Positions 1 to 64,000 of a stretch of 64,000 bases of DNA are shown here, in pieces (the first letter of the stretch is position 1; the number at the start of each line of letters is the position of its first letter). The DNA is taken from positions 1,337 through 65,336 of the forward strand of contig JBFHWX010000001.1 in NCBI GenBank assembly GCA_041599275.1, given 5' to 3'. The position numbers and the translations under genes were made by a program. Source of the DNA: Desulfobulbales bacterium. GTDB taxonomy: Bacteria > Desulfobacterota > Desulfobulbia > Desulfobulbales > BM004. A model generated the notes under the pieces. That model was not told the DNA's origin and ran no database searches. It worked only from the letters and a program-made list of their open reading frames with translations.

Positions 1-2
1 TC

Positions 3-1244
3 GGCGGCAACTATATCCTGAACCAAGGCTCCCGCTGGGAACAGAGCACTTTCTGGGCCGATCTGGTCTTCTCCGGCCAAATCGGAGGCACATTCGACTG
101 TGGCGCCCGGCTTTATGGCGACCACCACGACATCGTGCCTTTCTGGGAACTCTTTCCGGCCGGCACCGTGCCCGGCTTCGCCGAAGGGGTGCTTGGCAGC
201 CCGCGCTCCAGGAACCGCACGGCAGGCATCGAATCGACCCTCAGCCGGCAGGTGGCAGAGCACCGGCTGACCGCCGGCCTGCAATTCGAGCACCGCGAAC
301 AGTTCGACGTCCGGCACCTGACCAACTTCAACCCCCTCACCGGCGCTCCCCTTGGACCATTGCAGGATGTCTCCGACCGCTTCAACTTCAACCGTGGGGC
401 CACACGGGCTCTGTGGGCCGTTTTCCTGCAGGATGTCTGGAACATTTCGGAAAAACTCGATCTTACCGCAGGGCTGCGCCACGACGTCTCTTCCGATTTC
501 GGTTCCACCACCAACCCGCGGCTCGGCCTGGTTTGGGAGGCAGGCCCCGGAACCCTGCTCAAACTTCTCTACGGCACCGGTTTCCGGGCTCCGGTCTTCT
601 ACGAGCTCTACCACCGCAACAATCCGTCCCAGATCGGCAACCCCGACCTGCGGCCGGAAACCGCACGGACATGGGAACTTGCCATCGAACACCGGCTGGC
701 CACCGGCATCTTGTTGAGCGCCAACCTCTATCACAACGAATTGGACGACATCATTGTTGAGGGCGAGAAACCGTCGGTAAACGAACCGGGGATGTACCAA
801 AACGGCGGCAGCCTGCGGGCCCGCGGCGTCGAAGCGGGCTTGAACCTGCAGCCCTTCCGGAGCCTGCAGTGCCAGCTTTCCTATGCCTACCAGGAGGTGG
901 AAAACGAGGATTCGGGCCGCACCGTGCCCGACGTGCCCCGCCAGCGGGCCAACCTCGGGCTCGACTTTTCAGGGCTTGAGCCGTTTCTGGTCCACCTGGA
1001 TCTCTTGTGGACCGGCGCACGACCCCGGGCCGCAGGCGCCCCCAGGCCGACCCTCGGCGACAGCCTGCTCACCGATCTCAGCATCTCCAGCGGCCAGATG
1101 TTCGGCCCCCTCGGCCTGCGGGTATCCGGGAAAAACATCTTCGCCACCAATCACTTCGACCCGAGCCCGGCCCCGGGCCTGGTGCCCGGCGACTACCCCT
1201 CGGCAGCCCGCAGTTTCCTCTTCGAGCTCACCTACACTTTCTGA
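3..1244 (+). CDS. TonB-dependent outer-membrane receptor, C-terminal portion (5' end outside window)
   Basis: The frame is open from the window edge, so listed ORF 135..1244 is only the Met-initiated part. Beta-barrel-type sequence with NPRLGLVWE..LLYGTGFRAP. Ends ..FELTYTF, with the terminal Phe typical of TBDRs. Confidence 0.8.
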   Translation, partial: GGNYILNQGSRWEQSTFWADLVFSGQIGGTFDCGARLYGDHHDIVPFWELFPAGTVPGFAEGVLGSPRSRNRTAGIESTLSRQVAEHRLTAGLQFEHREQFDVRHLTNFNPLTGAPLGPLQDVSDRFNFNRGATRALWAVFLQDVWNISEKLDLTAGLRHDVSSDFGSTTNPRLGLVWEAGPGTLLKLLYGTGFRAPVFYELYHRNNPSQIGNPDLRPETARTWELAIEHRLATGILLSANLYHNELDDIIVEGEKPSVNEPGMYQNGGSLRARGVEAGLNLQPFRSLQCQLSYAYQEVENEDSGRTVPDVPRQRANLGLDFSGLEPFLVHLDLLWTGARPRAAGAPRPTLGDSLLTDLSISSGQMFGPLGLRVSGKNIFATNHFDPSPAPGLVPGDYPSAARSFLFELTYTF

Positions 1245-1519
1245 GCTGGGCTGCAGGTTGGCGGAGTCGCCCTCTCCGGTGCCGCGGCAATCGTCCTGGC
1301 TCCACCCGCGGACCGGCAAGACCTGCTGTGCCTCGCCGCAAGTGGGGCCAAGAAATTCGGTCTTGGTGCGCCTCCCCCCCTCCGTCCGGTATGAAAAAAA
1401 ACTGGCCGCAGCCGGGTTCGATTCGGTAGACGGGAACTGTTTCGTGTTGGTTTCCGGGCGATCGGCACACGCCCCGAGCCTCTTTCCACCGGACGGAAGG
1501 GGTGAAGCGGTTGGCAGGG

Positions 1520-1765
1520 TTACTCTTTGGGACTGTAGGTGCGGATGGAGTCCACGGTGCCCCAGTCGTAGTAGGTGTTGATGTTCACCCCTTCCTCCCG
1601 GTCCTCGGTAACCCGCAGAAAGGTATCGCCCAGAAAGAGCAGAGCCTCCTTGTAGACTTTGCCTTCGTTGATCTGGATCGAGACGTTTTTTCGCAACCGG
1701 CGCGACATGGTGCCGTGCAGCGGCATGGAAGCGTACTCGACGATTTTTTCCCAGGTTGCTTTCAT
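1520..1765 (-). CDS. Small conserved-looking hypothetical protein (81 aa)
   Basis: Internal ATG (MKATWEKIVEY..) of ORF 1520..1981. The upstream part of that ORF overlaps the neighbouring gene. I recognise no family. Confidence 0.4.
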   Translation of the reverse strand: MKATWEKIVEYASMPLHGTMSRRLRKNVSIQINEGKVYKEALLFLGDTFLRVTEDREEGVNINTYYDWGTVDSIRTYSPKE

Positions 1766-1829
1766 ATTTTTCTCCTTTTTCAGGTTGGAACTGTTTGAAC
1801 GGGCCAAACTATTTGAACGGTTCAAACGG

Positions 1830-2270
1830 TCAATCCGGTTCCGGCAGAGTGGCTCTGGCAAAACTCGCCACCCGCTCGCCGATGGCGAGAATCTGGCCGA
1901 TGGTCCCGGCGTCTGGAGCACGATGCTGAAAAGTGTCCAGATCGCAGAGTTCCTGGTAGGTGTCGAGGTGCTCCAAATCACGTCGAAGAGCGGGCTGCGG
2001 CCCGGTCACACCCTCAACCGCCCGGGCGAGATCGGTCATGGTATGGTTCTCGGGCAGGCAGCCATTGAACATGAGAAAGGCCATGAGCAGTTTCTCGCAG
2101 CCCATGGCCACCAGGTTGTAGACGGTTTCCGGGATGAAGACATCCGGCCGGCGTGCGTGGCCATTGGCCGCCGCCCGCAGATAGTCGCGGCCTTCTTTCA
2201 GATAGAGCGGCCAGCCCTCGATGACGGTGGACGGCCGGCGGTCGGCGATGGTGGTCTGCAACGGGTTCAT
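1830..2270 (-). CDS. HEPN-like hypothetical protein
   Basis: The MNPLQ start overlaps the GNAT stop as ATGA. All-helical sequence with a GCEKLLMAFL..H segment and an RRDLEH (R-x4-H) motif reminiscent of HEPN domains. The family call is weak. Confidence 0.45.
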   Translation of the reverse strand: MNPLQTTIADRRPSTVIEGWPLYLKEGRDYLRAAANGHARRPDVFIPETVYNLVAMGCEKLLMAFLMFNGCLPENHTMTDLARAVEGVTGPQPALRRDLEHLDTYQELCDLDTFQHRAPDAGTIGQILAIGERVASFARATLPEPD

Positions 2271-2761
2271 GTTTTTTTTCCTTTGCACCCGGCATGGCCG
2301 GTCTGAGAGGCAGGCCGCTGCCGCAGGCAGATGAGGGAGGTAAACTGCCAGCCCGTCTTTTCGTAAAACGCCAGGGCCGCGCCGTTGTTGCGGTCGGCCA
2401 GCAGCTGCAGCCGGCCGGCACCTTTTGCTGCAGCCCAGGCGGCGATTTCATCGAGCAGCCGGCGGCCGATGCCGCGCTGCCGAAAGCAGGCGGAAACCAC
2501 CACGTCCTCGACCAGCACCGCAGGCCCGCCTTCAGCGGTGGAGACCACCAGTTGGCCGCTAACCATGCCAACGGCCCTGTCCCCGTTTTCGGCCACCACG
2601 ACCCGGGCGAAGGGGTTGCCGAGCAGCAGCAGCAGGCCGCGGCGCTGCAGCTCGGCGTTGAAGGTGAAATCCTCCTCGATGGAGAAGAGCTCCGCCAGCA
2701 GTTCGACCAGGGCGTCGAGATCCTCCAGCCGGGCGGAGCGGAACAGGATGGTCTCGTTCAT
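2267..2761 (-). CDS. GNAT family N-acetyltransferase
   Basis: Starts MNETILFR (ATG at 2761). Acetyl-CoA binding motif VVSACFRQRGIGRRLLDE, and ..ALAFYEKTGW. Confidence 0.85.
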   Translation of the reverse strand: MNETILFRSARLEDLDALVELLAELFSIEEDFTFNAELQRRGLLLLLGNPFARVVVAENGDRAVGMVSGQLVVSTAEGGPAVLVEDVVVSACFRQRGIGRRLLDEIAAWAAAKGAGRLQLLADRNNGAALAFYEKTGWQFTSLICLRQRPASQTGHAGCKGKKT

Positions 2762-2769
2762 GCTCCGCC

Positions 2770-3072
2770 TCAGCCGATGCGATACCCGGCAGCCGGCGCA
2801 CCGTCCTCGAGGCCGTCGAGAATGGCGTCGATGGCCTCTTCGGAGTCCACCCCCTTGAACCACCAGTTCTCGGGCTGCACCACCATGATCGGACCTGACT
2901 CGCACTGCTTGAGGCAGGTGGTGGCGGTGACCAGACAGTCGAGGCCACGGTCGAGTATCTCTTCTTCCAGATATTGCAAAAAACCGTCGGTCTGTTTGTG
3001 GCAGATGCCCTTCTTGTCTCCTGCAACCCGGAAGCTCTGGCAGACGAGAATCTGTCGTGCGGGTGTTGCCAT
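2770..3072 (-). CDS. Thioredoxin-like [2Fe-2S] ferredoxin (nif-associated)
   Basis: 100 aa from MATPARQILVCQSF. Four Cys arranged as C-x(n)-C...C-x3-C (VCQS..GICH..TTCLKQCESGP), as in clostridial-type 2Fe ferredoxins. Confidence 0.8.
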   Translation of the reverse strand: MATPARQILVCQSFRVAGDKKGICHKQTDGFLQYLEEEILDRGLDCLVTATTCLKQCESGPIMVVQPENWWFKGVDSEEAIDAILDGLEDGAPAAGYRIG

Positions 3073-3130
3073 ATCGTTTCTCCTTGATTGGGTGTTGTTC
3101 CGTCGCGGCAGACGTGTGTCCATGCCGCTC

Positions 3131-4270
3131 TTATTTTTTCCGTCGTTTTTGGGCCGTTCCGCTGAAATGCTCCAGCGCTCCGGTGATCTCGCCTTCAGCA
3201 ATGAGCACCGTGATGCCGTTATCGGCCAGTATTTTTTTCGGTTTGTCCCCGGCGCCGGCGGCAAGCAGCAGAAAGCAGTCGGCAAGGGTATCGGCCAAAA
3301 GCAGCCAGCGGGAATCGCCGCCCCCCGGTTCCGGTGCGGGTCGTGAGCCCAGCAGGCAGAAAAGCCCGTCCTCGCGGGGCCCGTAGACCAGAAACCGCAC
3401 CGCCTGGCCGAGATGGCAGTCAACCTCCATGCCGCTGGAGCTCGCCACCGCCACGTTCGGCCGATTTTTTTGGGGGGTCATCCCCCCTCCCCCTGCCCGG
3501 CTGGCTGTGGCCGCCACCACCAGCGACCGGCAGGGTTCGATGACCTTCAGGTAACGCGCCGCGGCGGTCCTGGCCCGGCCGATGAGATCGCAATCCACCA
3601 CTGAAACTTCTTCCGTACCGGCCGGCGGCCGGAAGGGCAGAACCACCATGGTGCTTGCCCCCAGTGGTGCCATGGCAGCGGCCACTGCCCCAGCCTGATC
3701 CTGATTCGCCCCTGGATAGAGGGTAAAAGCTATGGTCACCGGCAGCCCTGCCTGGCGGCAGGCGTCCACCGCCTTCGGCTGCTCTTCGAGCAGTACTTTT
3801 ACGGCCTCGGAGAGCGGCAGGTTTCTGGTGGAGGGCCGTATCCACTGATAGATTTTCTCCGCACTTTCAACCGACACCGCAGGAACGACAAGAGTCACCC
3901 CGGTACAGCCCCGGGCCGCGAATTCGGCAGCTCGCTCGGCCAATCCCAACCCCAGGGTGGTGACCGTTACCGGGTTAGCGCTGTAACAGCGCCGGATGCG
4001 GGCAACGAGTTCCAGGGAATTTTCCGGCGTGGCCAGCGGGTCACCGGGGCCGTGCAGGGCGATTTCGCAACCCGCCATCACCTCCGGACTCTCGGCCAGC
4101 CAGTCAAGAGCGTCGGCGGCCATCAGAGCCGGCTGCGGCTTGGCCTCACCGTCGAACCGGCTGCGGGCCACCGCCCGCACCGCCACCGGCAGCTCGACCC
4201 GCGCCCCCTCGGCCTCGCCGCCGCAGGAACAGCCGCCCCGGACCGGACCGGGAAAAGGTATGACCGTCAT
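3131..4270 (-). CDS. NifB-like protein (radical-SAM-like core plus C-terminal NifX/NifB-type cofactor-binding domain) lacking the CX3CX2C motif
   Basis: Collinear with NifB landmarks (LPVA.., HGPGDPLA, TTLGLGL, KIYQWI, C-terminal VAVASSSG..CHLGQA..F NifX-like domain). The segment where CNIQCNYC should lie reads VRAVARSRFDGE. Confidence 0.75.
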   Translation of the reverse strand: MTVIPFPGPVRGGCSCGGEAEGARVELPVAVRAVARSRFDGEAKPQPALMAADALDWLAESPEVMAGCEIALHGPGDPLATPENSLELVARIRRCYSANPVTVTTLGLGLAERAAEFAARGCTGVTLVVPAVSVESAEKIYQWIRPSTRNLPLSEAVKVLLEEQPKAVDACRQAGLPVTIAFTLYPGANQDQAGAVAAAMAPLGASTMVVLPFRPPAGTEEVSVVDCDLIGRARTAAARYLKVIEPCRSLVVAATASRAGGGGMTPQKNRPNVAVASSSGMEVDCHLGQAVRFLVYGPREDGLFCLLGSRPAPEPGGGDSRWLLLADTLADCFLLLAAGAGDKPKKILADNGITVLIAEGEITGALEHFSGTAQKRRKK

Positions 4271-4375
4271 GCTCTTGCTCCCTTTTCAATCGTAAAGCGG
4301 GGACAGATCTACTTTTTCAAAGAAAAAACAAAATCAGTCCCCTGCCGTCCCTTGCAGGAAAAGTTGTTGATTGAA

Positions 4376-4401
4376 GGCCGGGCAGGTCCCCCTGCCCGGC
4401 C
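4376..4401 (-). terminator. GC-rich hairpin just downstream of nifK (possible attenuator or mRNA-stabilising stem)
   Basis: Perfect 11-bp stem ggccgggcagg / cctgcccggcc with a 4-nt loop. The downstream tract on the minus strand is only moderately U-rich. Confidence 0.3.
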
Positions 4402-4425
4402 CACGTCTCACGTCTCACGTCTCAC
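4402..4425 (-). repeat. Tandem heptamer (cacgtct)x3 plus partial unit
   Basis: Read directly from the sequence: cacgtct cacgtct cacgtct cac. It lies between the nifK stop and the hairpin. Confidence 0.8.
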
Positions 4426-4444
4426 TTCTTCCTTCTCTCTGCTC

Positions 4445-5818
4445 CTACAGCACGAGTTCGAACTTCTGTTCCTGATCGTCCCGGTCCTTGCGGTCGAGCA
4501 GCACGCCGAGCATCTTTTCGAGAAGCCGCAGGCCGCCCTTGTAGCCCACTGTCGGGAAATACTGATGTCCCTGGCGATCGAGAATCGGAAACCCCCAGCG
4601 CACATACGGAATGTCTTCGTCGCGGGCGATGTACTTGCAGTATGTGTTGCCGATCAGCAGATCCACCGGCTCGTTCTTGATCCACTGATGGAGCAGGAAC
4701 ATATCGCCCTTGGCCCGGACGTTCACTTCGAACGGCATGTCCCTGGTGAGTTCCTTGATCCGCTTTTCAAAGGCGTTGCCCGGCGTGCCGGTGACCACGT
4801 GCACCGGGCACATGTCCATGGACACCAGGAACTCGGTCATGGCGATCAGTTGGTCCGGGTCACCGACCAGGGCCACCTTTTTGTGATAGGTGTACTGGTG
4901 CATATCGGAAATCATGTCGACGAGCTGGCCGCGTTCGTTGGTGATCTCTTCCGGTATGGTTACCCCGGCAATGGTCCGCAGGGCATCGATGAAGCGATCG
5001 GTGGCAGACAACCCAAACGGCATGTCGAGCACCGAGCACGGCACCTTGCACTTGGTGTCGAGCCAGCGGGCGGCATCGGCCGAGCACCACTCGCCAAGGG
5101 CCAGGGTACCAATGGAGTCGCCGGTTGATTTCAGTTCCTTCATGGTCACGCCACCTTCCGGGAACATCTTGTACTCGCCGGAAAGCGGTCCGTTCAGCAC
5201 GCCGGAGGTATCCGGAAAGAGGATGAAGCCGACGCCGATCAGGTTCACCAGGCGCTTGATCTCCTCCATGTCGGCGGGTTCCACCCAGCCGGGGATGATG
5301 TTGATCAAGCCGTTCTTCTTGCCGGTGGGCTCGGCCACCATGGCCATGGATTTGACCATGTTCGAAAACCCGGTGACATGCGAGCCGACGTAGCTCGGGG
5401 TGCTGGCGTAGATGACATCCTTGCCGGCCGGGATCTTGCCCTCGTTGGCCGCCTTGGTCTTGATCTGTTTCAGATCATCGCCGATGGTCTCGGACAGACA
5501 GGTGGTGTGCACGGCGATCACTTCGGGGTCATAGACCGAGAAGATGTTGCTGATCGCCTGCAGCATGTTGGCCTGACCGCCGAAGACCGAAGCACCTTCG
5601 GTGAACGAGCTGGTGGAGGCGGATATGGGCTCTTTGTAGTGCCTGGTCAAAGTGGAGCGATGGTAGGCGCAGCAGCCCTGGGAGCCGTGACTGTGCGGCA
5701 GGCAACCGTGGATGCCGAGCGCCGCGTACATGGCGCCGATGGGCTGGCAGGTCTTGGCCGGGTTGATGGTCAAGGCGCTGCGCTCGCTGATTTCTTTGGG
5801 TGTATGTCGAAGTAGCAT
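4445..5818 (-). CDS. nifK: Nitrogenase MoFe protein beta chain
   Basis: 457 aa. Motif CQPIGAMYAALGIHGCLPHSHGSQGCCAYHRS, the P-cluster ligand region. GAGG RBS. Follows nifD. Confidence 0.95.
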   Translation of the reverse strand: MLLRHTPKEISERSALTINPAKTCQPIGAMYAALGIHGCLPHSHGSQGCCAYHRSTLTRHYKEPISASTSSFTEGASVFGGQANMLQAISNIFSVYDPEVIAVHTTCLSETIGDDLKQIKTKAANEGKIPAGKDVIYASTPSYVGSHVTGFSNMVKSMAMVAEPTGKKNGLINIIPGWVEPADMEEIKRLVNLIGVGFILFPDTSGVLNGPLSGEYKMFPEGGVTMKELKSTGDSIGTLALGEWCSADAARWLDTKCKVPCSVLDMPFGLSATDRFIDALRTIAGVTIPEEITNERGQLVDMISDMHQYTYHKKVALVGDPDQLIAMTEFLVSMDMCPVHVVTGTPGNAFEKRIKELTRDMPFEVNVRAKGDMFLLHQWIKNEPVDLLIGNTYCKYIARDEDIPYVRWGFPILDRQGHQYFPTVGYKGGLRLLEKMLGVLLDRKDRDDQEQKFELVL

Positions 5819-6019
5819 ATTCTTGCCTCGTATTCGTTTAAGTGACGCTGTGATTTGGCCTTACTGATAGCCCGGCCGCAAATAAGCGGTCACAGGGTGC
5901 CGCAGATGCGCGGAAGAGGTTTGCCCGCTATACATCTGGTATGCGGGCAGGCCGATGACAAAGCAGGTAAACGAGCCTGCGAGACTCCGGATGCGGTGCC
6001 CTGTGACCGCGCCCCCACC

Positions 6020-7660
6020 CTATTCCCACTGATAGGTGGCGGAGAGCTGCGGGTTCTGCTGCCAGGGGGCCTTCATGTAGCCCCAGACCTTGCTGTTCAC
6101 CAAGCGGTCGATCTCCTTGTAGAAATTGATCGCGCCTTTGAACCCGGCATAGGGGCCGCCGGAATCGTAGGAATGGAGTTGCTTCATGGGCACGCCGAGC
6201 TTCTGGATGGAGAACTTCTCCTTGATGCCGGCGCAGAAGATATCCGGCTTCATCAGCTCCACCAGTTTCTCCGCTTCGTACTGGTTGAGATCGTCGATGA
6301 TCAGGGTGCCCTTGTCCATGTCCGGGGCGAGTCCGTCGTAGTGCTTGAAGGCGTAGCCGCTTTCTTCGAGCTTTTTCATTTCTGCATCACTCTTGCGCGG
6401 CTTGAACCGGGTCTCGTCGGGCTCCACCTCGATCTCCTCGATGTTGCGGCTGTCGGCATCCACGGTGAGATTCGGGATCACCTGGCGGCCTTCGTAGTCG
6501 TCACGGTGGCCGAACTCGTAGCCCGCCGAAATGGTCTTCATCCCCAGTTCGTCAAAGAGCTCCTTGTAATGGTGGGCCCGGGATCCGCCCACGAACATCA
6601 TGGCGGTCTTGCCCGCGGTGCGCGGCAGGATCTCTTGAATTGCCGCCTCCACCTCGGGCATCTCCTCGGCGATCACCGCCTCCACCCGCTCGATGAGGGC
6701 CTGGTCGCCGAAATACTCGGCAATCTTGCGCAAACTCTTGGCCGTGGCCTTGGCGCCGATGAAGTTCACCTTGATCCAGGGAATGCCGAACTTGGTTTCC
6801 AGCATGTCGGCCACGTAATTGATCGACCGGTGGCACATGACCGCGTTCAGGTCCGCCTGGTGGGCCGAGGCGAACTGGTCGTAGGTCGAGTTGCCGGAAA
6901 AGGTGGAGATACAGGTGATGCCGCATTTATGAAAGATCCGGTCGATCTCGAAACCGTCGCCGCCGATGTTGTACTCACCGAGCAGATTGATCTTGTACTC
7001 GCCCTCCTTGGGCACGTCGTTCTCGCCCACGATGTGGCGGAACACCTGGTTGTTGGCGATGTGGTGGCCGGCGGACTGGCTAACCCCCTTGTAGCCCTCG
7101 CAGGAGAAGGCATAGACGTTGCAGTCGCCGAACTTGTCCTTCATCCGCTTGCTCACCGTGTGGATGTCGTCGCCTATGAGCCCCACCGGGCAGGTGGCGA
7201 AAACGGCGATGGACTTCGGGTGAAAGAGGTCGTAGGCCTCCTGGATCGCGGCTTCGAGCTTTTTTTCGCCGCCGAAGATGATGTCCGAGTCCTGCATGTC
7301 GGTGGAGAAGCAGTAGTTCATATAGTTCTCGCCGTCCGGGCCGGCATCGGTCTGGTTGCGGCGGGTGAGCCAGGCGTAGAACGAGCAGCCGATGGGGCCG
7401 TGGACGAGATTGACGATGTCCCGGGTCGGGCCCATGATCACGCCCTTGCAGCCGGCGTAGGTACAGCCGCGCATGGTGATGATGCCCGGCGTGGTCCGCA
7501 CGTTGGCGGTGATCTCCGGGGTCTCGTTTTCAAGCGCCTCGTTGATCATGATCTGCCTGGCGCGCTTGCGGGCCACCTTGGCAGGGTATTTCTCGAGAAG
7601 CTGGGCCTTGACCTCGGCCGGGTCCCACTGCACCAGCTTTTCCTTGTTTGTCGTTGCCAT
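6020..7660 (-). CDS. nifD: Nitrogenase MoFe protein alpha chain
   Basis: 546 aa. Motifs HGPIGCSFYAW and VMCHRSINY (FeMo-co Cys ligand motif). AAGGAGA RBS. Long form typical of anaerobe-type NifD. Confidence 0.95.
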   Translation of the reverse strand: MATTNKEKLVQWDPAEVKAQLLEKYPAKVARKRARQIMINEALENETPEITANVRTTPGIITMRGCTYAGCKGVIMGPTRDIVNLVHGPIGCSFYAWLTRRNQTDAGPDGENYMNYCFSTDMQDSDIIFGGEKKLEAAIQEAYDLFHPKSIAVFATCPVGLIGDDIHTVSKRMKDKFGDCNVYAFSCEGYKGVSQSAGHHIANNQVFRHIVGENDVPKEGEYKINLLGEYNIGGDGFEIDRIFHKCGITCISTFSGNSTYDQFASAHQADLNAVMCHRSINYVADMLETKFGIPWIKVNFIGAKATAKSLRKIAEYFGDQALIERVEAVIAEEMPEVEAAIQEILPRTAGKTAMMFVGGSRAHHYKELFDELGMKTISAGYEFGHRDDYEGRQVIPNLTVDADSRNIEEIEVEPDETRFKPRKSDAEMKKLEESGYAFKHYDGLAPDMDKGTLIIDDLNQYEAEKLVELMKPDIFCAGIKEKFSIQKLGVPMKQLHSYDSGGPYAGFKGAINFYKEIDRLVNSKVWGYMKAPWQQNPQLSATYQWE

Positions 7661-7678
7661 GTCACTGTCTCCTTGTAA

Positions 7679-8053
7679 TTAGGCTATCGCCTTGGCACCC
7701 TTCTCGCCTGTACGCACCCGCACCGCATCGCCCAAAGGCACGACGAAGATCTTGCCGTCGCCCGGCTTGCCGGTCTGGTTGGCGGCAATGAGCGCCTGCA
7801 CCACTTCCTTCACCTGTTTGTCCGGTACCACCGCGGTCACCATCCGTTTCGGGTAGAGTTGCCCCTTGCCGCCCAGGAGAGAAGCGGCTTCCTCGTAGCC
7901 CTGGCGCGCTCCGGCCAGCACCTGCGGGTTGGCAAAGCCCACCCCGCGGCCATGGGCCTCGTGGGCGAAAAAGGCGTCGATGCCGCAATCGGTGAGGGCC
8001 TGTTTGGTCTGGTTCATCATATTGATGCGCACAATGGCGATGACCTCTTTCAT
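7679..8053 (-). CDS. nifI2: PII-like nitrogenase regulator NifI2
   Basis: 124-aa GlnB-family fold (..GKPGDGKIFV..) with an extended T-loop. Located between nifH and nifD. Confidence 0.85.
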   Translation of the reverse strand: MKEVIAIVRINMMNQTKQALTDCGIDAFFAHEAHGRGVGFANPQVLAGARQGYEEAASLLGGKGQLYPKRMVTAVVPDKQVKEVVQALIAANQTGKPGDGKIFVVPLGDAVRVRTGEKGAKAIA

Positions 8054-8406
8054 GCCGGCACCCCCTCGGCTGCGTATTGGGTTTCCTTGACCCCGGAACT
8101 GATGGTGTAGGACTCTTCCACCGGGCTGACAAAGATCTTGCCGTCGCCAAAGGCGCCCTTGCCCTTCGAGCGGGCGGTCTTCATCACCGTGTCGATGAAG
8201 AAATCCTTGTCCGCCTCGTTTATCACGCTCAGCAGCATGACCTTGGGGATTTCGTCGTAGGTCACTTCCCCGATCTTGATGCCCCGCTGCTTGCCGCGGC
8301 CGGCCACCGAGTATTTTGTAACCGCCGGAAACCCCGCATCCATGAGGGCGGCAAGGACGTTATCAACTTTTTCTGGCCTGACAATCGATCGAATCATGAT
8401 TAGCAT
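8050..8406 (-). CDS. nifI1: PII-like nitrogenase regulator NifI1
   Basis: 118 aa from MLIMIRSIVRPEKV (ATG at 8406, with an RBS). GlnB family (GAFGDGKIFVSPVE). The long N-terminal extension of ORF 8050..9036 overlaps nifH and is rejected. Confidence 0.85.
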   Translation of the reverse strand: MLIMIRSIVRPEKVDNVLAALMDAGFPAVTKYSVAGRGKQRGIKIGEVTYDEIPKVMLLSVINEADKDFFIDTVMKTARSKGKGAFGDGKIFVSPVEESYTISSGVKETQYAAEGVPA

Positions 8407-8450
8407 GGTATTTTCTCCTGCTCTTGGTTGAGTAATGGTGTTGAGAGGTA

Positions 8451-9434
<984 letters not shown>

Positions 9435-9508
9435 TTACATTCACATACAAATCAGCTAATTACTGAAAATCAGACTGACTTTCGAGCTCTCCAGGCCTGT
9501 TCATTGTC

Positions 9509-9554
9509 CGGCACAATTCTGTACACCAGAAAGCTTCGGCACAATTATGTACAC
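9509..9554. repeat. Two 18-bp direct repeats CGGCACAATT(C/A)TGTACAC, 28 bp apart, in the nifH/nifA divergent region
   Basis: Copies at 9509-9526 and 9537-9554 differ at one base. Each contains an inverted GYACA-N4-TGTRC core. Confidence 0.85.
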
Positions 9555-9667
9555 AAAGAGAATATTTTTTCTAAAAAATACCAAAAATGTAAATCGCCGA
9601 CAGTGACAAACCCACAGCCATAATGTATCTTACCAAAATAACAGTAAAAAAAGATTACACCCTGGCA

Positions 9668-9684
9668 GGTCTCGGATTTGCATT
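9668..9684 (+). promoter_or_regulatory. Weak sigma54-like promoter candidate for the nifA-like gene
   Basis: aGGtctcggatttGCatt has correct GG-N10-GC spacing and a good -12 TTGCA. The -24 box is poor. Confidence 0.3.
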
Positions 9685-9737
9685 TACCAGTGCCAGGCCA
9701 GGCAACACCCGCAATTCCACATAAGGAAATTTCCCCC

Positions 9738-11333
9738 ATGAAACCGTGCGGCACCACGACACCCTTTCCGAAAAACACCCTGATCACCACCGAGGTCATC
9801 GAACTGCAGGCTTTGTTCGAAATCGCCCAGCTCATCGGCTCGGCCCATGACCTCACCACCACCCTGAACCGGGTGCTCCGGGTCCTGCACGACATCCTGC
9901 GCATGGAGCGCGCCACCCTTTCCCTCATCGCCGGTGAGCAGGACCGTCTGGTGATCCGCGCCTCCTACGGCCTGTCCGACGCCGAGAAGAACCGCGGCGT
10001 CTACCGGCTGAACGAGGGGATAACCGGAAAAATCTTCCAGAGCCGCTCGCCCTTCGTGGTGCCGGACATCGGCTCCGAGCCGCTCTTCCTGAACAAGACC
10101 GGCTCCCGCAGCATCGCCAAGGAAAAACTTTCCTTCATCGGCGTGCCGGTGTTCATCGCCCAGGAAGTGGTGGGTGTGCTCACCGTGGACCGGCTCTTCG
10201 GGCTCGAGATCTCTTTTGAAGAAGACGTGCGTTTCCTGTCGGTCTGCGCCACGCTAATCGGCCAGTTCCTGCAACTGAACCGGGCCATCGCCCGAAAGCA
10301 CGAGATGCTGCGGGAAGAAAACATCTGTCTGCGCGAGCAGCTCAAGAGCCGCTACAGCCACCCCAACATCATCGGCCAGGGCAAGGTCATGCAGGAGGTG
10401 TTCCGGGCCATCGAAAAGGTGGCGCCCTCCCTTGCCACCGTGCTGGTGCTTGGCGAATCCGGCACCGGCAAGGAGCTGGTGGCCCGGGCCATCCACCAGG
10501 CGAGCAGCCGAAGCGATAGGCCTTTCGTCAAGGTGAACTGCGCGGCGCTTCCCGAAAATCTGCTGGAGTCCGAACTTCTCGGCCACGAAAAGGGCGCCTT
10601 CACCGGGGCGCATGCCATGAAGAAGGGGCGCTTCGAGCTGGCCGACACCGGCACTCTCTTTCTCGATGAAGTGGGGGAACTGCCGCTTGACCTGCAGGCC
10701 AAGCTTTTGCGGGTATTACAGGAAAGGCAGTTCGAGCGGTTGGGCGGCACGAAGACGATCAAGGTCGACGTGCGGTTGGTTGCCGCCACCAACCGCAGCC
10801 TGCAGGAGGCCGTGGCCCAGGGCGATTTTCGCCTCGACCTCTACTACCGGTTGAACGTGGTGCCCATGCTGTTGCCGCCGCTCCGCGACCGGCCCGAGGA
10901 CATTCCACTGCTTCTCGACCACTTCCTGCGGGAGAGCAATCACCGCAACCTCAGGAAGACCAGGATGACCAGCGAGGTGGTGAGCTTTCTCTCCTCCTAC
11001 GACTGGCCGGGCAACGTGCGCGAGCTCGAAAACCTGGTGGAGCGGTTGGTGATCATGGCGGACAACGATCTGGTGCGGCTTGCCGACCTTCCGGTATTCA
11101 TGACCGCCGAACCGGAGCGGCCGGTTCGGCCTGTTCCGGCTCAGATCGGGGCCGCGCCTGCTTCCGGAGACGGCGGCCACGGTGCAAGGCACCTGCAGGA
11201 TCTGGAAAGAGCGGAGGTGGAAGCGGCGCTCCGCCGCCACGGCTGGGTACAGTCGCGGGCCGCCCGGGAACTGGGGATCACCCGGCGGCAGATGGGCTAC
11301 CGGATCAAAAAATATGACCTGAAACCTTCGTAA
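9738..11333 (+). CDS. nifA: sigma54-dependent transcriptional activator, NifA-like (GAF + AAA+ + HTH)
   Basis: ATG at 9738 after AAGGAAA. N-terminal GAF domain, Walker [15 protein letters not shown] motif, C-terminal [22 protein letters not shown]. Divergent from nifH. Confidence 0.8.
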
Positions 11334-11363
11334 GCCAGGTGGACAGGCGGTGCCCTGTTCCGC

Positions 11364-12497
11364 TCAGATCTCCTCGGCGGCGATGGCGGCAAGCTCCGCG
11401 TCATCGAGGGGCCGGCTGCAGCGCCGGGAGAGATCCCGCACCCGCGAAAGGGCTCTTTCGAGACTTTCCCTGGAGAGAAAAATACCAAGTCTGCCAAGCG
11501 TTGCGGCCAGGGCGGCGCGGCCGCTCTTGCCGCCCACCAGCAGCCTGCGGCTGCTCCCCACCCGTTCCGGCGCGTAGGGTTCGTAGGTCTTCGGGTCTTT
11601 GTACAGTCCCTGCAGATGCAGGCCACTCTCACAGGTAAAGATGTTTTCGCCTACCAGCGGATGCTGGGGAGAAATTGAGCGGCCGGAAGCCGCCGCCACC
11701 GCCGCGCAGAGATTTTTCAAAATCTCGGTTCGGTACTGTCTTGCTCCGCCGGCCGGCCCCGGCCCCAGGGCAAGGTACCCCACCACCTCCTCGAGCCGGG
11801 CGTTGCCGGCCCGCTCACCGAGCCCCAGCACGGTAACGTCGGCCCAGTCGGCGCCGGCCTCCAGGGCCGACAGCGCATTGGCCGTGGCCATGCCGAAATC
11901 GTTGTGGGTATGCACCCCAACCTCGATGGATGCCGCCTTCTTCAACCGCCCCACCCGTTCAACGATGCCAGCCGGGGTACCGATCCCCACCGTATCGGCA
12001 AGCCGTACCCTGCTGGCACCGCTGCGGGCCGCCACCCTGGCCAGTTCCTCGAGGAAACGCGCCTCGGCCCTGGTGCCGTCCTCCAACCCGACCGAGATCC
12101 TCGTAATCCCCAGAGAACGGCCGAGCCGCACGCCGCTGGAAAGCATGGCCCGCACTCCATCCCGGTCGCTGCGCAGCTTTTCGCGGATGTGAAGGTCGGA
12201 GCTCGGGATCGACAGGTTGAGAACATCGGGGGCCAGAGAGGCGGCGAACCGGATATCCTCCTCCCGGCAGCGGCACCAGAGGGCGAGGCGGCTCGCCGCC
12301 CCGTCGCCAACCAGTACCCGGGCCGCGTTCATCAACGAAGGAAGCGCTCCATCGCGCCGGGTTGCCACCCCAAGCTCGATCTCCTCAATCCCCAATGCCA
12401 GAAGCCGGTGGACAACTGCCACTTTCTCCGGCAGCCCGAAACCGACCCCCGGAGTCTGTTCTCCTTCGCGCAACGTAGTGTCGACGAGTCCAAGCAT
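11364..12497 (-). CDS. nifV: Homocitrate synthase
   Basis: Motifs DTTLREGEQTPGV and HTHNDFGMATANAL of the HMGL-like family. GGAGGA RBS. nif context. Confidence 0.85.
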   Translation of the reverse strand: MLGLVDTTLREGEQTPGVGFGLPEKVAVVHRLLALGIEEIELGVATRRDGALPSLMNAARVLVGDGAASRLALWCRCREEDIRFAASLAPDVLNLSIPSSDLHIREKLRSDRDGVRAMLSSGVRLGRSLGITRISVGLEDGTRAEARFLEELARVAARSGASRVRLADTVGIGTPAGIVERVGRLKKAASIEVGVHTHNDFGMATANALSALEAGADWADVTVLGLGERAGNARLEEVVGYLALGPGPAGGARQYRTEILKNLCAAVAAASGRSISPQHPLVGENIFTCESGLHLQGLYKDPKTYEPYAPERVGSSRRLLVGGKSGRAALAATLGRLGIFLSRESLERALSRVRDLSRRCSRPLDDAELAAIAAEEI

Positions 12498-12581
12498 GGT
12501 GCGTTCCTCCGGATTTTTTCTGAAAAACTGAGACCGTTCCCGACAGGACCGCCGCTTCCGCGCCGGTCACTTTTTTCTGTT

Positions 12582-12597
12582 TGCAACCGCCGAGCCA
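12582..12597 (-). promoter_or_regulatory. sigma54-type promoter for nifV
   Basis: The minus strand reads TGGCTC-GGCGG-TTGCA, one mismatch to TGGCAC-N5-TTGCA. It lies 85 nt upstream of the nifV ATG. Confidence 0.65.
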
Positions 12598-12673
12598 GCC
12601 CAGAACACCCCATCTTTTCACAATCACATCGGGGAGAAACACACAAAGAACAAGGAAGCACCGCAGCGCCGCC

Positions 12674-12705
12674 AAAAAAAATGTCCGCACAAAAATGTGC
12701 GGACA
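12674..12705 (-). terminator. Rho-independent terminator after the receiver gene
   Basis: Perfect 10-bp stem tgtccgcaca / tgtgcggaca with loop aaaa. An A8 run on the plus strand gives a U-run after the stem on the minus strand. Confidence 0.7.
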
Positions 12706-12925
12706 CGACAAAAAGGAACACGCCCTTGCTTCAACCTGACCAAGCCTTCCGACAAACACATCAACCCGTCAGGAAAGAACGGCCGGTTTTTTCCAGGACC
12801 TCTTCAATCCCTTTCCTTCTCCGCCCGGACCTTTGTGCTCCTCCGGAACGGAACTACACGGAAAACGGTTTCTGCCCAAAAATACTCACCGCGTTTGGCG
12901 AACCTCGACCGGGAAAACCATTTTG

Positions 12926-13312
12926 TTATAAATTCCGCTTCTCTCCATGCTTTTCCAGAATACCCCGGATCTCCGCCATCACCATGGTCGGGTCGATGGG
13001 CTTCTCGATATAGCCGTTGCAGCCGGCGGCCAGCAACCGCTCGCGGTCGCCGCTCATGGCGTAGGAGGTCATGGCGATGACGGGAATGGAGCCGTTGGCT
13101 TCGGAGGAGCGGATCCGCTTCAGCACCTCGTAGCCGTCGATGTCCGGCAACTGGATGTCGAGAATGACGAAATCCGGCCGCTCGGCAAGAACCCGTTCGA
13201 CGCCCTTTTCGCCGGTCTCCGCTCCCACCGTGTCGATCCCGTTCTTGTTGAGGATAAGACAGATGAGCGCCATGTTGTCCGGCGTGTCTTCGATGACGAG
13301 TGCTTTTGTCAT
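12926..13312 (-). CDS. Single-domain response regulator (CheY-like receiver)
   Basis: MTKALVIEDTPDN..FVILDIQLPDIDG..AMTSYAM..KP. ATG at 13312 with an AAGGAA RBS; the listed ORF start at 13333 is a TTG. Confidence 0.85.
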   Translation of the reverse strand: MTKALVIEDTPDNMALICLILNKNGIDTVGAETGEKGVERVLAERPDFVILDIQLPDIDGYEVLKRIRSSEANGSIPVIAMTSYAMSGDRERLLAAGCNGYIEKPIDPTMVMAEIRGILEKHGEKRNL

Positions 13313-13356
13313 GGATGTTTCCTTGTTTTTCAAACCGCCCGCCAGGGCGTTCTTGC

Positions 13357-13384
13357 CCTTTAGCCTTTACCCTTTACCCTTTAG
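13357..13384 (-). repeat. Four tandem heptads (C/G)TAAAGG (minus-strand sense) in the kinase-receiver spacer
   Basis: The plus strand reads cctttag cctttac cctttac cctttag, with degenerate flanking units. A similar array lies at 28353-28380. Confidence 0.85.
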
Positions 13385-15657
13385 CCTTCCTGCCCCAAAT
13401 CCATCGGCACCCGGAGCCAGAAGCGGCTGCCACGGCCCTCTTCGCTCTCCACCCCCACCTCGCCGCCCAGCACCTCGACGGCCAGCTTCTTGGTGAGATA
13501 GAGCCCCAAGCCGGTGCCGGGCACCGCGGTCATGAGTGGGGTTTCGAGGCGCACGAAGGAGCCGAAGAGCCGGGGCAAATCTTCCTCCTTGATGCCGATG
13601 CCGGTATCACTGACGCTGATCTCCACCGAGCCCGCCACCGTTTCCCGGTCCGTCGTTCCGGTTTCAGTCTGCCCCTTCGCAACAACGGTCACCGTGCCCT
13701 GTTCGGAAAACTTCACCGCGTTGCTCAGATAGTTGAGCAAACACTGCAGAAGACGCTTACGGTCGGTGCGCAGCGTAACCCTCCCCTCGGGCAACCGCAT
13801 GACGATCTCGAGTCCCTTTTCCTCGGCCTGCCGGCGGACCTGGCCCACTGCCTCGTCCAGCAGGCCCTTGAGTTCGAACTCCTCGGCATGGGGCGTGATC
13901 TTGCCGCTCTCGATCTTGGCGATGTCGATGACGTCGGTAATCAGCGAGAGCAGATGCTTGCCGGCCCGGAAGATGCGGCCCAGGTGCTCGCGCTGGTCGT
14001 CGGTTATCTCGCCGCCCATGCCCTGCAGCATGACCCCGGAAAAACCGATGATGGAGTTCAGTGGCGTGCGCAGCTCGTGGCTCATGCTCGCGATGAACAT
14101 GGATTTCAAGCGGTCGAGCTCCTGGAGCCGTTCGTTGGCCAGACCAAGCTCCCGGGTCTTGTCGTTGAGGTCCTCGACGATGTTGACCAACGCCAACTGG
14201 CTGCGCCGCAGGTCTTCGCCACGCATCTCGAACTCCCTGGTGCGCTCCGCCACCCGCACCTCCAGTTCCTGGTTCAGTCGGCGAAGCTCTTCCTCCATGA
14301 ACTTACGGGTCTCGATGTCCTGGATGACCGAAATGAAATATTTCGGATCTCCCGAGGACTCGCGCAGAAGAGACACGGTAAGCTCGATCCAGACCAGGGA
14401 GCCGTCCTTGCGGACGTAGCGCTTCTCCATGGAATAGGTGGCAATGGAACCGGCCAGAAGCTGGCGGACGTTGTCGAGATCGGCGTCCAGATCGTCGGGG
14501 TGGGTGATATCCTGGAAGGTAAGACCCAGCAGTTCCCCGCGGGGATAGCCGACGATATCGCAGAGCCGCTGGTTGACCGCCAGCCACTTGCCGTCGAGCC
14601 CCACCTGGGCAAAGCCCACCGCCGCCTGCTCGAAGAGACCGCGAAAGCGCTCCTCGCTTTCCCGCAACGCCTCCTCGGCATGTTTGCGGTCGGTGATGTC
14701 GAGGAGAACGCTCAAAAAATAGTGCTGCTTCTGGAGCTCGACGCTTTCACCGGAGATCAGGCAGTTGGCCACGCTGCCGCCCTTCCGGTAAAAATCCGCT
14801 TCCATGGCGAGCACCTTTCCCTGCTGCCGCAGTAACCCGAGAAAACGGTCGCGCTCCAAGGGCTCCACCCACATGCCGAGCTCCACCGTGGTACGCCCGG
14901 AGATCTCTTCCCTGGTGTAGCCACTCAGGCTTAGAAAGGAGTCGTTGACCTCGATGAACTGGCCCGTCGATGCGTCGGTGAGGGCGATGGCGTCGGGGCT
15001 GCTACGGAAGGCGGCGGCGAATTTTTCCTCGGACAGGCGCAGGGCCTCGTCCATGCGTTTCCGCTCCGAAATGTCCTCCGCCGAGGACCAGATGAACTGC
15101 TCGCCGCCCCGCTCCACCAGCAGGCCCTGGAGGCGCACCGGCACCAGGTGGCCGGCCTTGTGGATGTATTCCTTCTCGTAGGGGCCATAGCGTCCGCTGG
15201 CGTGCAGACTCTCGAGTTGGCGGGCCTCCTGGTCGGCGTACTTCTTGGGCGTGATGTCCCAGTAGGAGAGCCCGAGGGTCTCGTCCACCGTGCGGCCGAT
15301 GATCGCTCCATAGGCCGGGTTGACTTCCACCAGGGAGCCGTCCATGCGGCAGAGGGCAAGCCCCAGGGGCAACTGGGCCATGAGGCGGCGGGCTGATCTT
15401 TCCTCTTCCTGCCGGGCGAGGCGCGACCTTTCGAGACGATTGGCCATGCCCCGGATAAGGACGTAGAGCAGAACGGCGGTGACCAGGACATAGAACCAGC
15501 CCTTGAAAGTCTGCACCCGGGTGAGCAGGTCTGCATCCTTGACGAACCAGAGCACGATGGAGTCGGAAAAGAGGATCCACATGACACCAGAGAGGGCGTA
15601 GAGCACCACGATCACAAGTGGGCTCAACCGGTCTCTTTTCTCCTGGCTGCCGTTCAT
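13381..15657 (-). CDS. Membrane-anchored multi-PAS sensor histidine kinase
   Basis: Two N-terminal TM helices, three PAS-like segments, H-box SHELRTPLNSIIGFS, and an ATPase with GTGLGLYLTKKL. ATG at 15657. Confidence 0.85.
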   Translation of the reverse strand: MNGSQEKRDRLSPLVIVVLYALSGVMWILFSDSIVLWFVKDADLLTRVQTFKGWFYVLVTAVLLYVLIRGMANRLERSRLARQEEERSARRLMAQLPLGLALCRMDGSLVEVNPAYGAIIGRTVDETLGLSYWDITPKKYADQEARQLESLHASGRYGPYEKEYIHKAGHLVPVRLQGLLVERGGEQFIWSSAEDISERKRMDEALRLSEEKFAAAFRSSPDAIALTDASTGQFIEVNDSFLSLSGYTREEISGRTTVELGMWVEPLERDRFLGLLRQQGKVLAMEADFYRKGGSVANCLISGESVELQKQHYFLSVLLDITDRKHAEEALRESEERFRGLFEQAAVGFAQVGLDGKWLAVNQRLCDIVGYPRGELLGLTFQDITHPDDLDADLDNVRQLLAGSIATYSMEKRYVRKDGSLVWIELTVSLLRESSGDPKYFISVIQDIETRKFMEEELRRLNQELEVRVAERTREFEMRGEDLRRSQLALVNIVEDLNDKTRELGLANERLQELDRLKSMFIASMSHELRTPLNSIIGFSGVMLQGMGGEITDDQREHLGRIFRAGKHLLSLITDVIDIAKIESGKITPHAEEFELKGLLDEAVGQVRRQAEEKGLEIVMRLPEGRVTLRTDRKRLLQCLLNYLSNAVKFSEQGTVTVVAKGQTETGTTDRETVAGSVEISVSDTGIGIKEEDLPRLFGSFVRLETPLMTAVPGTGLGLYLTKKLAVEVLGGEVGVESEEGRGSRFWLRVPMDLGQEG

Positions 15658-15663
15658 GCTCAA

Positions 15664-17835
15664 TCAATCCTCAGAGATTGTGCCGCCGGGGGATTCGTCG
15701 GTGCGATCTCGCCGCAACCTGTCGAGTTCCTCTTTCAACTCCACCATCTTCAGCTCACGGCCGACGAACAATTTGTTGAAGCGTTCGAGCTCACTGTTCT
15801 TTTCGTCGAGCTCCAGGGTCCGCTGCTTCACCTTCTCCTCCAGGGTCGAGGTGTACTGCCTGGTCTCTTCATAGAGCCTGACGTTCTCTACGGCCAGAGC
15901 GATCTGGGCCGAAACCGTCTCCAGGAGCTTCAGGCTCGAGGCAGGCGGCTGGCGGTCGGTGCGGGTGAACACGCAGAGCACGCCAAGGCACTGGCCGCTC
16001 GAGAGCAGGGGAAAAGCCGCGTGGAAACGGATATCCTCGTTGCGGGTGGCCTCCCGGGTGGCGTAATGGAGCACCGCTTCCCTGTTCTCGAGGATAAGCG
16101 GCTTGTGGTCCCGGGCGCATTCACCGCACAAACAGTCGCCCACCTTGACCTCGTTGGTGGTCAGCTCCTTGATGGTGTCGGCGGAGGCGCCCCGCTCGGC
16201 GGCCAGGTGCAGAACCTCGCCCGCCCCCACCTCGCAAATGGTGCCGCCCTCGAGTCCGGTGACCCGCAGGGCCTCATCAAGAATATTTTTAAAGAGATCC
16301 TGGCGGTCCAGGGTGGAGGAGCAGGCCAGGATGATCCGGTTGATCGCCCGCAGTTCCTCGTTGGCCCGGGTGATTTCGTTTTCTGCCTTTTTGCGCTCGG
16401 TGATCACCTCGGAAAAAAGAATGATGCCGCCGATCTCCCCCCCAGGTTCGTGCCAGGGCCGGATCTCCCAGCGCACCCAATCAAGTGAACCGTCGGCCCG
16501 GGGAAAGGGGTCCTCGTCGTTTTTCTCGACGGCCCCGGCCAGGCAGCGCCGGTGGATCTCCTTCCAGTGTTCGGGAATCTCGGGAAACACCTCGTAGTGG
16601 GAACGGCCGGAGAGGTCCTGGTCGCCCAGGCTGTAGTCCTTCTGGTAGCGCCGGCTGGCCACTATATAATTCATTTCCCGGTCCAGCATGGCGATGGCCG
16701 CCGGTGAATGCTCGACAAAGAGACGAAGCACCTGCTGCTGGCGCAGAAGCTTCTCTTCGGCGGCCTTGCGTTCCGAGATGTCGCGCAGTAGCACGATAAT
16801 CCGGTCCACCCGGCCAATGGCGGCCCGCCGCATGTTGACCTCGGCCCAGAACAGGCGGCCGGAGTTGTCCCGGGCATGCCACTCGAAGAGCTGGGGCTCG
16901 CCGGCCGCGGCCTTGGCGATCCAGGCCAGGGCCTCCTTCTGGGTGTAGGGCGGCTTCCCCGAGCTGAGGGACTCGATATCCGCCTCCAGGGCCTGCTGGC
17001 GGCTCGTTTTGAACATCTCGCACATCCTCTGGTTGACGTCGAGGATGGCGCCGGTGCCCAGCTCGTGGATGAAGATGGCATCGTTGGCCGCATCGAAGAT
17101 GGTGCGAAACCGCTCTTCACTGAGTTGCAGTTCCCCAAGGCCAGTCTCGATGCGGTCCAGCATCTCGTTGAAGGTATGGGCCAGGCGGCTGATCTCGTCG
17201 TCGCCGGGGGGGATTTCGGCCCGCAGGGCATAGTTTTTCTCCCGGGCCACCAGGGCGGCGGTTTCCGCAAGTTTCGCAACCGGAGAAAAAACGAGTTTCT
17301 GCAAGCGGTTGGAGAAAAGAAAGGCGGTGGTGCCGGTGGCCACGACCACGAGGAGGGCGACGAGGAACTGTCGCAGCAGCCGTTCGTAATACTGATCGAG
17401 CCCGGCCCGGATGTACAGGGTGCCGATCGCTTCGCCGCCCAGCTCCACCGGTTGGCCCAGCAGAAGCCGGCCCCCGCGGAACAGGTGGCCACCCTCCCCC
17501 AGTTCAGGCCCCGCCCAGCCGCATTCCGTGCTGCCCTGCCGCGCATAGGCGGCCACCAAGCGGTCTCCATGGCTGATGCAGGCTTCGTGGACCGCCTCCA
17601 GGGCCTGCAGGGCCGCGAGGTTCTCCTCGGCAAGCTGCGGGTCGTCGAAAACCAGGGCGGCGGTGCTGCGGTCGGCCACCACCCGGGCGATGACCCGAAC
17701 CTCCCGCACCAGAGTCTGGCGGGCCGTGTACCAGTTCCCCACCGCATAGAACAGGCTGACCGCCAGCAGACTCGACACGCAGGTGAGCAGGATGATCAGG
17801 GTCAGTTTGGCGGAGGTGGTCAGTGGGCTTTTCAT
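15664..17835 (-). CDS. Sensor protein: CHASE8-like extracytoplasmic domain, HAMP, 2x PAS, GAF, C-terminal coiled coil; no kinase or cyclase output
   Basis: TM - about 150-aa loop - TM, then HAMP (ISRLAHTFNEMLDRIE), PAS and GAF segments. Ends in ..LERFNKLFVGRELKMVELKEELDRL. Confidence 0.8.
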   Translation of the reverse strand: MKSPLTTSAKLTLIILLTCVSSLLAVSLFYAVGNWYTARQTLVREVRVIARVVADRSTAALVFDDPQLAEENLAALQALEAVHEACISHGDRLVAAYARQGSTECGWAGPELGEGGHLFRGGRLLLGQPVELGGEAIGTLYIRAGLDQYYERLLRQFLVALLVVVATGTTAFLFSNRLQKLVFSPVAKLAETAALVAREKNYALRAEIPPGDDEISRLAHTFNEMLDRIETGLGELQLSEERFRTIFDAANDAIFIHELGTGAILDVNQRMCEMFKTSRQQALEADIESLSSGKPPYTQKEALAWIAKAAAGEPQLFEWHARDNSGRLFWAEVNMRRAAIGRVDRIIVLLRDISERKAAEEKLLRQQQVLRLFVEHSPAAIAMLDREMNYIVASRRYQKDYSLGDQDLSGRSHYEVFPEIPEHWKEIHRRCLAGAVEKNDEDPFPRADGSLDWVRWEIRPWHEPGGEIGGIILFSEVITERKKAENEITRANEELRAINRIILACSSTLDRQDLFKNILDEALRVTGLEGGTICEVGAGEVLHLAAERGASADTIKELTTNEVKVGDCLCGECARDHKPLILENREAVLHYATREATRNEDIRFHAAFPLLSSGQCLGVLCVFTRTDRQPPASSLKLLETVSAQIALAVENVRLYEETRQYTSTLEEKVKQRTLELDEKNSELERFNKLFVGRELKMVELKEELDRLRRDRTDESPGGTISED

Positions 17836-17856
17836 CTGAACTCGTCTCGAACCCCG

Positions 17857-18414
17857 TTATTCCACGATGGTGGCGACTTCCAGCAGCTTGGCGCTGATCT
17901 TCAGGCTGGCCCGGCGCGCCGCCCGGGAATTGATCTCAAGGCGCACCTTGCCGTCCCGCACCACAAAACCGATCACTCCTCCCTGCAGGGCAAAGTCCGG
18001 TATCTCGCCGACGGTGAGAACGCTCCGTTGCCGGGCCTGCTCCAGAATATGGCCCAGTCCATAACGCTCCGAAGAGCCCACGAACAGTACCCGGCAACCC
18101 TCGATGCTTTCGGCCCTTTCCAGATACCGCAGCCGCAGGGAGCGGCCGGCCACGGTGCGGCTGGTTATCGGTTCCAGGGCGCCGCCAAAGGGGTTGTCGC
18201 CGAGAACGCAGACCTCCAGCGGCTCACCGGCGGCGAGCACCGTCACGGGCCAGGTCACGAAATTGGCGAAGTTGTAGATATAGGCGGCCTTGACCCGGTA
18301 TTCGGCCTCATCGGCCTGGATCGGTTCCGGTCGCGCCATGTTCAAGGACAATACAGCCAAGAACCAGAACAGCACGGCGCGATGGCGCGATGGTCTCTGC
18401 CTTTTTCCGCCCAT
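17857..18414 (-). CDS. YfiR-like periplasmic protein (DUF4154 family)
   Basis: 185 aa from MGGKRQRP.. with a signal-like segment VLFWFLAVLSL. Family signature VKAAYIYNFANFVTWP. The longer listed ORF overlaps the TBDR gene. Confidence 0.8.
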   Translation of the reverse strand: MGGKRQRPSRHRAVLFWFLAVLSLNMARPEPIQADEAEYRVKAAYIYNFANFVTWPVTVLAAGEPLEVCVLGDNPFGGALEPITSRTVAGRSLRLRYLERAESIEGCRVLFVGSSERYGLGHILEQARQRSVLTVGEIPDFALQGGVIGFVVRDGKVRLEINSRAARRASLKISAKLLEVATIVE

Positions 18415-18422
18415 CGCTCCTC

Positions 18423-20645
18423 TCAAAAGGCATAGCGCAGGCCGCAGAGGACCGTGCGCGGGTTCTGGGGTGACTCGGCAAAGGTGATGCTGACTCCGGT
18501 GCCGGCGTTGGCGTAGCGCTGGTCGAAGAGGTTGTCGACCCGCAGGGAAAAAGAGAGGCCGGGGATGATGTCCTCGACCCCGGCCCGCAGACCCACGAGC
18601 CAGTAAGAGCCGGCCGAGGTGGTGGAGGCGCCGCCGCCCACCAGGGCATCGACGTCGGTGGAGGAATCGTCGATCCAGTAAACCAGCGGCGTCAGGTAGT
18701 ACCTGCCCCGGTAGCGGTAGGTGAGCCCGAGCTTCAGCTTGTGTGGAGAAACGAACGGCAGGTCCACCTTTTTCCGGCGCACCGAATCCTCCAGGCTGCC
18801 GTCTATGTAGGAATAGTTGCCCCACGTCTTGAGAGTCGAGGAGCCGAAGGCGGCCAGGCAGGAGAGCTCGAGGTCGCCGCCAAAAAGTTCCAGATCGCCG
18901 AGGTTGTCGTTGTGGGAGGTGGAGGCGATGACGCCGCCGTCGATGAAGTCGGCCACCGGTTCCGGTGTGCCGGTGTTCATGATCAGGTTGTCCACCCGGG
19001 AATGATACAGGGAGAGCGCGGCGGAGAAACGGGGGCTCGGCAGCCAGGAGAAGGTGGCCTCGGTGGTGCGGATCTTCTCGGGCTCCAGATCGGGATTGGG
19101 AATGAACATGAAGCCGCTGGTGTAGCGCCCCTCGCTGTCCGTGTCGCCGGAGAAGGCGCCGAAGTGCTCGTAGGTGAACTCGGGGGCCGGGGCCAGAAAG
19201 GCCTCGCCGTATAAAAGCTTGGCGGTCAGCTGGCCGGTTGGCTTGTAGATCAAGCCGAGTCGCGGGTTGAAGGTGCTGCCGTAACGGCTGGAGCCGTCGT
19301 AACGCGCCCCGGCCACGGTATCGAACTGCGGGTGCCAGGAGCGGCGGTACTGGAAATAGCCGCCGAAATTGTCGTAGCTTGTCTCGAAGATCCTGGCCCG
19401 CAGGGTGTCGTCACTGCCCACGTAGTAGAGGGGCTGCTCGCCGGCGCCCCGGTCCGGGTCGTAGGGTACGATGAGGTCGGTGGTCTTGGGGATGGCGGTA
19501 AAATGCTCGGCCACCGCGCCCAGCACCAGGTGGTTGCGCTCGTCGGGAGTCCAGGTCACCTGCAGGTCGAATTGGCTGCGATCGGCCTCGGCATACTTGT
19601 AACCGTCTTCGAAATTACTGAAGATGTTGTTGAATTTAGAATCAGGGTCGACCTGATAGAAAGAGTAGAGCCCCAGGACGTGGAGGCCGAAGGTCGGGGT
19701 GAGCTCGTCGTCGTAATTGGCGTGCAGAGTGCTCACCGTGCTGGTCCAGGTGCCGCGCTTGCCGTAATCGATATAATCCGGCAGCATGCCGGTGGTGGTG
19801 GGTGAGGAGAACTCGGACTGGTGAAAGCCGGCCCGCACCGTTTCACCCAGTTGCAGGCCGAGGTCCAGGGTGTGGCTGTCGGTGGCGCCGTAGTAGCCGG
19901 CCCGCTCCGCCGCCGGCACCGCCACCTGGCCGCCGAAGGTAACGAGATCGTTGAGGGCGAAGGTATCCCGGTAGGACCCGGAGAGATCCGGGTTGTCGGC
20001 GTGGTGGAGGTGGCCCGCCAGGCTCAGGCGCAGACCCTCGGCCAGCCGGTAGTTGCCCTGCCCGTAGAGATAGCGGTAGCCGTCCTCGCCCAGAAAGCTG
20101 CCCACCGCGGCCTCGTTCTCCCGGCCGCCCTCGGTGACGATGTTGATGATGCCGGTGAAGGCGTCAGCTCCGTAGAGGGCCGACACCGGCCCGTAGACCA
20201 CCTCAACCCGCAGGGCGTTGTAGAGCGGAAAATTGTCGGCCACGGCGATCGGGTCACCGGCAGGCGAACCGATGGGCACGCCGTTCTGCTGGATGATGAA
20301 CCGGCTGTTGCCTTCCACCCCCCGGATGGCGATGCGGTTGGAGGTGGTCTCGTGGGAATAACTGTGGGTATCGACCCCGGGCAGGTCGCGCAGCAGGTCG
20401 AAGAGGTTCAGGTAGCCCCGCTCCACCATCTGCTGCCGGGTGATCACCGTCACCTTGGCCGGCGCGTCGACCAGCGGCTCCGGTTTCCTGGAGGCGGTGG
20501 TAACGGTGAGAAAGGCAAGCTCCTCGAGATCGAGTTCGAAAAGATCCGGCATGCCACCGGCGCTTTGGGCCTTGGCCGGAGGCGGCAGCAAGGCAGGCAG
20601 GGCAAGAACCAGCAGAACGCGAAATGCTTTCCCGAGACTTTCCAT
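18423..20645 (-). CDS. TonB-dependent outer-membrane receptor
   Basis: Signal peptide, plug domain (VTVITRQQM..RVEVVYGPVSALYGADAFTGIINIVT), a long barrel, and C-terminal ..GLRYAF. Confidence 0.9.
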   Translation of the reverse strand: MESLGKAFRVLLVLALPALLPPPAKAQSAGGMPDLFELDLEELAFLTVTTASRKPEPLVDAPAKVTVITRQQMVERGYLNLFDLLRDLPGVDTHSYSHETTSNRIAIRGVEGNSRFIIQQNGVPIGSPAGDPIAVADNFPLYNALRVEVVYGPVSALYGADAFTGIINIVTEGGRENEAAVGSFLGEDGYRYLYGQGNYRLAEGLRLSLAGHLHHADNPDLSGSYRDTFALNDLVTFGGQVAVPAAERAGYYGATDSHTLDLGLQLGETVRAGFHQSEFSSPTTTGMLPDYIDYGKRGTWTSTVSTLHANYDDELTPTFGLHVLGLYSFYQVDPDSKFNNIFSNFEDGYKYAEADRSQFDLQVTWTPDERNHLVLGAVAEHFTAIPKTTDLIVPYDPDRGAGEQPLYYVGSDDTLRARIFETSYDNFGGYFQYRRSWHPQFDTVAGARYDGSSRYGSTFNPRLGLIYKPTGQLTAKLLYGEAFLAPAPEFTYEHFGAFSGDTDSEGRYTSGFMFIPNPDLEPEKIRTTEATFSWLPSPRFSAALSLYHSRVDNLIMNTGTPEPVADFIDGGVIASTSHNDNLGDLELFGGDLELSCLAAFGSSTLKTWGNYSYIDGSLEDSVRRKKVDLPFVSPHKLKLGLTYRYRGRYYLTPLVYWIDDSSTDVDALVGGGASTTSAGSYWLVGLRAGVEDIIPGLSFSLRVDNLFDQRYANAGTGVSITFAESPQNPRTVLCGLRYAF

Positions 20646-20880
20646 GGCAATGCTCTCCCTCCGATCAGGCCGCTACGCACCCATACCTGCGAACGGACAA
20701 CGGCCGCGCCATGAACGGCGACCCGGCCTCTCCTTCATTTTCCTACTACCGACAGACAGCGAAGTAAAGAAGAAGGGCTCATCCCAGAGGTGCCTGCCCA
20801 GCCCCATGCGCAGTCGCCTCTTGCCTGCGCCTCGCCCACGGCTCTGGCGGACGGAACATCCGGAAAGCCAAACAATCGTT

Positions 20881-21990
20881 TCAGCCGTTCTGTCTCTTCC
20901 GCCCCTCTTCTTCTCTCCCGAGGACCCTCACGAAAGCGTCAACCATGTCCCGGTCGAACTGCTCACCGGTGAATTGCCGCAGTTCCGCGATCGCCTGCTC
21001 TCTGCCCTGGGCCTGCCGGTAAGGGCGGTCGGCGGTGATCGAGTCGAAGGAGTCGGCAACATGGATGATCTGGGCATAAAGACCGATCTCATGACCCTTG
21101 ATACCGGCGGGGTAACCTGAACCGTCCGGTTTTTCGTGGTGGTTGCGGATGGCCGGCAGGATATCATGCAACAGACTTATATCCCTAAGGATATCAGCGC
21201 CCTGCGCGGCGTGTCTTTGCATGATTGCATGCTCTTCCCGGGTCAGTTCCGTCGGCTTGTCGAGGATCGAGTCCCTGAGGCCGATCTTGCCTATGTCGTG
21301 GAGGAGGGCCGCCATTTTCAGTTCACCGACCTGGTCGTCGCCAAGCCCCATCTCCCGGGCGATGCGCTCGGCGTAGGACGCCACCCGCTTCGAATGCCCC
21401 GTGGTCCAGCGGCTCTTGGCCTCGAGCGCATTGACCATGGCCCGCACGAAGGACTCGAAAAGTTCCTTGAGGTCGGCCTCGGACTTTCTGAGCGCCAGGT
21501 TGGCCGCTTCCAGGTCCTCCACCTTCTTTTCGAGCTGGCGGATGAGCCGGGCCGAGTAGCCTTTCAAAAAGCTGTCCTCCCCCTGCTGCGCCGCTACGGG
21601 TTCAGGAGTTAACAGCCCCTGGTCGAACTCCTCTATGATGCCTTTGATGGTGCGTAGAAACTCATCGGGGGCCATGGGCTTGACAATGAAGCGCACCGCC
21701 CCCATGCCGAGGCCGAACTGCCGGTCCTGGGGCTCGGTATAGGAAGCGGAATAGAAGACAAAAGGGATGGAGGCGAGCCGCTCGTCCTCCCGGCACAGCC
21801 TGCAGAGCTGGTAGCCGTCCATCACCGGCATCAGGATGTCGGAAATGATCATGTCCGGGGGGGTCTGGCGGGCGATTTCCAAAGCCTGGGCGCCATCGGC
21901 CGCGGCCAGCACCTCGTAACCTTCCGACCTGAGAGTGGTCTGCAGAATGAGCCGGGAATCGACGCTGTCGTCGACGATGAGGATTTTCAC
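20881..21990 (-). CDS. Response regulator with HD-GYP domain (putative c-di-GMP phosphodiesterase)
   Basis: Receiver (ILIVDDS..ISDILMPVMDG..KP), then HDIGK and HHEKPDGSGYP motifs. GTG start with an AAGGGGGA RBS. Confidence 0.9.
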   Translation of the reverse strand: MKILIVDDSVDSRLILQTTLRSEGYEVLAAADGAQALEIARQTPPDMIISDILMPVMDGYQLCRLCREDERLASIPFVFYSASYTEPQDRQFGLGMGAVRFIVKPMAPDEFLRTIKGIIEEFDQGLLTPEPVAAQQGEDSFLKGYSARLIRQLEKKVEDLEAANLALRKSEADLKELFESFVRAMVNALEAKSRWTTGHSKRVASYAERIAREMGLGDDQVGELKMAALLHDIGKIGLRDSILDKPTELTREEHAIMQRHAAQGADILRDISLLHDILPAIRNHHEKPDGSGYPAGIKGHEIGLYAQIIHVADSFDSITADRPYRQAQGREQAIAELRQFTGEQFDRDMVDAFVRVLGREEEGRKRQNG

Positions 21991-22002
21991 ATTGTCCCCC
22001 TT

Positions 22003-23061
22003 TCAGGCCCTTCCCGCCTCGAGCGTCTTCACCCGATCCCGCAGTTCCTTGATCCGGAATTCACGGTCGACGAAGAGCCGGTTCAAGCGCTCGAGATCGG
22101 CGTTGCGTTTCTCGATCTCGGAAACCCGCCTCTGCACCTCGTCTTCGAGGGAAAGCGTGTGGCGGCGCAGTTCCTCGATGAGCAGGGCGTTGCGGGTCAC
22201 CACCGACAGGGTGCCGGCAAGGATTTCCAGAAACTCCCGCTCGTCTTCGAACCCACGTTCCTGCCGGGAGGCGATGCCCAGCACCCCGAGACTTCTGCCC
22301 TCCTGGAGAAGCGGCAACGCGGCAAAGGAGCGCATGCCGGCCTCCTTGCACTCATTGAGGGTGCAGCGACCATCCCGGTGGATGTCCCTGGAATAGACCG
22401 CCTTTCCCTTGGCGGCCGCAAGCCCGCAGAGACACTGGCCGACCCGTTTCTTCTCGTTGAGGTGGTCGTCGCCGGCCTCGACGCTCCTGGCGCCCTGCAG
22501 AATGAGCCAGCCCTCCTTTTCGAGATAGAAAAGGGCGAGATCCGGCCCCACCGCCTGCCGGATGCCGTCAAGGGCGATGTCCACCACGTCTTCCAGAGAA
22601 CGGCCCTCCATGGCCCGGCGACTCAGTTGATTGAGATTTTCGAGTTGCCTGTTGCGCAGATCGAGTGTTTCTTTCGCTCTTTTCAGATCGGAAATATCCT
22701 TGGCGATGTGCACCGAACCGATGAGCGTGCCGTTGTCGTCGAAAATCGGCGAGGCGGTCACCAGCAGCGGCACCCCGATATGGGGATCGCCCACCTCCCG
22801 GGTGACGGGCAGGCCGGAAGCCAGCATCTCGGCGTGGGGGCAACTGGGCCAATGGGCCGAACGACCATGCATCACCTCGTGGCAGCGGGTGCCGCGAAGC
22901 TCGCCGCTGCTTTTTTTCAGGAACTCGGCCATGGCCCGGTTGACCTGCACGAAACGGAATTCGCGGTCGAGCACGGCCACGAAATCGGTCATGGCGTCGA
23001 AGGTCCTCTGCCATTCGAGGGCCTCGGCCGCAGTTTGTTCCCTGTCGGTTTTCATCTCCAC
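22003..23061 (-). CDS. PAS-GAF sensor protein ending in a coiled coil (no output domain)
   Basis: PAS with a Cys/His-rich insert, a GAF domain, and C-terminal ..LERLNRLFVDREFRIKELRDRV, homologous to the tail of the 15664-17835 product. Confidence 0.8.
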   Translation of the reverse strand: MEMKTDREQTAAEALEWQRTFDAMTDFVAVLDREFRFVQVNRAMAEFLKKSSGELRGTRCHEVMHGRSAHWPSCPHAEMLASGLPVTREVGDPHIGVPLLVTASPIFDDNGTLIGSVHIAKDISDLKRAKETLDLRNRQLENLNQLSRRAMEGRSLEDVVDIALDGIRQAVGPDLALFYLEKEGWLILQGARSVEAGDDHLNEKKRVGQCLCGLAAAKGKAVYSRDIHRDGRCTLNECKEAGMRSFAALPLLQEGRSLGVLGIASRQERGFEDEREFLEILAGTLSVVTRNALLIEELRRHTLSLEDEVQRRVSEIEKRNADLERLNRLFVDREFRIKELRDRVKTLEAGRA

Positions 23062-23200
23062 CCACGTCCTCCCATGAACTTTATTCGGTTCTGCCAGGAT
23101 TACCGGTCGCCTCCCATACTACACCATTGCACTGCCAGAAGGCAGGCTGAAACTGCCATGCAGCGTCAAATTCCTGCAAAAACCTCACGCACCTAAGCAG

Positions 23201-23230
23201 TTGACACCTAACACCTCAGTTCGCTATATA
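23201..23230 (+). promoter_or_regulatory. sigma70-like promoter of the GRE operon
   Basis: TTGACA - 18 nt - TATATA. About 125 nt upstream of the ATG at 23355, which has a GGAGA RBS. Confidence 0.45.
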
Positions 23231-23354
23231 TAAGTATACGAGAACACTCGTGAGGCCGGCTCCGCACCCACCGGCTCACCGCCTCCGCGCTCCCTGCAAA
23301 ACACCGCAGCACAGGCCCGCAAACACCTTCACAACCCAGACGGAGACCTTGACC

Positions 23355-26318
23355 ATGGCACCTGTAACCCTGGCGGATATCTCCCTGGCTCGCCACACTC
23401 TCAGCACCCTGCCCCGCCTCGCCGGGTTGCGCAGGGCCTGCCTCAGCGCCCGGTCCGAGGTCTGTATCGAACGGGCCCGCCACGTGACCGCCTTTCTGCG
23501 CGACCTGGCCGATCCGGCCGAGTCCATGGAGATCCGTTACGCCCGGGCGGTCAGCCATTTCCTGCGCAACAAGAAGCCCCGGTTCTTCGACGCCAACCTG
23601 CTGGCCGGCACCACCACCGGAAAACCCTTCGGCGCTCCGGTCTATCCGGAGCTCACCGGGCTCACCATCTGGCCCGAGCTCGACGTCATGGGCAGCCGGG
23701 AAAAGAACCCCCAGGCCCTCACCCAGGCCGAGGCCGACGAGCTGAACGAAGAGATCTTTCCCTACTGGCTCGACCGCACCATCCTCGAGCACACCCGGCA
23801 CCGGGAGGGCAACCCGCCGGCCATGCGGCTCTTCGAGCGCATCGTGTTCTTCCTGGCCAGCAAGGCGGGCACCATTTCCCATACCGTGCCCCATTACCGG
23901 GCCGCCCTCGAAGAAGGCCTGGAGTCCTTGATCGACAAAGCCGCCGCCGAAGAACAGCGGCTCCAAGCCTCGGCCGGGGCCGATCCGGAGAAAGCCGAAA
24001 AAATAGACTTCTACCGGGCCGTGCAGATCGCCCTTGCCGGCATCATCGCCTACGCTGAAAATCTCAGCCGGGAAGCAAGCCGCCTGGCCGCCCTCGAACC
24101 GTACCCGGACCAACGGGAAAATTTACAAAAAATTGCCGAGGTCTGCGCCCAAGTGCCGGCCAAACCGGCCCGAACCTTCCGGGAGGCAATTAACGGCCTG
24201 TGGATCATGCAGGTGGCGATCCATGCCGAGAGCATCAACATGGCCATGAGCCCGGGCCGCCTCGACCAGGTGCTCTGGCCCTGGTACCAGCGCGACCTGG
24301 CGGCCGGCCGGCTCACCACGGAAGAGGCCCTGGAGCTCATCGGCTGCCTGTGGCTCAAACTGAACGACAACACCAACCTGGTGCCGGAGACCGCCGAGGA
24401 GCTGTTCGGCGGCGCCGGCACCGTGCCCGCCGTCACCCTGGGCGGGGTGGACCAAGACGGCCGGGACGCGGTGAACGACCTCACCTATCTCATGCTGCGG
24501 GTTACCGAGCTTTTGAAGACCCGCGACCCCTCAGTCAACGCGCGCTACGACTTCGAAGCAAACAGCCGGACCTATCTCGAACGGGTGGCCTCGGTGATCG
24601 CCTCAACCAAAGCGGTGCCTGCTCTCTACAACGACCGGGCCGCCATCGCCACCCTGGTTCGGCAGGGAATTCCCCTGGAGCATGCAAGAGATTACGCTAT
24701 CATAGGCTGCGTCGAGCTCGCCGTTGCCGGCCGCTCCTACGACGCTTCGAGCTCCATCATGCTCAACCTGGCCTCAGCCCTGGAGCTTGCCCTCTACGCT
24801 GGCCGTCGGCCGGTCACCGGCGACGAGCGGATCGGCCCCGACACCGGCGAGCCCGGAACTTTTTCCGACTTCGAGGAGTTCTGGCAGGTCTTCCGCAAAC
24901 AGCTCGCCTGGCTCATCGGCCAGGCCGTCGAGCTCAATGAACAGCTCGGCCGCAGCCACCAGGAACTGCTGCCCACGCCGCTGCTTTCCGCGCTCTTCGA
25001 AGGGCCGTTCGGCAAAGGCCGCGACCTCATCCGGGGCGGCGCCCTCTACAACTCGTCGGGCGCCACCCATATAGGGTTTGCCGACACCGTCGACTCGCTC
25101 TCGGCCATCGAGCAGGCAGTGTTCGTCGACCGCCGTTTCTCCTTCGAGCGGCTGCTCAAGGGATTGCGGGACAACTTCGCCAACGACGCCGAGCTGCACG
25201 CCTACCTGGTCAACAAAACCCCGAAGTACGGCACCGAAAACCCGGCGGCCCAGAAAAATGCCGAGCGGTTGCTCGGTTTTCTGTTCGAAACCTACCAGGG
25301 CTACACCAACTACCGGGGCGGGCGCTACCGGCCGGCCTACTGGACCATGACCAACCACGCCGGCCAGGGCAAGCTCTGCGGCGCGCTGCCCAACGGCCGC
25401 AAGGCGAACCAGGTCTTCGCCTCGGGCATCACCCCGGTCTCCCAGGCGGCGACGGGTCTCGCCGGCTGTCTGAACGCGGTGGCGGCCATCGATCCGGAGC
25501 TGATCCCGGGCGGTGAGGCCTTCAACCTGAAATACCCGGAGGTGGAGTCGGCAGACGATCTGAAGCGCTTCGCCGACGCGGTGGAAGTCTATTTCCGGCG
25601 GGGCGGCCTGCACATCCAGTTCAACATCATGGATTACCAGATGCTGCTCGCCGCCAAAGCCCGCCCCGACGATTACCCCGAGCTTCTGGTGCGGGTCTCG
25701 GGCTATTCCGCCTATTTCAAGGACCTCAACGAGGCCATGAAGGACGAGATCATCACCCGCACCGCCTATGATCTGAGAACCGGCCGGGCCGCCGAGTTTC
25801 CGGCCGGGCACAGAAATCTGCTGCCCGCCCAGGGCGCGCCCCCCCCAACGCGGCCCGCAACGCCGCTCGCCGCCGCCCGCAGCGCCATTACCCGCAACCC
25901 GGTGCTCGGTCTGCTCATGGGGCGCTTCCTGACCTGCATGGAATCCCGGGCCGCGGACGATTTCCTCGAGATCCTCCTCGAGCTCATGGGGCTTGCCTTC
26001 CTGGTCCTGCCCCACTACCGGAAAAACATCGAGAATTTCGACGGCCGCTACCAGTTCCTGAGCCGCGACGGCCATGTCCGCACCGGCGCGCGGTTCCGCG
26101 ACAGCCGCCTGGAGCGCCGGGAAACGGTGAGCGATCCCCACATCACCATTCTCTTCAAAAACGGCCGGGCCCTGATGGATTTTCTGCTGACCCCGAAGCC
26201 CGACATCCTCGGCGCCATGCTGCGCCAGGAGGTGACCCTCGACGGCAACCTGAACTATCTCTACAAGTTCGCCTACATGGCAAGGAGGCTGCAACTCCTG
26301 GCCATGGGCCGGGTATGA
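23355..26318 (+). CDS. Glycyl radical enzyme (PFL2/dehydratase-like family) with extra C-terminal SCP2-like domain
   Basis: 987 aa. Thiyl-loop motif IIGCVELAV and glycyl-radical motif RVSGYSAYF. About 180 aa follow the normal GRE C-terminus. Confidence 0.9.
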   Translation: MAPVTLADISLARHTLSTLPRLAGLRRACLSARSEVCIERARHVTAFLRDLADPAESMEIRYARAVSHFLRNKKPRFFDANLLAGTTTGKPFGAPVYPELTGLTIWPELDVMGSREKNPQALTQAEADELNEEIFPYWLDRTILEHTRHREGNPPAMRLFERIVFFLASKAGTISHTVPHYRAALEEGLESLIDKAAAEEQRLQASAGADPEKAEKIDFYRAVQIALAGIIAYAENLSREASRLAALEPYPDQRENLQKIAEVCAQVPAKPARTFREAINGLWIMQVAIHAESINMAMSPGRLDQVLWPWYQRDLAAGRLTTEEALELIGCLWLKLNDNTNLVPETAEELFGGAGTVPAVTLGGVDQDGRDAVNDLTYLMLRVTELLKTRDPSVNARYDFEANSRTYLERVASVIASTKAVPALYNDRAAIATLVRQGIPLEHARDYAIIGCVELAVAGRSYDASSSIMLNLASALELALYAGRRPVTGDERIGPDTGEPGTFSDFEEFWQVFRKQLAWLIGQAVELNEQLGRSHQELLPTPLLSALFEGPFGKGRDLIRGGALYNSSGATHIGFADTVDSLSAIEQAVFVDRRFSFERLLKGLRDNFANDAELHAYLVNKTPKYGTENPAAQKNAERLLGFLFETYQGYTNYRGGRYRPAYWTMTNHAGQGKLCGALPNGRKANQVFASGITPVSQAATGLAGCLNAVAAIDPELIPGGEAFNLKYPEVESADDLKRFADAVEVYFRRGGLHIQFNIMDYQMLLAAKARPDDYPELLVRVSGYSAYFKDLNEAMKDEIITRTAYDLRTGRAAEFPAGHRNLLPAQGAPPPTRPATPLAAARSAITRNPVLGLLMGRFLTCMESRAADDFLEILLELMGLAFLVLPHYRKNIENFDGRYQFLSRDGHVRTGARFRDSRLERRETVSDPHITILFKNGRALMDFLLTPKPDILGAMLRQEVTLDGNLNYLYKFAYMARRLQLLAMGRV

Positions 26319-27241
26319 AGGAGGCGGACCCGCACCTGCCCATTGTCTGCGGCCTGTACCGCTTTTCCCTGGACAACGGCCCCGGCATCCGCACCACGGT
26401 TTTCCTGAAGGGCTGCCCCCTGGCCTGCCGCTGGTGCCACAACCCGGAGGCCATGAGCCCGGAGCCGGAAATATTTTTTCGGAAAACTCGCTGCCTCGGC
26501 TGCGGTGGTTGTGTGAAAATCTGCCCCCGCCAGGCGATAGAAATGAGACGCAACACGGTGTTCCTCCACCGCCAGCGCTGCGACGGATGTGGCCGCTGCG
26601 CCAGGGTTTGCCCCTCGCTCGCCCTGCAGGCGGTGGGGAGCCAGGAGCCGGCGGCCGAGCTGGTCGAGCTGCTGCTCAGGGACCTGACCTTTTTCGAAGT
26701 GTCCGGCGGCGGCGTCACCTTTTCCGGCGGCGAGGCCACCATGCACGGCGAGTATCTGGCGGAGGTGCTGGGGCTGCTGAAAAGCCAGGGTATCCACACC
26801 GCCCTGCAGACCAGCGGTTTTTTCGAACCGGTTTTTTTCGAGGCCGAGCTCCTGCCGCGGCTCGATCTCGTCTTCTTCGATCTCAAGCTTTTTTCGGCCA
26901 CCGAGCACCGCCGCTGGACCGGCCGTTCCAACGACCGAATTCTCGCGAACTTCGAACGCCTGGCCCGTCTCGCCCCGGAGCGGTTGCGCCCCAGGATACC
27001 CCTGGTTCCCGGGGCGACGGCTTGCAAAGAAAACCTGGCCGCCCTGGCAACTTTTCTCCGCCGCTGTGGCTTCACCGTCGCCACCCTTCTGCCCTGGTTC
27101 CCTGGCGGCCGGGAGAAACGCAGGGCTCTGGGCAGGCCAGCGGCCCGCGGTCTGTCCCACGAGCCCATGCAGCGCGCCGAAGAGGATGAGCTCCGGACCT
27201 TTTTCAACCGCTGCCTCACGAAAAAATCCACCGACCCGTAA
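26315..27241 (+). CDS. Glycyl-radical-enzyme activating enzyme (radical SAM)
   Basis: ATGA overlap with the GRE gene. GCPLACRWCHNPE (CX3CX2C) plus CLGCGGCVKICP and CDGCGRCARVCP ferredoxin-like clusters. Confidence 0.9.
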   Translation: MKEADPHLPIVCGLYRFSLDNGPGIRTTVFLKGCPLACRWCHNPEAMSPEPEIFFRKTRCLGCGGCVKICPRQAIEMRRNTVFLHRQRCDGCGRCARVCPSLALQAVGSQEPAAELVELLLRDLTFFEVSGGGVTFSGGEATMHGEYLAEVLGLLKSQGIHTALQTSGFFEPVFFEAELLPRLDLVFFDLKLFSATEHRRWTGRSNDRILANFERLARLAPERLRPRIPLVPGATACKENLAALATFLRRCGFTVATLLPWFPGGREKRRALGRPAARGLSHEPMQRAEEDELRTFFNRCLTKKSTDP

Positions 27242-27271
27242 AAATCGCAAACCTTTTCAAGGAGGGGAAAT

Positions 27272-35940: not shown

Positions 35941-37608
35941 TCAGGGCTCCTCTTTCCTTTTCCGGCCGTTGCCGGCCTGGCCGGATTTGTCGAGCTCTTC
36001 GATGATCTCGGCGAGGCTCTGCTCGCCGCCGAGCCTGTCCGAAACCGCCTGGTGCCTTGCAAAGATCCGGTCTATGGCCGCCAGGGTATGAGCGGGACTC
36101 GAATAGGCGTCATCGGAAAACACGTTCTGGCCCAGGAAGCGGTCGCGGATCTCTTCGGCGGTCATCATCAGCAACCGGTCGGCGTCCTGCAGCCCCTCCA
36201 TGCCGACGATCTCGACGATCTCCCGAAGCGTTTCCTCCCGCCGCAGGATGTCCCGGCAGAAAGCGCGCAGCCTGCCCCAGGCCTCCCCCGCCGCTTCGCT
36301 GAAATGGGGCAGCAGCTCCCGGTCGTACACCGAATAGCTGAGCGACCAGTTGATGGCCGGGAAATGGCGGGCGTGGGCAAGGGAAGAGTCGAGCATCAGA
36401 AGGCCGCCCGTGGTACGGAGCAGGGCCTGGGTGACGGGCTCGGTGAAGTCCTCGCCCGGCGGCGAGGCGGACAGGATCATGGTGAGCGAACCGCGGTCAC
36501 CGCACAGGGTCTCCACCTCACCGGCCCGTTCCACAAAGGCGGCGAGCCGTGAGGCGAGATAGGTCGGATACCCCTCCTCGCCGGGCATCTCCTCGAGCGA
36601 CGACGAAATCTCCCGCAGGGCTTCGGCCCAGCGCGACAGGCTGTCGGCCAGAAGCAGCACGTCGAGGCCCAGGTCGCGGAAGTATTCGCCCATGGTCACC
36701 GCCGTGTAGATCGAGGCCTCGCGGGCCGCCACCGGCATGTTGCTGGTGTTCACCACCAGCACGGTGCGCTCGACCAGGGGCCGGGCGCCGGCCCGGTCGG
36801 TCATTTTGCGGAAATCCTCGATCAGCTCCGACATCTCGTTGCCCCGCTCGCCGCAACCGGCATAAATGACCACGTCGACATCGGCGAACTTGGCGATGGT
36901 CTGCAGCAGGATGGTCTTGCCGGCCCCGAAACCGCCTGGAATGACCACCGCGCCGCCGCGGGCAACCGGAAAGAGAAAGTCGATCACCCGCTGGCCAGTG
37001 ACCACCGGCCGGCTGGGCGGCAGCTTGCGCTTGAAGGGTCTCGGCACCCGCACCGGCCAGGCGTGGTGGAGGTAGAGGGCCCGCCCGTCGTCGAGCAGGC
37101 AGAAGGGCTCGCCGAGCTTGAGCGGGGAAGCGGCGAGCCGCCCCACCCTGCCCTCGACACCAGCCGGAACCCGCACTCTGTGCACGATCTGTCCTTCTTC
37201 CACCCCGGCGATGCAGTCATGCTGCCCGACCCGGTCGCCTTCGTTTACCGCGACGCTCGCTTCCCAGGAAGCTTCGAGATCGAGGGCTGTCACCACCGTG
37301 CCGCTGCGAAGGAAGGGACCGTCGAGCTTCTCGAGGATCTGCAGGGGCCGTTGCAGGCCGTCGTACATGCGGCCCAGCATGCCGGGCCCCAGGTCGACGG
37401 TCAACTGCCGGTCGAGCCCGGCCACCGGTTCTCCCACCGCCAGGCCATGGGGATCTTCGTAGATGTGGATCACCGCCCGGCCGGCCTCCAGCCGCACCAC
37501 CTCGCCGGTCAGCCGCCGGTGGCCGACCAGCACCCGTTCGTAGAGCTTGAGGCCGGGCAGGTCGGTGCGCACCGTGGAGCCCGAGATAGCGGTGATCGAG
37601 CCGTTCAT
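35941..37608 (-). CDS. atpA: A/V-type ATPase catalytic subunit A
   Basis: Start MNGSITAISG (ATG at 37608, ATGA overlap with subunit F). Walker A GGFGAGKT and PGEEGYPTYLASRLA. The upstream part of ORF 35941..37995 is rejected. Confidence 0.92.
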   Translation of the reverse strand: MNGSITAISGSTVRTDLPGLKLYERVLVGHRRLTGEVVRLEAGRAVIHIYEDPHGLAVGEPVAGLDRQLTVDLGPGMLGRMYDGLQRPLQILEKLDGPFLRSGTVVTALDLEASWEASVAVNEGDRVGQHDCIAGVEEGQIVHRVRVPAGVEGRVGRLAASPLKLGEPFCLLDDGRALYLHHAWPVRVPRPFKRKLPPSRPVVTGQRVIDFLFPVARGGAVVIPGGFGAGKTILLQTIAKFADVDVVIYAGCGERGNEMSELIEDFRKMTDRAGARPLVERTVLVVNTSNMPVAAREASIYTAVTMGEYFRDLGLDVLLLADSLSRWAEALREISSSLEEMPGEEGYPTYLASRLAAFVERAGEVETLCGDRGSLTMILSASPPGEDFTEPVTQALLRTTGGLLMLDSSLAHARHFPAINWSLSYSVYDRELLPHFSEAAGEAWGRLRAFCRDILRREETLREIVEIVGMEGLQDADRLLMMTAEEIRDRFLGQNVFSDDAYSSPAHTLAAIDRIFARHQAVSDRLGGEQSLAEIIEELDKSGQAGNGRKRKEEP

Positions 37609-37922
37609 GGATTCAACCTCACCTGGTAGCCGATCGCCTTCTGCAGCAGCCGTTCGGCGTAATCCCTCTCCCTGGTGGCGTCCCCCGGTGGCGGCAGCAC
37701 CACGATGATCCCCGGCCAGGTTTCCTGGCGGCGGCCGATGTACTCCTCGAGAAAAGGGTCGAGGAGCCGCTCGTCGACCACAATGAGGCCGAACTCTCCA
37801 CTCCCCGTGAGCTGGCGCAGAAGCTCGGCGGCTTCCGCCGTGGTGGCCTGCTGGTGCAGCATGCCGGCAAGGGCGAAACCGGGTGCGGCGCCGGCGGGCG
37901 TGATGCAGGCGATGCGCTTCAT
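37605..37922 (-). CDS. atpF: A/V-type ATPase subunit F
   Basis: 105 aa with ..GFALAG.. and ..GLIVVDERL.. . Conserved position between subunits C and A. Confidence 0.8.
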   Translation of the reverse strand: MKRIACITPAGAAPGFALAGMLHQQATTAEAAELLRQLTGSGEFGLIVVDERLLDPFLEEYIGRRQETWPGIIVVLPPPGDATRERDYAERLLQKAIGYQVRLNP

Positions 37923-38878
37923 GCGGCAAGCTCCCCGGGCAGATGTTCCCGGACGATACCCGCCCGCCGCAGATAAAGGCTGTAACGTTGGGCAAAGAGG
38001 TACTGCTCGAAGAGATAGGCGATCACCGGTGCCTCCGCCTCCAGCGCCAGCCGGGCTTCCTTTTGGAGCTTCCGCAGAATGGCGAGAAGCAGGTGGCCCT
38101 CGAGCCGGGCAGGGCTCATGCCGGGCTCCAGGCCGAGGGAGGCGAAAAACTCCTCCTGGCTCCCGCGCAGGGCCACGGAGTGCAAACGTTTGGCCGGAAA
38201 GCTGCCGCCTTCCAGAAAAACAGGAAATTGCTCCGGGTGCCAGCGCGCCACCTTCTGGAGAAGAAGCAGATTGAGGCAGTCGGCCATGCCCCGGAAAAAC
38301 AAACGAAGAATGCGGCTGATTTTGGCCTTTGCCACGTACCCGAAGAAACCATCCAGCAGCGCACCCTCCAGCGCCGGCCCGGATTGTGGGCCAGCCGCCG
38401 GCTCCTTCAAAAACATGTTGGAATGGCCGGCAAGTGAGGTGAAAAGATCGGCAAGGGTTTCTTGTGCCGGCCCCGGCCGCCGCAGGGCGGCGAAATGTTT
38501 CTCGGCCAGAAGGCTCAGAGCGCCGATCCGGTCGAGCATTTCAGCGGCCTCGCCGTTTTCGCGAAGCCGCAGGGTGGAGACCAGCGCCGGCAGTTCCAGA
38601 AAAAAGAATAAAGGTGCGAAATCCCGGCGCAGACCGCGGTTCATCCGCCCGTACACCCACCTTTTCTCCGCCGCCAGATATTGCCAGGCCGCGTCCAGGC
38701 GGCCGGCCTCGGGGCCGGTCCACAGCCAGGCCGGCAAAGCTTGCCCGGCCAGGCCCGCCTCCTCCCGGGCAAGCTCATGCCAGTCGAGCCGCACCCGCGC
38801 CGCCCTGCCCCGCAGCCTGGCGAGCAGAAAATCCGCGGGAAAATCATTCTGCCGCAGTGTTTTGAAAAGATGCTCCAT
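37919..38878 (-). CDS. atpC: A/V-type ATPase subunit C
   Basis: 319 aa from MEHLFKTLRQNDFPADFLLARLRG, helical. Position between subunits E and F. Confidence 0.7.
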   Translation of the reverse strand: MEHLFKTLRQNDFPADFLLARLRGRAARVRLDWHELAREEAGLAGQALPAWLWTGPEAGRLDAAWQYLAAEKRWVYGRMNRGLRRDFAPLFFFLELPALVSTLRLRENGEAAEMLDRIGALSLLAEKHFAALRRPGPAQETLADLFTSLAGHSNMFLKEPAAGPQSGPALEGALLDGFFGYVAKAKISRILRLFFRGMADCLNLLLLQKVARWHPEQFPVFLEGGSFPAKRLHSVALRGSQEEFFASLGLEPGMSPARLEGHLLLAILRKLQKEARLALEAEAPVIAYLFEQYLFAQRYSLYLRRAGIVREHLPGELAA

Positions 38879-39446
38879 CTTCGGCTCCTTCACAAAGTTC
38901 CCGGATGATGCCGGGAACCAGGGTGGGCAAGCTTCTGGCCAGCCGCCGGTCAAGGGTGTTGTCCACCTCGATGCTGCCGGCCCCGCCCCAGGCCCGCAGG
39001 CCACCGGTGATGCCCCGCTCCGGATGGGGTTTGGCGCCGGCAAGAAAGCGGCGGGCCAGGTCGATGTCGTCGGGATGCACGAAAACCCCTTCCCAGGCCG
39101 CCGCCGGCAGCTCGAGGCAGAGCTTTTCGAAACTTGCCGGATAGTCTTCTCGGAGCCGCAGTTCGACGAGGAGTTTTTGGGCCAGCTCACCGACCCGCTC
39201 GGCAAGCTCCTCCTCGGCGGCCAGCAGCAGGGCACGCTGCTCGCGGAGCAAGCGGCGGGATTCCTGCCGCCGGCGGTTGTCGTTACGCAGGCTCAGCTCT
39301 TCGGCGTGGCGGGCGCGCAGGCCTGCAATCTCGGCCGCGGCCGCGGCCCGCAACCCCGATTCCCGTTCCGCCGCCTGCCGCCGGATCTCCTCGAGTTGCT
39401 GCTGCCGGTTTCTTTCGAGAGCTGCGAGAAGATCGTCGACGCTCAC
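38844..39446 (-). CDS. atpE: A/V-type ATPase subunit E (peripheral stalk)
   Basis: GTG start overlapping the subunit K stop (GTGA). Long charged N-terminal helix plus a globular C-terminus. Confidence 0.65.
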   Translation of the reverse strand: MSVDDLLAALERNRQQQLEEIRRQAAERESGLRAAAAAEIAGLRARHAEELSLRNDNRRRQESRRLLREQRALLLAAEEELAERVGELAQKLLVELRLREDYPASFEKLCLELPAAAWEGVFVHPDDIDLARRFLAGAKPHPERGITGGLRAWGGAGSIEVDNTLDRRLARSLPTLVPGIIRELCEGAEDGASFQNTAAE

Positions 39447-39667
39447 CCGGGCTGGCCTCCGAGCAGGATGATGACCGCCACCACGAAACCGAGGATCACC
39501 ATGGTTTCGGGGATCGCCACCAGGATGATGATGGTGCCGCTCAACTCCGGTTTCTCGGCCAGGGTGCCGGCACCAGCGGCGCCGATCCGGGACTGGGCCC
39601 AGGCGGTGGCAAGGGCCGGCAGGCCGATGGCGAGCGCGGCGGCAAAGGCAAGCAGAATGTCGTTCAT
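39443..39667 (-). CDS. atpK: A/V-type ATPase proteolipid subunit K (c), single hairpin
   Basis: 74 aa with two TM helices. Gln in helix 1 (AWAQS) and the PET carboxylate motif in helix 2 (VAIPETMVILG). Confidence 0.85.
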   Translation of the reverse strand: MNDILLAFAAALAIGLPALATAWAQSRIGAAGAGTLAEKPELSGTIIILVAIPETMVILGFVVAVIILLGGQPG

Positions 39668-41580
39668 GTGGTACCCCCTGATTCGCTGGTGTTGGCAGTG
39701 TCCTCCTTGTGCAGCGGCTGGTAATGACGGCCGCCGAACTCGAGGAATTTATCGAAGAATTCAACATAATGGAGCCGGATCGAGTGGATGGTGGACGAGA
39801 AGACGCCGATCACCATGTTCATCAGATGGATAAGGGCGCCGACCAGAAGCCCCAGGAAGACGTCGCCGGTGGCGCCCGCCAACCGGTTGGCCACGTAGGC
39901 GAGCAGCACCGAGGTGAGGCCGATGGCCATGATCCGCGCATAGCTCACGATATTTCCGAAGTCCTTCAACAGCTCGAGGGGGGCGAGAAGCCCGCCGGTG
40001 AAAAGCAGAGCCGGGCAGAGCACTGCCACCGCAACCAGCACCGGCCGGCTGCGCAGTTCCGGATGCCCTCCCACGGAAGCGATAACCAAAAAGGCGGCGC
40101 AGAAGAGAAGCAGGATATGCAGCCCCTTGGCCAGGGCCTTACGGTGCTCTTGCCCGCGCCAGGCGGCCACCACCCCGAGGCCGAGGCCGAAGAGAACGTG
40201 CACTCCGCCCACCGCCAGAGCAAAATAGAGAAGCGGCAGAATCTTGGTGTGGCGGTCGAGGATCGGGTGCAGATTGAAAAACCGGGCCGGCAGGTCGCCG
40301 AAGAACTCGGCGTAGAGCAGCCCGAAAAGGATCGCGTAGAGTGAGGCGAAGCGCAGAACGGCGCCGGCGTCGGCCAGCAACCGCGAGCGGTGCCCTGCCT
40401 TTTTTTGAAGCAGCAGACCGAGCAGCAGAAGCAGCAGGCCGTAGCCTGCATCCCCCAGGATCATGCCGAAGAACAGGGGAAAGAAGAAGGCGATGAAGGG
40501 GGTCGGGTCGTAGGAGGAATAGGCGGGCAGCGGCAGCAGCCGGGTGAAGTTCTCGAAGGGCCTGAGCAGGGGGGGATTCTTCAGCAGCACCGGTACCCGG
40601 GAGGTGTCGCTGCGGCGGATGGCCAGTACTTCGAGATGCACCCGACCAAGGAAGCGCTCGGCAAGCACACCCCGCAGGGCTTCCACATCGGCGGCCGGGA
40701 TCCAGCCGTAGACAAAGAAACAGAGCGTGCTTTCGAACACCATGCCGGAGGCCTGCAGAAGCGACAGCCGCTGCTTGATCCACTCACGGCTGGCCAGGTA
40801 GAGCGGCCCCCAGCGGCCGGCGAAGGCTTCGAGCTGCCGGACGCAGTCGGCCAGCTCCTGGTCGAGGGCTGCCTCCCTGCCGGCCAGCAGGCGAAGACGC
40901 CCGGCAAAGGGCAGTTCCGGATCGAGGCCGGGCAGGGACAACTCCGGCACCTTCTTCTCGGCCAGACGGCTGCGCACCTGGCCAGCAAGGGATTTCTCGA
41001 CGACCAGCAGGCCGCAGGAGCCAAGGTCACCTTGGCGATCGATGAAGAGTTCGTAGGCGTCGCCGATCAGCGTATCGAGGGCCTTGCGCACCAGGCGTTC
41101 GCCCCCCTGGCCCTCGAAGGACAGGCCGATATACTCGAGATCCGGTGCCTTTTCGAGGTCGGCGAGCAGGCCCTCGAGTTGGGCGAAGAGCGCCCGGTAG
41201 CGGCCAAGCCCTTCCCTTTCCGCAACCAGCGCCGCCCGCCGCCGGTCGAGCTCGGCGCACTGGGCCAGATGGCCGTCGATCCGGGCGCTGATGCTGTCGA
41301 GCAGCAGGGCAGGTGAAAAATGGCTCTGCCGCACCTTCACGTTGGGCAGCAAACCGAGCAGGGTGTCGAGCTTGTCGCGCAGGTCGGTGAGAAAAAGCTT
41401 TTCGAACACCGTTTTTTCGTCGGGCAGCAGGGAGTGGATGGCACCCCGCTCTTTTTCGTCGACAAACCCCACGGTGCTCGGGTCGATGTGCAGGTGGCCG
41501 TCCTGCCAGAGGGTTTCGAGCACGGCCTCCAGATCCTGGCGCAGGCCAACGACCTCGATTTTCGACATGCGGACGATCAT
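39664..41580 (-). CDS. atpI: A/V-type ATPase subunit I (a)
   Basis: 638 aa from MIVRMSKIEVVG. Soluble N-terminal half, a C-terminal polytopic domain, and conserved ..RLHYVEFF.. near the end. Confidence 0.85.
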   Translation of the reverse strand: MIVRMSKIEVVGLRQDLEAVLETLWQDGHLHIDPSTVGFVDEKERGAIHSLLPDEKTVFEKLFLTDLRDKLDTLLGLLPNVKVRQSHFSPALLLDSISARIDGHLAQCAELDRRRAALVAEREGLGRYRALFAQLEGLLADLEKAPDLEYIGLSFEGQGGERLVRKALDTLIGDAYELFIDRQGDLGSCGLLVVEKSLAGQVRSRLAEKKVPELSLPGLDPELPFAGRLRLLAGREAALDQELADCVRQLEAFAGRWGPLYLASREWIKQRLSLLQASGMVFESTLCFFVYGWIPAADVEALRGVLAERFLGRVHLEVLAIRRSDTSRVPVLLKNPPLLRPFENFTRLLPLPAYSSYDPTPFIAFFFPLFFGMILGDAGYGLLLLLLGLLLQKKAGHRSRLLADAGAVLRFASLYAILFGLLYAEFFGDLPARFFNLHPILDRHTKILPLLYFALAVGGVHVLFGLGLGVVAAWRGQEHRKALAKGLHILLLFCAAFLVIASVGGHPELRSRPVLVAVAVLCPALLFTGGLLAPLELLKDFGNIVSYARIMAIGLTSVLLAYVANRLAGATGDVFLGLLVGALIHLMNMVIGVFSSTIHSIRLHYVEFFDKFLEFGGRHYQPLHKEDTANTSESGGTT

Positions 41581-41587
41581 GGCGCCC

Positions 41588-41899
41588 TCATGGCAGGATC
41601 CTGGGAAGATGCCGGCGCACCGCGGCGCGGATCGCCTCGTCGCCCATGCTCCGAAGCGCGGCGCAGCGCTCTTCAGCCTGCAGCCGGCTGCGGCGGGCCT
41701 CCCCGGCAAGCTCGTGCTCCAGCCGCTGGGCCTCATCCTCGAGCTCTCCCCGCAGCCGCTCCCGCTCCACTTCCACCTGCCGCCGGCACTCTTCCTCGAC
41801 CCCGGTAAGACGCCGGGAGGCCTCGACACGCTCCGCCTCCACCGCCCGAAGGATTTCCTTCTCGGTGTCCAGCACACGTTTGAGCAGGTCCGTGTCCAT
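41588..41899 (-). CDS. Coiled-coil protein, probable A/V-type ATPase peripheral-stalk subunit (G/H-like)
   Basis: 103 aa, highly charged and helical (..EVERERLRGELEDEAQRLEHELAGEARR..). First gene of the ATPase operon. Confidence 0.55.
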   Translation of the reverse strand: MDTDLLKRVLDTEKEILRAVEAERVEASRRLTGVEEECRRQVEVERERLRGELEDEAQRLEHELAGEARRSRLQAEERCAALRSMGDEAIRAAVRRHLPRILP

Positions 41900-42159
41900 G
41901 CCACTCCCCCTGGATAGAGATGAGTCGACGCAGCCGTGGGTGATTTTCTCTCTCTGGTCTTGCCGTGCTGAAAAAAAACGGAGATAGCGCTCCGCGCCCT
42001 TGCCTCAGGTAAGGTCATGGTTGCGGAGAGCAGCTCATCGCGGTTCCGCGCGCCGCGACCACCTGACTCTTCTTATAGGCGTCATCAGAAAATATTTCAA
42101 CATTATTGAGAATATGCGACAGAAAGCAGCTCGCCAGACACCCCGAAAACTCTACAGCA

Positions 42160-42669
42160 TCAGATAACGAAATCGACGCCACCACCCTCCTCCTCGCCGA
42201 GGAAGACCACTATCCGTGCCAGAAGCTCTTCCTCTGGCAATACGCCATCCCCTCCGCCGGCGGCCGCTCCGCCGACAAGATCCAGACCACGGGCCTCGAG
42301 TGCTGCACAGAGCCCCGCAGCCCGTTCCTGCATCTCGACACGCCGGGGCCGGTGCTCGTGCATGCTTTCGGATTCCGGCTGAAAAGGACCCAGGGCAAGG
42401 AGCCGGTAGGTGCAGGCAAGGGGCTCGAGGCCGCGGCCGGCAACCAGCCGGGCCAGGGAATTCCCCCTGGCCTGCTCCCGGGTGTCGAGAACGGCTCCCA
42501 GCCGGGCCACCACCGTACCGGCGCCGGCGTTCACCGAATCACCGGTGTGACCGACATGCACGAGAACACCCTCCGGTGTTTCGATCTTCCAGACATAGAG
42601 CCAGTAACCCCGCTCCAGCAACCTGCCGTCGATATTTACTTCGTATCCCGGATGCATAGGCCCTCCCAT
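42160..42669 (-). CDS. Hypothetical protein
   Basis: 169-aa ORF with coding-like composition. The N-terminal YWLYVWKIE..VLVHVGHTGD is faintly GIY-YIG-like. No confident family. Confidence 0.4.
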   Translation of the reverse strand: MGGPMHPGYEVNIDGRLLERGYWLYVWKIETPEGVLVHVGHTGDSVNAGAGTVVARLGAVLDTREQARGNSLARLVAGRGLEPLACTYRLLALGPFQPESESMHEHRPRRVEMQERAAGLCAALEARGLDLVGGAAAGGGDGVLPEEELLARIVVFLGEEEGGGVDFVI

Positions 42670-42810
42670 GGGTTGAGGGAAAACTGCATTTCCTTAGAGG
42701 TACACCGTTTCCTGCATTTTAGACAAAAATTCAAAAGGAAAGCAAACGGGTTTCAATACCTCACCCACAACCAGGCTGGCCCTGCCCGGCAGGACGACCC
42801 GTTCCGCCAT

Positions 42811-42848
42811 AAAGAAAAGGCGCGGGGGGCTCCCGCGCCTTTTCTTTA
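42811..42848. terminator. Bidirectional-looking rho-independent terminator
   Basis: aaagaaaaGGCGCGGGgggcTCCCGCGCCttttcttt: a GC stem flanked by an A-run and a T-run. It lies 93 nt downstream of the 42941 stop. Confidence 0.65.
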
Positions 42849-42940
42849 TGATCACTCCACCGGGGTTCACTCTGCACTGCCTCGATGGCAATGCGGATAT
42901 TGTCGCCCCCCGACCAAGCCAGTTCTTCTTCGGGTTCTCG

Positions 42941-45118
42941 CTACTTTTTGTCTCCGCATTCGGACTGCGCGGCTGAGGATACGATGAGGTCCTTTTCCTC
43001 TTCGCTGAGCAACCCTCTCTCCACAAAACTCGCAGAGGTTTTTGCCACGCAGGAGACGTACTTGCCATGGTTGCGGTACGAGATGGTGGTGCCCCGCGGG
43101 CCTTCGCACGGACAGTACTGCTCGATGGAGCAACCGAAGTCGGGATCCACCACAGCGCCTGCCGGGGTCTCGGCACAGATGTCACTGGCATTTGTCACCC
43201 CGTCGCCGTCGATGTCCGGATCGCAGGCGTCACCCGCCCCGTCGCCGTCCCAGTCGAGTTGGTTGCTGTTGGCGGTGGCCGGACAATTGTCAATTTCGTT
43301 ATCGACGCCATCGCCGTCGAGGTCACCGTCACAGGCATCGCCCACGCCGTCGCCGTCGGTGTCGCTCTGGTCGTTTGGCACCAGCGGGCAGTTATCGGCC
43401 CCGTCGGCGTGACCGTCGTTGTCGTCGTCGCCATCGCAGGCGTCACCATCGCCGTCACCGTCGGTATCGTCCTGGGCAGCGTTTTCAGTCAACGGGCAGT
43501 TGTCGGTACCGTTGCCGACCCCGTCGCCGTCGAGATCGGCATCGCATGCATCACCGATACCATCCCCATCGAGGTCGAACTGGTCATCGTTGGCCACGGT
43601 AGGACAGTTGTCCGCCCCATCGGGGAATTGGTCGTTGTCGTCGTTGTCATCACATTCGTCACCCGCGCCGTCGCCATCGGTATCGGTCTGGTCGGGGTTG
43701 GGGCTTGCAGGACAGTTGTCTTCCTCATTCAGAACACCGTCGCCATCGAGGTCGTCGTCACAGACGTCACCGGCGCCGTCGCCGTCGGCATCGCCCTGCT
43801 CCGGGTTCACCGAAAACGGGCAGTTGTCGAGTTCATCGACGACACCGTCTTCATCGTCATCCGGGTCACAGGCGTCGCCGGTTCCATCGCCGTCGGTGTC
43901 GGCCTGCTCCGGGTTCGGCGTGTCGGGGCAGTTGTCGGAGACGTCCAGCACGCCGTCGCCGTCGCCGTCGGCCGAGGCGGTAAAACGGACCAGGTAGCTG
44001 AGCCTGGGACTGCTGTTGATGTCGGTGATTCCGGCATGAAGTTCTCCTGCCGGTGAGAAAGCAAGTGACGTACAACGGCCAGGAAGGTCATGGGCATATA
44101 CCGAATACTCACCGGAGTCGTACTGCCCCAAAGTGTAATCCCAAAAATCTCCGTCGTTGTTCAGATCGACAAACCTGATTATCTCATCCGCCCTGCTGCT
44201 GTAAAGGGCCCCGTCGCTGCCTTCCGCCAGCGTACTATACATGGAACAACCCTCGACGGGGATGAGCACCCTGCCCTCGTCGGCATCGTCGGCGTCGCCG
44301 TCGCCATTGTTGTCCCGAAACTGAACCAGCTCACATCTGTAACTGGGACCAATGGAGTGGTTCAAAAACGTCAACCAGCCCTCCTTATTCATGACCGGCT
44401 GAGAATTGATATCCCACAGGCCATAGGGAATGTTGACGCCGGTTGCCCATACTGCCTTGCCTGCCGCCGGATTCACTCTGTATATCATGCCATCGGCACC
44501 GCCGCCAAATACGGTAAAGTTGGAGGCGTCGAGCACCAGCAGCAAATTTCCGTCCCTGGTAAACACGGCGTCTCCCGGCGTGTAATATCCAGTTGAAAAA
44601 ACGGTGTATCCAGGACCGAAAACCGATTGCCGCGTCACGCGGTTGGGGCCGTCGTCGATCAAAAAGAGATCAGTGGTGGCGAAAGCGCCGGAGCCATCAC
44701 CAAACCGAATGCCATTCGGTCTTACTCCAGGAGTATACTGGACATGGATCGCTTCCCCGGGGTCCAGGGCATCACCGTCAAGATTGCCATCCGTCAACCG
44801 GTAGAGCCTTGTCTGACTACTCCTGCTGGCATCCAGAAAATAGACATCCTCTCCAAAAGAAGCGCTTCCATTTCCAAAGGAGAGCGCTCCCAGCGCATTG
44901 GTTTGCCAGCTCCCGTCCGTGGAATACGAATAATATTCCACCGCCTGGATTCCCGGTGGCGGTACGATGTCTGCCACCGATCCGGCCTCGCACTGTCCGG
45001 GATGACCAAACAGCACAGCACCGATCACGGCCCCTCCCACCAGAAAAGACAGCCTGATTTCGTTGGCCTTTGTCCCTCCCGCCTTCCTTGCGGCAAAAAA
45101 GTTTTTTTTCATTTTCAT
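42941..45118 (-). CDS. Secreted protein: N-terminal beta-propeller-like region, 7 thrombospondin type-3 Ca-binding repeats, Cys-rich C-terminal domain
   Basis: Signal-like N-terminus. Seven units of D-x-D-x-DG-x-x-D-x-x-DNCP-x5-Q. GGGAGGG RBS. Confidence 0.85.
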   Translation of the reverse strand: MKMKKNFFAARKAGGTKANEIRLSFLVGGAVIGAVLFGHPGQCEAGSVADIVPPPGIQAVEYYSYSTDGSWQTNALGALSFGNGSASFGEDVYFLDASRSSQTRLYRLTDGNLDGDALDPGEAIHVQYTPGVRPNGIRFGDGSGAFATTDLFLIDDGPNRVTRQSVFGPGYTVFSTGYYTPGDAVFTRDGNLLLVLDASNFTVFGGGADGMIYRVNPAAGKAVWATGVNIPYGLWDINSQPVMNKEGWLTFLNHSIGPSYRCELVQFRDNNGDGDADDADEGRVLIPVEGCSMYSTLAEGSDGALYSSRADEIIRFVDLNNDGDFWDYTLGQYDSGEYSVYAHDLPGRCTSLAFSPAGELHAGITDINSSPRLSYLVRFTASADGDGDGVLDVSDNCPDTPNPEQADTDGDGTGDACDPDDDEDGVVDELDNCPFSVNPEQGDADGDGAGDVCDDDLDGDGVLNEEDNCPASPNPDQTDTDGDGAGDECDDNDDNDQFPDGADNCPTVANDDQFDLDGDGIGDACDADLDGDGVGNGTDNCPLTENAAQDDTDGDGDGDACDGDDDNDGHADGADNCPLVPNDQSDTDGDGVGDACDGDLDGDGVDNEIDNCPATANSNQLDWDGDGAGDACDPDIDGDGVTNASDICAETPAGAVVDPDFGCSIEQYCPCEGPRGTTISYRNHGKYVSCVAKTSASFVERGLLSEEEKDLIVSSAAQSECGDKK
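43140..43970 (-). repeat. In-frame coding repeats (TSP type-3 units) visible at the DNA level
   Basis: Recurrent gtcgccgtc / gcaggcgtcacc / gggcagttgtc strings, which encode DGD / GDAC / DNCP. Confidence 0.8.
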
Positions 45119-45235
45119 GGGTTACCCTCCCTTTCGTTGTGTCTTAGCGACCGTCCAGACAACGCTTCTGGCCCCCATTCGGCCAAAAACATTTTCCATG
45201 GCATGCCAGATGGATCACCAACCGCACCGACCCGA

Positions 45236-46345
45236 TCATGGTACGATCCTCACCTCATCCTCGCCGCGCAATAGAGTTCCGTCGAGGGTTTCGGCCTCGA
45301 GGATCGCCACCGACTCGCCCTCCTCGATCATGAACTGGGCGGTGAGCACCTGGCAGACCAGGTCCTCCAGGCCGTCTTCGTTGGCATCTTCAGTGTGGCA
45401 GAGGGATTTGCCGCTCTTGCCCACCATCTTCACCCTGGCGCCGGCCAGGCTGATGGACTCGGGCACCACTGTGAAGGCATCGAAGGACGGGGAACTGAGG
45501 ATGGCCACCGGCACGACCCCAGCGGAACCCAGATTGATGCTGTTGGGCTCGCTGCCCGGCTTCACATCGAGTTGCACTTCCTTGACCGGGCAGACCAGTT
45601 GCCCCTGGTTGATGATCACGTTGTCGAAGGCCGCCCGTATTTCCTTTCCCTGGGGATCGAACACCTGCCCGTGAGACCAGACGTTCGGCCTGAACCGGAC
45701 ATTGTCGGCGCCAACGTTGGTTGCCGGGTAGGTGGCGATTACCACCCAACCTGCCAGGTTCCGGTCATACCGGTAACCGGTTATCTCAGTGCCTGTTCTC
45801 CGGATCCGCAAGGCTCCGGCCGAATCCTCGGTGTTGATGATCCCCACCGGGGCAGAGGGACTTGAGTCCATGAAATATATCTCCCGTGCACCAAGCTGGT
45901 CATAAGCGCTCGTGCTTGCCCTTCCTGCCACCACAGTCTCGTGACCGTTAGTGAGTGTGAGCCCGAGCCTCGTTCCGTTAAAGGCAGGCCACGAAAGAAG
46001 TTGGTAATCCGTTTCCACGTCGAAGTCGCCCTCCAGCCAGCAGTACGATATGGCGGTGGCCGCAAAGGCCCCTTCACTCGCCCAGGGAGCTATGCTCACC
46101 TCGAGCCGGCCGCCTGTCTCGTCCAGCCCGGTGGCTGGAGAAACTTGTACCGCCCACCTTGTCTTGCTGAGAGAGTCGTCGTCGAATGTATCATAGACAG
46201 AGGAGGCATGGCCGCCGCCCGGTCCCCAAAGGAGCAGAGCGGCGGCCACCCCTGCGAGACAATATCTTGCACCTTCTGTTCTGATCACATCCGTTGCAGG
46301 CTTCACGATTCCGAATCTTCCTGCCGTATCTTCTGTGGCACGCAT
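45236..46345 (-). CDS. Secreted protein with concanavalin/LamG-like region and C-terminal Ig-like region
   Basis: Hydrophobic signal-like segment CLAGVAAALLLWG. Beta-rich sequence. GGGGAGGG RBS. The family call is tentative. Confidence 0.65.
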   Translation of the reverse strand: MRATEDTAGRFGIVKPATDVIRTEGARYCLAGVAAALLLWGPGGGHASSVYDTFDDDSLSKTRWAVQVSPATGLDETGGRLEVSIAPWASEGAFAATAISYCWLEGDFDVETDYQLLSWPAFNGTRLGLTLTNGHETVVAGRASTSAYDQLGAREIYFMDSSPSAPVGIINTEDSAGALRIRRTGTEITGYRYDRNLAGWVVIATYPATNVGADNVRFRPNVWSHGQVFDPQGKEIRAAFDNVIINQGQLVCPVKEVQLDVKPGSEPNSINLGSAGVVPVAILSSPSFDAFTVVPESISLAGARVKMVGKSGKSLCHTEDANEDGLEDLVCQVLTAQFMIEEGESVAILEAETLDGTLLRGEDEVRIVP

Positions 46346-46422
46346 GCTGATCCCTCCCCTTAATGATTTAAGCGGTTTGGACAGAGCACACCCTGTCCTG
46401 AAGATTCAGTAGCGCACAAGGA

Positions 46423-46444
46423 ATTACAGATGGATTACAGATGA
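46423..46444 (-). promoter_or_regulatory. Tandem 11-bp direct repeat (minus strand TCATCTGTAAT CCATCTGTAAT), candidate SARP-type operator
   Basis: The plus strand reads attacagatgg attacagatga. It lies between the terminator of the STAND-SARP gene and the start of the 45236-46345 gene. Confidence 0.5.
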
Positions 46445-46446
46445 AC

Positions 46447-46469
46447 AAAAAAAAAGACCGTCCCCGGCC
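46447..46469 (-). terminator. Rho-independent terminator after the STAND-SARP gene
   Basis: Minus-strand RNA GGCCG-GGGA-CGGUC (5-bp stem including one G-U pair, GNRA loop) followed by U9. Confidence 0.55.
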
Positions 46470-46483
46470 AGGAGTGGAGTTTC

Positions 46484-49400
46484 CTATTGCCGGAGACGAA
46501 GGTGGAAGGATTCGAGCCGGGAAGACGGCTCACGATTTTGCTCTATGGCAAGGGCGGCGCGGCAACGCTGAAAGACTGCGGCGGCATCGCGTTTGCGGCC
46601 CTGCAGACAGAGGCATTCCATAAGACCGAGGTAAAATTCCTCCTGGCATGGGTCCCGTTCCAGGGCCCGCAGGTAGATCTCCTCGGCCTTCTCGAACCTG
46701 GAATCGGCCTGAAGCAGTGTGGCGATCTGGCCGATTTTGCGAACAAAGCGGTTTCCCAACCGTTCGTGCAGGCGCCAGCCCAATCCGTCCTCCAGCCTGT
46801 CGGCCAGGAAGCCGCCTTGATAGAGATCGAGAATGCCATCGGCCAGGGCAACCACATCCCGCCGGTCTTTCCCTTTTTCATGCATGCGGGTATTTACCCT
46901 GCCCAGAAGCGTTTCCAAGGCCCACACATCGAGCCAGCAGAGCCGCTGGTTGAAGGACAACCGGGTATCGCCCGCCGCAATGCAGTCATCAAAGCCGATG
47001 AACTTGCGCAACCGGAACAGGGTGGTGTTGAGCGACTGCCGGGCCCGGTCGCCATCGGCTTCGGGCCAGAGCAGATCCTCGAGCCGGGAGCGGGACACCT
47101 GGCGGCCACCCATTGCGACCAGAGCCGTCAGAAGCTCCAGTGGTTTTTGCTGGGGCTTCCCCTTGCCCTGCAGGGGCTTGCCGTCGACCACCAGCTCGAA
47201 ACGTCCGAGGGTACGAATTTTCAAGCGCCAGGGCCAGCGCTCGACATGAAACGTTTCCCGGACAGGATAGAGGTGCCGGCGCCGGACCAGGCGCTCCACG
47301 TACTCCACCTCGATCCCCGCTTGCAGGGCCTCGGCGCAGAGCCTGGCCATGACCTTGGAATGCCACCCGGCAAAGTTCACCACTCCCGTTCTTCTGGCCA
47401 GGGCCAAGGCTGCTGCCAGGGCATGCCTGCCCTGCTCCTGGCTGCCGCTTTCGGCGAGAAAAAACCAGGCCTCGTTCAAGAGACTCATCATCTGCAGGGA
47501 AAGACTCCCCATGCTGTGACCTATCGTCCTGGCCCGATCGTTGGCGCTGGCCGCCTCTTCACGCTTGCCGAGCGCATGGCATATCCGGGCAAGCACTATG
47601 GCGACAAGCCCCTCCGGGAATGGAGCCCCCGCCCGGGCACTGAAATCCAGAGCGCTCCTGCCGTGCTCCAGGGCCAGCTCGAGGTCACCGGTTCCTTCGA
47701 AATAAAGACTACTGAGGTAATGATAATGAGCGATGTCGAGAATTCGCCGGCTGGCTATCACTTTTTTCATCCGCTTCAACACTGGCCGGGCGGCGGAAGG
47801 CCGCCCCAGGGAAAGCTCCGCATAGACCTGCTGGGCCAGCAGCCAGTTGTCCACCAGATGCACACCGCTCTCGGCAGCCACCCCGAGTCCCTGACGCACC
47901 GCCTCCAGACACCCCTCATAATCGGCATCGTGCCAGCAGCGTACCGCCTCCTGCATCTTTACGGTGAGGTGCACAAGGGGAGATGGCGAGGTGTTTTTAA
48001 GAAGCTCCCTCAGGATATCCACCACCAGGCCGCCACTCACGGTGTCGCCGAGCCAGAAAAGATAATGGGAAAGATAGCCGCCAGCAGGCAGCAGGAGATG
48101 GGGATCCTTGCCGGCCCGCAGAAGACCGAACATCTTTTCCGTCCAGTACTTCATTTCCGGGTGCTGGGGCCGCCGGAACATGAGGGCGGCAAACAGGGCG
48201 AACACCGCCCGGGCCACAGTTTCCGCCTCCTCCCTTGCCTCTTCGCCGGCGAGCAGCGAGTCGAGCTCGTCTATCCAGAAATCGAGCTCGCTGAAGTCGC
48301 CCCATTCGGCAAGCACGGTCTCCACCGCCCAGGAAGCGCTGAGACACTTTCCTGCCCAGTCCTTCTGTTTCACGAACTCCTCGAAAGCCCTAGCAAAGAA
48401 CTCCCTGCTCCTCCGGGGGTCCACCGGCAGGAGGCACTGGCCCCACAGGAAGAGAAGACGGGCATCGGAAAGAAACATTTCCCGGGGGAGAAAGTCGAGC
48501 CATTGCCCCAGGATGCCGTAGCGGCACTGCTTGAGCAAATCGGTACCTTGGAGGAGAATAAGCTCCCGCATGGCATGCCAGTCCTTGGTCTCGGCGGAGA
48601 GGGCAAAAGCTTCCTCGTACTGGCCATGGCCGGTAAGGATACCGGCGGCGGCTCTGTGCAGCGCGACGCGTTCACCAGCGGAGAAAGCCTCCCTGCCCCT
48701 GGCCACAAGGAATTCTCGAAAGATTGGATGATACTGGTAGAAGCCGCCCTCCTTTTTTCTGGAAAGGAAATAATTTTTGCGGTGCATGAAGGCAAGAACA
48801 CGACCGGCCTGGTCGAGTCCCGTCAATTCCCGGGCCTCTGCAGCCGTGAAAAACGGCATGCACGCTGTCTGCAGAAGAAAGGTACGAATCCCCGGTTCGA
48901 TCCTTCCGAAGATTTCCCCGATGAAATAGTTGAAAAAAACATCGCCGATCTCCTCTGCCTCGAATGCGGGAAAAACGTCAGTGCCGCCGTGCTCAAGAAG
49001 CAGAAGGTACCCGGCAAGCCACCCCTGGGTATACCTCAGCAGATCATCCAGAACGGAGGTTTCGGGAGGGAATGCACCGGCAAGCCCGGCCAGTTGGCGG
49101 GCTTCGTCACGGGTCAGGACCAGCTCGTCCTGACCGACCGCCAGGAGGGTTCTGTTCACCAGGTGCCGGCCCATTGCCGGGGGGGGCGCGGTACGGCTCA
49201 GGAAAAAAAGTGTGATGCCGGCAGGGGCCTGTTCCAGACAGGTGCTCAGCAGGTCGTGAATGACGGAATCGGCCGGCAGTTCCTGATAGTTGTCCAGCAC
49301 GACCAGAAAAGGAGGCTTGAGGACCTGGAACAGATCCCGGAAATACCGGAGGGCGAAGCGGCGGATATCGAGAAAGTTTTCAGGGGCGGGAGGTGCGGGC

Positions 49401-49690
49401 GGTTTTCCTCTCCTGTAGGGTGCCCTGCCGGCGGCGAGGCTCAGAAAGTGAAAAAAATTCGCCGCATCACCGTCGTCCTCTTCCAGTTGATACCAGAGGC
49501 AGGGAAGCCTGAAAGCATCCAGGTAGCTCGCGGTCAGGGTCGTTTTGCCGGCCCCCGGCAAGCCACGAATCCATATGCCACGGCATGCCGCGCGCAACTC
49601 CTCCAAGCGCGAGAAAAGGCGTGCTCGGTGGCACACCGCAGCAAGACGCGGTCGAGAGATTTTGGCGATGTTCCCCTGCGGCGGTCCCAT
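46484..49690 (-). CDS. STAND (MalT-like) ATPase - TPR/helical repeats - C-terminal winged-helix + BTAD (SARP-type) regulator
   Basis: 1068 aa. Walker A GLPGAGKTTL near the N-terminus. C-terminus LKIRTLGRFELVVDGKPL..PLELLTALVAMGG..LLWPE..ARQSLNTTLFRLRK plus a BTAD-like helical tail. Confidence 0.85.
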   Translation of the reverse strand: MGPPQGNIAKISRPRLAAVCHRARLFSRLEELRAACRGIWIRGLPGAGKTTLTASYLDAFRLPCLWYQLEEDDGDAANFFHFLSLAAGRAPYRRGKPPAPPAPENFLDIRRFALRYFRDLFQVLKPPFLVVLDNYQELPADSVIHDLLSTCLEQAPAGITLFFLSRTAPPPAMGRHLVNRTLLAVGQDELVLTRDEARQLAGLAGAFPPETSVLDDLLRYTQGWLAGYLLLLEHGGTDVFPAFEAEEIGDVFFNYFIGEIFGRIEPGIRTFLLQTACMPFFTAAEARELTGLDQAGRVLAFMHRKNYFLSRKKEGGFYQYHPIFREFLVARGREAFSAGERVALHRAAAGILTGHGQYEEAFALSAETKDWHAMRELILLQGTDLLKQCRYGILGQWLDFLPREMFLSDARLLFLWGQCLLPVDPRRSREFFARAFEEFVKQKDWAGKCLSASWAVETVLAEWGDFSELDFWIDELDSLLAGEEAREEAETVARAVFALFAALMFRRPQHPEMKYWTEKMFGLLRAGKDPHLLLPAGGYLSHYLFWLGDTVSGGLVVDILRELLKNTSPSPLVHLTVKMQEAVRCWHDADYEGCLEAVRQGLGVAAESGVHLVDNWLLAQQVYAELSLGRPSAARPVLKRMKKVIASRRILDIAHYHYLSSLYFEGTGDLELALEHGRSALDFSARAGAPFPEGLVAIVLARICHALGKREEAASANDRARTIGHSMGSLSLQMMSLLNEAWFFLAESGSQEQGRHALAAALALARRTGVVNFAGWHSKVMARLCAEALQAGIEVEYVERLVRRRHLYPVRETFHVERWPWRLKIRTLGRFELVVDGKPLQGKGKPQQKPLELLTALVAMGGRQVSRSRLEDLLWPEADGDRARQSLNTTLFRLRKFIGFDDCIAAGDTRLSFNQRLCWLDVWALETLLGRVNTRMHEKGKDRRDVVALADGILDLYQGGFLADRLEDGLGWRLHERLGNRFVRKIGQIATLLQADSRFEKAEEIYLRALERDPCQEEFYLGLMECLCLQGRKRDAAAVFQRCRAALAIEQNREPSSRLESFHLRLRQ

Positions 49691-49960
49691 GGTCCTGCCC
49701 CCTGTTGAATGCCGGCAATGACTCCAGGAGTTTTCAGGCCAACGAAGAGACGTCCTCTTTTCTTACCTTAGACCACACAACGCCCCCAAAGACAACCTCC
49801 GGGAGAGCCTGCTCACTGTTTTTCACGACGGAACTCCGGCACGATGCGAAACCGTTTCCTCCGTGGCGCAGGGAATAACTGGCCCACCGCACCAGGGTGT
49901 CGCACACGAAACAGACTAACCAACGGATGCACCCAAAACCGACAAAAGGAGAAAAGCGCC

Positions 49961-50468
49961 ATGCGACTCTTTCAGACTTTCTTCTGGGACTGCCCCAGTT
50001 ACGAGGAAAAGGGGAGTCGTGGAGTTTCCCGAAAAAGGCTGTTGCCGGTCTGGCGGATACCGGCGCGAGCGGCCTCTGGCAGCCGCCTTCGGGAAAGTAG
50101 AGCCACGCCGATTCGATGGGCTACGCGCCTATGACGACTACGACCAGGGAGAGTTCGACCAAAAAGGCGGCGGCAAGACCTGATTCGGCCTGAAGGATTG
50201 GTGCGGTCCTCCCTGGTCGGTCGCCAGCAGCACCCACCAGCACGGCATGACGGTGATCGCCGGCGCGGTGCGCAACACCGATCCCAAAAACTGGTGCAGC
50301 GCCCGGGTACCGAGCCGCTGGCCGCACCGCACGTTCTCCCCTGCCGCCCGGTGGGGCCAGGACCTGGCAACACCCATTGCCAAACAGAACGACGGCGGCG
50401 GCTGGGCCGGGCACTACGCCCCGGCCCGGGATAAGCGGTGTACGAGCCAGGGTCGAATACGCCATTGA
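49961..50468 (+). pseudogene. Decayed, internally deleted copy of the alpha-amylase gene at 54953-56263
   Basis: The 5' part (MRLFQTFFWDCP..) and the 3' part align at the DNA level to the intact gene. There is an indel frameshift, in-frame stops and an 819-bp internal deletion. Confidence 0.85.
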
Positions 50469-50680
50469 AACGATCATGGCCGCCCCGCGGCAGGATTCTC
50501 GGAAGCTACCCGTGGAGGGCGAAAGCGATCGCCCCTTCAAACTCATTTCATGTGAATTAGCATGAAAAATAGGAACTTTTTTAGTTTTCCACATTGTGGT
50601 ACTAATACGGGAGCATCGCTTGGGGTGGAAAAACGGTCCTGGCCCGCCCCCGTCAACCGAAAAAAAACGAGGACAAAGGG

Positions 50681-51961
50681 ATGACGCCACCGAAGACGAT
50701 TCGAACTTTTCTGGGTCTTGGACTTCTTGCCTGCTGTGGGGCCACGGCGGGTTGCAGCGGTGGCTCCCACGAACCACAGCCCTTTGTCTGCAACGATGCC
50801 ATCGGCTGTGTCGACATCGGCCCCGGCGAACCCATCCGCATCGGGGTGCTGCAGTCCCTTTCAGGCGACACCGAGCCCCTCGGCCGGGAGCAGGTGCGTG
50901 GCATCGAACTGGCCCTCGATCGCGCCGACCTGAGCGGCCTCGGGCATCCCGTCGTCTTCCAGATCGAGGACACAGGCTGCACTGCCGAAGGCGGCGCCAA
51001 TGCCGCCCTCAAGGTGATCGCCGACCCGCAGACCGTGGCCATTCTCGGCACCACTTGTTCGGGAGCCGCCGCCACCGCTGCCAAGGCGATGAGCGAAGCC
51101 GGGCTCACCATGATCTCGGGCAACAACTCCGCCCCCTTCCTGACCGCAATCGGCGGCAAACGGGCGCCAAACTGGCAGGCCGGCTACTTCCGGACCGCGC
51201 CCAACGAGGAAAACGCCGGCCGGGTGGCGGCCCGCTACGCCTTCGCAGGGCTTGGCCTGCGGCGGGCCGCCACGGTGAACGACGGCGACATATACACCCA
51301 GGGCCTGGCCGAAGGTTTTGAACAGACCTTCCGGCAACTCGGCGGCCAAATCGTCTTTTCGACCTCCATCGAAAAGGAGGAAAGCGACGTGGGCCCCACC
51401 CTGAACGGCGCCCGGCAGGCCGGCGCCGAGATCCTCTTCTTCCCGCTCTTCCAGCCGGACGGCAACAATATCTTGCTCGGAGCCCGGGGCCGGCGCGATT
51501 TCGACGGCATCACCCTGATGAGCGACGGCGCCCTGATCGAGGCGTCCTTTCTCGAAGCGGTGGGCGAGACCGGGCGCGGCATGTTGTTCGTGGGGCCCGC
51601 CAAACCCGAAGGACCGGCCGTCTCCGAACTGGAAGCTGCGTATCGGGCCCGTTACGGCGAAGCCCCCTCCACCCACTATTACCTGAACGGCCACGACGCG
51701 GCCGGGCTCCTGTTCTCAGCCCTGAACAAGCTTGCGGTCCGGGATTCGGATGGCACACTGCACTTCGGACGCCAGGCCTTGCGCGATACCCTTTACGCCA
51801 CCAGGGACTTTGCCGGCGTGACCGGCTCCCTGAGCTGCGACGAATTCGGCGACTGCGCCCGTTCCCCCTTCAATATCCTGCGGTTGGACGAACCGGCAAA
51901 GGGTCTCGACGGATTGCTGTCAAACGTGATGTTTTCCTCCTCCGAAAACGACTCCCCCTGA
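50681..51961 (+). CDS. Lipoprotein, ABC-type periplasmic solute-binding protein (LivJ/K-like, branched-chain amino acid family)
   Basis: Lipobox GLLACCG. Type-I PBP motifs (IRIGVLQSLSG.., ..ILGTTCSGAA..). Confidence 0.8.
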   Translation: MTPPKTIRTFLGLGLLACCGATAGCSGGSHEPQPFVCNDAIGCVDIGPGEPIRIGVLQSLSGDTEPLGREQVRGIELALDRADLSGLGHPVVFQIEDTGCTAEGGANAALKVIADPQTVAILGTTCSGAAATAAKAMSEAGLTMISGNNSAPFLTAIGGKRAPNWQAGYFRTAPNEENAGRVAARYAFAGLGLRRAATVNDGDIYTQGLAEGFEQTFRQLGGQIVFSTSIEKEESDVGPTLNGARQAGAEILFFPLFQPDGNNILLGARGRRDFDGITLMSDGALIEASFLEAVGETGRGMLFVGPAKPEGPAVSELEAAYRARYGEAPSTHYYLNGHDAAGLLFSALNKLAVRDSDGTLHFGRQALRDTLYATRDFAGVTGSLSCDEFGDCARSPFNILRLDEPAKGLDGLLSNVMFSSSENDSP

Positions 51962-52018
51962 GCCAGTCGCGTTTTCTGCCACACGATCCGGTCGTGACAT
52001 GCGAGCAGAAAAATTAAA

Positions 52019-54721
52019 ATGTTGGAAAGAAGACTAAAGAACAACCTCGGCAGGGTGAGCATCACCACCCGTTTCGGGCTCGGCATCGGGCTGCTGCTCC
52101 TGCTCTTCGTGGTGGTGGCCGCCACCGGCACCTTTGCTCTGCTGCGTACCGAGCGGGCCGAGAATTCGATCATGCGGAGCCGGCAGGTGCAGAGCATGGT
52201 CCTCGAGATGGACCGCGGCCTTGAGCAGGCCAGGCGTTTGCACGGCGATTTCTTCCTGCATTACCCGCATATCGGGTTCGCCGCCGCCCACGAGCGATAC
52301 GCCCAGGCCTCGGTGCGGGAAACCGCCAGGGTACTGGCCATCGGCAACGAACTGCGCGGCATGATTTCCGGTTCCTCGCCGCGACGTCCCCTGAAGGGGC
52401 GTATCGTCGAGCTCAACCTCTACCTCTCGACAACCAAGCGATTTTCCGAAACTTCCATCGACGCCGTGGAACTGGTCACGGAACTCGCCGCCCCAAACAG
52501 GGGGCTGGAAACCCTACTGAAGAACGGTTTCACTGCGCTCACAGCAGCGACGGCGGACAGCGTCGACCTTCTCCACCAGGCCGGTATGGCCAGGAATCTT
52601 GGTCAAGAATACCTGCTCAGCCGCAAACGCCCCTTCATGCAGGGCGCCCTCAACACCCTGGCCACGCTCCGGCAGGAGGCCTCCGCCAGGACCGACGACC
52701 TGCCGGCCCGCGCCGACATCCTCCGCGAGCTCGAAACCCTCGAACAGACGGCTTTGGAGATACTCCAAATCGATGAGGCAGTAAAATCGAAGCTCAACGA
52801 TTTCGCCCTGCAGGCAGAATCCCTGGCCGGCAGCTCCACCGCCCTCCTGGCCCAGGCCAGGAAAGAAGTCGACGAGGCGAGGGCCTCAATCGACCGCCTG
52901 CACAGGCTCAGCCTGTGGATAATGGCCATCGTCACTCTGGCCGGCTTGACCGCCGCGATTCTCATTTCCTGGCAGCTGCACCGCACCATCACCCACCGGA
53001 TACTCACCCTGACACGCACCGCCGAATCGATGCGCCAGGGCAATCTGCAGGTGACGGCCCTCGAGGAGGGCGACGACGAGCTCTGCGAACTGGCAGTCAC
53101 CTTCAACCTCATGGCCGGCCGTATCCGTGAGCTTGTTGACGGGCTCGAGTCGAAAGTCAGCCAGCGCACCGCCGAACTCGCTGCCAGCGAGAAGCGCTTT
53201 CGCCAGCTATTCGACCACATGAAGAGCGGCGTCGTGGTCTATCAGCCGGATGAGCAAGGCATGGACTTCGTGATCCGCGACTGCAACCGGGCGGCGGAGC
53301 GCATCGAAGGAGTGCGGCGGGAGGCGATCCTCGGCCGAAAGGTCAGCCAGGTTTTCCCGGGCGTCGAGGGCTTCGGACTGCTCGAGGTGTTCCGCAAGAG
53401 CCTGCAAAGCGGCCAGGTCCTGACCCATCCGATCACTCTCTACAAGGACGAACGGATCGAAGGCTGGCGGGAGAACACGGTGTACCCGCTGCCGTCGGGC
53501 GAGGTGGTGGCGGTGTACGACGATCTCACCGAGCAGAAAAGAGCCGAGGCTGAAAAGAGGAAGATGAAAATACGGCTGCAGCGCGCCCAGAAGATGGAGG
53601 CCATAGGTCTTCTCGCCGGTGGCGTCGCCCATGACCTGAACAATATCCTGGCCGCCCTCGTGGGTTATCCCGAACTTCTTCTCCTGCAACTTCCCAAGGA
53701 CAGCGAGCTGCGTGAGCCGATCGCCGCCATTGGCGCCGCCGGTCAACGGGCCGCGGCCGTGGTCGCCGACCTGCTCACCGTGGCCCGGGGAGTAGCAGCG
53801 GCCCGCGAGCTGGTCGACCTCAATTCTCTGCTCGGAGAATATCTGCTCTCACCGGAGGGGGTTAAACTCAAGGACAACCATCCAGATATCCGCTGTATCT
53901 CGGAGCCAGCGCCACAGCACCTGCCGGTTTCCTGCTCGCCGGTGCACATCAAGAAGAGCATCATGAACCTGGCCACCAATGCCATGGAGGCCATCGACGG
54001 TCCGGGCCAGGTACTGCTCGCCACCAGCCGGCGCACCCTGGACGCCGAGGAGGCCGCCGATATCGGCCTGCAACCCGGCGACTACGCGGTTCTCACGGTG
54101 CGTGACAACGGCTCGGGTATTTCCGAACAGGACCTCGCCCATATCTTCGAGCCCTTCTACAGTAAAAAAATAATGGGCCGCAGCGGGACCGGTCTTGGTC
54201 TCGCCGTGGTCTGGAACACGATAAAGGATCATGGCGGAACCGTCCTCGTCGAAAGCAGCCGGGCCGGCACCCTGTTCACCCTTTACCTGCCCCTGGCCGC
54301 GGATTCCCTGCCCGACAAGGCCGAGAACGACATCACTCCTGCCGGGCTGCGGGGACGGGGGGAAAAGATATTGGTGGTTGACGACGAGAGACAGGTCCGG
54401 GCACTCGCCGCCGACATGCTCCGGGTCATGGGCTACCAGGTCACGACCGTCTCCTCGGGTGAAGAAGCCCTCCGCTTCCTGCGCGACAACCGGGTCGACC
54501 TCGTGCTCCTCGACATGCTCATGGAACCCGGCCTCAATGGCCGCCAAACCTATGAGCAGGCCGTCGCCCTGCACCCGGGTCTGCGGGCGGTGATCATGAG
54601 CGGCTACTCCGAAAGCGAGGAAGTCCGCAAGGCAAGAGGGCTCGGTGCCGGCGCTTTCCTCAGGAAGCCCTTTACCGTGGCTCAGCTCGGCCGTACCGTG
54701 CAGGACGAACTGGCACGATGA
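52019..54721 (+). CDS. Hybrid sensor histidine kinase (TM sensor region, HAMP, PAS, HisKA, HATPase, receiver)
   Basis: H-box GGVAHDLNNILAAL, ATPase DNGSGIS..GTGLGLAVV, and C-terminal receiver ILVVDDE..LLDMLMEPGLNG..KP. Confidence 0.9.
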   Translation: MLERRLKNNLGRVSITTRFGLGIGLLLLLFVVVAATGTFALLRTERAENSIMRSRQVQSMVLEMDRGLEQARRLHGDFFLHYPHIGFAAAHERYAQASVRETARVLAIGNELRGMISGSSPRRPLKGRIVELNLYLSTTKRFSETSIDAVELVTELAAPNRGLETLLKNGFTALTAATADSVDLLHQAGMARNLGQEYLLSRKRPFMQGALNTLATLRQEASARTDDLPARADILRELETLEQTALEILQIDEAVKSKLNDFALQAESLAGSSTALLAQARKEVDEARASIDRLHRLSLWIMAIVTLAGLTAAILISWQLHRTITHRILTLTRTAESMRQGNLQVTALEEGDDELCELAVTFNLMAGRIRELVDGLESKVSQRTAELAASEKRFRQLFDHMKSGVVVYQPDEQGMDFVIRDCNRAAERIEGVRREAILGRKVSQVFPGVEGFGLLEVFRKSLQSGQVLTHPITLYKDERIEGWRENTVYPLPSGEVVAVYDDLTEQKRAEAEKRKMKIRLQRAQKMEAIGLLAGGVAHDLNNILAALVGYPELLLLQLPKDSELREPIAAIGAAGQRAAAVVADLLTVARGVAAARELVDLNSLLGEYLLSPEGVKLKDNHPDIRCISEPAPQHLPVSCSPVHIKKSIMNLATNAMEAIDGPGQVLLATSRRTLDAEEAADIGLQPGDYAVLTVRDNGSGISEQDLAHIFEPFYSKKIMGRSGTGLGLAVVWNTIKDHGGTVLVESSRAGTLFTLYLPLAADSLPDKAENDITPAGLRGRGEKILVVDDERQVRALAADMLRVMGYQVTTVSSGEEALRFLRDNRVDLVLLDMLMEPGLNGRQTYEQAVALHPGLRAVIMSGYSESEEVRKARGLGAGAFLRKPFTVAQLGRTVQDELAR

Positions 54722-54952
54722 GATGGCAGTACTACGATTTCTCCTCTTTTTCTTCCGCTCCCGGATTTCCGTGGCCGCAACCCGCAAAGTGTGGTAGGAA
54801 AACAAACTAACCAACCGTAGCAGCCAGACAGTTTTTTCCTGACCGCGCTCCTCCCCTGCCTTATCCCCGGGGATACATCATGGTATCAGAGTGCCTTATG
54901 GGCACGAAGCGCCCTCCCTTGTGCCTTCTTCCCTTTTGCGAGGAACCGAGCA

Positions 54953-64000: not shown

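Follow-up and report, generated by a model that had tools for sequence, protein, structure and literature searches.

A NifB paralogue lacking the radical-SAM cysteines forms a conserved family encoded next to nifK and is a candidate carrier of nitrogenase cofactors

The gene that follows nifK in a 64,000-nucleotide stretch of DNA from a Desulfobulbales bacterium (the window) encodes a homologue of NifB, which has lost the catalytic ligands of the enzyme and kept a histidine equivalent to the one used by NifX to hold a cofactor precursor. The cysteine-less form constitutes a conserved and syntenic family under purifying selection, whose members coexist with canonical nifB. We consider it likely, with some reservation, that this protein, termed psNifB, is a catalytically dead paralogue of two-domain NifB which acts in place of NifX or NafY as carrier or chaperone for NifB-co or FeMo-co.

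Results

An intact gene downstream of nifK

psNifB is encoded on the minus strand by an intact coding sequence of 379 residues plus stop, starting with an ATG preceded by the Shine-Dalgarno sequence GGGAG and located 174 nucleotides downstream of nifK. Its surroundings are as follows.

1830–2288, minus strand: open reading frame of 152 residues
2267–2749, minus strand: GNAT acetyltransferase
2770–3072, minus strand: thioredoxin-like [2Fe-2S] ferredoxin of 100 residues
3131–4270, minus strand: cysteine-less NifB paralogue psNifB, complete coding sequence (open reading frame, profile and sequence searches)
4271–4444, minus strand: spacer between nifK and psNifB (sequence inspection)
4445–5818, minus strand: nifK
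6020–7660, minus strand: nifD
7679–8403, minus strand: two P-II genes, nifI1 (8050–8403) and nifI2 (7679–8053)
8451–9278, minus strand: nifH
9678–11333: nifA (tblastn survey of the window)
11364–12497: nifV (tblastn survey of the window)

The spacer contains a strong GC hairpin (4376–4401), three ACGTCTC heptamers in tandem (4403–4423) and a further hairpin (4361–4338) that has a U tract and resembles a terminator, and it shows no match to a sigma-54 or sigma-70 promoter. The 152-residue frame overlaps the stop of the GNAT gene and is without a match in Pfam or NCBIfam; it has been conserved across 60 related loci. NifH of the window is 96% identical to that of Desulfobulbaceae UBA5121. A tblastn survey with NifE, NifN and NifB of Desulfovibrio ferrophilus found none of the three genes in the whole window, which agrees with the absence of nifE and nifN noted in a sequence-only reading that preceded this analysis. 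The same reading had conceded that a sequencing error or an alternative start might restore the CX3CX2C motif of NifB. This motif is absent from all three frames of positions 3900–4450, and the protein cannot extend further at its N-terminus, given an in-frame stop codon six codons 5' of the ATG. We thus reject a frameshift, a sequencing error or an alternative start as cause of the loss.

Relationship to NifB

The similarity of psNifB to NifB reaches well beyond chance. Residues 48–249 match the NifB chains of the PDB entries 7bi7, 7jmb and 7jma with an E-value of 6e-17, and the nifB profile TIGR01290 detects the protein with an E-value of 4.5e-20, its 71.8 bits lying below the equivalog cut-off of 343.65. 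The radical SAM profile PF04055 scores 18.6 bits, below its gathering threshold of 29.5; the cluster motif is absent and the fold retained. The NifX-type Nitro_FeMo-Co domain (PF02579) is recognized at residues 280–369 with 31.3 bits, above the gathering threshold of 26.3 (E 2.5e-7). When the AlphaFold model was submitted to Foldseek, four NifB structures came first, at E-values of about 1e-18 and target TM scores of 0.72–0.90, and the best five matches were all NifB chains, with other radical-SAM enzymes following at E-values of 1e-9 or weaker. The collinearity with NifB that had been read from the letters is thus borne out by sequence, profile and fold searches, and the strings on which it was based (ELPVA, HGPGDPLA, TTLGLGL, AEKIYQWI and LPVAVRAVARSRFDGE) are all found in the 379-residue product. 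The resulting layout, a NifB-type partial TIM barrel followed by a NifX-like domain, is that of bacterial NifB.

4211–4270, minus strand: disordered N-terminal tail (residues 1–20) with Cys14 and Cys16 in GGCSCGG, equivalent to the HPC region of NifB (alignment, AlphaFold model)
4145–4192, minus strand: degenerate radical-SAM cluster loop LPVAVRAVARSRFDGE (residues 27–42), in place of LPVAPxCNIxCNxCNRKxDC (alignment)
3521–4210, minus strand: NifB-type radical-SAM partial TIM barrel (residues 21–250), pLDDT mostly above 90 (sequence and fold matches)
3461–3520, minus strand: variable low-confidence linker (residues 251–270) at the site of the HCxxCRADAxG motif of NifB (alignment, model)
3161–3460, minus strand: NifX-like (Nitro_FeMo-Co) domain (residues 271–370; Pfam, family alignment)
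3413–3415, minus strand: codon of His286 (family and NifX/NafY alignments)
3134–3160, minus strand: basic C-terminal tail GTAQKRRKK (residues 371–379), family consensus GGGKKGK (family alignment)

A previous NifB survey left out 'NifB' sequences without the motif, which it took for mis-annotated NifX (PMC5715403). For psNifB, we reject an assignment as plain NifX, since a confidently folded 230-residue NifB-type barrel sits in front of the NifX-like domain.

Loss of the catalytic ligands

In NifB, the CX3CX2C motif binds the [4Fe-4S] cluster that cleaves SAM. At this position psNifB reads LPVAVRAVARSRFDGE, which, as initially described, is cysteine-free and shorter; all three cluster cysteines are missing and a 10-residue deletion has removed the segment DCVNESRPGV. 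The loss is larger than that description suggests, as it includes the cysteine segment of the flexible loop and the C-terminal CxxCRADA motif, both parts of the K1/K2 regions. In NifB, these cluster-binding regions comprise the N-terminal HPC cysteine, which contacts the K clusters, the flexible loop, a barrel cysteine and the C-terminal motif (PMC10701300). The changes are shared throughout the family: CX3CX2C is missing from the window protein and from 86 of 86 family copies inspected, the flexible-loop cysteine is deleted in all 83 members, the C-terminal HCxxCRADA motif is lost, and the barrel cysteine (C112 of D. ferrophilus NifB) is retained in only 16 of 83 members and replaced by threonine in the window copy. 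The N-terminal cysteine alone survives among the K1/K2 ligands, occupying the HPC column in 67 of 83 members; the window protein has a glycine there, with its two cysteines alongside.

The barrel of psNifB retains GPGDP, W143-x-R145-P146, Q164 and PGxN189. Among the positions that are invariant in NifB of Desulfobacterota, the family has kept 0 of 23 in the radical-SAM and flexible loops and 4 of 22 in the region of the C-terminal (K2) motif; for the barrel core the number is 17 of 65, and for the NifX-like domain 17 of 28. Since the radical-SAM cysteines, the flexible-loop cysteine and the CxxCRADA motif are gone, psNifB would be unable to cleave SAM or to build NifB-co, and SAM-dependent synthesis of this precursor is predicted to be absent.

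A conserved histidine in the NifX-like domain

The invariant motifs of the NifX-like domain include RPNVAV, D-x-H-L-G-Q-A, YGPREDGL, RW and DCF. Its His286, present throughout the family (83 of 83 members), lines up with His35 of A. vinelandii NifX (9ian_E) and with the histidine of the HFG motif in the NafY core (1p90); the pairwise alignments, with E-values of 0.011 to 0.79, are weak, though collinear. By this alignment, psNifB carries the cofactor-ligating histidine characteristic of the NifX/NafY family. In NifX, His35 ligates NifB-co, and NifY and NafX, which are devoid of this histidine, are not expected to bind the precursor (PMC13128457).

The cysteines that remain in psNifB bear on an alternative that we regard as improbable, where the protein still binds an Fe-S cluster via its N-terminal cysteine motif, Cys305, Cys332 and what is left, lined by arginines, of the former sites, and either stores or donates [4Fe-4S] units or a K/L-type cluster or acts as redox partner to the [2Fe-2S] ferredoxin encoded next to it. 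Such a role would be in line with the preserved HPC-equivalent cysteine, whose counterpart in NifB touches the K clusters (PMC10701300), with the CC, CxC or CCC sequences of many members, the strict conservation of Cys332, the presence of Cys305 in at least 90% of the sequences and the coupling of the ferredoxin to the gene in 81 of 81 loci. However, the proteins of four loci (L052, L055, L074 and L085) hold a total of three cysteines each, too few for a conserved four-cysteine site, disorder is predicted for the variable N-terminal tail, and the cysteine of the DC motif is equally invariant in the NifX-like domain that NifB itself contains. A similar D-x-C motif is present in NifX proteins, where its cysteine is not known as a ligand.

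A family under purifying selection

Relatives of psNifB are encoded in 274 species-level genomes, the named ones all belonging to Desulfobulbia or Desulfovibrionaceae. Carriers include Thiovibrio, Ca. Electrothrix laxa, Maridesulfovibrio, Pseudodesulfovibrio and Desulfovibrio ferrophilus. Clustered at 50% identity, the full-length cysteine-less sequences form at least 63 groups, and 62 of 63 fall into one clade without canonical NifB in a neighbour-joining tree (calculated with capped distances and truncated sequences excluded). Over the whole protein, dN/dS has a median of 0.21, with 0.215 in the N-terminal and 0.114 in the NifX-like C-terminal domain; the values for comparison are 0.13 in NifB (from 8 pairs) and 0.06 in NifK. 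The family evolves fast, with about 48% identity where NifK is 86–90% identical. Its reading frame is unbroken in the window, its dN/dS is not near 1 and the 82 loci are strictly syntenic. Of the two options initially offered, a non-catalytic paralogue or a degenerating gene, the former has gained from this conservation, from synteny, purifying selection and the nearby canonical nifB, whereas the latter lacks support as a general explanation.

It might still apply to the window copy in particular, which could be decaying under relaxed selection, or whose motif loss could be an artefact of assembly or sequencing, and we judge either case to be very improbable. Among the 86 copies, that of the window shares the place of most divergent, agreeing with the family at 87 of 101 near-invariant positions where the median is 97, with LPVAP changed to LPVAV, an altered C-terminal GGGKKGK tail and a best identity to any relative of 47–51%, and it originates from a metagenome-type assembly of 65.7 kb. 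Yet the frame is full-length, its start is a proper one preceded by a Shine-Dalgarno sequence, the motif is found in no other frame, and, as the collinear relatives all lack it, no error is needed to account for its loss. All 35 family-invariant residues are kept, His286 among them, and the low identity is normal for family pairs at the same NifK distance (median 48%, minimum 40%).

Genomic context

The question of whether cysteine-less orthologues are conserved beside nifK in related genomes can be answered affirmatively, as nifK is located directly upstream of the family gene in 68 of 72 loci. Downstream, the thioredoxin-like ferredoxin is present in 81 of 81 and the GNAT acetyltransferase in 53 of 64 loci. 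In cable bacteria the psNifB module is detached from nifHDK. Of the 49 loci with sufficient flank, 24 have nifE-nifN within 10 kb, together with a canonical nifB whose CNIxCNxC is intact; nifN and nifB are contiguous. The canonical NifB proteins of these genomes have a NifX-like domain of their own, including the histidine. A further stand-alone NifX-like frame was detected in only 1 of 86 loci, in a search of 10 kb on each side with a profile from NifB-type C-terminal domains, which a distant NifX could escape. On pDV1 of D. vulgaris Hildenborough there is no family member and nifK is followed directly by the ferredoxin; the best tblastn match to psNifB is the region of canonical NifB, with 29% identity. 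As this strain lacks the gene, its RB-TnSeq study says nothing on psNifB.

The proximity of canonical nifB in these 24 loci is compatible with psNifB being its partner in a heterodimer of pseudoenzyme and enzyme, where the dead barrel pairs with the active one to stabilize or regulate NifB or to take over its product directly, leaving the NifX-like domain as mere exit port. Activation of live enzymes by their dead paralogues is well known (PMC5201418 is an example), and the barrel of psNifB is under purifying selection (dN/dS 0.215), has NifB as closest fold by far and retains features specific to NifB (W-x-R, Q, PGxN) rather than generic ones of radical-SAM enzymes. We nevertheless find such pairing unlikely, since linkage of the gene is with nifK and the ferredoxin rather than with nifB, which is often located several kb away or beyond the 10-kb flank.

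Discussion

The properties of psNifB are best appreciated in comparison to the proteins that it resembles. Bacterial NifB (TIGR01290; 6Y1X, 7JMA/7JMB, 7BI7), its closest match in fold and sequence, shares the succession of barrel and NifX-like domain, the motifs LPVAP, GPGDP, W-x-R, Q and PGxN, the N-terminal cysteine of most family members and the location in nif clusters. In contrast, psNifB is devoid of CX3CX2C, of the loop cysteine, HCxxCRADAxG and the Cys-rich C-terminal tail; it coexists with true NifB and is predicted not to be the SAM-dependent carbide-inserting enzyme. NifX, which shuttles NifB-co to NifEN (9IAN, chain E), has in common with psNifB the Nitro_FeMo-Co domain, the D-x-H-(F/L)-G motif with its cofactor-ligating histidine and a C-terminal extension as possible tether, and clusters carrying psNifB are almost always without nifX. 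Unlike psNifB, which is encoded after nifK and has a dead-enzyme domain of 250 residues in front, NifX is a single domain of about 158 residues encoded after nifEN, and it ends in two helices instead of a short basic peptide. NafY, the FeMo-co insertase and chaperone of apo-NifDK (core 1P90), has likewise kept the cofactor-binding histidine, although its N-terminal domain is a small sterile alpha motif unrelated to radical-SAM barrels. In Klebsiella and Azotobacter, nifY is found downstream of nifHDK(T); NifY lacks the histidine, whereas psNifB contains His286. Finally, psNifB resembles other pseudoenzymes derived from active paralogues in its retained fold, its loss of catalytic ligands, the purifying selection that acts on it and the presence of an active paralogue in the same pathway.

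What we infer concerns the binding of the cofactor, the partner proteins and the direction of transfer. Selection preserves the NifB-shaped barrel, the NifX-like domain with His286 and the basic C-terminal tail. In the role that we favour, the protein would carry or chaperone either the precursor NifB-co or finished FeMo-co. His286 would hold an apical iron of the cluster, and the dead barrel and the tail would serve for docking to NifB, NifEN or apo-NifDK. psNifB would thus do the job of NifX, NafY or both in clusters of Desulfobulbia and Desulfovibrionaceae that are almost always without stand-alone nifX. The gene is probably expressed by read-through from the nifH promoter, at a level that the hairpins after nifK may reduce. 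Several observations do not readily fit a carrier. The need for an additional one is not obvious where canonical NifB has its own histidine-bearing NifX-like domain, and a 230-residue barrel under selection would be superfluous for a pure carrier and hints at a further role. Similarly, the module is found apart from nifHDK in cable bacteria, and the family evolves fast relative to NifK. Our literature search provided no expression, fitness or biochemical data on it.

The retained barrel also allows a more speculative and, in our view, rather doubtful version of the carrier, where the preserved product cavity of NifB, together with His286 and the N-terminal cysteine, cages one L-cluster or FeMo-co, with psNifB as sole trafficking and storage protein replacing both NifX and NafY. 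It might then work with the adjacent [2Fe-2S] ferredoxin and the GNAT acetyltransferase in an anaerobic cofactor pathway of Desulfobulbia and Desulfovibrionaceae, and, if this were the case, sulfate reducers and cable bacteria could depend on it to fix nitrogen.

In our search of the literature for a cysteine-less or NifB-like paralogue, we found neither a functional study nor a previous account of a dead radical-SAM NifB. In genome papers the cysteine-less gene goes by the name nifB_1, and one of them distinguishes the two genes as nifB_1 and nifB_2 (PMC11505543). Automatic annotation names such proteins NifB or radical SAM protein, and surveys of diazotrophy that use a minimal set of nif genes may count a non-catalytic protein as nifB. 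The thioredoxin-like ferredoxin, the GNAT acetyltransferase and the 152-residue protein, which strictly co-occur with the gene, constitute a putative accessory module. NifB, NifX and NafY are central to understanding how nitrogenase cofactors are assembled and to transplanting this process to other hosts. In this respect, a widespread and selected non-catalytic NifB with a cofactor histidine offers a natural experiment, in which a scaffolding or product-holding role is set apart from chemistry, and it points to a different arrangement of cofactor trafficking in the anaerobic sulfate reducers and the cable bacteria, both of them major diazotrophs of sediments.

Results

A gene encoding a Cys-less NifB paralogue (psNifB) is located 174 nt downstream of nifK. 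Its surroundings in the window, together with their recurrence in the loci examined for comparison, are listed below.

Features of the nif cluster (window coordinates)
1830-2288, minus strand: orf152, 152 aa, overlapping the GNAT gene; 3' of GNAT in 60 loci
2267-2749, minus strand: GNAT acetyltransferase; downstream in 53 of 64 loci
2770-3072, minus strand: thioredoxin-like [2Fe-2S] ferredoxin (Fd), 100 aa; downstream of psNifB in 81 of 81 loci
3131-4270, minus strand: psNifB, uninterrupted ORF of 379 codons with ATG start and GGGAG ribosome-binding site
4361-4338: terminator-like hairpin with U tract, nifK-psNifB spacer, after the strong hairpin
4376-4401: perfect GC-rich hairpin of 26 nt, nifK-psNifB spacer
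4403-4423: three tandem ACGTCTC heptamers, nifK-psNifB spacer, beside the GC-rich hairpin
4445-5818, minus strand: nifK, directly 5' of psNifB
6020-7660, minus strand: nifD, upstream of nifK
7679-8403, minus strand: two P-II genes, upstream of nifK
8451-9278, minus strand: nifH, upstream of nifK
9405-9420, minus strand: sigma-54-like site TGGCACGAACCTTGAT (TGGCAC-N5-TTGAT), some 130 nt 5' of nifH, facing the divergent nifA
9678-11333, plus strand: nifA, beyond nifH
11364-12497: nifV (homocitrate synthase gene), beyond nifH

The relationship of psNifB to NifB is well beyond chance, which bears out the proposal of the sequence-only reading, whose quoted sequence strings were all found in the protein. 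Residues 48-249 match NifB chains of solved structures (7bi7, 7jmb and 7jma, E 6e-17), and the NCBIfam nifB model is detected at E 4.5e-20, with 71.8 bits compared to a curated cut-off of 343.65. Residues 280-369 match the NifX-type Pfam family Nitro_FeMo-Co above threshold, and the generic Radical_SAM family is found only below it. An AlphaFold2 model calculated from 113 family sequences (mean pLDDT 82, residues 21-250 mostly >90) shows alternating strands and helices, and four PDB entries supply its top five Foldseek matches, all NifB chains (E ~1e-18, target TM 0.72-0.90), with the next radical-SAM enzyme ranking at 1e-9.

The loss of the radical-SAM motif described in the same reading is equally confirmed. 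At the respective site, psNifB contains LPVAVRAVARSRFDGE, and CX3CX2C is absent from all three frames across window positions 3900-4450. An N-terminal extension is excluded by an in-frame stop six codons 5' of the ATG, and the N-terminus MTVIPFP agrees with the family consensus. Neither a sequencing error nor an alternative start thus restores the motif, whose absence is not an artefact. Decay or artefact of psNifB in this genome alone is an unlikely alternative, against which the intact and fully collinear ORF speaks. The earlier suggestion of a degenerating gene is not supported. The window copy is tied as most divergent family member, with 87 of 101 near-invariant positions compared to a median of 97, and it contains all 35 family-invariant residues.

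A search of 5.8 billion proteins yielded 468 matches to psNifB, the best 120 of which are about 380 aa long and 40-51% identical, with named sources in this subset being Desulfobulbaceae, Desulfovibrionaceae or 'Thermodesulfobacteriota'. With each species represented by a single genome, relatives were found in 274 species; 80 loci were retrieved, and none of 86 copies examined, including that of the window and a few duplicates, contains CX3CX2C. Of 1,508 matches to a family profile among 1.84 billion representatives (50% identity), ranks 1-56 are Cys-less without exception, and canonical NifB first appears at rank 57. The top 150 include 63 full-length Cys-less sequences and 41 full-length canonical ones, and a neighbour-joining tree places 62 of the 63 in one clade devoid of canonical NifB, with at least 90% of these staying together in 78% of bootstrap replicates. 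This topology is consistent with the motif having been lost once, long ago, and the Cys-less form kept since then, although resolution of the node is not strong. The same search contained three proteins, P0255 (638 aa), P0258 (799 aa) and P0264 (1076 aa), with a canonical NifB module at the C-terminal end, preceded by 176, 365 and 676 residues, respectively. The start of P0264 resembles NifN or NifK, and the three, which look like NifN-NifB-type fusions, are unrelated to the Cys-less family.

The alignment of 83 family members with 24 canonical NifBs encoded in their loci (Desulfovibrio ferrophilus NifB numbering) locates the divergence. Of the NifB-invariant positions, the family retains 0 of 23 in the radical-SAM and flexible loops, 4 of 22 in the C-terminal (K2) motif region, 17 of 65 in the barrel core and 17 of 28 in the NifX-like domain. 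All three radical-SAM cysteines are substituted, a deletion of ten residues removes DCVNESRPGV including its cysteine, the HCxxCRADAxG motif is missing, and the barrel cysteine C112 is kept in only 16 of 83 members, all Desulfovibrionaceae. In NifB, the N-terminus, the flexible loop and a C-terminal stretch hold the K1 and K2 clusters (PMC10701300). The family barrel still contains GPGDP, W-x-R, Q and PGxN, and the equivalent of the N-terminal HPC cysteine of NifB is present in 67 of 83 members. It may be that psNifB still holds an Fe-S cluster through this and other cysteines, but members with a total of only three cysteines argue against this.

The histidine of the D-x-H-L-G motif in the NifX-like domain is found in 83 of 83 members. 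Weak, collinear pairwise alignments (E 0.011 to 0.79) place it opposite His35 in chain E of 9ian, the NifX of Azotobacter vinelandii, and opposite the histidine of HFG in 1p90, the core of NafY. In a NifEN-NifX cryo-EM structure from 2026, His35 is a ligand of an apical iron of NifB-co, and an equivalent histidine is common to NifX, NafY, VnfX and the NifB C-terminal domain, and absent in NifY and NafX (PMC13128457).

Median dN/dS values, computed for 60 orthologue pairs of moderate divergence, are 0.21 for psNifB, 0.215 for its barrel and 0.114 for its NifX-like domain. Values for other genes, from whichever of these pairs had them (8 to 59), are 0.13 for canonical NifB (8 pairs), 0.06 for NifK, 0.057 for the ferredoxin and 0.17 for GNAT. 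Both psNifB domains are therefore constrained, although more loosely than core nif proteins. The family evolves fast, with psNifB typically being about 48% identical at 86-90% NifK identity. The ferredoxin is far more conserved (72-93% identity). A search with its sequence gives a match to Aquifex Fd4 (1F37) at E 3e-7; the 2Fe-2S ferredoxin models of NCBIfam for clostridia and Azotobacter score below their cut-offs, and Pfam gives no match at E 0.01 or better.

Whether relatives also keep the Cys-less form next to nifK, a question raised by the sequence-only reading, is answered by its position immediately 3' of nifK in 68 of 72 loci with enough upstream flank. The conserved module has the order psNifB, ferredoxin, GNAT and orf152, the last without any family match. 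At 1520-1732 there is also a small ORF with counterparts in 21 loci. Immediately beyond this accessory module, an ORF on the plus strand (135-1244) encodes the beta-barrel of a TonB-dependent receptor; its match begins at profile position 123, and the true start may be located further upstream, possibly past the window edge. The window contains neither nifE nor nifN, as stated before, and canonical nifB is missing there too. Elsewhere, among the 49 loci whose downstream flank reaches 9 kb or more, 24 also contain canonical nifB, usually after nifE and nifN and always with an intact CNI(Q/K)CN(Y/F)C motif, as in D. ferrophilus with the order nifH-I1-I2-D-K-psNifB-Fd-GNAT-nifE-nifN-nifB. A further stand-alone NifX-like ORF was found in only 1 of 86 loci, and nifN adjoins nifB.

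The four loci without upstream nifK come from cable bacteria, Ca. Electrothrix and Ca. Electronema, or resemble loci of that origin. In cable-bacteria loci (L045, L058, L064, L073 and L078), the available flank 5' of psNifB-ferredoxin-GNAT contains no nifHDK; NifHDK has been reported in cable bacteria (PMC10030654). In Ca. Electrothrix laxa (L045, 9914-12385), the one locus whose upstream flank was read for this context, psNifB-Fd-GNAT-orf152 adjoins divergently transcribed amtB and glnK. psNifB is absent from D. vulgaris Hildenborough, a strain with existing fitness data, where the ferredoxin directly follows nifK. In the gene table of its plasmid pDV1 (L086), the canonical nifB region (8901-10196) lacks a full-length CDS: a 97-aa 'NifB/NifX family' CDS at 8901-9194 is the only one listed, nothing is annotated at 9480-10196, where tblastn gives a match, and no CDS is listed at 11972-14308, the expected place of nifE. 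These gaps possibly reflect a table omitting pseudogenes or genes without protein accessions.

The nifK-psNifB spacer (4271-4444) contains a strong hairpin (RNA fold z-score -3.75) and no promoter match, and it may act as attenuation or mRNA-stability element. One-mismatch matches to the sigma-54 pattern, such as the site upstream of nifH, show no excess in the whole window, with seven compared to a chance mean of 4.7. psNifB may plausibly be transcribed by read-through from the nifH promoter, damped after nifK.

Discussion

We found no functional study of the Cys-less family in the literature. A Pseudodesulfovibrio genome paper draws the two genes as nifB_1 and nifB_2 (PMC11505543), and in a NifB diversity survey 28% of the proteins annotated as NifB were discarded, mostly because they lacked Cx3Cx2C, and treated as mis-annotated NifX (PMC5715403). 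Database names include 'nitrogen fixation protein NifB', 'radical SAM protein' and 'NifB/NifX family molybdenum-iron cluster-binding protein'.

Its residue losses predict psNifB to be unable to perform NifB chemistry, whereas its best-conserved part is the predicted NifX-like cofactor-binding module with intact ligand histidine. Together with the near absence of stand-alone NifX-like ORFs from the loci examined, these features lead us to regard psNifB as most likely a non-catalytic protein that carries NifB-co or FeMo-co, which would replace NifX and/or NafY and might dock via its dead barrel and a conserved basic tail (GGGKKGK in the family, AQKRRKK in the window protein). In Klebsiella, nifY follows nifHDK(T), a placement resembled by that of psNifB right after nifK. 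Alternatively, psNifB may be a partner subunit of NifB, its dead barrel pairing with the active one, which would account for the conservation of the barrel.

Of the two possibilities of the sequence-only reading, a non-catalytic paralogue is supported by the uniform lack of CX3CX2C, the constraint on both domains and the synteny with nifK. The evidence for a real family is strong and that for the mechanism only inferential; psNifB is predicted to be a cofactor-binding protein of the NifX family with a dead NifB as its framework.
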